From positions 16,740,001-16,804,000 of the forward strand of contig OZ059895.1 of assembly GCA_964057225.1 (NCBI GenBank): a stretch of 64,000 nucleotides of DNA, in the 5' to 3' direction. This DNA comes from Auanema rhodensis. Its lineage: Eukaryota; Animalia; Nematoda. A program made the translations under genes and the position numbers. Below, in pieces: positions 1 to 64,000 of this stretch (the stretch's first letter is position 1; each line of letters opens with the position of its first letter). The notes below the pieces were generated by a model. It was given only the letters and a program-made list of their open reading frames with translations. It had not been told where the DNA came from and searched no databases.

Positions 1-325
1 TCAAGCTATTCGAGCGTAATTTCTAAATGCATCATTCCCATTAAAATGCTTCTTTTTAAGGAACGAAAAAACGAATTTCTTTCGAGCTAAATTCATGCAA
101 CTTTTCGCTGTCATTGAAATATTAGGCGAAGACAATTTTGGTGTCGCACGAACATTACGAGGTAATAGGACAGGAACAGCTGCCAAGCCACACAAAAAGA
201 AAGAAGAAGAGCCTGTAAGTCACGTCTCTATAAAATGGTTATATTCATATATGGTTTAGGAAGAGACCACTCCTACGAAAAAGAAAAAACCGCGTATCAT
301 ACACTTGGATTCTGACAGCGATTAA
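1..325 (+). CDS. 3' end of an unidentified protein-coding gene (partial, last three exons)
   Basis: Exons ~1-15, 61-213 and 261-325 with GT..AG introns splice in frame to ...QAIRANEKTNFFRAKFMQLFAVIEILGEDNFGVARTLRGNRTGTAAKPHKKKEEEPEETTPTKKKKPRIIHLDSDSD*. The basic KKKKPR patch looks like an NLS. Family not recognised. Confidence 0.7.
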
Positions 326-3300
326 GCTTGAAGTTTTATTTTTCGTACACAACTAGTCTGGCACACGGGTGAAGTGCTTCCAATTGATGGTCTTCTTATT
401 TTCCTTTGTCGATCACTCCTACTTACGTGTAGCCATAATCTATTTCTGCTTGATTTTTTAAAAAAAGCAAACAAAGTTAATGGTTCATAACCTAAGCATT
501 CTTAACTGGAAACATTGATGTTACTTCATTCATCTTGAGTATGTCATAGTCATGGTCCCTTTTGGAATACTCTGCGTCTCGTTCAAATCCTTCGTCGTCA
601 TTCATGTGCTCTCTCTCCCTCATTCTTTATCTCTCTGCTCTGGGCTGCATTTTGTCTAACCTCCGGAGCTCTTGTTCTTTCGTAGTGACTAGAAGAATGA
701 GCGAAATTCGTTTCTTTCCAGCTTCATCTCATAATTTTTAAATTATTTTTACGGTGATTCAATGATCTGCTTGCTTGGTGGTTGCACGAAGCGTCTGGAG
801 CTTTTGCTCGATGTCATAGTCATTTCGTTGTGATGCGAGTTTTCGCAACATGGAAGAAATCACATTTTTAGGTGATAGGTTAAATTATTTTTTCTTTTTC
901 TTATTAATTAGTCATTATTTTCCCGGTAGAAAAGTGATCATTAAACAGTTCCTTATTTATTAGATTTCCTGTTGCAATCCCGTAAACTCTTTTAATGAAT
1001 TTTGAGAGATATTTTCATACTCATGTAGGATGTAAAAGAAAAAAACCCAAGTTAGGAAAAGCTTGCCTTTTTTCAAGAATCGTGTTTTTGTTGAAATTAG
1101 CAATTTTGCAATTCCATTATTGATCAAAGACTTCAGTCAAATTTTGTTTTATGTGATCCCTAAAGGATACGAATTCATGGTTTCTTGATCGTGGTGATCA
1201 GGTGTCTACAAATTCTAATGTTTTCTGTTTTGTATAGAAGCATAGCTCTCCCCACCTCTCTATTCCTACGTCTTTTTCTTGCTGTCTTTTTAAGATTGTA
1301 TTTTCAATATATAATTGAGCGAGCACAGAACTCATCTCTGTGCATGTATTCTCATAAATTTCGGTCTAAATAACTTTAATGTTATATCAGCTTTCGTTGT
1401 TTCGACATATTCTAACATTTAAAATATATTTTATAAGACTTTGCGGGTAAAAGTTTTTGTCTATACTTCTTCATCTCTTTTCTTTTCTTCTCATCTTTCA
1501 TCATCTCCCACTTCCCAACCGTTGCAACTGTACGGGTTGAAGCTTTTGTATAGGTTGTTGCAGCATATTGTATTGAATAAATATCTATTTCAAGATTTTC
1601 TCTATAAAGATGTTGTAACCATATTTTTCTGCTTTTTTCCATTAGTCTTGGATTTCAAGCACAATTTTAAGTGTTTTGCTTTTGTTATTTTTCAGGAAAA
1701 ACAAATAATAATAGAGCACGTTTCAAGATCGTTTCTCTAGCTTGTACCTGCAGTCCTCTCATACCAAACTCAATGCCCATTCTCAACAATTCTCTTTCTT
1801 TTCTTTTCAGCTACCCACAACAGTCTTATGCGTAAACTTCATGACTGTAAACTGGATCATGTTTATCGTGCGAGCTTTCATGTTCATCAATTTTGTCCGA
1901 ATTTTCCCATGAGCTTTTGATTGTCTTCATATATATGCTCTAAAACTTGATAAAGAGAATTCTGGCTTTGTTGTGAGCATCATCAACTTTGTCATCAGCT
2001 CACATCAGCGGTCCCGACTCCAACACAACCGTCAGCATAGTCGTCATCAACATTGGTTACATGGTAGGAGAAACCTGACAAACAACCTGCTCGTGATCGT
2101 TCTTCTAGTTGCTTATCGATTTATCTCTCGTACCTACTAAAAAAGATTTTGTGAATGATTTTTTTGTTTCAAAACTTTTTTTGTTTACTGAGTTCATTAT
2201 TTAATTACTAAATGTAACCCTAAGTTGCTGTGCACTTTTATTTCTTGCGAAACTTAAGAACTGTTTTTTCAGTTATTTTCATTATTCTTTATTTGTTTTG
2301 AAACTTAGATACTATCGTTCACTTCAAAGTTATTATACTTGCTTCAACTTATCTTCTTCACCTTTCTTGTTCTTCCTTATTTTTATTTTTTTATGATTCA
2401 GTGGCTGATTTTTATCACAGCTCTTGCAAATGCTTCAGCAAGCATGCTTGACCGTTGAACAGAGCAACGTTTTGACAAGTTACCAGTTGTTCAACTTAGT
2501 CAATATGCTGAAAATTGAAGGGTAAGCTTCTTCTGCTACCATTTACGAGCACAAGCTAATTGATTTTTTCTCTTGTTTGTTTGTTTGTTGCCTACCTATA
2601 AGGTCCGATCTATTTGTTCTTCTAATATTCAGTTCTTTTGTTATTGAAAACAGTCTTAAATATAAGTAATCTCTTTGAAGTTTTTATTTAATTTTTTTAC
2701 ATAATCTTTTAATTATTTTTCATGAAAAAAATCAATTTGTAGTCTTCAACATGTGTCCGTTTTCATTTCTCCAAATATTTGTCTAATTGACTCATTCAAT
2801 GATCATATTTTTATTCCTTAAAACCTGCTACTAGAACGTTTTAAAGTTGTTGGCCATCAAAATTAAAAATTGGAAGAAGGCTCTTGGTTGTAAATCATTT
2901 TCACGTAATCCACAACGAAACATTCGGAAACAGCTGGTTGTGAAAGTGAAAGGAGCGAGAAAAGATATTGCCTAGATCGTGTTTTTTTCAAAACTGAACG
3001 GCTAGCCAAAAAAACTTAAACTTTGAACGTGATAGTTGCCTACTTGCAACTTTAGCCTAGGCCCCATTCTCATAGCTTCATTTTTAGGCGACGCATAAAA
3101 ACCGGTCTGGGGGAGTTCATATCTCCACCGATCACAACACGAACTAGCCCACTCTCCTTTTTTCTAACCCAATAAACGAGAAATTGGAGAATAATATTGA
3201 TTAACTACTATTTTATATTAAGAAAAGGCTGTTATTTCAGAATCGCTATGTTCTGTTAGTTTGCAGTTAAAAAAAATTGAAACAAGTAGTTTTGTTGGTA

Positions 3301-4716
3301 TAAGCCTTCAGATTTGTATGTGTCCTTCTTCTCAGGTTTTCTTTTTTATTGTCGTTCGTTACAACTTTATTTCTTGCTGTTTTTTGTGTTTATTTACCTC
3401 GCATTTCCAGCGATATGTCCTGTTCTTTCACTCTATTTCCTATCTCTTTCAAACAAAAAGATTTTTATTAAGAATATGTAGTTCGTTTCCACGTCAACCT
3501 CTCTTGTCCTATTACCTTATTCGGCCTTCCCACTTTAGTATATTCATTTGTAAAACATTAAATTCTTTTTTTTTACTTTTCATTTTCGGGAGAATTTTCA
3601 CTTATTGTGAACAATGTTTTTCAAACTTTATAAATCTGTGGACGGAAACAGTCACAAGCTCATTTAATACACATGTGTGCTGTGTATTTTTCAAATTTTT
3701 ATTTGAGTTATTTCTATCGGTTTAAACGACGGTTGTTGGAGTTCTTTCTTTCCTTAAACGGATTACGTAAGTAAACACAAAAACAGCTTGTGATTCTTGA
3801 AACTACTCAACATCAGACTTCGCCTGACAGCAGAAGTTCTATTTCGCCCTTCTACTCGAGCAATGACGTCGATATGCTTCAACGAGATACCGCAATATTC
3901 CATGAACAGGGATTATAAAGAAGCCCCTTTTGCTTCCGTTTCGGTTACTCCGATGTACAATTTCAGTCTTTCATCTATTTTCTGCTTTTCTCTTCTTTCC
4001 TCTCTTTTTCTATTTGACTTGACTTTTCACACTTACCTCAGCTTTTTCTTATGAAATTTTAATTTAAAGTAAAGTGTCTTATCTGTTATTTTTATCTATA
4101 AAACTTCATATGATTTTTATATAAATAAATCTTAACTCTTCTATGTTAACTAGCCATTATTTCTCTCTCTCTTCCTCTCTCTCTTTCCCTCTCCCTCTCT
4201 CTGCCTTACTCTCTTTCTTTCTTTCTTTTTTTCTTTCTTTCTCTTCTATTTTCTTTCTCTCTTTCTATATAAAGAGAACAGGATTTAGATTGGAATGACT
4301 TAATCATTGATTGTTTCTCATGATCGTTCATAGTGTACGCATATATTTCACGTTTTCACGTCATTTTTGAAACGTCAAGCCCATTTTTCCAAATCAACTT
4401 CCTTACATTTCAGATAAGACGCTGAGATGATGAGCTTGTAGCTCGTCTGTTCTGTCGTTTTACTCGATAACTGTTTATCATTCAATTAATATTTCAAATT
4501 TATTGTAAGTATTCTACTCATAACTATCGTCCAACAGCTATCAAATACTCATCCGCTTATTCAACATACAAACTGCCTATATCGGTTATTCACTATCTGT
4601 ATAGCGACATATTATACTGTTTTTCAAATATAGTTGGTCCAACTGATTCGTTAGCCGCGTTGTCATACTATAGCAACTAGGTAAAATCATAACTTCCGGG
4701 AATATACTAAGCTCAA

Positions 4717-8523
<3,807 letters not shown>

Positions 8524-9011
8524 ATCTTTATTTGTAATTAGTTCTCAAATAATTCACGTGATATGTATATGATTCGATCATAAAGATATTTATATTATTA
8601 TTCAAGCTTGATACAAGTTCCAAAAAATGTTTTTTCACTACTATGAACGTGCAAAACCTCTATCAATCTTAAAAACAGGTTTTTGTGTAAAAGTAAAAAT
8701 TCAAAAGTAGTAGTCTACATACTTTGATGAAAAAACAATAATTTGAATAACTGATATATGTACCTGAAATACAAATATCAAATAAGAATCCATAAAACGT
8801 TTACAAAACAATTTTTACAATGGTTATTTTATATCCATTTCAAACAATAAATGTATAAATACTTCTGGTTAGTTTTGATATGAAATAATACCGAACAATC
8901 TATATTATCCAAAGAAATTTACAATATATTTTCTCAACATACAAACATAAACTATAATAGAAGGGGAAAAGAATACGGTATGTCATTGAAATTATGCGTA
9001 CGTAATTGATC

Positions 9012-9019
9012 GGCGCGAA
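9012..9019 (-). promoter_or_regulatory. E2F (EFL-1/DPL-1)-type site TTCGCGCC upstream of spd-2
   Basis: GGCGCGAA on + is TTCGCGCC on -. It is a GC/CpG spot in a very AT-rich intergenic region ~220 nt upstream of the spd-2 ATG. Confidence 0.5.
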
Positions 9020-9238
9020 TACAAATTATTTAAAGCATAGTTGTATTTATTGTTGTTATTTATGTTTATTTTTATTATTTCAATAGATTAAGCTACATAT
9101 ATCACTAATTACATGAGGGAAATAAAGTAGTAACAAAATTATGAAACCTAATTTCTATATTTCTTAATAAAACTACAATGTTATATAATTTTTTTTATTA
9201 GTGCTTACTGCTCATTATTGAGTAATCCTGCTGCCCAA

Positions 9239-12200
9239 ATGATAGATGATGACGAATTTGCTCCACATGATAACTTTGATAACGAATCCTTCGATGACTT
9301 CGATCTAGGTCCTGAAGGTATACGCATCACAAAACAATCAAATTAATATGATATGGTTTTAAGGAGGGAGCTTAAACGGCTCTATTTATGATACAGACCC
9401 CCAGCTATGTTCAATAGAAGTTAAGCAATCTTCTTTTCCGGGAAAGTATGATTATATTTTCATTTGATTATGTTAGTTTTCTTGTTATAGGAATCCAAAA
9501 GCTCCATTGTCGGTTATACCAGAAGAATCAAGAATCGATACTGATATTATATCTTGTAATTATAATATATGAATTAGTGTACAGTAATATTATCCATTTA
9601 GCTGAAAAGGAAAATATGGATAGCGATCCTTTTGGAACATCATTTGGAATGAGATGCTCGTTTAAAGGATCTAATGCTAATATTAATGAAAGTGGTGGTT
9701 TTGCCAGTTCTGGTTAGTCTTAATATCTTTTCTTTATTTTACTTCATATGTTCAGCTGATGCTATGAAATTGTTCAAAAAAGCTGAAGAATCTTTCGATA
9801 AGTCAGGTAGGGCCCACTTTCTTAGTGAAGATCCAAGGTATAATTTTATGCTGTTTCCTCTTATTATTGAAGTTTTTGTAGATTTGACTGTATGAATTTT
9901 AATAAAGAAAATAGTTGGGAACCTTCTCCTCCAAGTTATTATACTAAGTAGATTTGGTTTTTTTGAAATAACTTATCGAATTTGTTCAGAAACAAAGATG
10001 ATCCGTCTTCCACTCCTAAACGAGGTACAGATCGTCCCAATTCTTCCTCATTTTTAAAGCAACGAAGTTTAAACGAACGGCACCAGTTAGTTAAGGTTGT
10101 TTTCATGTTTTAACGCCTTTTTTATAAGTTTATCGTCATTTCAGGAAACTCGATTTAAAGATTGTGATGACGATGAAGACAAAGAGCTTCCTGTTAAGTC
10201 GTTGCGTGATCATGCTACAACTCCTCGAAAACATAATAGGATTGGTAGTCGAGTGGTCGCTGATAGAGTAGCATTTTTTTAATAGTAAATTCATTAAATT
10301 AGCATTTGTAGGCCGTTCTTTCTCCAGAAAGTAAATCCATGACTACCAAGGCAAGTACTCCGAATGGTAGAGGTATGATCTCAGATATTAAGTGTTCATG
10401 ATTTTGCTCGTAGGTATTGCTCCTCTTCCTGCATTTGATATATCAGCAATTCCAGCTGAAAATTTAGAGAATACTTCAGATGAGTTTTTCCGAAGAGGTA
10501 TTATCATAATATGTCATATTTTAAATAATATTTCTTTTTATGTTTGGGATCTACAAGCAAAAACAATAACTGTGCCGATGATACGGGTGTTTCGGATGTT
10601 AGTTCTATTAACCAATCTGCTGTAAATAATATTTTAAGTGTAAGTACTATTTTTCTTTTCGTGCAAAGCTCCAATTACGTTTTTATAGGCTGGTAAACAT
10701 GAAAGCTGTGATGCTCTTATAGAAAGATTAGAAATGATCCGGAAGCGGGGACCATTACTACATAGGTAATGCTCCCAATTTAACTTTTAATTTAGTTTTA
10801 GCTTCAGAACTGCTGGAAGAAGTTTTATGCCCCCACCTCCCCAATGTTTATCTATAGTAAAAGTATCGTTCAAATCATCTGTTATACTGATTTATATTAA
10901 TATAATTTTAGGAAAAGGAAAATGATATCGCTGCCAAATTTGAAAATCTTAGTTTATTATCGAAAAATAAATCGAGATATGAGCAAGAGACTGAAAAGTA
11001 AAGTTTTACTTTTTAAATTTCATTCATTAATCAATGTTTGTTTAGAAAAAGGGAAACTAGCATGCATGAAAGCAATCAGCCCTTACGTCCTCTCTCTACG
11101 GCTATGACCTGTAGAAATGGTACTGTTATGAACTCACGTCCTTCAACAGGCATGAGTTCTCGACCACCTACTGGTATGAGTTCTCGTCCACCTACTGGTA
11201 TGAGCGTTGGTTCTCAATCTGAAAAGTAAGCTTTCCTGAATTCCGATAAGTTTTTGCTATTCTTCCTTTCCAGTCCACTTAGAATTGATTCTCGTTATTT
11301 AATGTTCGGATTTCTGGAAGTAGGAGATTCAGAAATTCTTCACGTTAATCTCACTAACAGAACTAATCAACCTATGCGACTCAAGTTAACACTGAGAAAT
11401 TCAAACTGTGGCTATACGGTGAGTCCTAGCATATGAGCTCGCTATTATAATGCATTTCAGATAACTAGCGGAGGTCTTATGTCTTTGAAAGCATCAGAGA
11501 CAATGCCTGTCTCTGTTAGTTTTAAGCCTAATGAATATGCTCGTGTTAACAATACTTTAATAGTTTCAATCATATCCGGCTCGCATACAGGCTTGAATTA
11601 TTCAGTTGGAAACACTTACTTCCTTTATATGAAAAACAAATCACTTCTAGGTATTCTTACGAGGATCTGGAGGTGTGGCTAATGTAGTTCCTGAACCTCA
11701 AAAAGATTTAATGGTCACATCAAATAAAGGATTCTTTATTCGTACTGCTAATAGAAGTAGCTTGTCTCTGGAAGTAAAGAACAAAGGTGTAAGGTAAGAT
11801 TGATTTATGGCCTTTTCTTCCATAATGCTAACTATTATACATTAAGGGAAGCTTTCTGTAAAGTTTTACTATTATATGGTGGCTCAGAATTACCAACTCA
11901 GATGAGCCCTTCATCGTGTTTTGTTTTAAAGCGAAATCATTCTCATGTAATTTTATTAATTGTCTGATCTATCATATTTCTATTTATCTCAGAATGTTGT
12001 CATTGAGATCAGCAATCTCCAGTCTTATTTAAGCTCTGATTTTCGTTCATCTTCACACTCATTAGGCGGCTATGCTAGCTCAGTATGTGTCTTCAAGCAA
12101 TATATTTACACACAATTACTTGGTTATAGCGAAATTCATCTATGTCTTCCCAACATGGTCAAGCTGATATGAAAATAGTGTTGTTATGGGGTGAAGAATG

Positions 12201-12673
12201 TCAACGACAACGTGTTAAATGGTATTTGGATTCTTTTTTTCCATTTAACGTAAATATCTCTTAGCTTCTCAAAAAAGTACAGAAAGAATGTGGATGTACA
12301 AGATGTAGATTTTACTGTTCCATTCCTTGGCGAACAAACAGAATTTGCTCCTCCGGAAGATTTTCCTGTACAGCCGAAAGATGTTACAATCTTTTCGGCT
12401 TATTTGAGAAAAACAGAGATACCAGTATAGTTCATAAATGAATCACTTTTATTTACTCTGAGAAATTCAGGTTGTATCTGTGTTTGCCTCTAGTTCCATG
12501 TCAGCTCTGCCAATTGATTGTGATGCCACATTTGGGCCTGATACAACTATTATGTATAGGTATGTGTAATTTTTTTTGAAAAACCAATGTAACTTTGATT
12601 CATCAGGAATCCTACCGATCGTACAGTTGTCGGTGATGTGACAGTTGCAAACCCTTTACGTCGTGGAGACTAG
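9239..12673 (+). CDS. spd-2: Centrosomal protein SPD-2/CEP192 (acidic N-terminus, ASH/SPD2 domains), many short exons
   Basis: Acidic start MIDDDEFAPHDNFDNESFDDF and S-T-P motifs. ASH domain PLRIDSRYLMFGFLEVGDSEILHVNLTN...VSVSFKPNEYARVNNTL...VFLRGSGGVANV. Second domain VKNKGVREAFCKV and LWGEECQRQRVK, matching SPD-2/CEP192 signatures. Stop TAG at 12671-12673. Confidence 0.85.
11132..11205 (+). repeat. Coding 24-nt tandem repeat (SRP[S/P]TGMS x3) in spd-2
   Basis: tcacgtccttcaacaggcatgagt / tctcgaccacctactggtatgagt / tctcgtccacctactggtatgagc. Confidence 0.85.
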
Positions 12674-15600
12674 AAGAACTTTATAATCCCTTGAAACTTA
12701 CATAGGGTAAAATAAAAATACAATACTTTATGCTTCAACTTACTTCTATTTTGTCAGCGCATCTCACTGTATCATTGTCTAGGACTAAATATGGCCAAGG
12801 TTTTGAATATAAATATAAATATATATATATACTTATATATTTATATATATACATATGTATGTTGTATCCTTTTCTGCTCAACTTATTCATAACTGTATTA
12901 CGAAAAACTTACTTAATCTCAGATCCAAGTTTCATTTGAATTCCTATAATGTAGCATATTTTCAATGAGTGTATTATACAAGCTTTTCTTCTACTTTTCT
13001 TCTTTTTGTCTTCGTTTTTCATTGCATCTCTAACAGTTTTAAGTCAATAGAAATGTATCATTATCTGTCTGCTTCATCTTGGCATGTAGTTGTCTGCCAT
13101 TTGACAGCAGATGACAGGATAAAACTTACGAAAAGCGTTTATAATATAATATTATTTTCAAGTAGTGTGGCTTTCTCCTATTACTTATTTCGCTATTATT
13201 ACAGCTAATCTTTTAATTTGCTTTCCCTTTTTTTTAGACCAAAATATTGTCATTTGAATTTGTTTGCCGTCGTTCTGGCAACTTTTATGGAATATGTTAT
13301 GTTTCGTCGACCTTTGTGTTTTACCCTGACTCTAGGCTTCATATCCTATTCATTGCTGCTCATTCTGAGCTTCAATGTCTGAGGTCAATATGAATATGAG
13401 CCTGTTCAAAGGACTTAAAAAGCAATTGTCCGCCCTTTTTTGCAAATCTTAGATTCGATCGACACCCGAAGTTCTTCACTTGCTCTAGCAATTTGTTTTC
13501 CTCTTAAGAAGTGTTATTTAACTGAAGAGTCAGTCATAATTTAATTTTTCTCCACCATGTGTTTCGAAAAGATTTTATGTGTATTTGAGAGTATATGTTA
13601 TCATTCTACTACTTAGGGCTGACCTTATTAATACTTATCTAACTTCAGTAGACTTAATAGTTATGTCCATATATTTCTCCGTTTATATACTCTGTTCAAA
13701 GCACTAGGAACTCAAAATGATGTCTGGAGAGGATTGGCAAGAAGAGGCTTGGGAGCTTCTGAAGGACCGATGGGGAAACGCAATCGATGTTCCCATCTTT
13801 TCTCCTTTTGCCGTGTCCTTTTCGATTTGCACAGCTTTCCTCCTGAGTTGCATGCATCAATTTCCCGGATGAATTGATATTGGATAATGGAAGAATCATC
13901 AGCATACGTTCATTCTTATATGTCGCCCAGCACATCACGCAACGCCTCGTGCCAGTCGTAGTATGTATGACTAATTCAACTTATTCAGGCCATTGGCTAA
14001 TTATAAAATCTGAAGAATATATTAAGTTTTTTTTAAGAGATGTAACTATTGTAGACGCTCTGGCGATAAATTTCATCTGATTTCATAACTACGTTATGCT
14101 AATGAGTATGCTAATCATACACTTGTTTTATTATTCTTTTCACGACTGCACTGTTCGGTTGCATTTAGGGGAGTTCCTTTATTTTTACTTATAATATTCT
14201 ATCAAGTTCATGTAACCTTTGAGTTACTTTATGACAAGTTTGTATTATTGTGACATTCTTTTCGTCTCATGTTTCTCTCTTGTTCGTGTACCTATCTTCG
14301 TGCTTTACTGTAGAATTCTAGCGATTTTTTTTCACGGACGACAGATCACATTAATTTCGTTAGTCCTACTGGCCTCTCTCACTCGTCCATTTTCCTCATC
14401 ACAGTTTGTCGACCTCTATTTCTGCTCCGCTGAATAATTTCCACTTTGTCTTCCTGCCTTTTCTTCCTCATTCTAAGTTCTTTGCTATATTATCTTTTGA
14501 TTTTAAGTTATTTAGCAATATATGAATTGCTAGTCAACATTTCTGTTCTGAATGGTTTCTGCAATATCCTGAGGTGGTTCAATCATTAAAGCGTCTTTAC
14601 TTTTAAGATAGAAAGTGCTCGTAATCGTTTGAGTTTAATCTTTTTCGACACTTGACATGATAGATGCTGTGCGAACTTATTTTGGTATGACTAATGATCT
14701 CACTACTCATTGTAGCGTTAAGGCTGTCCTTAAGAAAGACAGAATTGCAATTACAAACATAATATTGTGAATTTCACATCTGTTGTTTCTCTTTTGTTAG
14801 TTGTCACAGAAAAAACATCGAAAGGAGTTTTGGCTAATGTAATTGCCATATAATCCAATTGATCTTATCTTAGACCATTGCGTAAATGTCACATAACAGC
14901 TGTTGTTCGTCAGATATGAACAATATTAAAACTTCAGTTAGCTGCGTTTTTCCGTCTTGAATGAGGTACAACGTCACAACGTTTCATTCTTTTGTCAATT
15001 ACGTTGACGACCTTCTAAGATTGACAAATGAGCCAAGTATCCAAATGTTGTCACTACTTTCTCTACTTGACTCTCAGGCACCGATCATCGGGAACTTCCA
15101 GCTGAGAACGCAGAAATGACCTTACCAGCATTTGTACGTTCTAATTAGGCTGTAGAAGAGGCTTATAGAACGAAGACCCAGAGGAAACATAGGAATACAA
15201 CCAGCTGTTTGTATTAACTGGTTAGTCAGCTTGGCTAATGACGTCCGTTCTATTGCGATACCAGCGTAGCTGATGCTATTGCTGTCGCATATATATCTAA
15301 GGTTCATACATCCGATCGTGTTCGATTGGTCATTTGATGAGTAATTGGATATCTGCTCAGTGTTTCTCCTCACTCTACCCGTAACAGGCCGCACATATAC
15401 ATACATTTGTTCTGGACCACAACACAAAGTGGCCGGTCAAATGGATATATGTATGTGTAGAAGACGATGTGTTGAAAGAAGATGATCAAAGGAAGTAACA
15501 CTTACCGATGAATTCTTTCCCTTTCCTTTTCTCACTTCTTTCTCTTCCTTTCTCTCGCTCTTATTATATCACTTTCTTCATATCCATTTCCTCCAGCGAG

Positions 15601-17750
15601 AGAGCATTTGTCTCTCACATCGTTTCCTTCTTTATTAGCGATAAGCCCTAGTGTGAGTCAGTCATAGAACACAAGAGATGAGCCAAACCTTTGCAAAATT
15701 CCCATTCTACATTGCAAGAATCATCTCCAATTCTTCTTTTCCTCAATTTTCTTTGTTGTGACTGATTGCAAAGCCAATGAGATCGTAAGCTGACTGCTCA
15801 GGCTTGCGGTGGCCCTGATAGTAATGACCCTTGTGGCTTGGCCTGCTGCTACCCAACCCATGTGCTATGGCCTGGCGGCCTGTCGTACTCAACCCGTCTT
15901 CTCTATGAGGCTAATTACCATCGATTTAGATGTGGATTAGGAACCTCACACAACCATTACCCTGCTCTCTGCTTTCTTTGAATTTTATTCATTGTGGACC
16001 TCCAAGCCCGATTTACAAAGCTCTTTGTTGTTGTTAGTGCTGATTCACTCGTTTACAATCTTTTTGACTCGTCTCTCGCTGCCATTGCTTTCTTTCTTAT
16101 CCATTATGTTTCTCTATTCTTGAAACAATCTTCGCCTTTGCCTTAGTTATCGTTATAGTCCCTCATCGACACCACATGCCATAGTCAGGCACCCATCAAC
16201 AAAGTTCTTTGACCTTGCATTTTCTATTTTATCTTAACTTCGCTTAGTGATTTCGTCATTTAAATCGTATGAAATCTTTTAAATTCCTGTCACTTAACAC
16301 TGAATGAACACAAATTTAGCCTCCTTCAACACCGTAAGTCTTGTTCATATTGTCAAGACTTCCACTCATCCATCTTGCAATCGATTTCTCATCCAGCTGA
16401 ATGATTTTTTTTGGTCAAACGTCATCTCTTACTGTCTATCACCTCAGGGATCTAGCAGTACCAGAAGATAGCTTCTTTCATTCCAGCTGTTAATATGAAT
16501 GTAGTTGTTAGCATTCGTGCTAGCCATACTAAACGCTATACGACTAATCAATCTTCTATTTCTCTTGAAAAATAATGTGTGAAGAGAGTATGTGAGTAAC
16601 AAACTTAGCAAGATCGCTTTATTCTTAATTCGCTTCAAGCATAATCCAACATATTCATCAGGTTTTTGAACACTTACCAACAGACATCTGACAGTGAGTG
16701 CGTATGTGTGTGTGTTAGTGAATGAGTATGTGTGTATGCGTCTGCCGAGAGCGGTGAATGCTGTGCTGCCCTTTGTATTCTTCTTTCTTTTGGTCTTTAT
16801 CTCTTTATTTCTCTTATTTTGTCCTAATCTTTCTACTGAACCACGGTCACCATCTGTCCGTGGTCATCATCAAAGGTTCGATTTCGTTCAAATACATACA
16901 CACACTCAATTTATACAACTTTTGTTTCTCTTCCCCAATCGTTTTTTGCTATAGTTCATCCTCACATTCCTTATTCAGTTTTATGGGGGAGAATTTGTGA
17001 ATAGGCTCTTTTCCGTTCCGCCGAATCATCAGCCTACTCAGCAGAACTTCGCTCTATACAATAGTATTTAGAGAATTTAGGACCAGCTCTTTGTTTTAAA
17101 ATGTGAACGGTAGTGCAGAATTTATTTGAAAGTAAAGCCCACATCATATCAGTTTCTAAACTTTATTCGTTCATCTTGTCAAATCCAGTAACTACTATTG
17201 GATGTAATGTTTAGATCTCACATACATATGCCGACCGGAATTACAGTCTCTTTCTCGTATCTATTGCAGAGGACGACTATCCGCTTATAGAATCATAGTA
17301 AGTAAAGAGGTATCTTGTTTATTACGCTCTTAATACATATCCCTTCAATAGCACTCTTTGCAGTCTTTTCTTATTACAATACATTCACCATCTGCTTTTC
17401 CAAGTTTTTTTTTCTCGATATCATTCATTCTTCTTACTTTACGTTGACTTTAGTTAGTAAACGTAATCCCGTTTCCAATATTGTTTTCATCGGACTTTGA
17501 TCAATTTTATCCGACTTTTCTTCGCCTTATTGTTGGTTCTGCAGCGCGGCCTTTTGCTCAAACGCGCTCCAATGCTACTATCATATTATTTTAAAACTAT
17601 TTTTACTTTATTGTTGGACTATTCGTATTTTGATCGTGTTTTATTGCCTTGTGAACTTTTGATAGAGATTAATCCCTTATATTTCAGTTTTATTAAACTT
17701 CGCCAAGCTGGAGTAACTTTATTTGTGAAGTCTAAGACTTTTCTCCCTTG

Positions 17751-20700
17751 ATGGAGGGCATAGACATATCGAAATTACCTCTCGACGTAAGAGAAAGACT
17801 TGCTGAACTTGATTTAGAATTAAGCGAGGGTGAGGACCTAAATAAATTGTATCATGGGTTTATCACTGTTTACAGGAGATATAACACAGAAAGGTTATGA
17901 TAAGAAGAAATCTTTATTGTTAGCACAATTTGTTCCTGGAGGAAAGAATGGTAATCAAACATATCTATCTAATTACTCTGTATATTTCTAAATTTCTAGG
18001 CTTATCAAAAATTCAAGCAAGTCCTAGTACAAAAGCTAATCGTAGGCATCAGCGCCGGTTAACTAGAGATGAAGGACGATTTCACTCAGGCTAGTTTGTT
18101 AGATAAGCAAATAATACCTTATATGAATATGTTGTTCCAAATAGCCCTATTATTATGACCAAAAACCGTTTACTGAATTTATTTGGGACAATTCTAGTTT
18201 GGTAAACTTAAGCTTTTTTGAATTGAAAACTTTGTTTGCAAATTCTCAATTATGTTTTGTAAATAAAAGAAAATGACCAAGCTGGGAAATAATTAGAAAA
18301 ATTTAGTTTCTCTTCACATCATTTTATTTTTACATTTTACATAATTTATGCTTTCAAATTTCATAAATTACAAGTGATAAGCTGTAATTTATTTATTTAT
18401 TTCTAAATTTGGATGTTGCGAGTGCGGCTGTGCACCACTGCACTAGATTGACCATTCCTAATGTCTAACTGTTTACAGAAATTAGAGCTGAAGCCGTTCA
18501 AGCAGCTCTAGCAGAATATTCCCAAGGAAAAAAAGAAAGACCGGCGTGTCTTCAAGCTATAAAAAGAACAGCTGAACCAAGAGAACGGAGTGCAAAGCTA
18601 TCAGGTATGTCTTTATGCTATATAATTTTGGTTTGTTGGGTATGTAATTGGATTTTGTGATCAGCATGCTTTGTAAAATATTTTGAATTGAATTTCCAAT
18701 TCTTTTCTTGAGATGTAGGTTGTTATAGCCGAATTGGTTTAGCCTCAGTGAATCAGCTAGTATTGGATTAACTGTGGACATATTTTTTGTTTTCTTACTC
18801 GTAATTCAGTGACTTTCTTCAATCAGCACATGTCTCATAGTTCGAGGCGTCGAATGTTTGCTTTATTATTGCATTCTCTTGATGTTGACTGTTTGCCGTA
18901 CAGTGAATTGATTATAGAACATCTTGCCGTATAAGGCTCGCTAAGTTTATTAGTCGGCGACTACATCTGCAATTATAGCCTTTACTTTTCTTGGTCTACC
19001 CTGCCATATCATTCCATTTCTTTTTCAATCGAGCCTTTATCCTAGTGATTTCTTTTTTTTTAAACATTTAATCCTTTCCTCTTCAATCTCTCAATATCAA
19101 ACTAATCTTTCTATTTAAGTGCCGTATTTTTTCACTTCAAAATGACGGGTTCAACCCTGTTGTAATCGCTGTTGCAATTGTCCAGGGTTCGAATTGACTC
19201 TCTCGTTCTCTGTTCATTAAATTAATTCTCAATCTTAGTGCACAGCTTCTTCTGCATTACTACATCCGTAGTATTTGTATTTCTTTTTCAAATATTTTAT
19301 TGCACTTAATTGGAAAATAGATACTAATTTCATTTCTTTTCCCATTACTTATTTTGCAGTAGTTTTATTTACTTAAATGGTCATTCAAGTTTCATTCAAT
19401 ATTTTAATAGGCTCACAACGTTTATTAAAACCTCAATTCTCTGAGGAAGATGGATGCGGTAGATAATTTATTACTCTACTTTTCGATATTTGGTGATCCT
19501 CCTATGGGACCATTAAATTGCCTATTTCTTACTCATTCAAGCTGAGCAACTAATCAAACAATTGTATTTCATATTGTCTTTTTACTTTAGCTTCTTACAT
19601 GCCTTGCTTTTAGCTCTTACTATATTTATAATGCTTCTTTTTTCTGTCATTTTTTCATTCATATATTAAAACAGTTCAAGCTTCGCTCCAAAAATATCGA
19701 CTTTTAGTTATTTTAAAGTATCTTCTGCTGTCCGATTGTTGACATCGTCTATTACGTTTAACATATGTCGTTCTATAGACTTTGGTTACCTTCAACTATG
19801 TGGATAACTAAAAACGCTAGGTAAGGCTCTTTGGTCGAGCCTGCTTCCTAATTTCACGGCTTTATTCTATTTATGATTTTTGCACTGTAGTGTGCAGCCC
19901 CTAACTTTCAAGCTGTTTTGTGCTAATTTTCCCCTTACGACTGAGAAAAACTTTGGCTGTTCTAGGAATAAGTGGAAAAATCCAACCTTTGCTCGCTCCC
20001 TTTTTCTTATTTCACTAACAATCTTTCTTGGATTTTGCTTCTCACAACGGACCATTACCCATACTCCTAGGTCTATGTACAGCAAAATGAGATTATGCGT
20101 CCTCCAAATCAGCCAAACGGGTTAGCATCTCTTCATTATGATGACTTGACGCATCTTCCGTAGTAACACTCGAAGTCATCAATTGTTCATTATTTCAGTT
20201 AAATTTTGCTTTCTTCTTTAGTTATATATTGTTGTCCGTAACTACTACAATGTGGAACGTCAACCAATTTTGAATTCTATGAATGTGTCTCTCATTTCTT
20301 ATATTTCTCTCATATACACGTATGTCATTTCGCTTATTTTCTGGTTTGCCCTGCCTCATCGATTAAAGGTCAAATCGTTTCTACATCCTCCTGATCATGG
20401 ACGGTTATCATTGAAGTTCTTATTCGCACAATATTCGTCCTTTCTTTTTGGTTTTTCTTTATTCTAAATATCTTCAATTCTCGGATATTATTCGTCTGGT
20501 TTAAAGATTTAATTGTGAAACGGATCTATTATAAAATGAACTATGTGACGGCAACTTTCTCCCATATCTGCGATGAGGATGGACAATTCTTCCGTCAATC
20601 TTCATCAAATCATATTCTCCCATCGGATCTTTCTATAAGCTAATTTCATATTTTATTTCAAAAGTCGCTTTTCATGTTCAATTCAATAGCAACATGCTAG

Positions 20701-23700
20701 CGAGAAAACGGCCTTGCCTAATATTTTTTTAACGCTTTTTGAATTTGTCTATAATAGTTCTGATTTATTTTTTCCTATTTGCCATTCCTGCCGTGTCATT
20801 TTTTTTCTTGATCAATGCGTTTTTCGAATTTTTTTCTTCGTGTATTTTATTGAAATAGTGGGTGGCTTACCGTTTCAGTGTAATTTTTTGTAGCTTTTTG
20901 AATTTGATTTGACCATTAAAATGAAAACATAATCATTTTAGTTGTTTTATTCCCGCAGCTTCTTCAATAGCATAGCGGAATTGTTTTGGTTTTTTGATTC
21001 ATAGTAGCTATTTGCCATTCCATTAACAAACAACAACATTTAATAACCTAGCTTTTTTATGAGTAAACTTTTTGTTGCCTATATTCAATTTGTATGAGAA
21101 TTGTTGGTTCTTCCTTTTTGGGTAAGGCCTAATTGCTCAATTGACAGAACTGGTTTTGTCATGACAGATAGTGTGGTGGAGGATGGTAGAGGGAAAAACT
21201 GTTAAGGCAGGAATCCGCCATTCCTGCCCTCTGTTTCTACTTTCATTTGATTCATATCGTTTCCATTTTTTAATAGTTTGTTTAGTTTATATAAGCATTT
21301 CTTTAAATAACCTTGATGTTATCTATTTGAGATGATTAATGCTAATTATTTTTTTTGAAAAGCTTTGTTCGAAGTGGGATGGCAAATGTAATAGTTTTGA
21401 ATTTTTTTTCGCTTCTTACAAATTTTTCGTTATTGGTTTGATCTTTTACCCTCTTTTTTCTAAATATTTCTGTATTGTTTTCTTTTCTTCTCCGTTTCTT
21501 TCTTCAAAAATTGAATTGACGTCTTCTATCTGTTCTATCTCTGATGGATATTTTTTATCAAGATAGCCGTTTTATTGATAATTGCTCATTATATTGCCAT
21601 ACTTCTAGGATCTTAATACGGGCATGCTGAGTCATGATGTTGCACCCGTTCTACGACCAAATATTATTATTAGATCCGAAAACGGGGGACCTAAAAAGCC
21701 CCATTTATATAGAATTACAGCTATGAGACATTCAGCTTATTGTAAGTTGATAACAAAAATGGTTTTTTTTTCAAGAACGTTATCAAACCCTGACCTTGAT
21801 GATAGTTGTTTTTGAACGAAATTTTCTCAGCAATCTTCTTTGAAGAGCATAACCGAATCCAGAATCCGTTACATACACAGCAATTATTTCACTTTCCACA
21901 GTTCATTTGTAATCTTTTATTTTTAAAGATTCGTCGTCGGATGAGGATGATGACATCCAGTTTGGTTCTACTGGCAGAAGTACACGAGACAGAAAGAGGA
22001 ATGAAGGTAAGACAACTTGTTAGTCTACATACTTATCCTGCACTCAACTATCTGAGGTAGTTAGATGCTATATTTCATTTGTCATGTATAAAGATGATAA
22101 CAGTAATTAGTTGTATTTTCGTATCATTTATTTAATCGATTTCTTTGAAGCTAAACCCCAAACTACTGCTCCTCCAGATGTTACGGGTGGCGCTGCTGTG
22201 GAAGCTATGCTAAAGCGTGTCCGTGAACAACATGAAAAGAATATCCAGGTATCGCTAATTTCTTCAACTTCATTCTATTATCTTTTCCGTTTTTTATTTA
22301 AAATGAAACAAATTACAGATGCAACGAGAAAATGAAGTAGCAATGAGGTTGAAACAGATATCAGTCGATGAAGAAAATGACGATTCACGAAAGAGCGGCC
22401 AATTGAAAGACACCGAGACTATCGAATCTATGGTAATTAAGAAAAACCCATTTGATTTTATGAATTTATTTTAAGAGTCCCACTTCAATGACGATTGAAG
22501 ACGCTGTTTATGTCAATACCACCATACCTGCTAAAGATGAAAATCCCAACAATCAGGACTATCAAAATGCAGTTTTGCGTGAGTTTGATCTAAATTCAAA
22601 AAGTTCATTATGGCAACAAAAAAAATATTTTTAAAATGGTAGGAAAGCGTAAGTTTGTTTGTATAAGAACGTTAGTTAGAGAGATGGGGTGGGGTGCAAT
22701 ATAACTGTGATCTTATCAATTAGCACTGTAGTTCTCTTATCAGGGTGCTGACGAGAAAAAACTGAATCACATGTTTACCTGTAAAACTTTCAGATCATGA
22801 GCATACATTGCAAAATTATATTTTTACTTTGCAGCTATTCGCCAACCTGCTAAGGTTTCGCTCAAAATTCAGCAAGTTTTAACTAATTTACAGGTTAGTA
22901 TTTCATTTTCTATTTTACTTTTTTTTTTTCTAAATATTTTCTCCCTCTTCTGTTTATAATACTTAATCTTGGTGTGAATAGTTGATTTCGGTGTTTGGTA
23001 CAGCTGTATTTATCCTGATTCTATATCGTTGTGTCTTTATACTCGCAGTTACTGCTGCCACTCCCTGTTAGCTCTGAAATATGACACCAGTCGGTGGATT
23101 AGTGACCTATCACGGCTGACTTAATTCTTTAAATAGTAAGAAAGCGAAAAATTGTTGTTTTTCAATATAATGCTTTGTTTATTAACATTTTTGGAACATG
23201 TTTTTGAAAACTGCCCTCATCCACTTTTTTTCACAGGTGGTTTTATTTCGGACACTTAGCCCGTTTTCGGATAAGCACCGAGCTAAAGCCAGAAATTGAC
23301 CTCATTAATCAATCGGCCTGTTTGATAGAAGATTTGACAACCAAATGAATTACAATTCTTTTGATTTTGGTATCCGTACATCGCTATCGACTTTTTTATG
23401 ATCCCAACTAAACGACAGAACGAGCACTTCTAGTTTTTCTAAAAAAAATGAAGGGAAATTTTTTTATAGATAATGTGTGTCTGTGTTAAGTGCAGAAGTT
23501 TTTTTCTTCACAATAGTGAAACATGGCTTATTCTCCTAGGTGGTGGAAGGTCTTTCACGTGTTTTCTACAAATTAAATGTTCACTAGTTGAGTGTTCTCA
23601 ATTTTCCTGTACCTACAACGGCAAAAAACATGAGAGTTTATTAGAATAAGTGTCAATGCGAAAAATATAACTTGATATCTTACAGCTATAGCTTTAAAAC

Positions 23701-26700
23701 TAGTTGATAAGTTCTTATTTTCCTTTAAATCTCTGGCGGCTGCTATTTGACGATGTTGAAACTCAATCTAATATATGAGATACAATATACCTGCTTATTG
23801 ATGCAAAATCCAATGATATTGAAATAATTATGGATGGTTTGCTTAGAAGTTCTGCAAAATGATTTTGGGCACACATGTGGATCTAGACAATCATTCGTTC
23901 AGTGAGATGCCTTCGGATTGTCAAGTTTCATGTGTGAAGCACTCACAGTAGTTTAACGTATTGGACTTCTTTCACATGTCAAAGTTGTCCCCTCTTTCTT
24001 AATCGTCTTTATAAAAATTCATAACGATCACGAAGATTTGTACTTGGATTCTCAAAAATCGGTCGAATTTTATTCTGTTTTGACACATTGAAAGATAAAG
24101 TTTCATAAGCGCTAACTGTAATTTGATTATTTGTTCTCTTAAGTTTGTTTTGAAACATTCTCAACTTCTCATACTAGTAATAAGCCTATAAGCTAGAGAT
24201 GAAGGTGACAGGCTTTTTTTTAACTTACTCTCTTTTGTTCTGTCTGTGTCTATCTTTTCTCCACTAGAAACAGCAGTCCAAGAGTAGGGGGAGGGCTCAT
24301 AGGAGGTTGGGGGCTGTCCGTCTATTTGAACACTACAGCATCACCGCCAGAGCAACACAGCTTGGGTCGCGGTCCTCCGCTGCTCAGCTGATTGTTTCCT
24401 GTCCATTGATTAAGCCAAAGAAGAAAAGAAATTGATTTCAAAAGAGTACTGCTTCACTAGTATTATTCATTTTATCTCCATTTATTTTATCTACCCTGTG
24501 TATTTCCTCGAGATTATGGAACACATGGATCCATCACCTTATGCTGTTTCAAAAATTTGTTTCCCAACTCTAGCTCTTCAAAAGACCTTGACCGGTCGCA
24601 ATATTGTGGCCCCTTCTAGATGTACTCATAGTGAAAATCATCGCAGCTATCTCAATCATAAAAAAGCAGCATCATTGAAAGAGAGACGAGTACGAGCTGC
24701 TGCTGCGGCTGAACGTCGTAGACTTGATGATGAGATGGTCAATGAAGGTGCGGCGGCTCGTTCTTCTGCATTAAGTGTTTCGTCCTCATCATCGTCTTCT
24801 AGCCATCTACACCAGGCCACTGTTAATTCCAATCGTCGAACGATCGTTCCACAGTACAGCTTTGATTCAGAGCTTGGAATGATGCCTCAACGGTCATCTT
24901 CTAGTTCATTTGATGCTCTATCAACTAGTTCCATCCTTCATATTCCCGTAGGCTCCCCGTCTTGTTCCAAGGACGAAGTTACATATTCTGAAATAATCGA
25001 CTACTATTCTCCGCTCGATAATACCTCTAATCTATATAATAATAATAATGAGAAAGAGCGAAATATAAATTTCAACATCCGTGTAGGCCATAGAGGCCGC
25101 CAGTCTGTAAAGTGTATCGGGAATATGGTAAGATTTCCTATTAATATATCTATAAAACTTTAGTTTTTCATTAACTTTTATTATTATTATTATTAATTGA
25201 CTCTATTGTACTTTATATTGTCCTTTCAGAGGCCTAAGGATAAGCCTCTTCATGAGTTCTATAATGATGACGACGCTGAACTTGAAGGTATGTTTTGTTT
25301 TTAATATTTTCACTTGATTAATCACTACGTTATGAATCCTTACAATCGTTGTTCCTGTTATTTGTCCTATTTTCTGGCTTTACTTTTGATGCAATTTAAA
25401 AGTTTTTGATATGTTAACGTTTTTGTTAAAAATCATTTCTATGGAAGAAATTCTACTTTTTATCTTTTCTATTGGAAATGAACCTTGAAGAAACAGCTGG
25501 TTCCTTGTCTTCTATCGAAGAGCGACTGACTTGCTGTCTTCGCTAGGGACTGAGGCTCGTAACTTGACCGACGAAACACATTTCTTAAATTCCTGAATGA
25601 TGATGACATGTTCTCGGCAGCTGTGGCCAGATTTTTGAAATCAGTTCAGTGTTCTTGACCTCAATCATTATGAAATTCTCATGTAATCAAAAAGGCATAG
25701 TATTTTTAAATTAGCTAACACGGGGACCTGTGGTTTACACTTTAGAATTAGGCACCGGTACACGATGTGAAGGATAGGAAGTAGTGAAATTATTAATTAC
25801 GTGAAGAACACGTGTCTTTCGTTTTATTAATCAAATTTGTTTCCAGCAATTGCAAAGATGACTGATCCATCGGCTCCACGACCTGAAGGAATGATTATGA
25901 CTCCTGTCAGAGGAGAAAGCGCAGCTGCCAGTAGTCAAACATTACCAAGAAGTATAGACAGGTTTGTTTTGATGAATGATGAATGATGATAGGCACCTCA
26001 AAACATAGTTCAAATACTGTTCCTATAGTATATTTCTTGTAATCGAAAGTTCTTTTTGTTTTGACGACTTAAGCATGAGGTACGAATAGAACAAAACCAG
26101 AAAGTGCGCCGATTTTTTGCTCTCGTATTGCATTGAAATCAAAATCCTATTGTTTTGATCTGGACTTCATCTAGTTTTTAACGCTTCCACATTCATTCTT
26201 TGTTCTGACCATATTTGCTTTGAGCTCTTCCGTATAGATTAATTTGTCCCTCCTGTCCATCAATGAATTAATTCTGTAAAGGATGACAAATCAAACAATT
26301 TCTTTCAGCGCTTTGCATCGTTTTGGGACAACATGTGCCAAAAACATTGTTGGAATGGTTTTGGATCAATCTGGGAGACCAACAGAGCAACTAACGTATG
26401 GAAAATTACTGAGCAGAGCCAATAAAATTGGATACATGCTCCTCAATAGAACTATTACAATTGGAAAAGATAATACTAAAGTTCCTATGTGCAAACCTGG
26501 GCATCGAGTTGCTTTGATCTATCCAAATACTGAACCCCTCGCTTTTTTGACTGCATTCTACGGGTGTCTGTTGGCCGGAGTTGTTCCTGTACCAATGGAA
26601 GTTCCTCTTACTAAAAGAGATGCGGGAATCCAACAACTTGGGTTTTTACTGGGCTCCTGTGGAGTCAAAGTAGCATTGACATCAGAAGCTTGTTATAAAG

Positions 26701-29700
26701 GCCTGCCTAAAACAGCCTCAACTCCATCTGCTCCATGCTCAACTCCATCTGGGTCCAACAGCTTGACCGGCCAAGGGCATGAAGTTGTTGACTTCAAGGG
26801 ATGGCCCCGACTATATTGGGTAACAACGGAGCACTTGGTAAGTCATCAATTTTTTCAAGTTTTTCTGAAAATTAGCTTTATAGAGTAAGCCGTCTCGTGA
26901 TTGGACAGCAACACCACGGGTCGCTGATGAGAGTGTCGCGTATGTTGAATATTCGACGGATAGGGACGGAGCTGTTAAGGGTGTCTGTGTTTCTCGTCAA
27001 TCCATGCTTGCACATTGTCGAGCAATCACAACAGCCATGGAGTATCAAGAAGGTATTTCCGAGTTTAACATTAAACGCGCAATCATTTACTAAACTTTCA
27101 GGTGACACTATGATGTGCGTAGTTGATTTTAAAAGAGAAGTTGGTTTGTGGCATGCTGTTCTAGCCAGTGTTTTCAATGGAATGCGAATAGTTTTTGTTC
27201 CATATTCCTTGATGAAAATCAATCCTGCTAGCTGGATGCTAACAGCCACCAAACTGAAAGGTAAATCTTTGTTTTCAAACTGTTTCCATATATTTGCATT
27301 TCAGCTACGATAGCTTTGGTTAAATCTAGAGATCTTCACTGGGGTTTACTGGCTACAAGAGACCATAAAGATGTGGATTTGTCCTCACTTAGATCTTTAG
27401 TTGTGGCTGATGGAGCCAATCCTTGGTCATTATCATCTTGTGATCAGTTTGCTGCTAAGTTTTCTGAGCATGGTCTACGTACAGATGCCATGTGTCCTTG
27501 TGCTGGAAGCAGTGAGACCGGTACCATTTCTTTAAGAAGGTATGTTATAGTATCTATTGTATATATCAATTTATCTATTTTTTGAAGAAGAACAACCGTC
27601 GGTGTTAGCAGCAGTGGGAGAGGAGTTTTATCTATGTCCGCATTGAGTCATTCTGTTGTTCGCGTTGATTCAGAAAATTCTTTAACTAGCCTTGTTCTAC
27701 AAGTATGATTTATCTTAGAATTTTCAACCTTACGCTTTTTTTCTTGTTTAGGATGCTGGTCAAGTTATTCCTGGAGGAGTTGTTGTTGTTGTAAAATTAC
27801 AAGGGTCTCCTCGTTTATGCCGAGCTGATGAGGTACGTTTGAAAATGACTTTGCATTTGTTTATTTTATATTATGCGGATTTACGAATATGTTTAGGTGG
27901 GAGAGATTTGTCTATTTGCACACTCTACTGGCCAAGCATATTGGGGTCTTGACGGAATGTCCGCTTCCACATTTCGGGTATGTTGGTTTATATTTATAAT
28001 TTGAAATCCTTTTGGCATTAACAATTTCCTTTCTAAACTATATGAATTATGCTTTAGGTTGAGCCATTGGGGACTGACGATCGTCCTCTAGGCCCTATGC
28101 ATTATGTTAGAAGTGGTTTAATAGGATTCATGGGACCAGATGGTCTTGTATTTGTTGTCGGTCGTCGAGCTTCTCAGCTTACCGTGTCAGGGCGGCAACA
28201 TTCTGCCGATGATATCATAGGTATATCGTCTTAACATAAGAAAAGCCATTCATTTTTTTAATTTTTCAGCAACTGTGTTAGCGGTAGAACCAATGAAATT
28301 TGTATATCGAGGTCGCATTGCGGTATTTTCCATTAATGTGCTACGCGATGAACGAATTGTCATTGTGGCAGAGCAAAAACCTGGAACATCTGAAGATGAT
28401 GCTTTTAATGTTAGTTTTTCTCCGTTTTCAAGGCTGATTGAAATATTTTAGTGGATGTCACGAGTTCTGCAAGCAACGGATACTATACATCAAGTCGGAA
28501 TATATTGCTTGGCACTTGTACCGGCTAACCAACTTCCCAAAACACCTTTAGGAGGAATTCATGTCTCTGAAACTAGGCAAAAATTCCAAAACGGCGATTT
28601 ACACCCCTGCAACCTGATGATGGCTCCCCACACTTGTGTTCTTAACCTGCCGAAACCTCGGTAATTTGATTCCTAGTCAACTATTTATATAATTCATGCT
28701 TTCTTTAGTGAACGACAATCTGATGTCGGACCAGCAGCTATATTTGTAGGGAATATTGTGCAAGGAGTACGCATAGCTGGTGCTCAAGGCAGAAGTTTAG
28801 GACCTGAAGAAGATGTGGTTAGTTATCTTCTTGAACGCCTGCCTTTAATTCTATTTTTTAGCCTTTCAATCTGATTGATGTTTTGAGATCTCGTGCAACT
28901 AGTGCTCCAGACCATCGTTTGTACACGTTGGTCACGAGTAAAAATCAAGATCAGGACTTTGTTACATGTGGAAGTCTTCTTAAGTAAGTTCAAGTCTTCT
29001 GTCATATGTTTTACATTATCTTTAGACGGGCTGAAAGAATTGCTGCTTTGTTGACGGATAGAGCTCGTCTCAACCCCGGAGACCATGTGGCGTTAATTTT
29101 CCCTCCTGGACTTGAATTGGTATCAGCATTTTATGGATGTTTAGCTGCAGGTAAATCAATATTCATTCTTATATGGAACAAAACTCTTAATAATTTTAGG
29201 AGTTGTTCCTGTATGTATTCGGCCTCCATCACCATCATCTCTTCAATCCACTTTACCGACTGTTAGGATGATTGTTGACGTCAGTAAATCAGTAGCCATT
29301 CTCTCCAATAACACAATTAGTAAATTATTGAAGGTAAAGCTTCAAATGAGTTTTGCAATCTTTATAATTATTCTAATTTAGAGTAAAGAAGCAGCTCATC
29401 GCGTAGATGCTAAAGCATGGCCAATGATTCTAGATATTGAAGACTCTCCATCTTCATGGAAGAGAAAAACTAATGTAGAACAACAAGAACCCCGCCCTTC
29501 GGATGTGTGCTATCTGGTTAGTTTTGGCTTTATTTCATACAAAAACTTTTTATAAACTAAATTTATTCATTGAGTATCACGTTTTGGTTCTGCTCATTCC
29601 TTCTTGTCGCTCTTTTTCTCCTAAAACATATAAGTCATATTTTGGCTAAAATGTTGTTATCCACATCAGTGGTTTCCTTCTTGGATCCAACGGAATCTTT

Positions 29701-31957
29701 CTTGCTAGCAGTATTTTTAGCTTCCTTCTTTGAAGCATTTCTGGCTGATTCTTCTTGAGTCTGAAAACCGTATTTTAAATTTCAGTCTCACTGTTTTGAT
29801 TTCTAACCATTTTAAGATCATCGTCCTTAGGGGCTTTTCCTTCTGCTTCCTTAGAATCGTTTTTGGGTTCTGGCTGGCCCTGAAAAGTGTCTTAAATTTA
29901 TTTTTTTTGATGTGTATTATATACCTCTGGATGTTGTGTCATAGGTACAGCGGTGGCAACATTATCAGTTGGCTGAGCATCTTTCTTTACGGGTTTAGTT
30001 CTTCATAATTGAGTAATTAATTATGAATTATAATTAAAACTTACTTTTTCTTGCCGCATTTAATAAGAATTAGGGAGATTATTATAAAGTTAATAAAAGC
30101 CAACAGAAGCATGACCAACACTTTTGTTGTTATTGAGAAAGAATGATTTTTTTTCAATTTAAATGATATCTACGTGTGACGTAACTCACGTTTTCTAATT
30201 TGACGTGTACACGCGTGTAGGTGCTCGGTGTGCAATGCTTAGCAAAACTAAAACTTTCACGCCTAAATATTCAAATTTTGTTTGCAAATGTAAACTTTGT
30301 TTTCAAGCGTGATATTTACAGGATTTTTCTGTTAGCACTACCGGACAACTTGCTGGCGTTGTAGTCAGTGTTGCTGGAGCTGCTGCGTTATGCAAAAGCT
30401 TAAAGGTATGAAAAAAGTTTTTTTCGTTAAATATAGTATACTATATTACAGGTTGCTTGTGAACTTTATCCATCTAGACATGTTGTTCTCTGTCTTGATC
30501 CATATTCTGGGCTTGGCTTCGCTTTATGGTGTTTATCAAGTGTTTCTTCTGGACATCATACGACACTTATACCTCCAGCAGAAGTAGAAAGTCAACCTTC
30601 TCTCTGGCTCTCCACCGTCTCTCAGGTCAAAGGTAATATTTTGATGTGATTGTAACTGTGCTTAACTGAGCTTCTAATTTAGCTCGCGATACTTTTACAA
30701 CAAATGCTATTATGGAGCTATGTATTCGTGATTTGGGTACTAGTGTTGCTCAACTCAAAGAGAAACAAGTCAATCTATCATGGTTTGAATATCATTTCTT
30801 GTTTTTATGAAATATATATTTTCAGCTTGAGAACATGTGTTGTTGTTGCCGAAGATAGACCAAGAACATCTCTTGTTGCTGCATTCTCTCGAATTTTCGC
30901 ACCTCTAGGACTTTCACCAAGAGCTGTATCTACATCCTTTGGTTGCCGAGTGAATCCTGCTATTTGTATGCAGGTACAAAAGTTCTCCCATCACTCACTT
31001 ACTTTATAAATGTATTTAAGGGAGCTTCGGGGCCAGATCCAGCCACTGTTTACATCGATGCTCGTGCTCTGAGAAATGACCGTGTTACTCTTGTTGGTAA
31101 AGGAGCTCCTCATAGTTTATCATTATTAGAGAGTGGAAAGGTATTCTATTCTTTCATTTATGTTATTTCGATTTTCTTGATTTTTAGATCATGCCTGGTG
31201 TCAAAATCGTAATTGCCAATCCTGAAACTCGTGGGCAATGTGCAGATTCTCATCTCGGAGAAATCTGGGTTGCTTCTTCTCACAGTTCTGTTAACTATTT
31301 CACTGTGTATGGTGAAGAAACCAATATGCATAACGATCACTTTAATGCTCGTCTGACAACGGGCGATACAAGAACAAGATATGCTCGTACTGGCTATTTG
31401 GGTTTCTTGCGACAGACGCAATCTATTACTGAAGGTATTCAAATACGTAGAGTTGCTCTTATAAATTTTTAATTCTTTAGATGGCGAATTACATGATGCC
31501 GTTTTTGTTGTTGGTGCATTAGAAGAGACGTTGATGTTAAGAGGCATGAGATACCATCCTGTTGATATAGAAAATTCTGTTTCTCGCTGCCATAAATTAG
31601 TTGGGGAATGGTAATGAAATTTCCGTATTTAGTAATTATTTCATGAAATCCCTTTTGTAGTGCCGTATTCACTTGGACACATTTGGTGGTTGTTGTAGCC
31701 GAATGTACGGGCAATGAATCAGAAGCTTTGGATATGGTTCCAGCCATTACTTCTGCGGTAAGTTGTTTCATCTTTGAACTATTGAACCAAAATCTCTACA
31801 GGTTTTGGAAGAACATCATTTAATTGTTGGTGTTGTTGTGATAGTTGATCCAAGAACAATTCCAATTAACACAAAAGGAGAGAAACAGCGTAATCAGCTT
31901 CGGGAGCACTTCCTTCATGATCAGCTGAATCCCATCTACGTTGCCTATAACAGCTAA
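17751..31957 (+). CDS. dip-2: Disco-interacting protein 2 (DMAP1-binding domain + tandem adenylate-forming/FACL-like domains)
   Basis: N-terminus MEGIDISKLPLDVRERLAELDLELSEGDITQKGYDKKK. Internal motifs RDEGRFHSEIRAEAVQAAL, KVSLKIQQVLTNLQRPK, AFYGCLLAGVVPV, DFKREVGLWHAVL, LPKTPLGGIH, STSFGCRVN and YARTGYLGF. C-terminus QLNPIYVAYNS*. Confidence 0.95.
19411..19458 (+). CDS. Candidate 48-nt symmetric cassette exon of dip-2 (GSQRLLKPQFSEEDGC)
   Basis: ttttaatag acceptor and G|gtagat donor, phase 1-1 like the flanking exons, open frame. Confidence 0.4.
21624..21741 (+). CDS. Candidate alternative first coding exon of dip-2 (MLSHDVAPVLRPN...AMRHSAY)
   Basis: ATG ~14 nt after a ttctag acceptor, consensus gtaagt donor, phase 1 matching the downstream SSSDEDDD exon (~21930). 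Confidence 0.55.
24516..25127 (+). CDS. Candidate large alternative first exon of dip-2 (204 codons, MEHMDPSPYAV...CIGNM)
   Basis: 612-nt open frame in AT-rich intronic DNA ending at ATG|gtaaga (phase 0). It splices in frame to the RPKDKPLHEFY exon at 25230. A GC-rich promoter-like patch lies at ~24270-24400. Confidence 0.7.
29594..30112 (-). CDS. Nested antisense gene in dip-2 intron 29517-30321: ~112 aa protein with an N-terminal hydrophobic anchor and Lys/Glu-rich tail
   Basis: Five exons separated by short (~44-47 nt) GT-AG introns give MLLLAFINFIIISLILIKCGKKKTKPVKKDAQPTDNVATAVPMTQHPEGQPEPKNDSKEAEGKAPKDDDLKMTQEESARNASKKEAKNTASKKDSVGSKKETTDEKKSDKKE*. The last donor is weak. Confidence 0.8.
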
Positions 31958-33683
31958 TTTAATATATATGAGTAGGATTTTCCTTCTTGCTTTTCTTGTG
32001 ATTACGGGTTATAAATCGTCGGTTCAAGAAGTATGCCCTGTTCTTGTGCTCTACAGATTTGGAAAAGCACGTCCCGTTTTAGGCATACGAATGATCATTT
32101 GTTTTCATGTTTATTCTTCATATTTTTTTATTTGTGATCTCCTTTTTGTATTCAGTCGTACGGCTCATCAGGGTGTTATATTGTTTTGATCATGCCTCGG
32201 GAACATGTTAACTTAAATTTAGCTAGTTATGTCACTTAAATTATATATTTGCGATTCTATTCCCTTGTCAATATTGCCCATTTTATAGTTTTCATGATTA
32301 TACCTGTGTTATTAGCTGTAACACACCCTCACACAGCCTCAGGCTTGTAGGTGTTTCCATTTTAGACTACTAATCATATGTTTCTGTTTCCATAGACGAG
32401 TTGCTATCTGTGAGATGTATTTTGATTTCATATTTAAGTATTTTAGATTGTAGTCTCTGAAGATTTTTTATATTGGATATGTGTGTCCCCTTTCTTTATC
32501 TTCTTGTGATCCGTTTGCCCGCTTCCCGGACGACCTATGAGTCTGTATGACTGACACAGAAGGTCTATCAGGAATCGTATTCCAGCCCGTTCAAGGGATC
32601 ATTTTTAACACATAAAGCATATATCTTTATGATGTACATAGATATATAATAACGTAATAAAAATTCAAGCATATCTTTGATTTATCGAGATCATGGTAAA
32701 ATCACTTAGGGATTTCTCAAATGATTTAATAGTTAGTGTGCAACAGTGGTATTCTCTTCAATTTCTCATGCTTCTCTATAGATGGAAGTACAGGATCCAG
32801 ATACAAAGGTGAAGAAGATGACGCGGATGACGTGCACGCTGACAACGCAGATGATTCTGGTGAGTGGTACTGATGCTATAACCTGTCGATGGTTGGGGGG
32901 AAAGAAATAACGATGAAGGCGGACCGCTGAAAGATGGCAACCTTCTAGTTTATGATTAGGCGACAAATAGTATATAAAGAAAGAGAGACATGATAAATGA
33001 TACGCTGATAGGGATAGAGCAGGTTCCCTCTCTCTTTTCATTGGGGACTGAAAGTCAGTCATACAGTGACGACAACGAAGTTGGAAACGACGTCTAAGAA
33101 TAAGAAGATGATGTGACCCTGCCAGACTACAGCGAGAGATTACAGAAGCAGAGAATAGAGCGTGAGCGGTTAAAATGAGAAGATGTGAGCGATGACTTTA
33201 GGAGAGGAGGTGAAGCAAATAGGCTAACTGATAAAATATATGCGATGAAGAAATAGAGAGTGAGAGAAAGGGAGATATAAGAAGTGTGGACTTGTAACAG
33301 ATGAAGAGAGAGCAAGAGAGAAAGAGAGAGAGAGAGCAAGAGAGAGAGAGGGGGAGAGGACAACAAGAGGGGCCAAGACAATTGACAGTATGAAGACATT
33401 GATGACATGACCAAAAGACGTCCTTATCATCTTCATTGTTGTTTTTGGTAGTCACAATCGATAGCAGCACAGAATCTGGCGCATCTTGTAATAATCAAAG
33501 TCGCAAAACTTTTTGTTTTCGGATCACGAACGGTGTTAGATGTTGCTGCTATGCTGCTATGCTGTTTGTCTGCGTATACAACGACCTCAAGCTTGAGTCT
33601 CATGTCAACTAATGCTGATAATGATGCTGATGCGTGTATGTACATATGTATATATGTATCGTTATCACCATTACCGTTGTTAT

Positions 33684-33763
33684 AATCATCATCATCATCA
33701 GCATCAGCATCAGCATCAGCATCAGCATCAGCATCAGCAGCAGCAGCAGCAGCAGCGTCGTCA
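33684..33763. repeat. Compound microsatellite (ATC)n-(AGCATC)n-(AGC)n
   Basis: Directly visible; produces spurious poly-Ala/Asp and poly-Ile/Ser ORFs on both strands. Confidence 0.9.
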
Positions 33764-34408
33764 TGATCAGTAATCGCGTGGTTTTCGTTCATCTCCGTCA
33801 CTTTGGCCATGTGTGTATGTGTGTGCTTTCTGCTGTTGTAGATCATATTTCGAACAATGAAACGATACTGATTGGCCTGCTGAACTTTTCAGCATTTCCT
33901 TGTTTGAATTTTCGTATTCTTACTTTTCTTGCTGTTCTTCTTTTTGGAGTGCCAATGATGATCAGAAGTTCGAAAGATCGTTTACTACATAATCCAATAA
34001 CCAAGAGATAGATAGATAGAGAGAAAGAGATTGAATGATAGAAAGAGAGAGAGGCAGACATTTAGAATCAGTAAAGGCTATATAGAAAGTATATGAAATA
34101 GATAGTAAGTTGTTATATGAGAGATTAGGAACTCATGAAATTCTACAGAGAGAGAGCAAAAGAGAGAGAGAGAGAAAGCTACTATGTTTGGATCTTATGA
34201 ATAGCCTAACTGTTATCTCATGACTAGTTAAAGGATATTCGGTTATATTCACTATTGAAAACTATTTTTATTACTTTTTTAATACACATAATCACATGAT
34301 GATGAATGATGTGTGTTTTTTATTTGTTTAACTCTATTAACCTGATAATTCTGAAAAAAAAAACAAAAAAATCGTGGAGGAAGTTTTAAGCACAATCTCA
34401 TTAAGAAT

Positions 34409-34442
<34 letters not shown>

Positions 34443-34460
34443 GAGAGAGAAAGAGATAGA
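34409..34460. repeat. (GA)n microsatellite
   Basis: Near-perfect GA run. Confidence 0.9.
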
Positions 34461-35176
34461 GGGATGAAGAGTAAAGAAGAGAAATGATGAAGAGAAATAC
34501 TGGTTGAGAAAAAGGAATATTTATGAAATAGAGAAAGATAGATCGAGAGAAGTAGGAAAGTTTTTCTTTATCTCTCTTCCTGTCTCCCATATCTTCTCGT
34601 TAGAATGAAGGAGGAGGAGACTGTTGCAAGTTCAACAATACTTTGATGGCACTGATGGCCTAATGATGATGATGATGATGATGATGTTGATGTTGATGAC
34701 GACGACAATGTTGGATGCTGATGACGATGGTGTTTGATAAAGACAATAGTTGGAAAATGTATTCGAAAGTGTGTTAAAGAAAGATCAAAAAGTTGTCATT
34801 TTTCTTCCCAGTTTCCAGCAATCTCTTCTTGAACATGAGAAAAGACATTGGTGTCATAGTTAGTGAAGTATTTGAAGACAAAAAACTTGATTTGTTGTAA
34901 GTATTGTTATGTTTTAATAACATACAAATAAATGAAAAATTTCGGTAAAAAATAATATAAAAATGTGCTTTTACTATGTTATTTTCTCTCATGTTGCTCT
35001 TAAGAAAAAGATATTTTTGTTAGACATTTCGCATACTCAAATAGCTACTGGTTTTTTCTGTTATTTTTTTACTCAAATTGTTAATTTTTTATATTTTAAA
35101 CATACATTTATTATTTTATTTCCTCTTAACATGTGTTTGTTTTGAGTATCATTTTTTTTATTAATAGGAGATAGAG

Positions 35177-35210
<34 letters not shown>

Positions 35211-37052
35211 TAAGAAGGGCTTGCTGTACACAAGCTATATGTTAGATATGCAAATAGGTTGAAGGTTGATGAGTATACAACTTGAGCATGAGCTTGTTGT
35301 GATCAGTTTAACGATAGCTGTAGTTCATATTGTGATAGGCTTTCATGCTTCTTGTATGCTTGTTGTATTGTTGTAACACGTAACCCGTAAAAGTTTCGTT
35401 TTGTATTCTCGATCATTCTTTTCTCCTCTCCTTTTCAGTGTTTTCCTTTTTTTTTTGCTTCACCATCTCTTCTTCTCACATTTTTTTCGTTTTCCTTTGG
35501 AAACATTCACGTTTCGCTACTTATTATCCTACATCATCTTTGGCTGTGTGTATGTGTGTGTGTGTGTATGTGTATGTGTGTGTGTACGTGTTGCAGCTAC
35601 GACAGCTACTTCTACTTCTGCGACGGCTGCTGCTGCTGCTGCTGTTGCTGCTGCTATTCTTATTTCTGCTGTTGATGCTTCTACAGCAGCATCATCGTCG
35701 TCATTTCTACTGCCCATTCTAAGTCTGCAGGTTTCATGTGCTGATTCAAAAAATAATTAATAACCTTTTTTGGTCATATCGCACACATTTCATGCTTTTT
35801 GATCGTGTTTTTTTCGATCATTTTTGCCAACTAACTTCCGAGATTATCAAATCATGTTATAATTTAATCTTTTTTTAAAAGATGCCTTGTAATCAATTAT
35901 GACATTCAGTGTCTGATTATTACAGTAAATCGTCGTCTTCATCATCTTCTTCTCATCATTTTCATCACAATCCACATCACCAATATTATCGTCGTGATTT
36001 CAATATCTATAGATGAGTTGAACACGATTATCGCTTTTCTTGAACTTTTTAATGAAACTGAAAATTTCGTTTCCAAAATTTTCAAAATACATGTATGAAA
36101 GTTCAGATTGGAGTCAATTTGAAATTGATGAGATATGAAGATGTTTCAGCAAGCATCTACCTTTCCAACTTTCCTCATTTGTTGAGCTTTAACTACTTGG
36201 AGATCTATATCTTCTGCTATTCTCTCTCCACTCTCTCTTTCTTTCTCTTTTTCTCTTTCTCTCTATTTCTGTTATGATTAAGCCAAGATACTAAGTGATT
36301 ATCTTAAGCTTTCACTATTGTGAATTCTTTGTTTAAAATTCTGAAGTTAAGGCGGAGTGTAATTAGTTCAGACTATGTGTAGTTAACTGTGCTTTTGACC
36401 AATGACCACTCATCTATGCTTTAAATAGTTTTAAAGTTCGAAATTCAGACTATATATAGTTTTCAGTTGTCATATGGAACTTGACTTCTAGCAATCATTT
36501 TTATTTTCTGAAAATTACACCACCGCCAGGCTGGAACACGACTAATTGTCTCAGTATCATCTGATCATCTGATGATTTCAGAGCGTCGACGATACCGACG
36601 ACTTGTTTCAACTAGTCAAAATCTTTCGTTTATGATATATGTATATATGTGACCGAGATGCTTGCTCTTTGCTTTGCGTAGGCCATACATCATCGATTCC
36701 GTCTGATGCCGCTTGTCTTCCAACTTCTGACAGCATACAATGTCCATTTCATGCTGCTATTGCCAATGCTTCTCTCCGACTGTTGATCCGGATTCGCATA
36801 CACGTCGAACGCTACACATCACCGGAGCAGATATATTGCTGCTGGCTGGCTATTAATGAGGACAATCAACAGATCCAGTAGTCTGATACGCTGATTTCGT
36901 CGTCCAGCTAACGTCTTCCGTATATCTGGCCTTATGTCAACAGACAGATTATAAGCTTAGTGTCAATTGAATCCGTTTTACTACTCTCTACAACTCCTAT
37001 CTACCCCTCGTTCGCCTCTCCCTTTACCATCATGATAATCGTGAATTGTCAA

Positions 37053-37107
37053 CATCATCATCATCATCATCATCATCATCACCACCATCATCATCATCGT
37101 CATCATC
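37053..37107. repeat. (CAT/CAC)n microsatellite
   Basis: catcatcat...caccaccat run. Confidence 0.9.
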
Positions 37108-37432
37108 CTTCGCTTTTTCTCATAGGCCCTGCCTCTCTCTCACCAACACCCGTGTCCTTCATTAGCAGTCTTGATGAACTTATCGACAGATTTTGTTCAG
37201 AATAGAGAAATCTGCTAAGGGTTGTATGTTCTGTCTCTGTCATTGATGCGTGTCCGCTGATACCTGTAACGTAGTATACAGTTCAACAGACGGACATGCA
37301 ACTTTTTCTGTTCTCCCATAATGTTTTAACAACTACTACAACAACTGCTAACAAGCTTTTCAAGTTTTCTTTTGGAACTACAACCTCTCTCGTGCCAATG
37401 CCATCTTTAACCAATCTTCTCTCCCCTCCCAT

Positions 37433-37463
37433 GTCTCTCTCTTCTCTCTCCCTCTCCCTCTCT

Positions 37464-37505
<42 letters not shown>

Positions 37506-37506
37506 A
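37433..37506. repeat. (CT)n microsatellite
   Basis: Long imperfect CT run. Confidence 0.9.
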
Positions 37507-38512
37507 CTACAGTTCCTTTTCTCTTTCTCTCAATCTCTTCAGCTCTTCTCCCATCTTACTGCTATTATACAAATTTCAAAAACATCTTTTCACATATGAT
37601 ACTGCTGCTGTCATTGTATGTGTTTCAAATTTAATAATGTTTGTATACCTAAGTGTTCATGGAAGTTGCTGTTTCCGTTTTTATAATCAACTCTCCTACA
37701 ATCATATGACTTACTTGTTTTTCTCTTGTACCTTCATTTCTATTCGTCGTTAGCATCTTTCCTTCTCCTTCAGCAGCGATGAAATGCGGCGTCGCCACGA
37801 CGATGAGCGTCTTCCATTTGAAAGTCGTCGACATCGTTGCCGTCGTCGTCGATGATGATTTCTTCGACAACGTCTTCTCCCTTCTTATACGGCAGTGCCA
37901 GTCCATCCTCTCCCTTCTACTATATTCACCACGAAGCCCACCCCCTCTATCTTCACCACAACCAATCACAATAAGATTTAATTACTTCCTAAACTATCTC
38001 TACTTTAAAAACATTTCGAAATTTTTTCTTGATGATAACATCACCATCACCGCCACTGCCGCCATCATAGCCAGCAACCGCAGGATGCAGTAGTCGTCGT
38101 CGTCGTCGTCGTCGTCGTAGCCGTCGTCGTCTTAGCAGCAGTAACAGCATCAGCAGCCTCAGTGGCATTAACCACACCGATTTCTGTCATTCATCTAAAC
38201 CAGACGACGGCCGATTTTTAAAAAAAATTCTAACAGTTTACGTATAAATGTGATTTTCATTCTATAGTAATCTATGAATTCATCAATCATCAGCACAAAA
38301 CAGAAGAATCAGACGCCACGTTCTCATATCACGTTCAAACTTATTTGCTTTTATTTTCCATTTTAAAGACGATTTCTATTTTTTTTTTCATTTTAATTAT
38401 TGTTTTCATCATTCACCCTCTTCCCCGTTTCAGGCTCGAGACGAAAGTGAAAGAAAGCCGCTTAACAATTGCCTTTCGTCGTCTACGCTTTCAGAGGGAT
38501 GATTAATCGACT

Positions 38513-39009
38513 ATGACATTTGGTTTGTTAATTTCTCTTTTCTTCTTTTTTTTTATTAAAAAAATATAAAAAAGTGGCTGAATTAACCTCGAAGAGTAGT
38601 AGAATGAGAAGAGCAACCACACACAGATGGCCGAGTAGTGGGAGGAGTAGGGCGATGAAGAAAGAATGACACATGAGCTGTATATAGCGAATGAACAAAT
38701 AGCCGAACATGAAAAAGTGTCTGTTTAACAAACTTCTATATGTATATAACTATACAAAATAATAAAAATTATAATTATATTATTATAATAATTAATAATA
38801 ATAATTAAATATTATTTTAGAACTCTGTGATTGTCAAATCAGCTGCAAACCTGGCGATGATAAAGGTAGATTTTTAAATTTTACTATATATCAATCGTAT
38901 TCTGTCAAATTAAAGAAAGATCTGATGCACGATGACACAGTAAACTAATACTAAAAGCTATGTGATTATACTATTGTTTTCTATTCTCCTCTTTCTCTCT
39001 CTCTCTCCC

Positions 39010-39050
<41 letters not shown>

Positions 39051-41214
39051 TATCTTCATCTCTCTCTCTTTCTCTCTCTCTCTCTATCTTTAACCGAGGT
39101 TAAAATTTATTTATTTATAAGAAATAATTAATTATAATTATTTTTATATTTAATTATCTATATTCATTCTTTTTTTTTTTCTGTTTAGTTTTTTAGTTTT
39201 TTTATTTTATTATTTTGTTCTTTCCTTCTTTATATTTTCAATTATTTTCTGTTAATCTGCTTCACATACTATGATTTTGCCATAAGCATGAGTTAAGCTT
39301 TAAGCTTGAGCATTAGCAACATGAAGCAAAATAGACAGAAAGTAAAGAGCAATCTTTCTTTATTATATATTTTTAAAAAGTTTTTTTATAATTATTAAAC
39401 GAAATATTTATAAATATATAATTATATTTTTTATTTTTTTATTTCAAATAATTATATTCCTTATTCCATATAGATGATGCCGAATTGGGCTTTTATGCTC
39501 GTTGGAAAAATCGGAATCGAGTACGGCCAGCGAAGTTTGATGTGATTGAGGCTCGTATGGTAAGTCTAATTCCATTCTGGATGATCTTATACTTGTAACT
39601 TTACCCCAAGTTTTCTTCTTTTTCTTTTCAAATAATTAGTATAACCCATTTCTTTTTCTATATTCGACTTCTACCTCTATATATCTCTTATGACCCTCTA
39701 TAACGTCGTCAAAGCTTTTCTGTTCTTCTCCAAATTGCTTTTCCTCTTACCGCCATGCCCCCCCCCCCCACTCCTCCCCAATAGCTCTCTATCACTAATG
39801 TTTGTCTGAAATTTAATTTTTGTTCCTTTTCCTGCTTTCTTTTCTCATTTCTGTCAACTATCATTTGATTTCACTAATCATTTAAGGCTGTTGGAAGTTC
39901 GTTTGTAGAACATCACTTAACGATTGAACAACTACGAGATGTCTATCCTGATTCATATATTCAACATGAATATCCGGAACAAAGTGATGGTTTACATTCA
40001 GAAGAAGCCAAGTAACACATCATGTTCTGAAAATAGCTTCATCATCCTTTTCTGTATTTTCAGAAATCGATTACGTGATGGTGGAGCTAATGTTATTGAT
40101 CCACCCAAAGAGCCCGGCTTATTTCAGATGTTTTTACAACAATTTCATTATAAATTTTGGTTATTACTAACAGGTTAACCATATATCTAGCATATATAGT
40201 TAGTTACACAAGCTATTGCTCATTCAGGTGCTGCATTCTTATCCATAGCTACATATTGTGTTCATCGTGTTCACGGATACAATGAACCACTTAATCTCTA
40301 CTGTGCTTTCATACTGATGATCGTCGTGCTATTCATGTGTTGCCTCTCATTCTGGCAAGAAAGTAAAGCTAAAAAAGTTGGTTAATTCATTAACTATGTG
40401 TATATATTGTAATTCATAATCCATACTATATATAGGTTATCCAAAATTTCACTAAACTATTGCCATCTAAAGCTGTTGTCATACGTGATTGCGAAGAAAA
40501 AGAAGTTGATATCGAAACATTGGTCGTTGGCGATCTGGTTGTAATACGGTAAAGATCACATTTTCATCTTTTTTTTCTTCTTTTTCGTCTTCTAAAAAAA
40601 ACTTTTTGTGGCCTTATCAAACTTATAAAGATGATATTGAATGAAAGATCAAGAAGATGTATTACCCGATTTCAGATCAGGTTCTCGTATTCCAGCTGAT
40701 TTGCGAATTTTGCATACAAACTGTCTTACAATTGAAGTTGGCGAGGTAACAGGTGATTCATTTACTTTCCTATTTATCATATAATTATAAAATTATTTTA
40801 TTTATTTATTGATTGATTTATGCTAATAATTATTGATTTATTAATGTTTTTTTTATTTATTTTGAATATAGGACTTAATGAGCTAGTTGAATGTTCATCC
40901 GAAGCTGCAGCTCCTCATGTCTCTGTATTTGATGCCAAAAATGTTGCCTTCAAAGGATCTCATTGTACAGAAGGAGATGGCATTGGAATTGTTATTCGAA
41001 CAGGAAAATTTACTGTAAGTTTAGATATCTATTTCCTTTTGAAGTCATTAAAATAACTTTTTATTAGATTTTTTTTTGTTCTTTATCATTTTCCGTAAAA
41101 TATAAAAATCACGAGAATCTACGTGAGTATGTAGACAATCATGTATACACGTGTTATCAGGTTTATGACAATGATACATTTCAAATAAAAATAATATTAT
41201 TATATATAATAAAT

Positions 41215-41251
<37 letters not shown>

Positions 41252-41669
41252 TTATATATATACTCATCTCTCATGTAGCCGGGCCGGAATACCCAGAAGC
41301 TTTTGAGATTTTTCCAGGGCCAGAAAAACTGGACCTATTTTCCGAATATTCCGGTCTTGAATATATTGTAAAAATAGTGAATTTTATTTACTAAAATGAT
41401 GTCATATTCATAGCTTGCTTATCGGGAAATTATCCAATTTGTTCCAATATATTATGAAATTATGGAATAGCCAGCCCATTTCTGATCATAGTAGGTCCGA
41501 AATTACTTTGTTTCAGAATTTTTTGAATATTCACCAGTTTTGATACATAAATATCTTTTATATATTTATATATATCTTGCCTTATTTTTGCTAAAATTAC
41601 ATTTCTCTCCAACATGTTCCACACGCAAACTGATTTTTTGATATTTCTTGTTGCATTCTCTCATGTGGA

Positions 41670-41768
<99 letters not shown>

Positions 41769-44700
41769 TACAACCATCAACCGCTCATCATGAAGTTTAC
41801 ACTTAAAATATAAATTTTAATAATAATTTAGTAATAGTTCTTGAGAAACTACCATAAAAATTATTTTGTTTGCTATTTTCTTCTTTGTAATGTGAAATGA
41901 AGAAAGAAAAATGAACTTAATGAGTACTTTTCTTTAAGAATGAAGATGATCAATTTTCCATGAATCAATAATTATTTATGAAAAATTTAAATGATTAGTT
42001 AAAGAAAAATGAAAATATTTAAATGTAAAATTAGCAAAAAATATAATAATTATATAAACTATGTGGAATATATAGTTAATATATTCTAGGTACTCGGTGG
42101 AATAGCTAATATACATCAACATATTCCTCCTCCTACTGGAAAACTTCAACGTGAACTTAGAGCATTTGCAAATTTCATTACAATCTTAGCTATAAGTATG
42201 GCAGCTGGAATATTTCTAATCGGATGTATTGTGGCTCGTTTTGAGAATATTTTGGATCATTTTGTTGTTGGATTTTTAGTTATTATTGTTGCTAATGTGC
42301 CACAAGGTATAATGACTATTCATTCAACAACACATATCTAACTATGCTATAGGATTACCGGCTACCGTTATGTCTCAGTTAAGAATTATCGCAAGACGAA
42401 TGGCTCAAAAGAATATTCTTATCAAAAAACTTGAGCTTATCGGTAAGAGCAGCTTGCTGTCGTCCTCATGACATCATCATCATATGTACTTGCTTACCTA
42501 TTATAGATGAGCTAGGAGCTGCTACCGTCATTTGTGCTGATAAATCCGGCACTTTAACAATGAATCAGATGGTAGTCTCCGATATTTGGTTCAACAACAG
42601 GCTGGTCAGTGGTCGGTTTTTTTAATTTTTTTCATTCTTTTCTATATATTGCTTTTACTATATCATATACAAATTTGCTCTGTTAGATATAACAGCAGCA
42701 ATGGCATCTGATAGAAATGCTACATTCAAGTGTTTTGTAGGTTCAAGCGTCGATTTGAAACATCCACATCTTCGAGCAATGAGAAATTCCATGGCTAAAG
42801 GTAGTGAACGTTTTGAAGATCCTCTACCGGATATACTAACTGGTATGTGTATATCAACGTTAACTATTATTATATATTATAACATTTATAGTTATGTCTG
42901 TATGTAATCGAGCTCAATTCGAAAATGTTCGACGAAGTGCACGACGTGTTTCCACGATGAGAGCTCTTCAGAAGACTGTCAGCGAAGCTATGCTTAGTGG
43001 TCCACTGAAAAAGAAATTCACAGTTGTGTATGTTTCTCAACTACGTAAAACATGTATTGCATGTTCTTTTTTGTGGTTTCAGTGATACGCGAACTGGACA
43101 AGTTTCTGAACCTAGACGAGTAACATTGAATTCTGATGCAGCTTCAATCAGTTCAAATCTAGAAGAAGAAGTATTAAGAAAGATGTCAACTCGTATGTTG
43201 TCTAGCGTACAAGCATATAGTTATCAGAAATCGTTTCAGATATATCGGAAGGGCTACCCAAACAAGCGAACGATTGTCATAAGAAAAACGAAATATTTGG
43301 TGTACCAAGTGATGTTGCATTAGTTAAATACGTTGAGCGTAATGCTTCTGTGGAAGCTATTCGTCAGCGTTATCATGTATGTTTTTTTACTAATTATATG
43401 CATATAACATATAATTATATTTAGACAGTTTTTGAAATACCTTTCAACTCAATAAGGCGATGGCAGCTGGTTGTCACCAGATGTTTGGCTGAACCTAGTA
43501 ATGAGAAAGATCTTCCTAAGCTCGGCAAGGTTTGGTTCTAAACCCAGTAAATCATATATGCTTATATAACTTGAAGGATGAATGTCGTTATGTTGTCATG
43601 ATGAAAGGAGCACCAGAAGTTATCATCAACCGGTGTGATCGTTATAGACTGAATAATGAAGTTATTCCAATTGACAGCAATTTCAAGCAAGAATGCCAGG
43701 TTTGTTTGAGCGTTTGAAGCATTTTTCAAGTTTATGATTATGATTAGTAGCATTATATATGCTTAAGGCTGCATGGGAATCATTGGGTCATCAAGGAAGA
43801 CGGGTCATAGCATTTGCTCAATGTTTCTTCAAAGGAAAATCATCAATGAAATTTGGCAATGAAGGTGGTTGGCCAGAAAAGCTAGTTTTTCTGGGAATGG
43901 CAGCTATCATGGATCCACCAAGGTAATACTCATCGAAGTGACGTAATGCGATTTCTATTCAACTTTATTCATACAGACCTGAGACATTCAATGCTATACA
44001 ACAGTGTAAACAAGCAGGAATCAAAGTCTTCATGATCACAGGAGATCATCCGACTACAGCAAATGCTTTAGCTACACAGATTGGACTGATCGAACAAGAA
44101 CCAAAGGTAATTTATATAATTATAATTAAAAAAGTAAACAAAATCAGTTATTCGCACATATTCATTCAAAATTCAAACAATATCTTCTGAGATGGGAGAC
44201 TCATCGCATACTTTACACATCAGCTGTGAATTGCTGTAAGCCATCATGATACACTGAGCACTTGAAGCTTGGTGATTCGACAATCTTCAATATTAAACTT
44301 AGCTTAAGAAACTGGTTTGTATCATTCAAAACTTACACGATAGACACCGCTGCTTCTCTCGATGTATAAGCTGTAGAAGGAATATTCGTGAGCATATATC
44401 TCCAGCATCAGTAATACAACAATGACAATACTGAGAATCTGTAGAGAATTATAATCCAAATGTACAGAAGCTAGCTAGAATCTTTCTCACCTCGATGCCA
44501 ATCCATTCAGTTGGATATGCAGGTTCGATATTTGTGTGCATCCAGTTGCTCAGCCATGTTGATCGATGAAGAAACATTGACACCGTCGTTGTAGCCCAGA
44601 AGATGATGTGCACCACATTGCTTATAGCAACTTGAACCTATAACATTCCATATATCATATAAGATTACATGATATTCAAATATACGCGAGTTAAATCCGT

Positions 44701-47628
44701 GTAAGACACATATATCTGGTACATATTAATAAATGCAAATATGATGGACATTGTTAAGAAGAAGATTGGCAACATAAGTGAACGGCTCATGCTATGCATT
44801 TCCATAGTGCCATATCCAAAGATATCAGCTGCATACATCTAGAAGTTAATTACGATATAACATGTCGAACATCTATAACACGAATACCACCACACACATG
44901 TGACTGCTGATACTATGGAATGTCAGATGAGTTGATATTGTGCCATTTTCATTAGCAGCCTATATACACACAAATTCAAATCCAATCGAATTGACATTAA
45001 GACTTTGTACCTGTTCAATAATTTGTTTCACATCTGAATCTGTTGCTTCTGTTGTTGTTAAGTTTGATGTAGTTGCTGGTTGAGAACTTGATAGTAAATC
45101 TGAGGCATAGTCTTCTGTTGGTTTTTCCGTTGAGTAATCTGTTTCATTCATCTTCAAATCATCAACATAGTCATCGTCGAGTGGTAAATCAACAACCTAA
45201 ATATATAATTAATTTATATATATATATATATATAATATAGTAATAGTATACCTGAGTATCGATATCTGTTTCACGCTTAAGTCGTTCATTAATAGCTTCC
45301 TAAAGCAATATACTAGAAGTAATCAAATCTTAAACACTAAAGATGATTTAAGGAGGTTGTACTGACCATGTCATCAACATCAGTTGTTAACGAACTGTTC
45401 GAATCATCTTTATCCTGAACATGATCATATTACTATGTGATCGGATATAGTTAATTAAATCTTACTTCTACGCTTAAAAATATTTCGATTGCATCATCAA
45501 ACTATAAATAATAATAATAATAATAATATAATTATAATAATTTACCTTTTGTTCGACACATAACTGACGATTAGTAGTTAATAAAAAAATTGAAACAGAT
45601 GCAAGCAATACTAAGGCTAATCGTTGAAGAAAATAGACACGCATCTAATGAAAAAAATAAATATTTTAAGAAGAAAATATATATTTAAAATGAAATGAAT
45701 AATTAATTTAAAAAACTTGAAGCTTATAAAAAACTTACCACCAAGTAATTTTGTATGGAGAATTTAAAATGAAATGACGCTCACGTATTGCCGTGGGTGT
45801 TATGGTAATATGCTAATGAGATGTATGCTATACGATAGGACCACCTCCATTGATTGGTTGATAAGTTCAAATAGAATGATAAATTGATAAATAGAAACTA
45901 ATTGATGATGATATTTCATAATTAAAAGGTGTTTATATTGTATTTTGATTGTATTATAGACATCATCGGTAACATTATTTTCAAATCGAAAACAGTATAT
46001 GCCGGAAAGAGATTGGGCTCTTACAACTGGAGAACAGCTACAGAATTATGGACAGGAAGATTGGGATAGCTTACTTCGACACAAGTACATCGTATTTGCT
46101 AGGTAATACGATTTATTATCTTTAGCAATAGAGAAATATCTTAAATTGCTATTTCATTCGAATGAATTGAATAAGTGCCAACAGAGTATTTTCGCAAATT
46201 CGATTTGGAAGTTATATATATAACTTCAGATTATAATGTTGTTTTTGTACTTTATGCGGTCATTATAGAACAAATCCTGATCAAAAGCTTTTGATTGTTC
46301 AAGAAGTTCGAAGACGAGGAGAGACTGTTGCGGTAACTGGTGGTGGAGTTAATGATGCTCCAGCTTTGGCTCATGCCAACGTTGGAATTGCTATGGGATT
46401 GAGCGGTATGAATTTTTTTGCTCAAAACATAAGCATTTTTTTGAATTTGAGCTTAAATATCGTATTTATTCCATTTAGGTAGTGATGTTGCCAAGCAGAC
46501 AGCTGATATTGTCTTACTTGATGACAACTTTGCATCCATTGTCATGGGCATTGAAGAAGGACGTCTGATGTTTGATAACTTAAGGCTCGAATATCATTAC
46601 GATTAGTTTAATGTATTCTTTCAATATTTCAGATTATCATTAGCTTATACATTTGCACATTTATGGCCTGAGGTTGTGCCAATCATATTATCATTCACGC
46701 TTGGTCTACCTCATGCTCTATCTCCACTTCAAGTAAACTCATTATATTATAAAACTATTAAGATTTATAAACATATTTCAGATTCTCTCAATTGATTTAG
46801 CCTCTGAAATGCCTCCAGCTGTATCTCTTGCTTATGAGCAGCCAGAGCAGGACATAATGCATACGAAACCACGAAGTAGAGCTTCACGATTACTTTCCAA
46901 AGGTCTGCTCATGTATTCGTATGTATTTGCTGGAACCGGAATCACTATTGGCTGTATTATCTCATATCTAAGTGTATACTGGTACGTCATATCATGATGA
47001 CGTTCTTCTATAAAATCGTTTTGTCTTGTAGGTATCATGATATATCTTTTCAAGATATTCTCTTTACTCAAGAGCATCATTGGAAGATCGGTGCTGCTAA
47101 CTTCACTACAGGCAAGGGTGTTGTATTGGATGAGCAGCAACAACTTTTCATCAAAGGACAAGCTGCAGCTGCTTGGCAGATTTGTTTAGTTATGTCACAG
47201 GTATGTTATTGCTTGGTTTTTTTTTTTTTTTTTGAAAAAAAATAACAAAATACCATTTAAACTGTCAAATCAAATTTCTATTTGTTCATTTATAGGTATT
47301 CCATTTATATAATTGCACAACAAGACGTGTATCAGTTTTTCGACATGGAATAACGAATGTTGTTAGTGTGCTTGCTGTTATTCTTGAGGTAAATTCAATA
47401 GTTATAACTATACTTATTATAATTTAAATTCAATTGAAGATACTCTTGTTAATAATGTTCGTCTATACACCTATCTTCCAATACGTCATGGATATACATA
47501 CTCCACCTATACATGTCTGGGCATTTGCTCCTATTGTTGGCTTATATCTGCTAACAATAAATGAAACTCGAAAATTTCTTGTACGAAATCATTCGAAAAA
47601 CAAATTCGTGAAACTTGTCAAATGGTAA
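38513..47628 (+). CDS. catp-1: Divergent type IIC-like (Na/K, H/K family) P-type ATPase alpha subunit, CATP-1-like
   Basis: Motifs [104 protein letters not shown] and [16 protein letters not shown]; ends VKLVKW*. The 5' exons (MTFE|[14 protein letters not shown]|[11 protein letters not shown]) are inferred from splice phase and are less certain. The family call is secure; the catp-1 orthology is probable. Confidence 0.8.
38986..39085. repeat. (CT)n microsatellite in ATPase intron
   Basis: Long CT run. Confidence 0.9.
41674..41768. repeat. (GA)n microsatellite with periodic GAAA interruptions in ATPase intron
   Basis: ~95 nt purine run. Confidence 0.9.
44213..45644 (-). CDS. Nested antisense gene in ATPase intron 44107-45959: ~320 aa predicted four-TM membrane glycoprotein
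   Basis: Ten coding exons joined by ~45-55 nt GT-AG introns with no stops: [33 protein letters not shown]|[12 protein letters not shown]|[16 protein letters not shown]|[16 protein letters not shown]|VVDLPL...KQIIEQ|AANENGT...MCVV|MYAAD...[31 protein letters not shown]|[23 protein letters not shown]...[10 protein letters not shown]|[15 protein letters not shown]...GVYR|[24 protein letters not shown] probable 5'UTR exon ends at a gtaagt donor near 45738. Confidence 0.85.
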
Positions 47629-48972
47629 ATTGCCTTAATTATATTTCCTATAATCAGCTATATTCGGTTTTTTGATAATATTAGCAATTTATATATTATT
47701 TGACAACAATTCTAATGCACTTATATCTTTCATTTATCTTCCATGATTGCCAAATTCTTCATTAAATATGCTCATATCATCTTCTCACTTGTTTCTTCTT
47801 CTTCTTCTTTTTTTTTTCTGACAATTTGCTCAAATTGTCTTGTTCACTCTTGACCGGGTCTAGTCTTCACTTACGTGCTTGTACATTTTGCTTAAATCTT
47901 CTTCTCTTTTTTTTAAAAACCCATTCGTGATGTGTCTCCTCGGTGTTGAAGAAATTATATTTCATTTTGTTCAATTGTTCTTTATTACAGTTGTATTTTT
48001 TTATTTTTTACTGTCAATAAATTGTCATATAAATATTTAATTATTACAATCATATTCTCTATATTCAACATCTTGGATATTACGTATATTACGTTTAGAA
48101 TTAAAGAAGGATGTGTGTATATGGTTCGTGTATATCAATCAACCAACTATCATTGATCATGATCAAGCATAATTAGATATCAAGCCTATTATAACATATT
48201 CTGTATGAGGTAATTTGTTGAAATGTTCCATTGAAACTAAACCTATTAAAGCTCCGTGATATAAGATTCTGCATGCTGCTGATTGCCATATTAGTTTTGG
48301 AATCTGAATTTTAATTTTTTTTTTTTACATACGACCTCCCGAAAAATATTGATTTGTAACTGATATTATTTATTTGTTTTCTCATATAAGTACTAATATT
48401 CATGTAAACAAAAGTTCATATTTTATCTTCAAATCCATGCTCTCTGCCATCCATTTCAAATGTCCCATAATCTAAAGTGATTCTAATATGATTTATTCAC
48501 TTATTTTTGCATTTTGATTTTTATTTCTAATCAACATTTCAGCTGTTAAGAAATAGAAAAAGAGAGAAATTTGATCAAAAGTATGACGAAAATGCAATAT
48601 GTCTCTTAGACTTACAATACATTTTGGCGTCTCCTTTACATCAGACTTTCTATTCAGAACTGTGAATATAAGCTTCCGTATAGCTGATACAACGGGTTTC
48701 AGGTATGTCCATCAAATATTTTAAAATAAATTCTTAATGTAGACTCTATTTTCTATTTTTATTGTTTTATAACAAGATGTCTGGTTATTTTCAAAACCAT
48801 CTGTCTGCAAATACAACGTCCATGTTGTCCACCATGTTGTCAATCATGTATTACCCTCCCCCCACATTTGACTTGTTTTATACATTTCGTTATTCTACTA
48901 ATCCTAAATTAATCAAAGAACTGAGTTTTATAAATGTTTTTCTAGATAAAGCATTTCTGAAACTTTTTTATA

Positions 48973-50862
48973 ATGCTTATTATTATTCTTCTAACAATAT
49001 TTATCATTATAAGTGCTTGTGGGCTTCTCACTACACTGATAGTACTGTATCCTGTAGCTATACTAGCATTCAAGTATGTTTACTATTCAAGTTTTAAGTT
49101 TATTTTAAAACTTATTTTAAAGGAAGAAAACTTCTCCAATCTATATTATTGCTTTTTCAAATTTATGTGTGGATCTCATTCAACTTTTAGTTGCTGTTTG
49201 CTATTCACTCCCTTCTTACCTGCTTCAAGTGATAAAGCTTATTTTAAATAAATATTTTATTTATTGAAAGCAGGATTGGCTATTTCCGGGAGAAGGTGAT
49301 CATCTGGGTGTTACGGCAATATCTGATTTTATAATATTTTGTTGGATTTACTTTTCTACCTCATCATCAGTTGTGGCTATTAACAGGTTTAATTTTAATT
49401 TTAAATAATTTTATTTGTTGCCAACCTCTCCCCAATGTAATTGAAATGCAAATTTCTTAGCGGTACATTAAATTAAACATATGTCTAATGTAATTCAGGC
49501 TTAATTATATGAACTATATAAAGTTTTATTAAGCCCAGACTCAGGTTCAAACTTAGGCTTGGGCTTATTATTTGCGGGGGATAAAATAAAATAAAAAACC
49601 ACAAAATAATTAAATAATTTTTATTCTTTTATTTGGTTTTTGATATAACAGTTAATATCATTTAATATTCTATCAAAATTGATCTATCTTTCGATCAACT
49701 TCGTCCGAAGGAGGGGGTAGCAACATATATAGAAGATTCAAATTATTCATATAAATTAATTATTAATTAATAATATTATTATATTTTAGAGTAATTGCTG
49801 TATGTATTCCACGTTATAATATATTTAACTATCATGTTGTACGTATCATGGTTATTATAATGATTGTAGTAGTATTTGGTGTAACTGTAGTGGCTCAACA
49901 CATACTTCCATGTTGCGCGTTGGCTTCATCTTCTATTTCTTTAACTTATTCTTATATTATTTAGAATGAGAGTTGAATATAAGATTTATTCATTTAGTTA
50001 TATGTTCATAGAAGATATTCCTAATTACATGGAAGCTGTTATACTTTTTCCTTTAAATATTTCAACTACAATAATATGTTCAATTTGCTATATTGCGGTA
50101 AGTTGAAAGCAATTTTTCTTTTTCTTCTTTTTTTTTTTTAATTTTTTTTTGTATTTTAGATTTTTGTTTATATTAAAAAAACTTCTGATAGTTCTGCCTT
50201 AAGTAAAAGTGCTCGATGTGAAAGAAAAATGAAAGAATATGGGTAAGTCAATTCAGAGTTTCAGAAGTTTTTCCAATCATTTCATTCGAAAGTTTTATTA
50301 CAACGAAGATTGTTCTCCTTTCTCTGTAGATATCTCTACATGATGTTGGGAATGTTTGATTTACGAATATTCTGCTTTATTCGATTTCATTCAAATACTT
50401 TTTGAGTTTCGTTTTTTGGTTCAAATCCAATATTTTTCCATTTCATGTGGAAAAAAATTCACGTGGAATGGAAACATTCACGTGAATACGTGACAGGATA
50501 ATCGATCAGCGATCTGATGAACTGTATTTGAATTCAAGTTTTCTATGTTACAGATATGCTTTTCAATTTTGTTTAATGTCAATAATCTATTTGGTTTGTT
50601 GGATTCTTTTTCATATTTGGGGTCGAGTTGTACCAGCTCTTGATATATCTGAAGAATGGCTTTTGATCATACATATAAGTTTATCGTTAACCAGTAGTTC
50701 AAACGCGGCAGTGTATCTTTTAAAAAATTCTGAAGTTGCTTATCCAAATCAATTGATAAACACATCTTAATTTTCCAGGTGAAACAGATTCTACACGGGG
50801 TTTTTAAAGGAAATAAAGTTAATTCGAAGTCACATGGCACCAATGTAGAAGGGAGCAATTAA
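48973..50862 (+). CDS. Nematode serpentine 7TM chemoreceptor, srx/srxa-like (paralog 1)
   Basis: Hydrophobic exons containing SPIYIIAFSNLCVD, VAINRVIAVC, QHILPCC, FSYMFIEDIPNY, SICY, KEYGYAFQFCLMSIIYLVCW and SSNAAVYLLKNSEVK. Confidence 0.85.
49416..49725. mobile_element. Possible MITE-like insertion in intron 3 of receptor paralog 1
   Basis: Imperfect terminal inverted repeats (tgttgccaacctctcc ... ggagggggtagcaaca, 13/16 match) and an internal degenerate palindrome at ~49530-49567. The intron is ~400 nt versus ~65 nt in the paralog. Confidence 0.35.
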
Positions 50863-52273
50863 TCCAATGAGTATTGAAACTGAGAAATATCAATTAATTT
50901 CAAATATTTTAAATATATTTCTTGAATAAACTTTAATTATTGTTTTATTAATGTTTAATAATGCTTGTTATTTCATCATGTTCTTTGTATTTCATACATA
51001 GTTGGTACAGCTTAAGGCTGTTGAATATACAACTTGAGTACATTACTGTATTCTGAATTCTTGAATTCATCTTGTAGTTTCTTATATTGATTGTTCTTAT
51101 TTGAATGTTTAACTGAAACGTTAACTCAATTTACTGTATTTTTGAAATATTAGAATTTCAAAAACTTCGAGGAAGTTGAAACATTCGTTAAAAACTTTTT
51201 TGCATTAAAAAATTAAATTTTTTAGGAAATGAATGAGAAGCTTAAAAGAGAGATGAGAGAGAGAGTAATCGAGAAGAAGGGACAATATTAATAATAATAA
51301 ATGTTTTTTCTCTAAATAAGTTTTTTTGACTATTCTATAGAGTTGGGTGAGAAAAGGGGGGGGGGGGCTGCGAATCAATGCAACCACCTAATGCTATCCA
51401 AAACGTTGTCCTATATTCTTAAAAATCTTTTTTTTTCTTGTATATTAACTGAATATATGTTATATACAAACTAGCAAAGTTTATATAAAATAAAATAATT
51501 TTTGCAGTTTGGAGGGGTGTTCTGGGGGCTTGAAGAACAAGTCTGAAGTTCATCGCAAAGGACTGCAGGTTATTTCAATGAAATGTTGCAAGTACGTGGA
51601 AACATCTGCAGAAAAGCCAAATTTATATTCTAAAAATATTATTTTAGCCAAGAAGAAGATGAAGAAGATGAAGTATGTTATTCAAAATTAAGCAAATGAT
51701 GTATGTATATGTAGATCTATTGGGAAAAAAACTCAACCAAACTTATGCTTGAACGATTAATTTGAAGAAAACTTTCCTTTTCAGAATATCCATTTAACTT
51801 TATTGTATGTTTTTCATACGTTAATGAACATATTAATCTTTGAAAATATAATTTTAACAAGGAAATATAAATATGATTTGAATATCTTGAGTAAAGGTCA
51901 GCCTAGGATAAAGCTCTCAAGTTGTTGGATAATCCTTCATCTTCAACAAGCTTACCAAATATGATGATACTTACTTAACATATATCATTTCACATTTAAA
52001 CATATAATGAATAAAGAGAATCTCATTAAATCTATGGGAAATATGGTTTGATATTAATTCAGAAGTAATACCAAAAATCAAATGTTTGTGCAGTTTCATT
52101 ATGAAGGCGATTCTCATGGCTCCTGGGTACGCCTGATTATTCGTTTGTTTTCATTTCAATATCATTAGGTTATCAGATAAACTGCTTCAGTATATTACAT
52201 ATATATCTTCTCTTAACTATACATCCTATCTCTTAACTCTATATATGTTAAAATTTCAGAAGTTTACTCATCC

Positions 52274-53670
52274 ATGCTTAAGATTTTCCTTCTCGTTCTA
52301 TTCACTATTGCAAATTTTTTTGGACTACTGGCCACTCTACTAGTGCTATATCCTGTAGCTATACTAGCATTCAAGTATGTTCACTATTCAAGTTTTAAGT
52401 TTATTTTAAAACTTATTTTAAAGGAAGAAAACTTCTCCAATCTATATTATTGCTTTTTCAAATCTTTGTATTGATACTATTCAACTTTTAGTATCCATTG
52501 GATATTGTTTACCTTCATATATTTTAGATGTAAATTCTAATAATAATAATAATAACTATATCATATATGTACTTTAGAATCAGCTGTTTTCTGGTGATCG
52601 ATATAGTTTACCTGTAAAAATAGTATCAGACATTGTCATATTCTGTTGGTATACTCTTACAACTTCACAACTATTTACAGCTATTAATAGGTATGCCAAT
52701 ATCATACAACATAGCATTATCTGATTCAATATTGTTTGTTTTTGTTGTTTGCAGATTTGTTGTTGTTTGTTTTCCACGACATAATATATTTACATCGAAA
52801 GTTGTCTTTGCTTTTCTATTTCTGCAACAATCTGGTGCTCTAATCATAACTGTAATCACTCAACATATTCTACCATGTTGTGCGTATGTGCCCCATTTGC
52901 AGGATGAAAACAGTTTTATGAAAATAATTTTTGTTTCAGATTTTCGGTTGATTTTGAATTATATTCTTATTCATATAACACTAAGGAAAATATTCCAAAC
53001 TATACAAATACATATGTTGATTTGCCACTTAATTCAGCAACTTCAATAATCAGTGCACTTTGCTATGTATCTGTAAGCTTATCTTGAGTCGTTATGTAAG
53101 CCTATATTCATGAGTTCTATCTTCAGATATTCGTCTATGTCAAGAAATCATCAGCCAGTTCTTCATTGAGTAAGGCAGCCAGAAGTCAAAGACGGATGAA
53201 AGAGAATGTGTCAGTTCATTTCAATTATTAAACCAAAAAAAAAGCAAAACTTTATTGGCTGTATGTCACATGATGTTACATCTCGTGAACATGCTTAAAT
53301 CTTTTTAATATAATTATATAAAAATTTGTATTTTACAGATATGCTTTTCAATTTTGTTTAATTTCAATAATCTATTTGTGCTGTTGGGTGTTGTTCCGTA
53401 TCTGGCCGCAAACTGTATTCAATTGGAATATCTCCATATATTGGCTTATGCTCACACCCATATGTATAATCTTCAATAGTAGTGCTAATTCAACTGTTTA
53501 TCTTATCACAAATACTGAGGTTATTCTAGCTTAATGCTTGTTAAGTTGAAAAAAATGTTTGTTGTTTACAGGTCAGACAAATTGTGCGCAACGTATTCAG
53601 GAAAGGAAATGCCATCTCAGCAGCATCAAATAGCAAAGGTGCATCAGATATGACGAAATATTCCACTTAA
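52274..53670 (+). CDS. Nematode serpentine 7TM chemoreceptor, srx/srxa-like (paralog 2)
   Basis: Same exon structure as paralog 1: TAINRFVVVCFP, QHILPCC, YSYSYNTKENIPNY, YAFQFCLISIIYLCCWVLFRIWP and SANSTVYLITNTEVR; stop at 53668-53670. Confidence 0.85.
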
Positions 53671-55633
53671 AACAATATTTTTTAAAATTAATTTAATTTA
53701 TATGATATAGTTTATGAATAAATGTTTTCTTTTCTTTCAAAATATTGATTTGTTTTTCATTCTTTTCACTCAAATATAGCTCTTCCAACTGCTATGACTG
53801 AATTGCCTATGTTGCGTAGTTGATTTTTAAAAAAAAAAAAAACATGAAATGAGAAACATGTTGACGTTTGCTGTCTAGACTTTGCAATTGAGTTCTTGTT
53901 ATAATTGGAAAGAAAACAGATAAACATACACATAGACTATGTATATCTGCAGCAACTGAGCACATATGTAAAAGCTGATCGAGATCTATCTTTGCTCTCT
54001 GTTTCTATTTCTTTTAATTAGAAAGAACAACAATGAAATCACGTTACTTTTACATGAAAAAGGTTTGACTAGCCTTGGAGCAATAGGCTGATAGAGAGCT
54101 TATTCTCTCTCGCCCACCAATCCAGACATCAAAAATACAACGATTCATTCAAATATTATATATTATAACATATAGTTTATGTGTAAAGATGATCATTGAA
54201 ATATCATTAGAAAGATAACTTAGTACATGCACGTATCATGTGAAAACTGCTTGATCAGCTTTGAATTCAAAAAGTTTCTTGAGATAAGTTAAAATGAACT
54301 TGAAACTATGGAATATCACATAGATTAAGCTAACAAAAAGAATATAAAATATCCCATTAATATCTATATATATGGGATTTATTTGAAGATTTTCCTATAA
54401 ACAAAGATTTGATGAGAAGGTCATAGCTAGCCATCATGGGACAAGCTCTTTCCCATGCTTTGACAACTTATTAAAAACATTTTCAGTTCAACTCCGATAT
54501 ATTAAAGAAAGTAAAAGGCAATTGCTGACATCACATGCTGGTAACACATGAGAAAGGGTTACAAGCTTACAACTTAGTCGACCAATGCTCATGAAAAGGT
54601 ATAAGAGAGCTAATGCTTAGACACATCTGACGTATGAATAACCCTGTGAATTGAACATATTTTACAGATTACAACTAGTATCTCTCATTTGTATTTTGAT
54701 ATTTGATGTTGTTGCTCCGATGAGGAAGATCGATAAGTAAACCTATTTTCAGTGATCTCCTCTAGCCGCCAAACAAGGGTATATAAGACCCGACGTTTCG
54801 ATTATTTGTGACTATTTGGTTGAATTATGAGGGAATAGCTTACATTAAAGTTAACTAAGAACTCGAGCTCGCTGGCTATAAGAACACGAAAGCGACGTGT
54901 ATCAGTGGAATCCAGATTCGAGAACAACCTCTGATATAGCTTGGATACAACCGCTCATCTCAACTACAATTCTCAAAATGAGATTATCATCCTCGTTGAT
55001 TTTTCAATTTTAAAAATCCAAGAAACTTGATTCATCTAAAGATTTTCGATTCATGTTGGTCTCCAGCGGAGAGCGTTCCAAAATTTAATTCAAACACAGA
55101 ATGTTTCTGGTTGAATCAGGGAAGTACCTCAGCTATTATGTAGACATTTGGTTCTTTTTTTCTGGTTCTTCTATCACATTTTTTGAAGGATTGTTATAGT
55201 CTGATGTTACTGGTCTAAGAACTCTGAGTAACAGTCCATCTAGAAACTGATTACTTCGTTGCAACCGTGTTGACGTTTCAGACTCCCTCCTAAGATCTCA
55301 AAGTGATCTGATAATCCGTTATCACGGAATCGAAGAACAATACTTCGTATATAAGCAAGAAGGCCTATTCGCCAGTAGTTACCACTGAAGAAAGTAAACG
55401 TCGTGCTACAATCAATATGAAACATGAATAGACAACGAACTATTCAACAATGTTTTATCTCTTTATTGAAATATTTACAGTTGAACTAATCATGCTGATA
55501 ACAAGCTGTAACTAAGCTAAATGAATAGTTAGCGTATCAAGATCTTATACATAAGCTTAAATTAACCTTATATCGTGCTAAAACTATTGAATGGTGTGAG
55601 AAAATGTTTAAACTACTGCAAGGTAAAAGCAAC

Positions 55634-55745
55634 CGATTATCTGCATATTCAACTAAAAATGAAAAGAGAATTGTACTTGGAATTTACGTGAGAACCATCC
55701 ACAACGATGGTACAGAGAGAAGGAAAGAAAGAGAGAGAGAGAAGG

Positions 55746-55785
<40 letters not shown>

Positions 55786-56010
55786 GGGAGAGAGAGAGAA
55801 AGAGAGGGAGAGGGAGAATTTCAAAGAAAGAGGGGAGAGAGAATTAAAAAGAGAGAGAACGATTATCTACATACTCAATTAAAAATGAAAAGTAAATCGT
55901 ACTTGGAATTTACGTGAGAATCATCCACAACGATAGTTTAATACAGAGAGGTAGATAGAGGGAGAGAGAAAGAGAGAGACAGAGACAGAGAGGGAGAGAG
56001 AGAGAGAGAA
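55634..56010. repeat. Imperfect tandem duplication (~226 nt period): ~75 nt unique module followed by a GA-rich run
   Basis: cgattatctRcataYtcaaYtaaaaatgaaaag...[36 protein letters not shown] occurs at 55634 and 55860. Confidence 0.85.
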
Positions 56011-57846
56011 AGTAGAGACAAATAGTACTATACATGTATGTTGTAGTTACAGCTTCAGCTTTGCATAATTCACAAAATTTTCAAAAAAAAAAAACAATTA
56101 AAGCTTCAATCAGTCAATCACAGAAACATGAAATTCAGAAGAGGAGAAAACAATAATATTAGTTGATGACGAAATACATTTGCAAACATATGTATATCGA
56201 AGTATCAGAATAAAACGATTATTGTTGTTATTTATTTAAAAAAATAATAAATATTTCTGAATAATGTAAATAAAATAATAAAATAAATAAAGATATTCTT
56301 AACTATATGTTTCGTATTTATATAGAATATTTCATTAATTGTAAGGCTGTGTAGTTAGAAGAATGAAGAACCAACTTAAAAATATTAAAATATGAATGAG
56401 AATTAGATTTGCATCTACATAACAGGTTTGTTCATAAGCATAAACAACCTTTTTTTAAATTTTTAATATTAATTATTTAATAATTAATATTTAATAATAA
56501 TAATATTTATAAGATGCTTAATTATAAGTAAAAAATGCTTTTACAATAAGTTTTTATTGCGTGATTTGTGATTGAGATTGGTAAGAAGCAGCCTGATTAA
56601 TACACATATTAGATTATATCATATAGTATATAGTATAGAGAATATAGTATATATATATATTGTTGTTTTTCATGAAATAATGATGATGCAATATTAAAAA
56701 TTATAAAAAAAAATAATTTTATTAAATACGAGATACAATCTGTTAATAGCTTGTTATTGTAAAGCCCTATTCGTGCAGAATCAAATATATTAAATATGAA
56801 TTTAACAAACAAAATGAAGACTTGAAAGGATGGTAGAGAGAAAGGGAAATCGAGTGATGTGGACGGGATCAAAGTAAAGGTATAGCATATAGTTTAGAGG
56901 AGGGGGGGGGGGAAGGGGAGGCGGAGAGTTGCCGGAAGACGGTATGATGACGAGCGAGAGGGGACATAGGAAAGATGAAAACGAAGTTATATTACTTCGA
57001 AGTAGATTGGCATAATTTGAAAATAAAACATAAACAAAAAAAAAACAAAAAAGAATGTTATCTGAAGAAGATGATCACAAACGTACCGGGTGGTTTGGTG
57101 TGTGGCTCTGTTTTTGGATGTAAATTGCCAGTTCAGGGTAAAGATGATGACGAAAAGTAGCAGATTATGGGCTAGGAGAAGGAGTTGTTGGGGGGGGGGA
57201 GATGTGGGGAGAGGGTGCTTGAAGGGAAGAAAGAAACAGAAGTATAAGAGCGAAAGATCGGCATTGGTTGCTGTCACAGCTACACGATTTTGCCAGTTTT
57301 GAAATGAAAAATTGAGTCTCAAAGACAAGAGATAGTAACTGTATATACGGAAGAGAGAATAATAAAAGAAACTTATAAAAACAAATAAAACTATGAAATA
57401 AGAATGAAAAGGAGTGAAAATGATTGGCCGAAATTGGCTAGGAAATTCTGTCAATAGCATGCTCAGCACGATAACTCTGATAGTTAGAGACTGTTATTTA
57501 ACTTCTTAATTCATCTGATAAATATCTAGCTATGTCATTATTATATAGTATATATATATATATATATAGATATATATGAACAAATCAGAAAAATCATCAT
57601 AATTGTGCTGATGAGAAAGAGAGAGAGGGAGGGAGTATATGGGGTAGGAGGGAGAAAGATGGGCTAACGAGGGGAGCGGGCAGGGAGCAGGAGAAAAGGG
57701 TGGTGGTGATGGTGCTGCCAATTTTTAAAATTGAAATATAATATAATGTATGAAACAGTTAATAATAGAAATGAAAAAATATATAAAACAATAGGAAGAT
57801 GAAAAATAATAGATTTTGACACATCTGATAGCTATAGCCACCGGCT

Positions 57847-60800
57847 TCACGAGAATAGGCTCAACTCGGGCATGGATGTAATGCGCTTCGTCTGATGTTC
57901 CAATGACGTGATGTGATTCTGATAGTCACGTTGGCTGCCGTATTTCTGATCACACAGATTACAGCTGTAGTGTGTCTGAATGAGCGTGAAGACGACGGTA
58001 CCCGGGCAAAATTGGCGCTGATGCGATTTGAGCTGCGACTCCATCTGGAAGACGTTCGAGCATGTAGGACATCCCCAGCCGACCTGTAAGCAAATTATAT
58101 AATATTTTAAGATTATAGGCATCAAGCTTGCAGATTAATGTTAGTTACAAGCTGAAATATTAAACGAAACGTAAGCTTACCTCAACATCATCGCTGACGA
58201 GCCATTTGCTGTCTTCCGTGGAAATAGTGTCACGGAGGCCATCAACGGTTTCGCCATCATGTGTGAATCGGGTTGATGTCAAGCCTGCAGCCATATCGGA
58301 TTTGATCTGCTCCTTAACGCTGTCAGGGATTTGAAGCAAGTTGATAGGAACTCCGAAGAGTGCTTGATCAAAGACAATCGGTAAGGCTGTAATAAGTTAC
58401 AAGTTAGATGAGCATTGAGAAAATGTTTGCTGTTACCTGCTCCTGGCATCATTAGGTTGAATGGGAAGCCGTTAAGCGGTAAATTGGACATTTGCGATGA
58501 CTTTGGCAATTTAGGGAACGATGAGCTGCTCTTTAAGCTCTTCTCTGATGATGTTGAATTAGTGCCGTTGCCATTCTCATTGGAGACTTCAGATCCTAAT
58601 TCATTCTTAGAAGAAGCTTTGATGACAGCTAGATGAGTGGCACTAAAAATCAAATTAAGCCATTAGTAGGCTATTGCTTGATGAAATAATTTACCTAAAC
58701 AGATGATCCTGCATCGTTGTTCGTCCACCGTACTCCACGTTACACAACTCGCACGAACGAGCTGTATTCCGGAAGACGTCGTCGTCACCGTTTGATGCAC
58801 GATTTTTGCGTTCTTTTGCTCGAGCATTTTGGAACCAAACTTGAACGACTCGCTTATGCAAGCCAATCTCACGGCCAAGTGTATCGCATTCAGTCATGGA
58901 GGGGGTCTTATAATCAGTAAAAATACATTTCATGACCTAAAAAATGATAATATATTTCATCATCTGATGCAAATGATGACGTACATGAACTTGAAGCGGT
59001 GTCAGATGTGTACGGTACCGCTTGCAGTTGGCTGGTGATCGTGATGCAGATGGATGTGAGCCGCTAGCTGCTGATGACAGAAAGTTGGAGAAGCTGGTGT
59101 CATCGACGTAGTCGTTGGTTTCATCGCCATCGCTTTGATTTAGAAACGGCGACATGGATAACGATTCACGGCTGCAACGAGATATGATTAGAAGGATCAG
59201 CAGAAGGAGAAAGACGAGGTTAACGATGCAATGAAGCTTCATTACAAGGGGAGGGGACGGGTTGGATGTAATTCAGAAATAATATCTGAGATGATGACAA
59301 GCATACTACAACTTACTCTTGAGCAGATGAAATAAAATCATTATTAGCATCAGATGAATTGTTGCTACCGGATAACAGGGGCACGTCTTCGGCTTCAGGG
59401 AGCTGATCAACGTCAACAGGTTGGAATATAGCTTGCTGAGCATGTCGATTACCGATATGCTCAATCATTGACTGAAATAGAGAAAAAGATGTTAGTAAAC
59501 TGATAAAGTGATAGCTGAACATACGTTCTTGTTACGGAACAATAAGGCACAAAATGGACAGCGTTTATTAAAATTAGATGAGGCAGGAGGAGGTGGTGAC
59601 GAGGTAGTTGGAGTAGATGAACTGGCAAAATTTGACTGATTAGCTGATTCACACTGCAAAATCTTGAGATGATGGATCGGAATCATCCGTAAATCCGGCT
59701 ACCATCTTGAGCAATGCTTCAGTGCTGGATTTGGAGCCGCCGAGCAGCTTCATAATGTCAGCTGGCTTGGCAGTTTCAGCTAGAGCTGATATAGTTGTTT
59801 GCTGGACGAGCTGAGCTTTCTCATCATCCGTGAGCGTCTCTTCAACTCCCTAAAATGCGATGAATGAGCATGTTAGAGCAGAAGTTGAGCATATAACATG
59901 ATAGCCAACGAGTGTAGAAACATGTGATTCGTACACAGCTACTGTGATGACCAGCATGTTAGCAGCATATTCAACAAACCTTATTATCGTTGGCTAATGC
60001 TATACCGTCATCCTTATAACAGGCTTTCTGTTGATGCTGAATTAACTCATAATATCGTTGAAAAACTAGATTACATCTGTAAATGAATGAATTGAGTTGG
60101 GATGCGATGAAGCTTCACTTGTTACTGTACCTTTTACATTGAAAGTTACATCCGGGTGTGCGGACAAATCGATCGCTGTTCTCATGATTTGGCTGATTTT
60201 CATAAATTTTTCTGGCCTGAAAGCAAATTTTAGTCAAAAAACCTCTAAAAATAGCTTATACCTTCTGACGAGCATTCTGGAACCAGACTACTATAACTCG
60301 TGGACTTAGCTGAAGCTTCTTGCTCAACACTTCGAGATCATCGTCTTTGGGATAAGCTTGCTTATCGAAAAATTGTTGCAAAGTTCGAAGCTGGTAATCC
60401 GTAAAGCGTGTTCGGTTAGCTCTTCTACCAGTTGGAGCTGACGTCGATATTTGCCCTGAAGCGAAAGAAAGCAAATTAATTACATGGATGAACCATTTAT
60501 CGTACCATGCATTTGTTGCTCCATGAACTGGAACGGATTCGTTCCTGCGGCTGCTGCAGCAGCGGCTGCTTGCTGCATCTGCTGCATCATGGCTTGAAGA
60601 TTGAGCGGTACTCCAGATGCGGAACTGGCGCTGGCGCTGCTGGGCGCTGATGCGGCGGCTGCTTGTGCTGCAAGAGCTTGAGCAGCAGCAGCAGCAGCAG
60701 CAGCGGCGGCAGCGGCAGCCGTAGCACTAGCTGATTCCGGCATCTGTGAGCCGGACGAGCTGGAGGAGTTGACACCGGACGCAGCTGAGCTTTGTCCCGA

Positions 60801-61566
60801 GCTGGCACCAGATCCCGAAAGCTGTGACGCTGCTGCGCCACCACTGGAAGAAGGCTGCTTCTTAGCCTCGTCGTCAGAAGAGTCCGACTTCAAGCCAATT
60901 TTCTGCTGAAAAGTTAATATAAATGAAATGAATTGAGAAAAGTTTTGAAGAAAGTCAATTCAGCGAATTTATTTCAGATTTTTGTGCTCCAACATGTGCT
61001 ATGAAATCATGCTTCTTAAGTAATAAATGGGAAAAAACAGAACAAATACACATCAAGCTAGAACATGAATACAGGGAATGCAGCAGAAACAGCTGTAGCT
61101 AATAGTAATGATAGTTATATCTATAGATGTAATATATAATATGAAAAGCTGAAGACGATAGTAAAAAGGAAATGTTTGAGGAAATGAATGAAAATGGCAG
61201 AAGGACTTGAGAATGAGTAGCGAAGCCATTTTCATAAGTAAAAACAATCGAATACAACCAAATGTAAAAAGGTGAGAGGAAAAAATAGATGAAGAAGAAG
61301 AGAAAGATAAAGAAAATTAGAGAGAGAAAGTGTGAAAAAAGAGAAAAAGAGAGGAAGAGAGAGAGAGAGGTAAGGAGAGGGGGAGTAAGATGCAAGCTGC
61401 TTATTCCTTTAAGGGTTCCGGACACCACCTGGTCATATTAATAATGATCTTATGCTACTCCTAATAAGGATCTGTTTACTAATTGGCTCAGTCCAGCTGT
61501 CCGCTTCTACTCTCCGTCTTCTACCTTTCTCTTTTCCCTTCCATCTTTTAGCTTATTTCTCTTTCT

Positions 61567-61613
<47 letters not shown>

Positions 61614-62709
61614 ATCAATTCTTTCAAACTATTTAAAAAAAAATTTGTCTTTCTCGCCTTGTAGCTTATGAACGTCATCATTCTGTTGAATATGCAAACT
61701 GTATGAGCAAAATACATAATAAACTATATGTATTTTCATTTTTATATGAAAATCACACATAGAATATATAAATTGAGATTAAACTATAAGAATAGTATTT
61801 TGAACAGGATGATATACAGTCTCTGATTTACGGCATTAATGCTGGACTAAACCAAAAATTGGATAGCGAAATGAAGAGGATGACGAGGACACGAGGACGA
61901 CTGATCTGAGAGAAGAGAAAAGGATTATAGACATAATAAATTAGGATAATAATAATATGATTATTATTATTATTTTACTAATTATATCATATAAACAATG
62001 AGAAAGATGAGTTAAATATAGGGAAAAATGAAGTAAATTGAATGAAATTTGATCGCAAGTTGAGAATAAAACAATAAAAGAGACGTGGAGAGAGAGCGCA
62101 CTAAGAAGAGAAAAATGGAAACAAATGGAGAGGTAAAGTGGAGGGAAATACGACATTCATCTCATTTAAGAATATAATAAATTGATAATGAAATATAATA
62201 TAGCATATAGTATATAGGTTTCAGAATAAAATAGAAATATCTATATATCTATATCCATATTTGATAATTAACCATGTACGTTGTACTGAATGAATTTCAA
62301 TGACCCTCGACCTGTGTACCATACTAGCTCATGACCAAGCATTATTGATGAAACATGCTTAGGTTATGAGGATATACAGGATTGGACAAATGAATTACAA
62401 GCAGAGAAAAGAAGAGAGAGATAGAGAGAGAGAATGGATGGGAGAGGATGAATGATTGAAAGAGCAGAAGATCTGAATAGATGAAGTAGGGGGAAAGGTT
62501 CGACCAAGAGAAATGAGAAGAGAGAAAAGGAGAGAGGGAGGGAGCTAGGGTAAGCCGCTACTCTAAGAAGGGAAAATTTGATTGAAAGGTAAGAGGTGAC
62601 ATAGTGGTTAAAGATCTAATAACATATTGAACATGTATCAGATAAATATTAATAATATAGAAAAATAATAATTTTCATTCATAATACCTTATAAGGACAA
62701 CAACTAATG

Positions 62710-62760
<51 letters not shown>

Positions 62761-63186
62761 AACACTAGTAGATTGAAATCGCAGTTATATCTGAGATTGA
62801 AGCCATTCATTAGTTAGTAGCTGAATGAGGAACAACTTGAAATGCTCAGGTAAATCATCATCAGACGGTAATATGTAGATGGACGATTGACACTGTTCGT
62901 TCGTCTGCGTCATAGCACACAAAGTACACACATACTTCATTCACTTCATACGAGCATAAGGTGCAAAGCACAATTATTCATGAATTTGTTGTTTTTTTTT
63001 CAAATAGTAAGCACAAAATGAGCGACAACATGGAAGCATACAGCGATTTTGGAGGTAAAAGCAACTGACCAGATTGGATAATGGCAGTATCTTAGCTTCG
63101 CCGGTCTTCTCATACGTGTCCAGATCAATGGCCATTTGAGGTGGCACACTGAAGTTGTACGGTGAATCCTTGTCACGTTGACGTTC
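57847..63186 (-). CDS. zfh-2: Zinc-finger homeobox protein ZFH-2 (ZFHX3/4 ortholog), 3' portion; 5' part lies beyond the window
   Basis: Post-homeodomain [16 protein letters not shown]. Homeodomain [32 protein letters not shown]...[12 protein letters not shown] and homeodomain [16 protein letters not shown]...[15 protein letters not shown]2H2 fingers CPFC..H..H, CELC..H..H, CPTC..HQRQFC and CNLC..H..H. Confidence 0.95.
62714..62759. repeat. (GA)n microsatellite in zfh-2 intron
   Basis: Near-perfect GA run. Confidence 0.9.
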
Positions 63187-63929
63187 CTGCAACAAAGCCA
63201 GATAGGTAAGTGAGATTGAAGAATCGCGTCCTCTACAGAGCATGTGTATGTGTCTGTGTCTGTGTGTGCGTGTGTCTGTGTGCATGTGTGTGTGTGTGTG
63301 TGTGCTATGTTCAGATGAACAACCAGGTTGGCTCACCATTAGAAACATTGCAACTACCACTTTTAGCTTTATCACCATCACAGTAGCAATAGCAATAGCA
63401 ACAGTAGCAGTAGCAGTAGAAGAAGCCAATGATGCCACAGAAACTAAGAGAGATAGATAGATAGAGAGAGAGAGAGATAGCGAGAGAGAAAGAGAGGTTG
63501 AAAGAGCAAAATACATAGAATGAAATTTGAAAATAAGCGAGAAACAAGAGAATATAATAAAAGTTGTTTCATTGAATGAGTGTGAACAAGCGATTGAACT
63601 AATGTGCTAAATGAACTATTCAGGGAGTATGCTGCAGCTTCAAGTTGGTACCAACACCAAGAGAGAAAGAGAAAAGGGTAAATGAGTGAGGGGAGGAGAG
63701 GAGGCCTTCATGAATTCATTTATTCATATTCAAAGTTACATATGAATGTTTAAATTATAAATCGAATCATTATATGAATATTTCATTACAAATTGAAGCT
63801 ATTTTAATTGCTCTGGGTCAATCTGATATCCATTTCTAGTTTTCGTGTCCAGCTTTCTCATCTCCCGCCTACTCTTTGCGCATACTTCATCATTGAATCT
63901 CTGCTTAAAGCCAAATGTTTCAGGTTGCT

Positions 63930-63932
<3 letters not shown>

Positions 63933-63980
<48 letters not shown>

Positions 63981-64000
63981 TCTCTCTCTCTCACTCTCTC
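63933..64000. repeat. (CT)n microsatellite
   Basis: Near-perfect CT run to the window end. Confidence 0.9.

What the first reader, a model, noticed from the sequence alone, without database searches (positions are those of the whole stretch)
40730..46830. P-type ATPase with multiple catalytic and ion-site substitutions: a probable pseudo-pump
Seen after splicing: the A-domain dephosphorylation loop TGES is TGLN, M4 PEGL is PQGL, DKTGT is DKSGT (Asp kept), the Mg-binding TGDGVND is TGGGVND, M5 TSNIPE is AHLWPE, M6 DLGTD is DLASE, and the KETYY-type C-terminus is absent. KGAPE, DPPR and TGDH remain and the frame is intact across many exons, so it is not a decayed pseudogene. Known: the TGES Glu, M4 Glu and GDG Asp are needed for turnover and cation binding in Na,K-ATPase and SERCA, and C. 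elegans CATP-1 was reported to act independently of pump activity. Inferred: a nucleotide-binding scaffold or sensor built on a pump fold.
Basis: partly seen in the sequence, partly recalled or inferred. Interest (0 to 1): 0.75.

Follow-up and report, generated by a model that had tools for sequence, protein, structure and literature searches.

The report
Roundworm CATP-1: a crippled ion pump
This is the roundworm gene catp-1, a relative of the sodium-potassium pump that has kept its ATP and ion pockets across nematodes but lost two residues needed for normal pumping; the gene is already known, but its "pump" label deserves doubt.

Summary
The gene is larger than stated: at least 26 exons, about 39474-47628 on the + strand. 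It is intact and lies in a nematode genome. It is not an orphan pseudo-pump. It is 60-70% identical to CATP-1 orthologs and carries all 11 CATP-1 signature residues.

Half of the "substitutions" are not decay. PQGL, AHLWPE, DLASE and the ...KW end are the ancestral signature of a subfamily that includes catalytically intact nematode paralogs and oomycete pumps.

Two losses are specific to CATP-1:
- The Mg-binding Asp of TGDGVND is never Asp in any of the 25 aligned CATP-1 orthologs.
- The TGES Glu is lost only in clade V (Rhabditina) nematodes.

Every other catalytic and nucleotide-binding residue, and the cation pocket, is invariant. The best reading is therefore a conserved ATPase that turns over slowly or acts as a switch. 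It is neither a bulk 3Na/2K pump nor an inert scaffold.

This is a new member of a known kind. dN/dS, a fold and a tree of the joined protein were not done. The scan has not reported this before on other DNA.

The parts
39474..39559 (+). Earliest coding exon found (...[29 protein letters not shown]). The first (ATG) exon upstream was not found.
   Evidence: tblastn of ortholog N-termini, E=1e-7 to P0160. Donor ATG|GTAAGT read. No MT[LI]K-type start found upstream.
39887..40011 (+). Exon: [41 protein letters not shown] (N-terminal region)
40064..40173 (+). Exon: Cation_ATPase_N, leading into M1
   Evidence: Pfam PF00690, E=4.7e-5
40228..40376 (+). Exon: M1-M2
40436..40548 (+). Exon: start of the A domain
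   Evidence: PF00122, E=2.2e-5
40676..40752 (+). Exon ending ...IEVGEVT-G. It holds the T and G of the TGES position.
40872..41014 (+). Exon starting (G)LNELVECSS... Leu replaces the TGES Glu, giving TGLN.
   Evidence: Orthologs are collinear (EVTG|IELP, EISG|SHDS).
42090..42306 (+). Exon: M3-M4, ending IIVANVPQ-G. It follows a 1075-bp intron that carries a (GA)n repeat.
   Evidence: P0001
42353..42442 (+). Exon: (G)[29 protein letters not shown]
   Evidence: P0001 is spliced across both flanking introns
42507..42611 (+). Exon: [20 protein letters not shown]. Phosphorylation motif DKSGT, Asp kept.
42687..43376 (+). Four N-domain exons (42687-42842, 42892-43027, 43083-43192, 43240-43376). They include the long CATP-1-type insert. 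The 43240 acceptor could instead be 43228.
43425..43529 (+). Exon: [15 protein letters not shown] (F475 kept, K480->R)
43577..43699 (+). Exon: [12 protein letters not shown] (KGAPE). Its acceptor is weak (TTGAAG).
   Evidence: PF13246, E=2.9e-5
43768..43922 (+). Exon: ...GRRVIAF...[10 protein letters not shown](R) (R544, DPPR)
43977..44106 (+). Exon: ...[15 protein letters not shown] (TGDH)
45960..46102 (+). Exon: ...[11 protein letters not shown]...HKYIVFA(R). The acceptor is uncertain (45960 or 45996, both in frame). It follows an intron of about 1.85 kb that is said to hold an antisense gene.
46269..46405 (+). Exon: TNPDQK...[24 protein letters not shown]. Gly replaces the Mg-binding Asp.
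   Evidence: PF00702; P0003
46479..46584 (+). Exon: [34 protein letters not shown](R), ending at a GC donor (AAG|GCTCGA)
   Evidence: Sequence read. The [12 protein letters not shown] junction is confirmed by P0003, P0004 and P0152.
46633..46732 (+). Exon: M5, [19 protein letters not shown]
46782..46981 (+). Exon: M6-M7, [22 protein letters not shown]...
   Evidence: PF00689, E=8.9e-11; PDB hits to ATP12A and Na,K-ATPase alpha
47032..47200 (+). Exon: M7-M8 loop and M8 (no SYGQ motif; ...VMSQ)
47296..47388 (+). Exon: [15 protein letters not shown]... (His at the D926 position)
47440..47628 (+). Last exon: M10, C-terminus ...NKFVKLVKW, and the stop codon

Best explanation
The gene is the ortholog of C. 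elegans catp-1 in a clade V (Rhabditina) nematode. CATP-1 is a nematode-specific offshoot of a P2C-like subfamily (nematode CATP-1/2/3 plus oomycete and algal-type pumps). That subfamily's ion pocket differs from the Na,K-ATPase pocket from the start: Gln in M4, His-Leu in M5, Glu for D808 and His for D926.

Shown: on the CATP-1 stem the Mg-binding Asp of TGDGVND became Gly. In Rhabditina the catalytic Glu of TGES was then lost as well. Every other residue of the phosphorylation site, the nucleotide pocket and the cation pocket stayed invariant or nearly so.

Inferred: the protein still binds ATP and cations and probably still uses Asp369. It cannot run the fast Post-Albers cycle, because phosphoryl transfer lacks its Mg ligand and E2P hydrolysis lacks its general base. 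It therefore most likely acts as a very slow ATPase or a long-lived conformational or phospho-switch that regulates other membrane processes. That fits the pump-independent role reported for C. elegans CATP-1. It is probably not a bulk 3Na/2K pump. The canonical pump of this genome is a separate gene on contig C1.
For: Identity:
- Word search with the Pristionchus ortholog returns 'catp-1 [P. pacificus]' and the C. elegans chrI protein.
- Summed over 24 exon fragments, the window is 70% identical to Diploscapter CATP-1 and 62-66% to Caenorhabditis CATP-1. It is 43-48% identical to catp-2/3-type proteins and 38-40% to oomycete pumps.
- All 11 CATP-1-versus-paralog signature sites are shared.
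- The CATP-1 clade has SH-aLRT 100.

Losses:
- The D710 position is G in 23 of 25 aligned CATP-1 orthologs, Q or S in the other two, and never D. It is D in 14 of 14 paralogs.
- The E214 position is E in 14 of 14 paralogs and E in 10 of 14 clade III/IV CATP-1 proteins. It is never E in the 11 Rhabditina orthologs or the window; across the Rhabditina rows plus the window it takes eight different residues (S, I, Q, H, T, Y, D, L).

Constraint:
- D369, K370, T373, T375, F475, K501, R544, D586, T610, D612, R685, K691 and D714 are invariant or nearly so in CATP-1. So are Q327, H775, E779, D804 and E808.
- Terminal branch lengths are similar to those of intact paralogs.

Genome context: a canonical eat-6-like gene with TGES, PEGL, DKTGT, TGDGVND, TSNIPE, DLGTD and ETYY lies at C1.

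Literature: a pump-independent CATP-1 function (Ruaud and Bessereau 2007) is cited in PMC11631496.
Against: - No biochemistry exists for any CATP-1 protein.
- The TGE Glu is kept in clade III/IV CATP-1 long after D710G. The whole catalytic site is also conserved. Both suggest that a phosphoenzyme cycle can survive D710G, so real (if odd) pumping is not excluded.
- In C. elegans the D409E knock-in has strong phenotypes, and its authors read them as loss of pump activity (PMC11631496).
- The effects of mutating D710 and E214 are recalled from the Na,K-ATPase and SERCA mutagenesis literature. They were not tested here.
- dN/dS could not be computed because no ortholog DNA was available.
Confidence: 0.6

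Rival explanations
1. CATP-1 is still a working, coupled cation pump with unusual chemistry. Mg2+ would be held by D369, the T/S371 carbonyl and water or N713/D714. Another group would stand in for the TGES Glu. It would transport a different ion set (for example K+ or H+/K+) from the Na,K-ATPase.
For: - The catalytic and ion-pocket residues are invariant in CATP-1.
- TGE is retained in 10 of 14 clade III/IV orthologs after D710G.
- Caenorhabditis and Mesorhabditis have GGGVDD, a new Asp three residues on.
- The D409E phenotype and the glial pump claims are cited in PMC11631496.
Against: - No compensating acidic gain is shared across the orthogroup.
- The window has GGGVND, without the extra Asp.
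- The E214 position is occupied by eight different residues in Rhabditina, as expected for a site that is no longer used.
- From memory of the literature, D703/D710 and E183/E214 mutants of SERCA and Na,K-ATPase lose phosphorylation or dephosphorylation.
Confidence: 0.25
2. CATP-1 is a pure scaffold or pseudo-enzyme. It would use the pump fold only as a platform, perhaps binding nucleotide, with no phosphorylation and no ion binding.
For: The TGES Glu and the GDGVND Asp are lost. A pump-independent function is reported for C. elegans CATP-1 (cited).
Against: D369, K370, T373, K691 and D714, and the M4/M5/M6/M8 pocket residues, are invariant in the 11 Rhabditina CATP-1 orthologs and near-invariant across clades III-IV. 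A scaffold would not need them. D409E is not silent in C. elegans.
Confidence: 0.1
3. The gene is a decaying duplicate (young pseudogene), or the motifs are an artefact of a wrong gene model.
For: There are several non-canonical motifs. One intron needs a GC donor. One acceptor is weak (43577) and the first exon was not found.
Against: - At least 26 exons have open frames.
- About 985 residues align at 60-70% identity with orthologs from other genera.
- The same motifs are present in those orthologs.
- Spliced fragments P0001 and P0003 confirm the junctions, including the GC-AG one.
- No alternative motif-bearing exon exists.
Confidence: 0.03

Closest known systems
C. elegans CATP-1 (Y105E8A.12; chrI; P0177) and its nematode orthologs
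   Same: - Same orthogroup: 62% identity to C. elegans and 70% to Diploscapter.
- Shared motifs: PQGL, DKSGT, TGGGV(N/D)D, AHLWPE and DLASE.
- The TGES Glu is lost.
- The long N-domain insert and the ...KW end are present in the orthologs; P0177 itself, the shorter C. elegans b isoform, ends ...PVGFQ.
   Different: - The residue at the E214 position differs: Leu here, His in C. elegans.
- C. elegans has GGGVDD, with an extra Asp; the window has GGGVND.
- The window's first exon is unresolved.
C. elegans chrV CATP-2/3-type proteins (P0018, P0153), the Plectus paralogs and the oomycete Na,K-ATPase-like pumps (P0234, P0236, P0255)
   Same: They share the same subfamily ion-pocket signature: PQGL, (T/A)H(L/M)WPE, a DLxx(E/D) M6 and His at D926. 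Their C-terminus ends in ...KW or ...AW.
   Different: They keep TGE(S/A/P), DKTGT, TGDGVND and K480, so they look catalytically intact. Identity to the window is only 38-48%. This genome has no copy of that type.
Na,K-ATPase and H,K-ATPase alpha subunits (EAT-6/ATP1A, ATP4A, ATP12A)
   Same: They are the closest solved structures: ATP12A 7x23 and Na,K-ATPase 2zxe/3wgu, E about 1e-170 for the ortholog P0152 and E=5e-9 for the window's M6-M7 exon. They share the 10-TM P2C architecture and the Pfam domains.
   Different: The window protein lacks E214, E327, D710, S775, N776, D808 and D926, the SYGQ beta-contact motif and the KETYY tail. The true EAT-6-like gene of this genome is elsewhere (L001).

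Membership tests
P-type ATPase superfamily | DKTGT motif with the phosphorylated Asp | tested here: met
   [10 protein letters not shown] at 42509-42610. Asp, Lys, Gly and Thr are kept; the Thr at D+2 is Ser.
P-type ATPase superfamily | A-domain TGES loop with the catalytic Glu | tested here: not met
   The motif is TG|LN across the 40752/40872 junction. No alternative exon exists.
P-type ATPase superfamily | GDGxND hinge motif with the Mg-binding first Asp | tested here: not met
   [10 protein letters not shown] (46270-46404). N713 and D714 are kept.
P-type ATPase superfamily | Nucleotide-domain and P-domain motifs KGAPE, DPPR, TGD and the conserved Lys of (S/T)PxQK | tested here: met
   MMKGAPE, MDPPR, ITGDHP and RTNPDQK
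P2C (Na,K/H,K-ATPase alpha-like) architecture | Cation_ATPase_N, E1-E2_ATPase, Cation_ATPase, Hydrolase and Cation_ATPase_C domains; closest solved structures are P2C alpha chains | tested here: met
   Exon-wise Pfam hits: three are over the curated cut-off, and E1-E2_ATPase and Hydrolase fall below it on single exons. PDB hits.
Canonical Na,K-ATPase alpha (EAT-6/ATP1A) | Ion-site residues E327, S775, N776, D804, D808 and D926, and the C-terminal (K/R)ETYY | tested here: not met
   The window has Q, H, L, D, E and H, and ends ...VKLVKW. The canonical gene is at C1.
CATP-1 orthogroup (nematodes) | Clade-specific signature residues against the paralogs (11 sites, including D710G, K480R, ALK->ALA and NLRK(T)->NLRLS) | tested here: met
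   11 of 11 are shared by the window exons.
CATP-1 orthogroup (nematodes) | Higher identity to CATP-1 orthologs than to any paralog clade | tested here: met
   49-70% to CATP-1 orthologs against at most 48% to paralogs, over about 980 aligned residues
CATP-1 orthogroup (nematodes) | Placement of the window protein inside the CATP-1 clade of a tree | not tested
   The clade itself has SH-aLRT 100. The window's exons were not joined, so it has no row in the tree.

The most novel reading that the evidence does not exclude
The whole CATP-1 orthogroup is a natural P-type ATPase turned into a switch. It would still be phosphorylated slowly on Asp369 without the Mg-ligand Asp. In Rhabditina, which lack the TGES Glu, it would then stay trapped in a long-lived E2P-like state. 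Its conserved, non-Na,K cation pocket would let it act as a cation- or ATP-gated regulator of epidermal and glial membrane processes rather than as a transporter. That would also mean the current description of C. elegans CATP-1 as a 3Na/2K pump is wrong.
Probability: 0.25. Interest if true: 0.65.

Novelty: new member of a known kind. Interest (0 to 1): 0.4.

Why it matters
The gene itself is an ordinary ortholog of a named C. elegans gene. The comparison still has value for people who work on catp-1. A recent paper describes CATP-1 as exporting 3 Na+ and importing 2 K+ per cycle (PMC11631496). The sequence data here say otherwise:
- The Na-site residues are absent from the whole subfamily.
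- The Mg-binding Asp is absent from every CATP-1 ortholog examined.
- The dephosphorylation Glu is absent from all Rhabditina, C. elegans included.

This offers a sequence-based reason for the conflicting genetic results, which have been read as pump-independent in some studies and pump-dependent in others. It also makes the question testable with simple phosphoenzyme and ATPase assays. Finally, it warns against reading subfamily signature residues (PQGL, AHLWPE, DLASE, ...KW) as decay.

Tried and rejected
- **Exon searches against PDB and the word index.** The M3-M4 exon gave no PDB hit. In the word search it gave only one 89-aa fragment, because exon-sized queries cannot reach full-length proteins. 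The single big search was therefore spent on the M6-M7 exon.
- **Diplogastrid origin.** The M6-M7 exon's best hits were Pristionchus, so I first took the species for a diplogastrid. Identity summed over all exons rejects that: Diploscapter, Logan160 and Caenorhabditis are closer.
- **Ortholog DNA.** No dN/dS could be computed and the origin of P0001-P0003 could not be checked.
- **Alternative exons** that would restore TGES, PEGL or GDGVND: none found.
- **A GT donor for the M5 intron.** Rejected in favour of a GC donor, because the GT option deletes the conserved MFDNLR.
- **First exon.** Not found.
- **A compensating acidic residue shared by CATP-1 orthologs.** None found.
- **Literature.** The 2007 CATP-1 paper and the 2020 glia paper are not held. 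I therefore could not check whether the missing residues were already noted there.
- Exons were used one by one by reference, and orthologs (P0004, P0152, P0166 and others) served as proxies.
- **Structure prediction.** None was run.
Full report
**What is there.** The window comes from a nematode. The 22-nt SL1 spliced-leader sequence occurs about 3450 times in the 181-Mb assembly. The region is AT-rich, with introns mostly of 46-130 bp.

A multi-exon gene on the + strand runs from at least 39474 to the stop at 47626-47628. I derived the exon model from open frames and splice sites. I then checked it exon by exon with tblastn of two Pristionchus orthologs.

Two fragments from a closer relative are spliced exactly as predicted:
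- P0001 spans the two introns between [13 protein letters not shown] and [10 protein letters not shown].
- P0003 spans TGGGVND through AHLWPE and DLASE. This stretch includes the junction FDNLR|LSLAYTF, which in the window needs a GC-AG intron (46585-46632).

| Canonical motif | In the window |
|---|---|
| TGES | TG\|LN |
| PEGL | PQ\|GL |
| DKTGT | DKSGT |
| TGDGVND | TGGGVND |
| TSNIPE | AHLWPE |
| DLGTD | DLASE |
| KETYY end | ...VKLVKW |
| KGAPE, DPPR, TGDH | present |

No other stretch in any + frame of 39-48 kb encodes TGE(S), PEGL, DKTG or GDGxND, so alternative splicing cannot restore them. Exon-wise Pfam hits cover Cation_ATPase_N, E1-E2_ATPase, Cation_ATPase, Hydrolase and Cation_ATPase_C. 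The M6-M7 exon hits ATP12A and Na,K-ATPase alpha chains in the PDB.

**Identity.**
- The exon-sized word search gave only one fragment. I therefore spent the one big search on the M6-M7 exon. It returned nematode proteins first.
- The cluster look-up named them: Pristionchus, C. elegans chrV, Bursaphelenchus and others.
- A word search with the full-length Pristionchus hit returned 'catp-1 [Pristionchus pacificus]', the C. elegans chromosome I protein, and orthologs from clades III, IV and V.
- I added the window's 24 full-codon exon fragments one by one to an alignment of 39 proteins. Summed identity is 70% to Diploscapter CATP-1, 69% to a Logan sequence, 62-66% to Caenorhabditis and 58-61% to Pristionchus. 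It is 49-60% to clade III/IV orthologs, 43-48% to catp-2/3-type paralogs and 38-40% to oomycete pumps.
- Eleven alignment columns separate CATP-1 orthologs from all paralogs. The window has the CATP-1 residue at all eleven.
- In a maximum-likelihood tree the CATP-1 clade has SH-aLRT 100 and a long stem of 0.67.
- The window's own genome holds only one other P2C-type gene, on contig C1. That gene carries every canonical motif: TGES, VPEGL, DKTGT, KGAPE, DPPR, TGDH, TGDGVND, YTLTSNIPE, DLGTD, SYGQEW and ...RETYY. The genome has one beta-subunit gene.

The first group is a subfamily signature, not decay. It comprises Gln for E327, His-Leu for S775-N776, Glu for D808, His for D926 and a ...KW end. 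These are shared by the C. elegans chrV proteins, the Plectus paralogs and the oomycete pumps. All of those keep TGE(S/A/P), DKTGT and TGDGVND.

The second group is specific to CATP-1:
- The first Asp of GDGVND is Gly in 23 of 25 aligned orthologs, Gln or Ser in the other two, and never Asp. A wider regex scan of all fetched proteins gave D 100, G 35, Q 4, S 2 and E 1.
- K480 is Arg in all CATP-1 orthologs.
- The TGES Glu has a different history. It is kept in 10 of 14 clade III/IV CATP-1 proteins. It is absent from all Rhabditina orthologs, where the position holds S, I, Q, H, T, Y or D, and L in the window. That pattern indicates a site that is no longer used.

Everything else in the catalytic machinery is invariant or nearly so in CATP-1: D369, K370, G372, T373, T375, F475, K501, R544, D586, T610, D612, R685, K691 and D714. 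So are the pocket residues Q327, Y771, T772, H775, E779 and D804, and E808.

**Mechanism.** From the Na,K-ATPase and SERCA mutagenesis literature (recalled, not tested here):
- The first Asp of GDGVND ligates the Mg2+ used in phosphoryl transfer.
- The TGES Glu activates the water that hydrolyses E2P.

Losing both should slow or stop the Post-Albers cycle. Yet the tight conservation of the rest of the site and of the cation pocket argues that ATP binding, Asp369 chemistry and cation binding are still selected. So does the long retention of TGE in clades III and IV after the Asp-to-Gly change.

My best reading (about 0.6) is a slow-cycling or switch-like ATPase with a non-Na,K cation pocket. 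It is neither a bulk pump nor an inert scaffold. An atypical but real pump remains possible (about 0.25). A pure scaffold (about 0.1) and a pseudogene or model artefact (about 0.03) are unlikely.

**Literature.** A 2024 paper treats CATP-1 as a 3Na/2K pump. It reports that a D409E knock-in suppresses nekl molting defects strongly and DMPP toxicity only weakly, while null alleles behave differently. It also cites the 2007 report of pump-independent function (PMC11631496). Its text does not mention TGES. The 2007 and 2020 papers are not held, so I cannot say whether the missing residues were noted before.

**Limits.**
- The first exon was not found.
- Two acceptors are ambiguous but in frame: 43228/43240 and 45960/45996.
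No search, fold or tree used a spliced window protein. No structure was predicted.

**Verdict.** This is a new member of a known kind, the catp-1 orthogroup. It has moderate interest, because the orthogroup-wide loss of two catalytic residues conflicts with how the C. elegans gene is currently described.

Noticed in passing
window 44213-45644, - strand (inside the 44107-45959 intron): Another first-stage note (s1-378920) reports a ten-exon four-TM gene antisense in this 1.85-kb intron. I saw only short minus-strand ORFs there and did not test it.
   Followed up: no
G000:C3:6741531-6766485 and C3:14134320 onward (outside the window): The SL1 spliced-leader 22-mer occurs about 3450 times (2592 forward, 859 reverse). 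It lies in long tandem arrays with 252-bp and 341-bp units, far more than the roughly 100 copies I recall for C. elegans.
   Followed up: no
window 46585-46632: A GC-AG intron (AAG|GCTCGA ... TTTCAG|A) separates the FDNL(R) exon from the M5 exon. The junction is confirmed by the spliced relatives P0003, P0004 and P0152.
   Followed up: yes
window 41600-41810 (inside the 41015-42089 intron): A long (GA)n / (TC)n microsatellite gives false RERERE/LSLSLS open frames on both strands.
   Followed up: no
proteins P0023, P0027, P0034, P0060, P0157 (other nematodes): A second, fast-evolving nematode clade of P2C-like proteins has even more degenerate sites: EKTG in place of DKTG in P0023 and P0060, S/N-G-D/E in place of TGE, and GDG(V/L/S)(M/L/A)D. 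P0015 of Bursaphelenchus has NRTGI. This genome has no member of that clade.
   Followed up: partly
proteins P0158/P0004/P0159 versus P0179/P0152 (Pristionchus): Pristionchus carries two catp-1 co-orthologs, A and B. B sits on a long branch (0.76). The window's genome has a single copy.
   Followed up: partly
proteins P0187, P0188, P0214, P0215, P0225, P0184, P0206: At the Asp710 position, filarial CATP-1 orthologs have Gln, Aphelenchoides has Ser and Thelazia has Glu. The Thelazia residue may be a return to an acidic residue.
   Followed up: no
window 24432-33000, + strand: Long open exons resemble DIP2 (disco-interacting protein 2, with an AMP-binding-like domain). I recognised this by eye from the translations only.
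   Followed up: no
same genome, other pieces (s1-384080, s1-391343): Earlier notes report an ABCG5/G8-like pair and an ABCA-like gene with dead ATPase sites in this same genome. Together with CATP-1, this suggests that transporters without working motors recur in this nematode. I did not check those notes.
   Followed up: no
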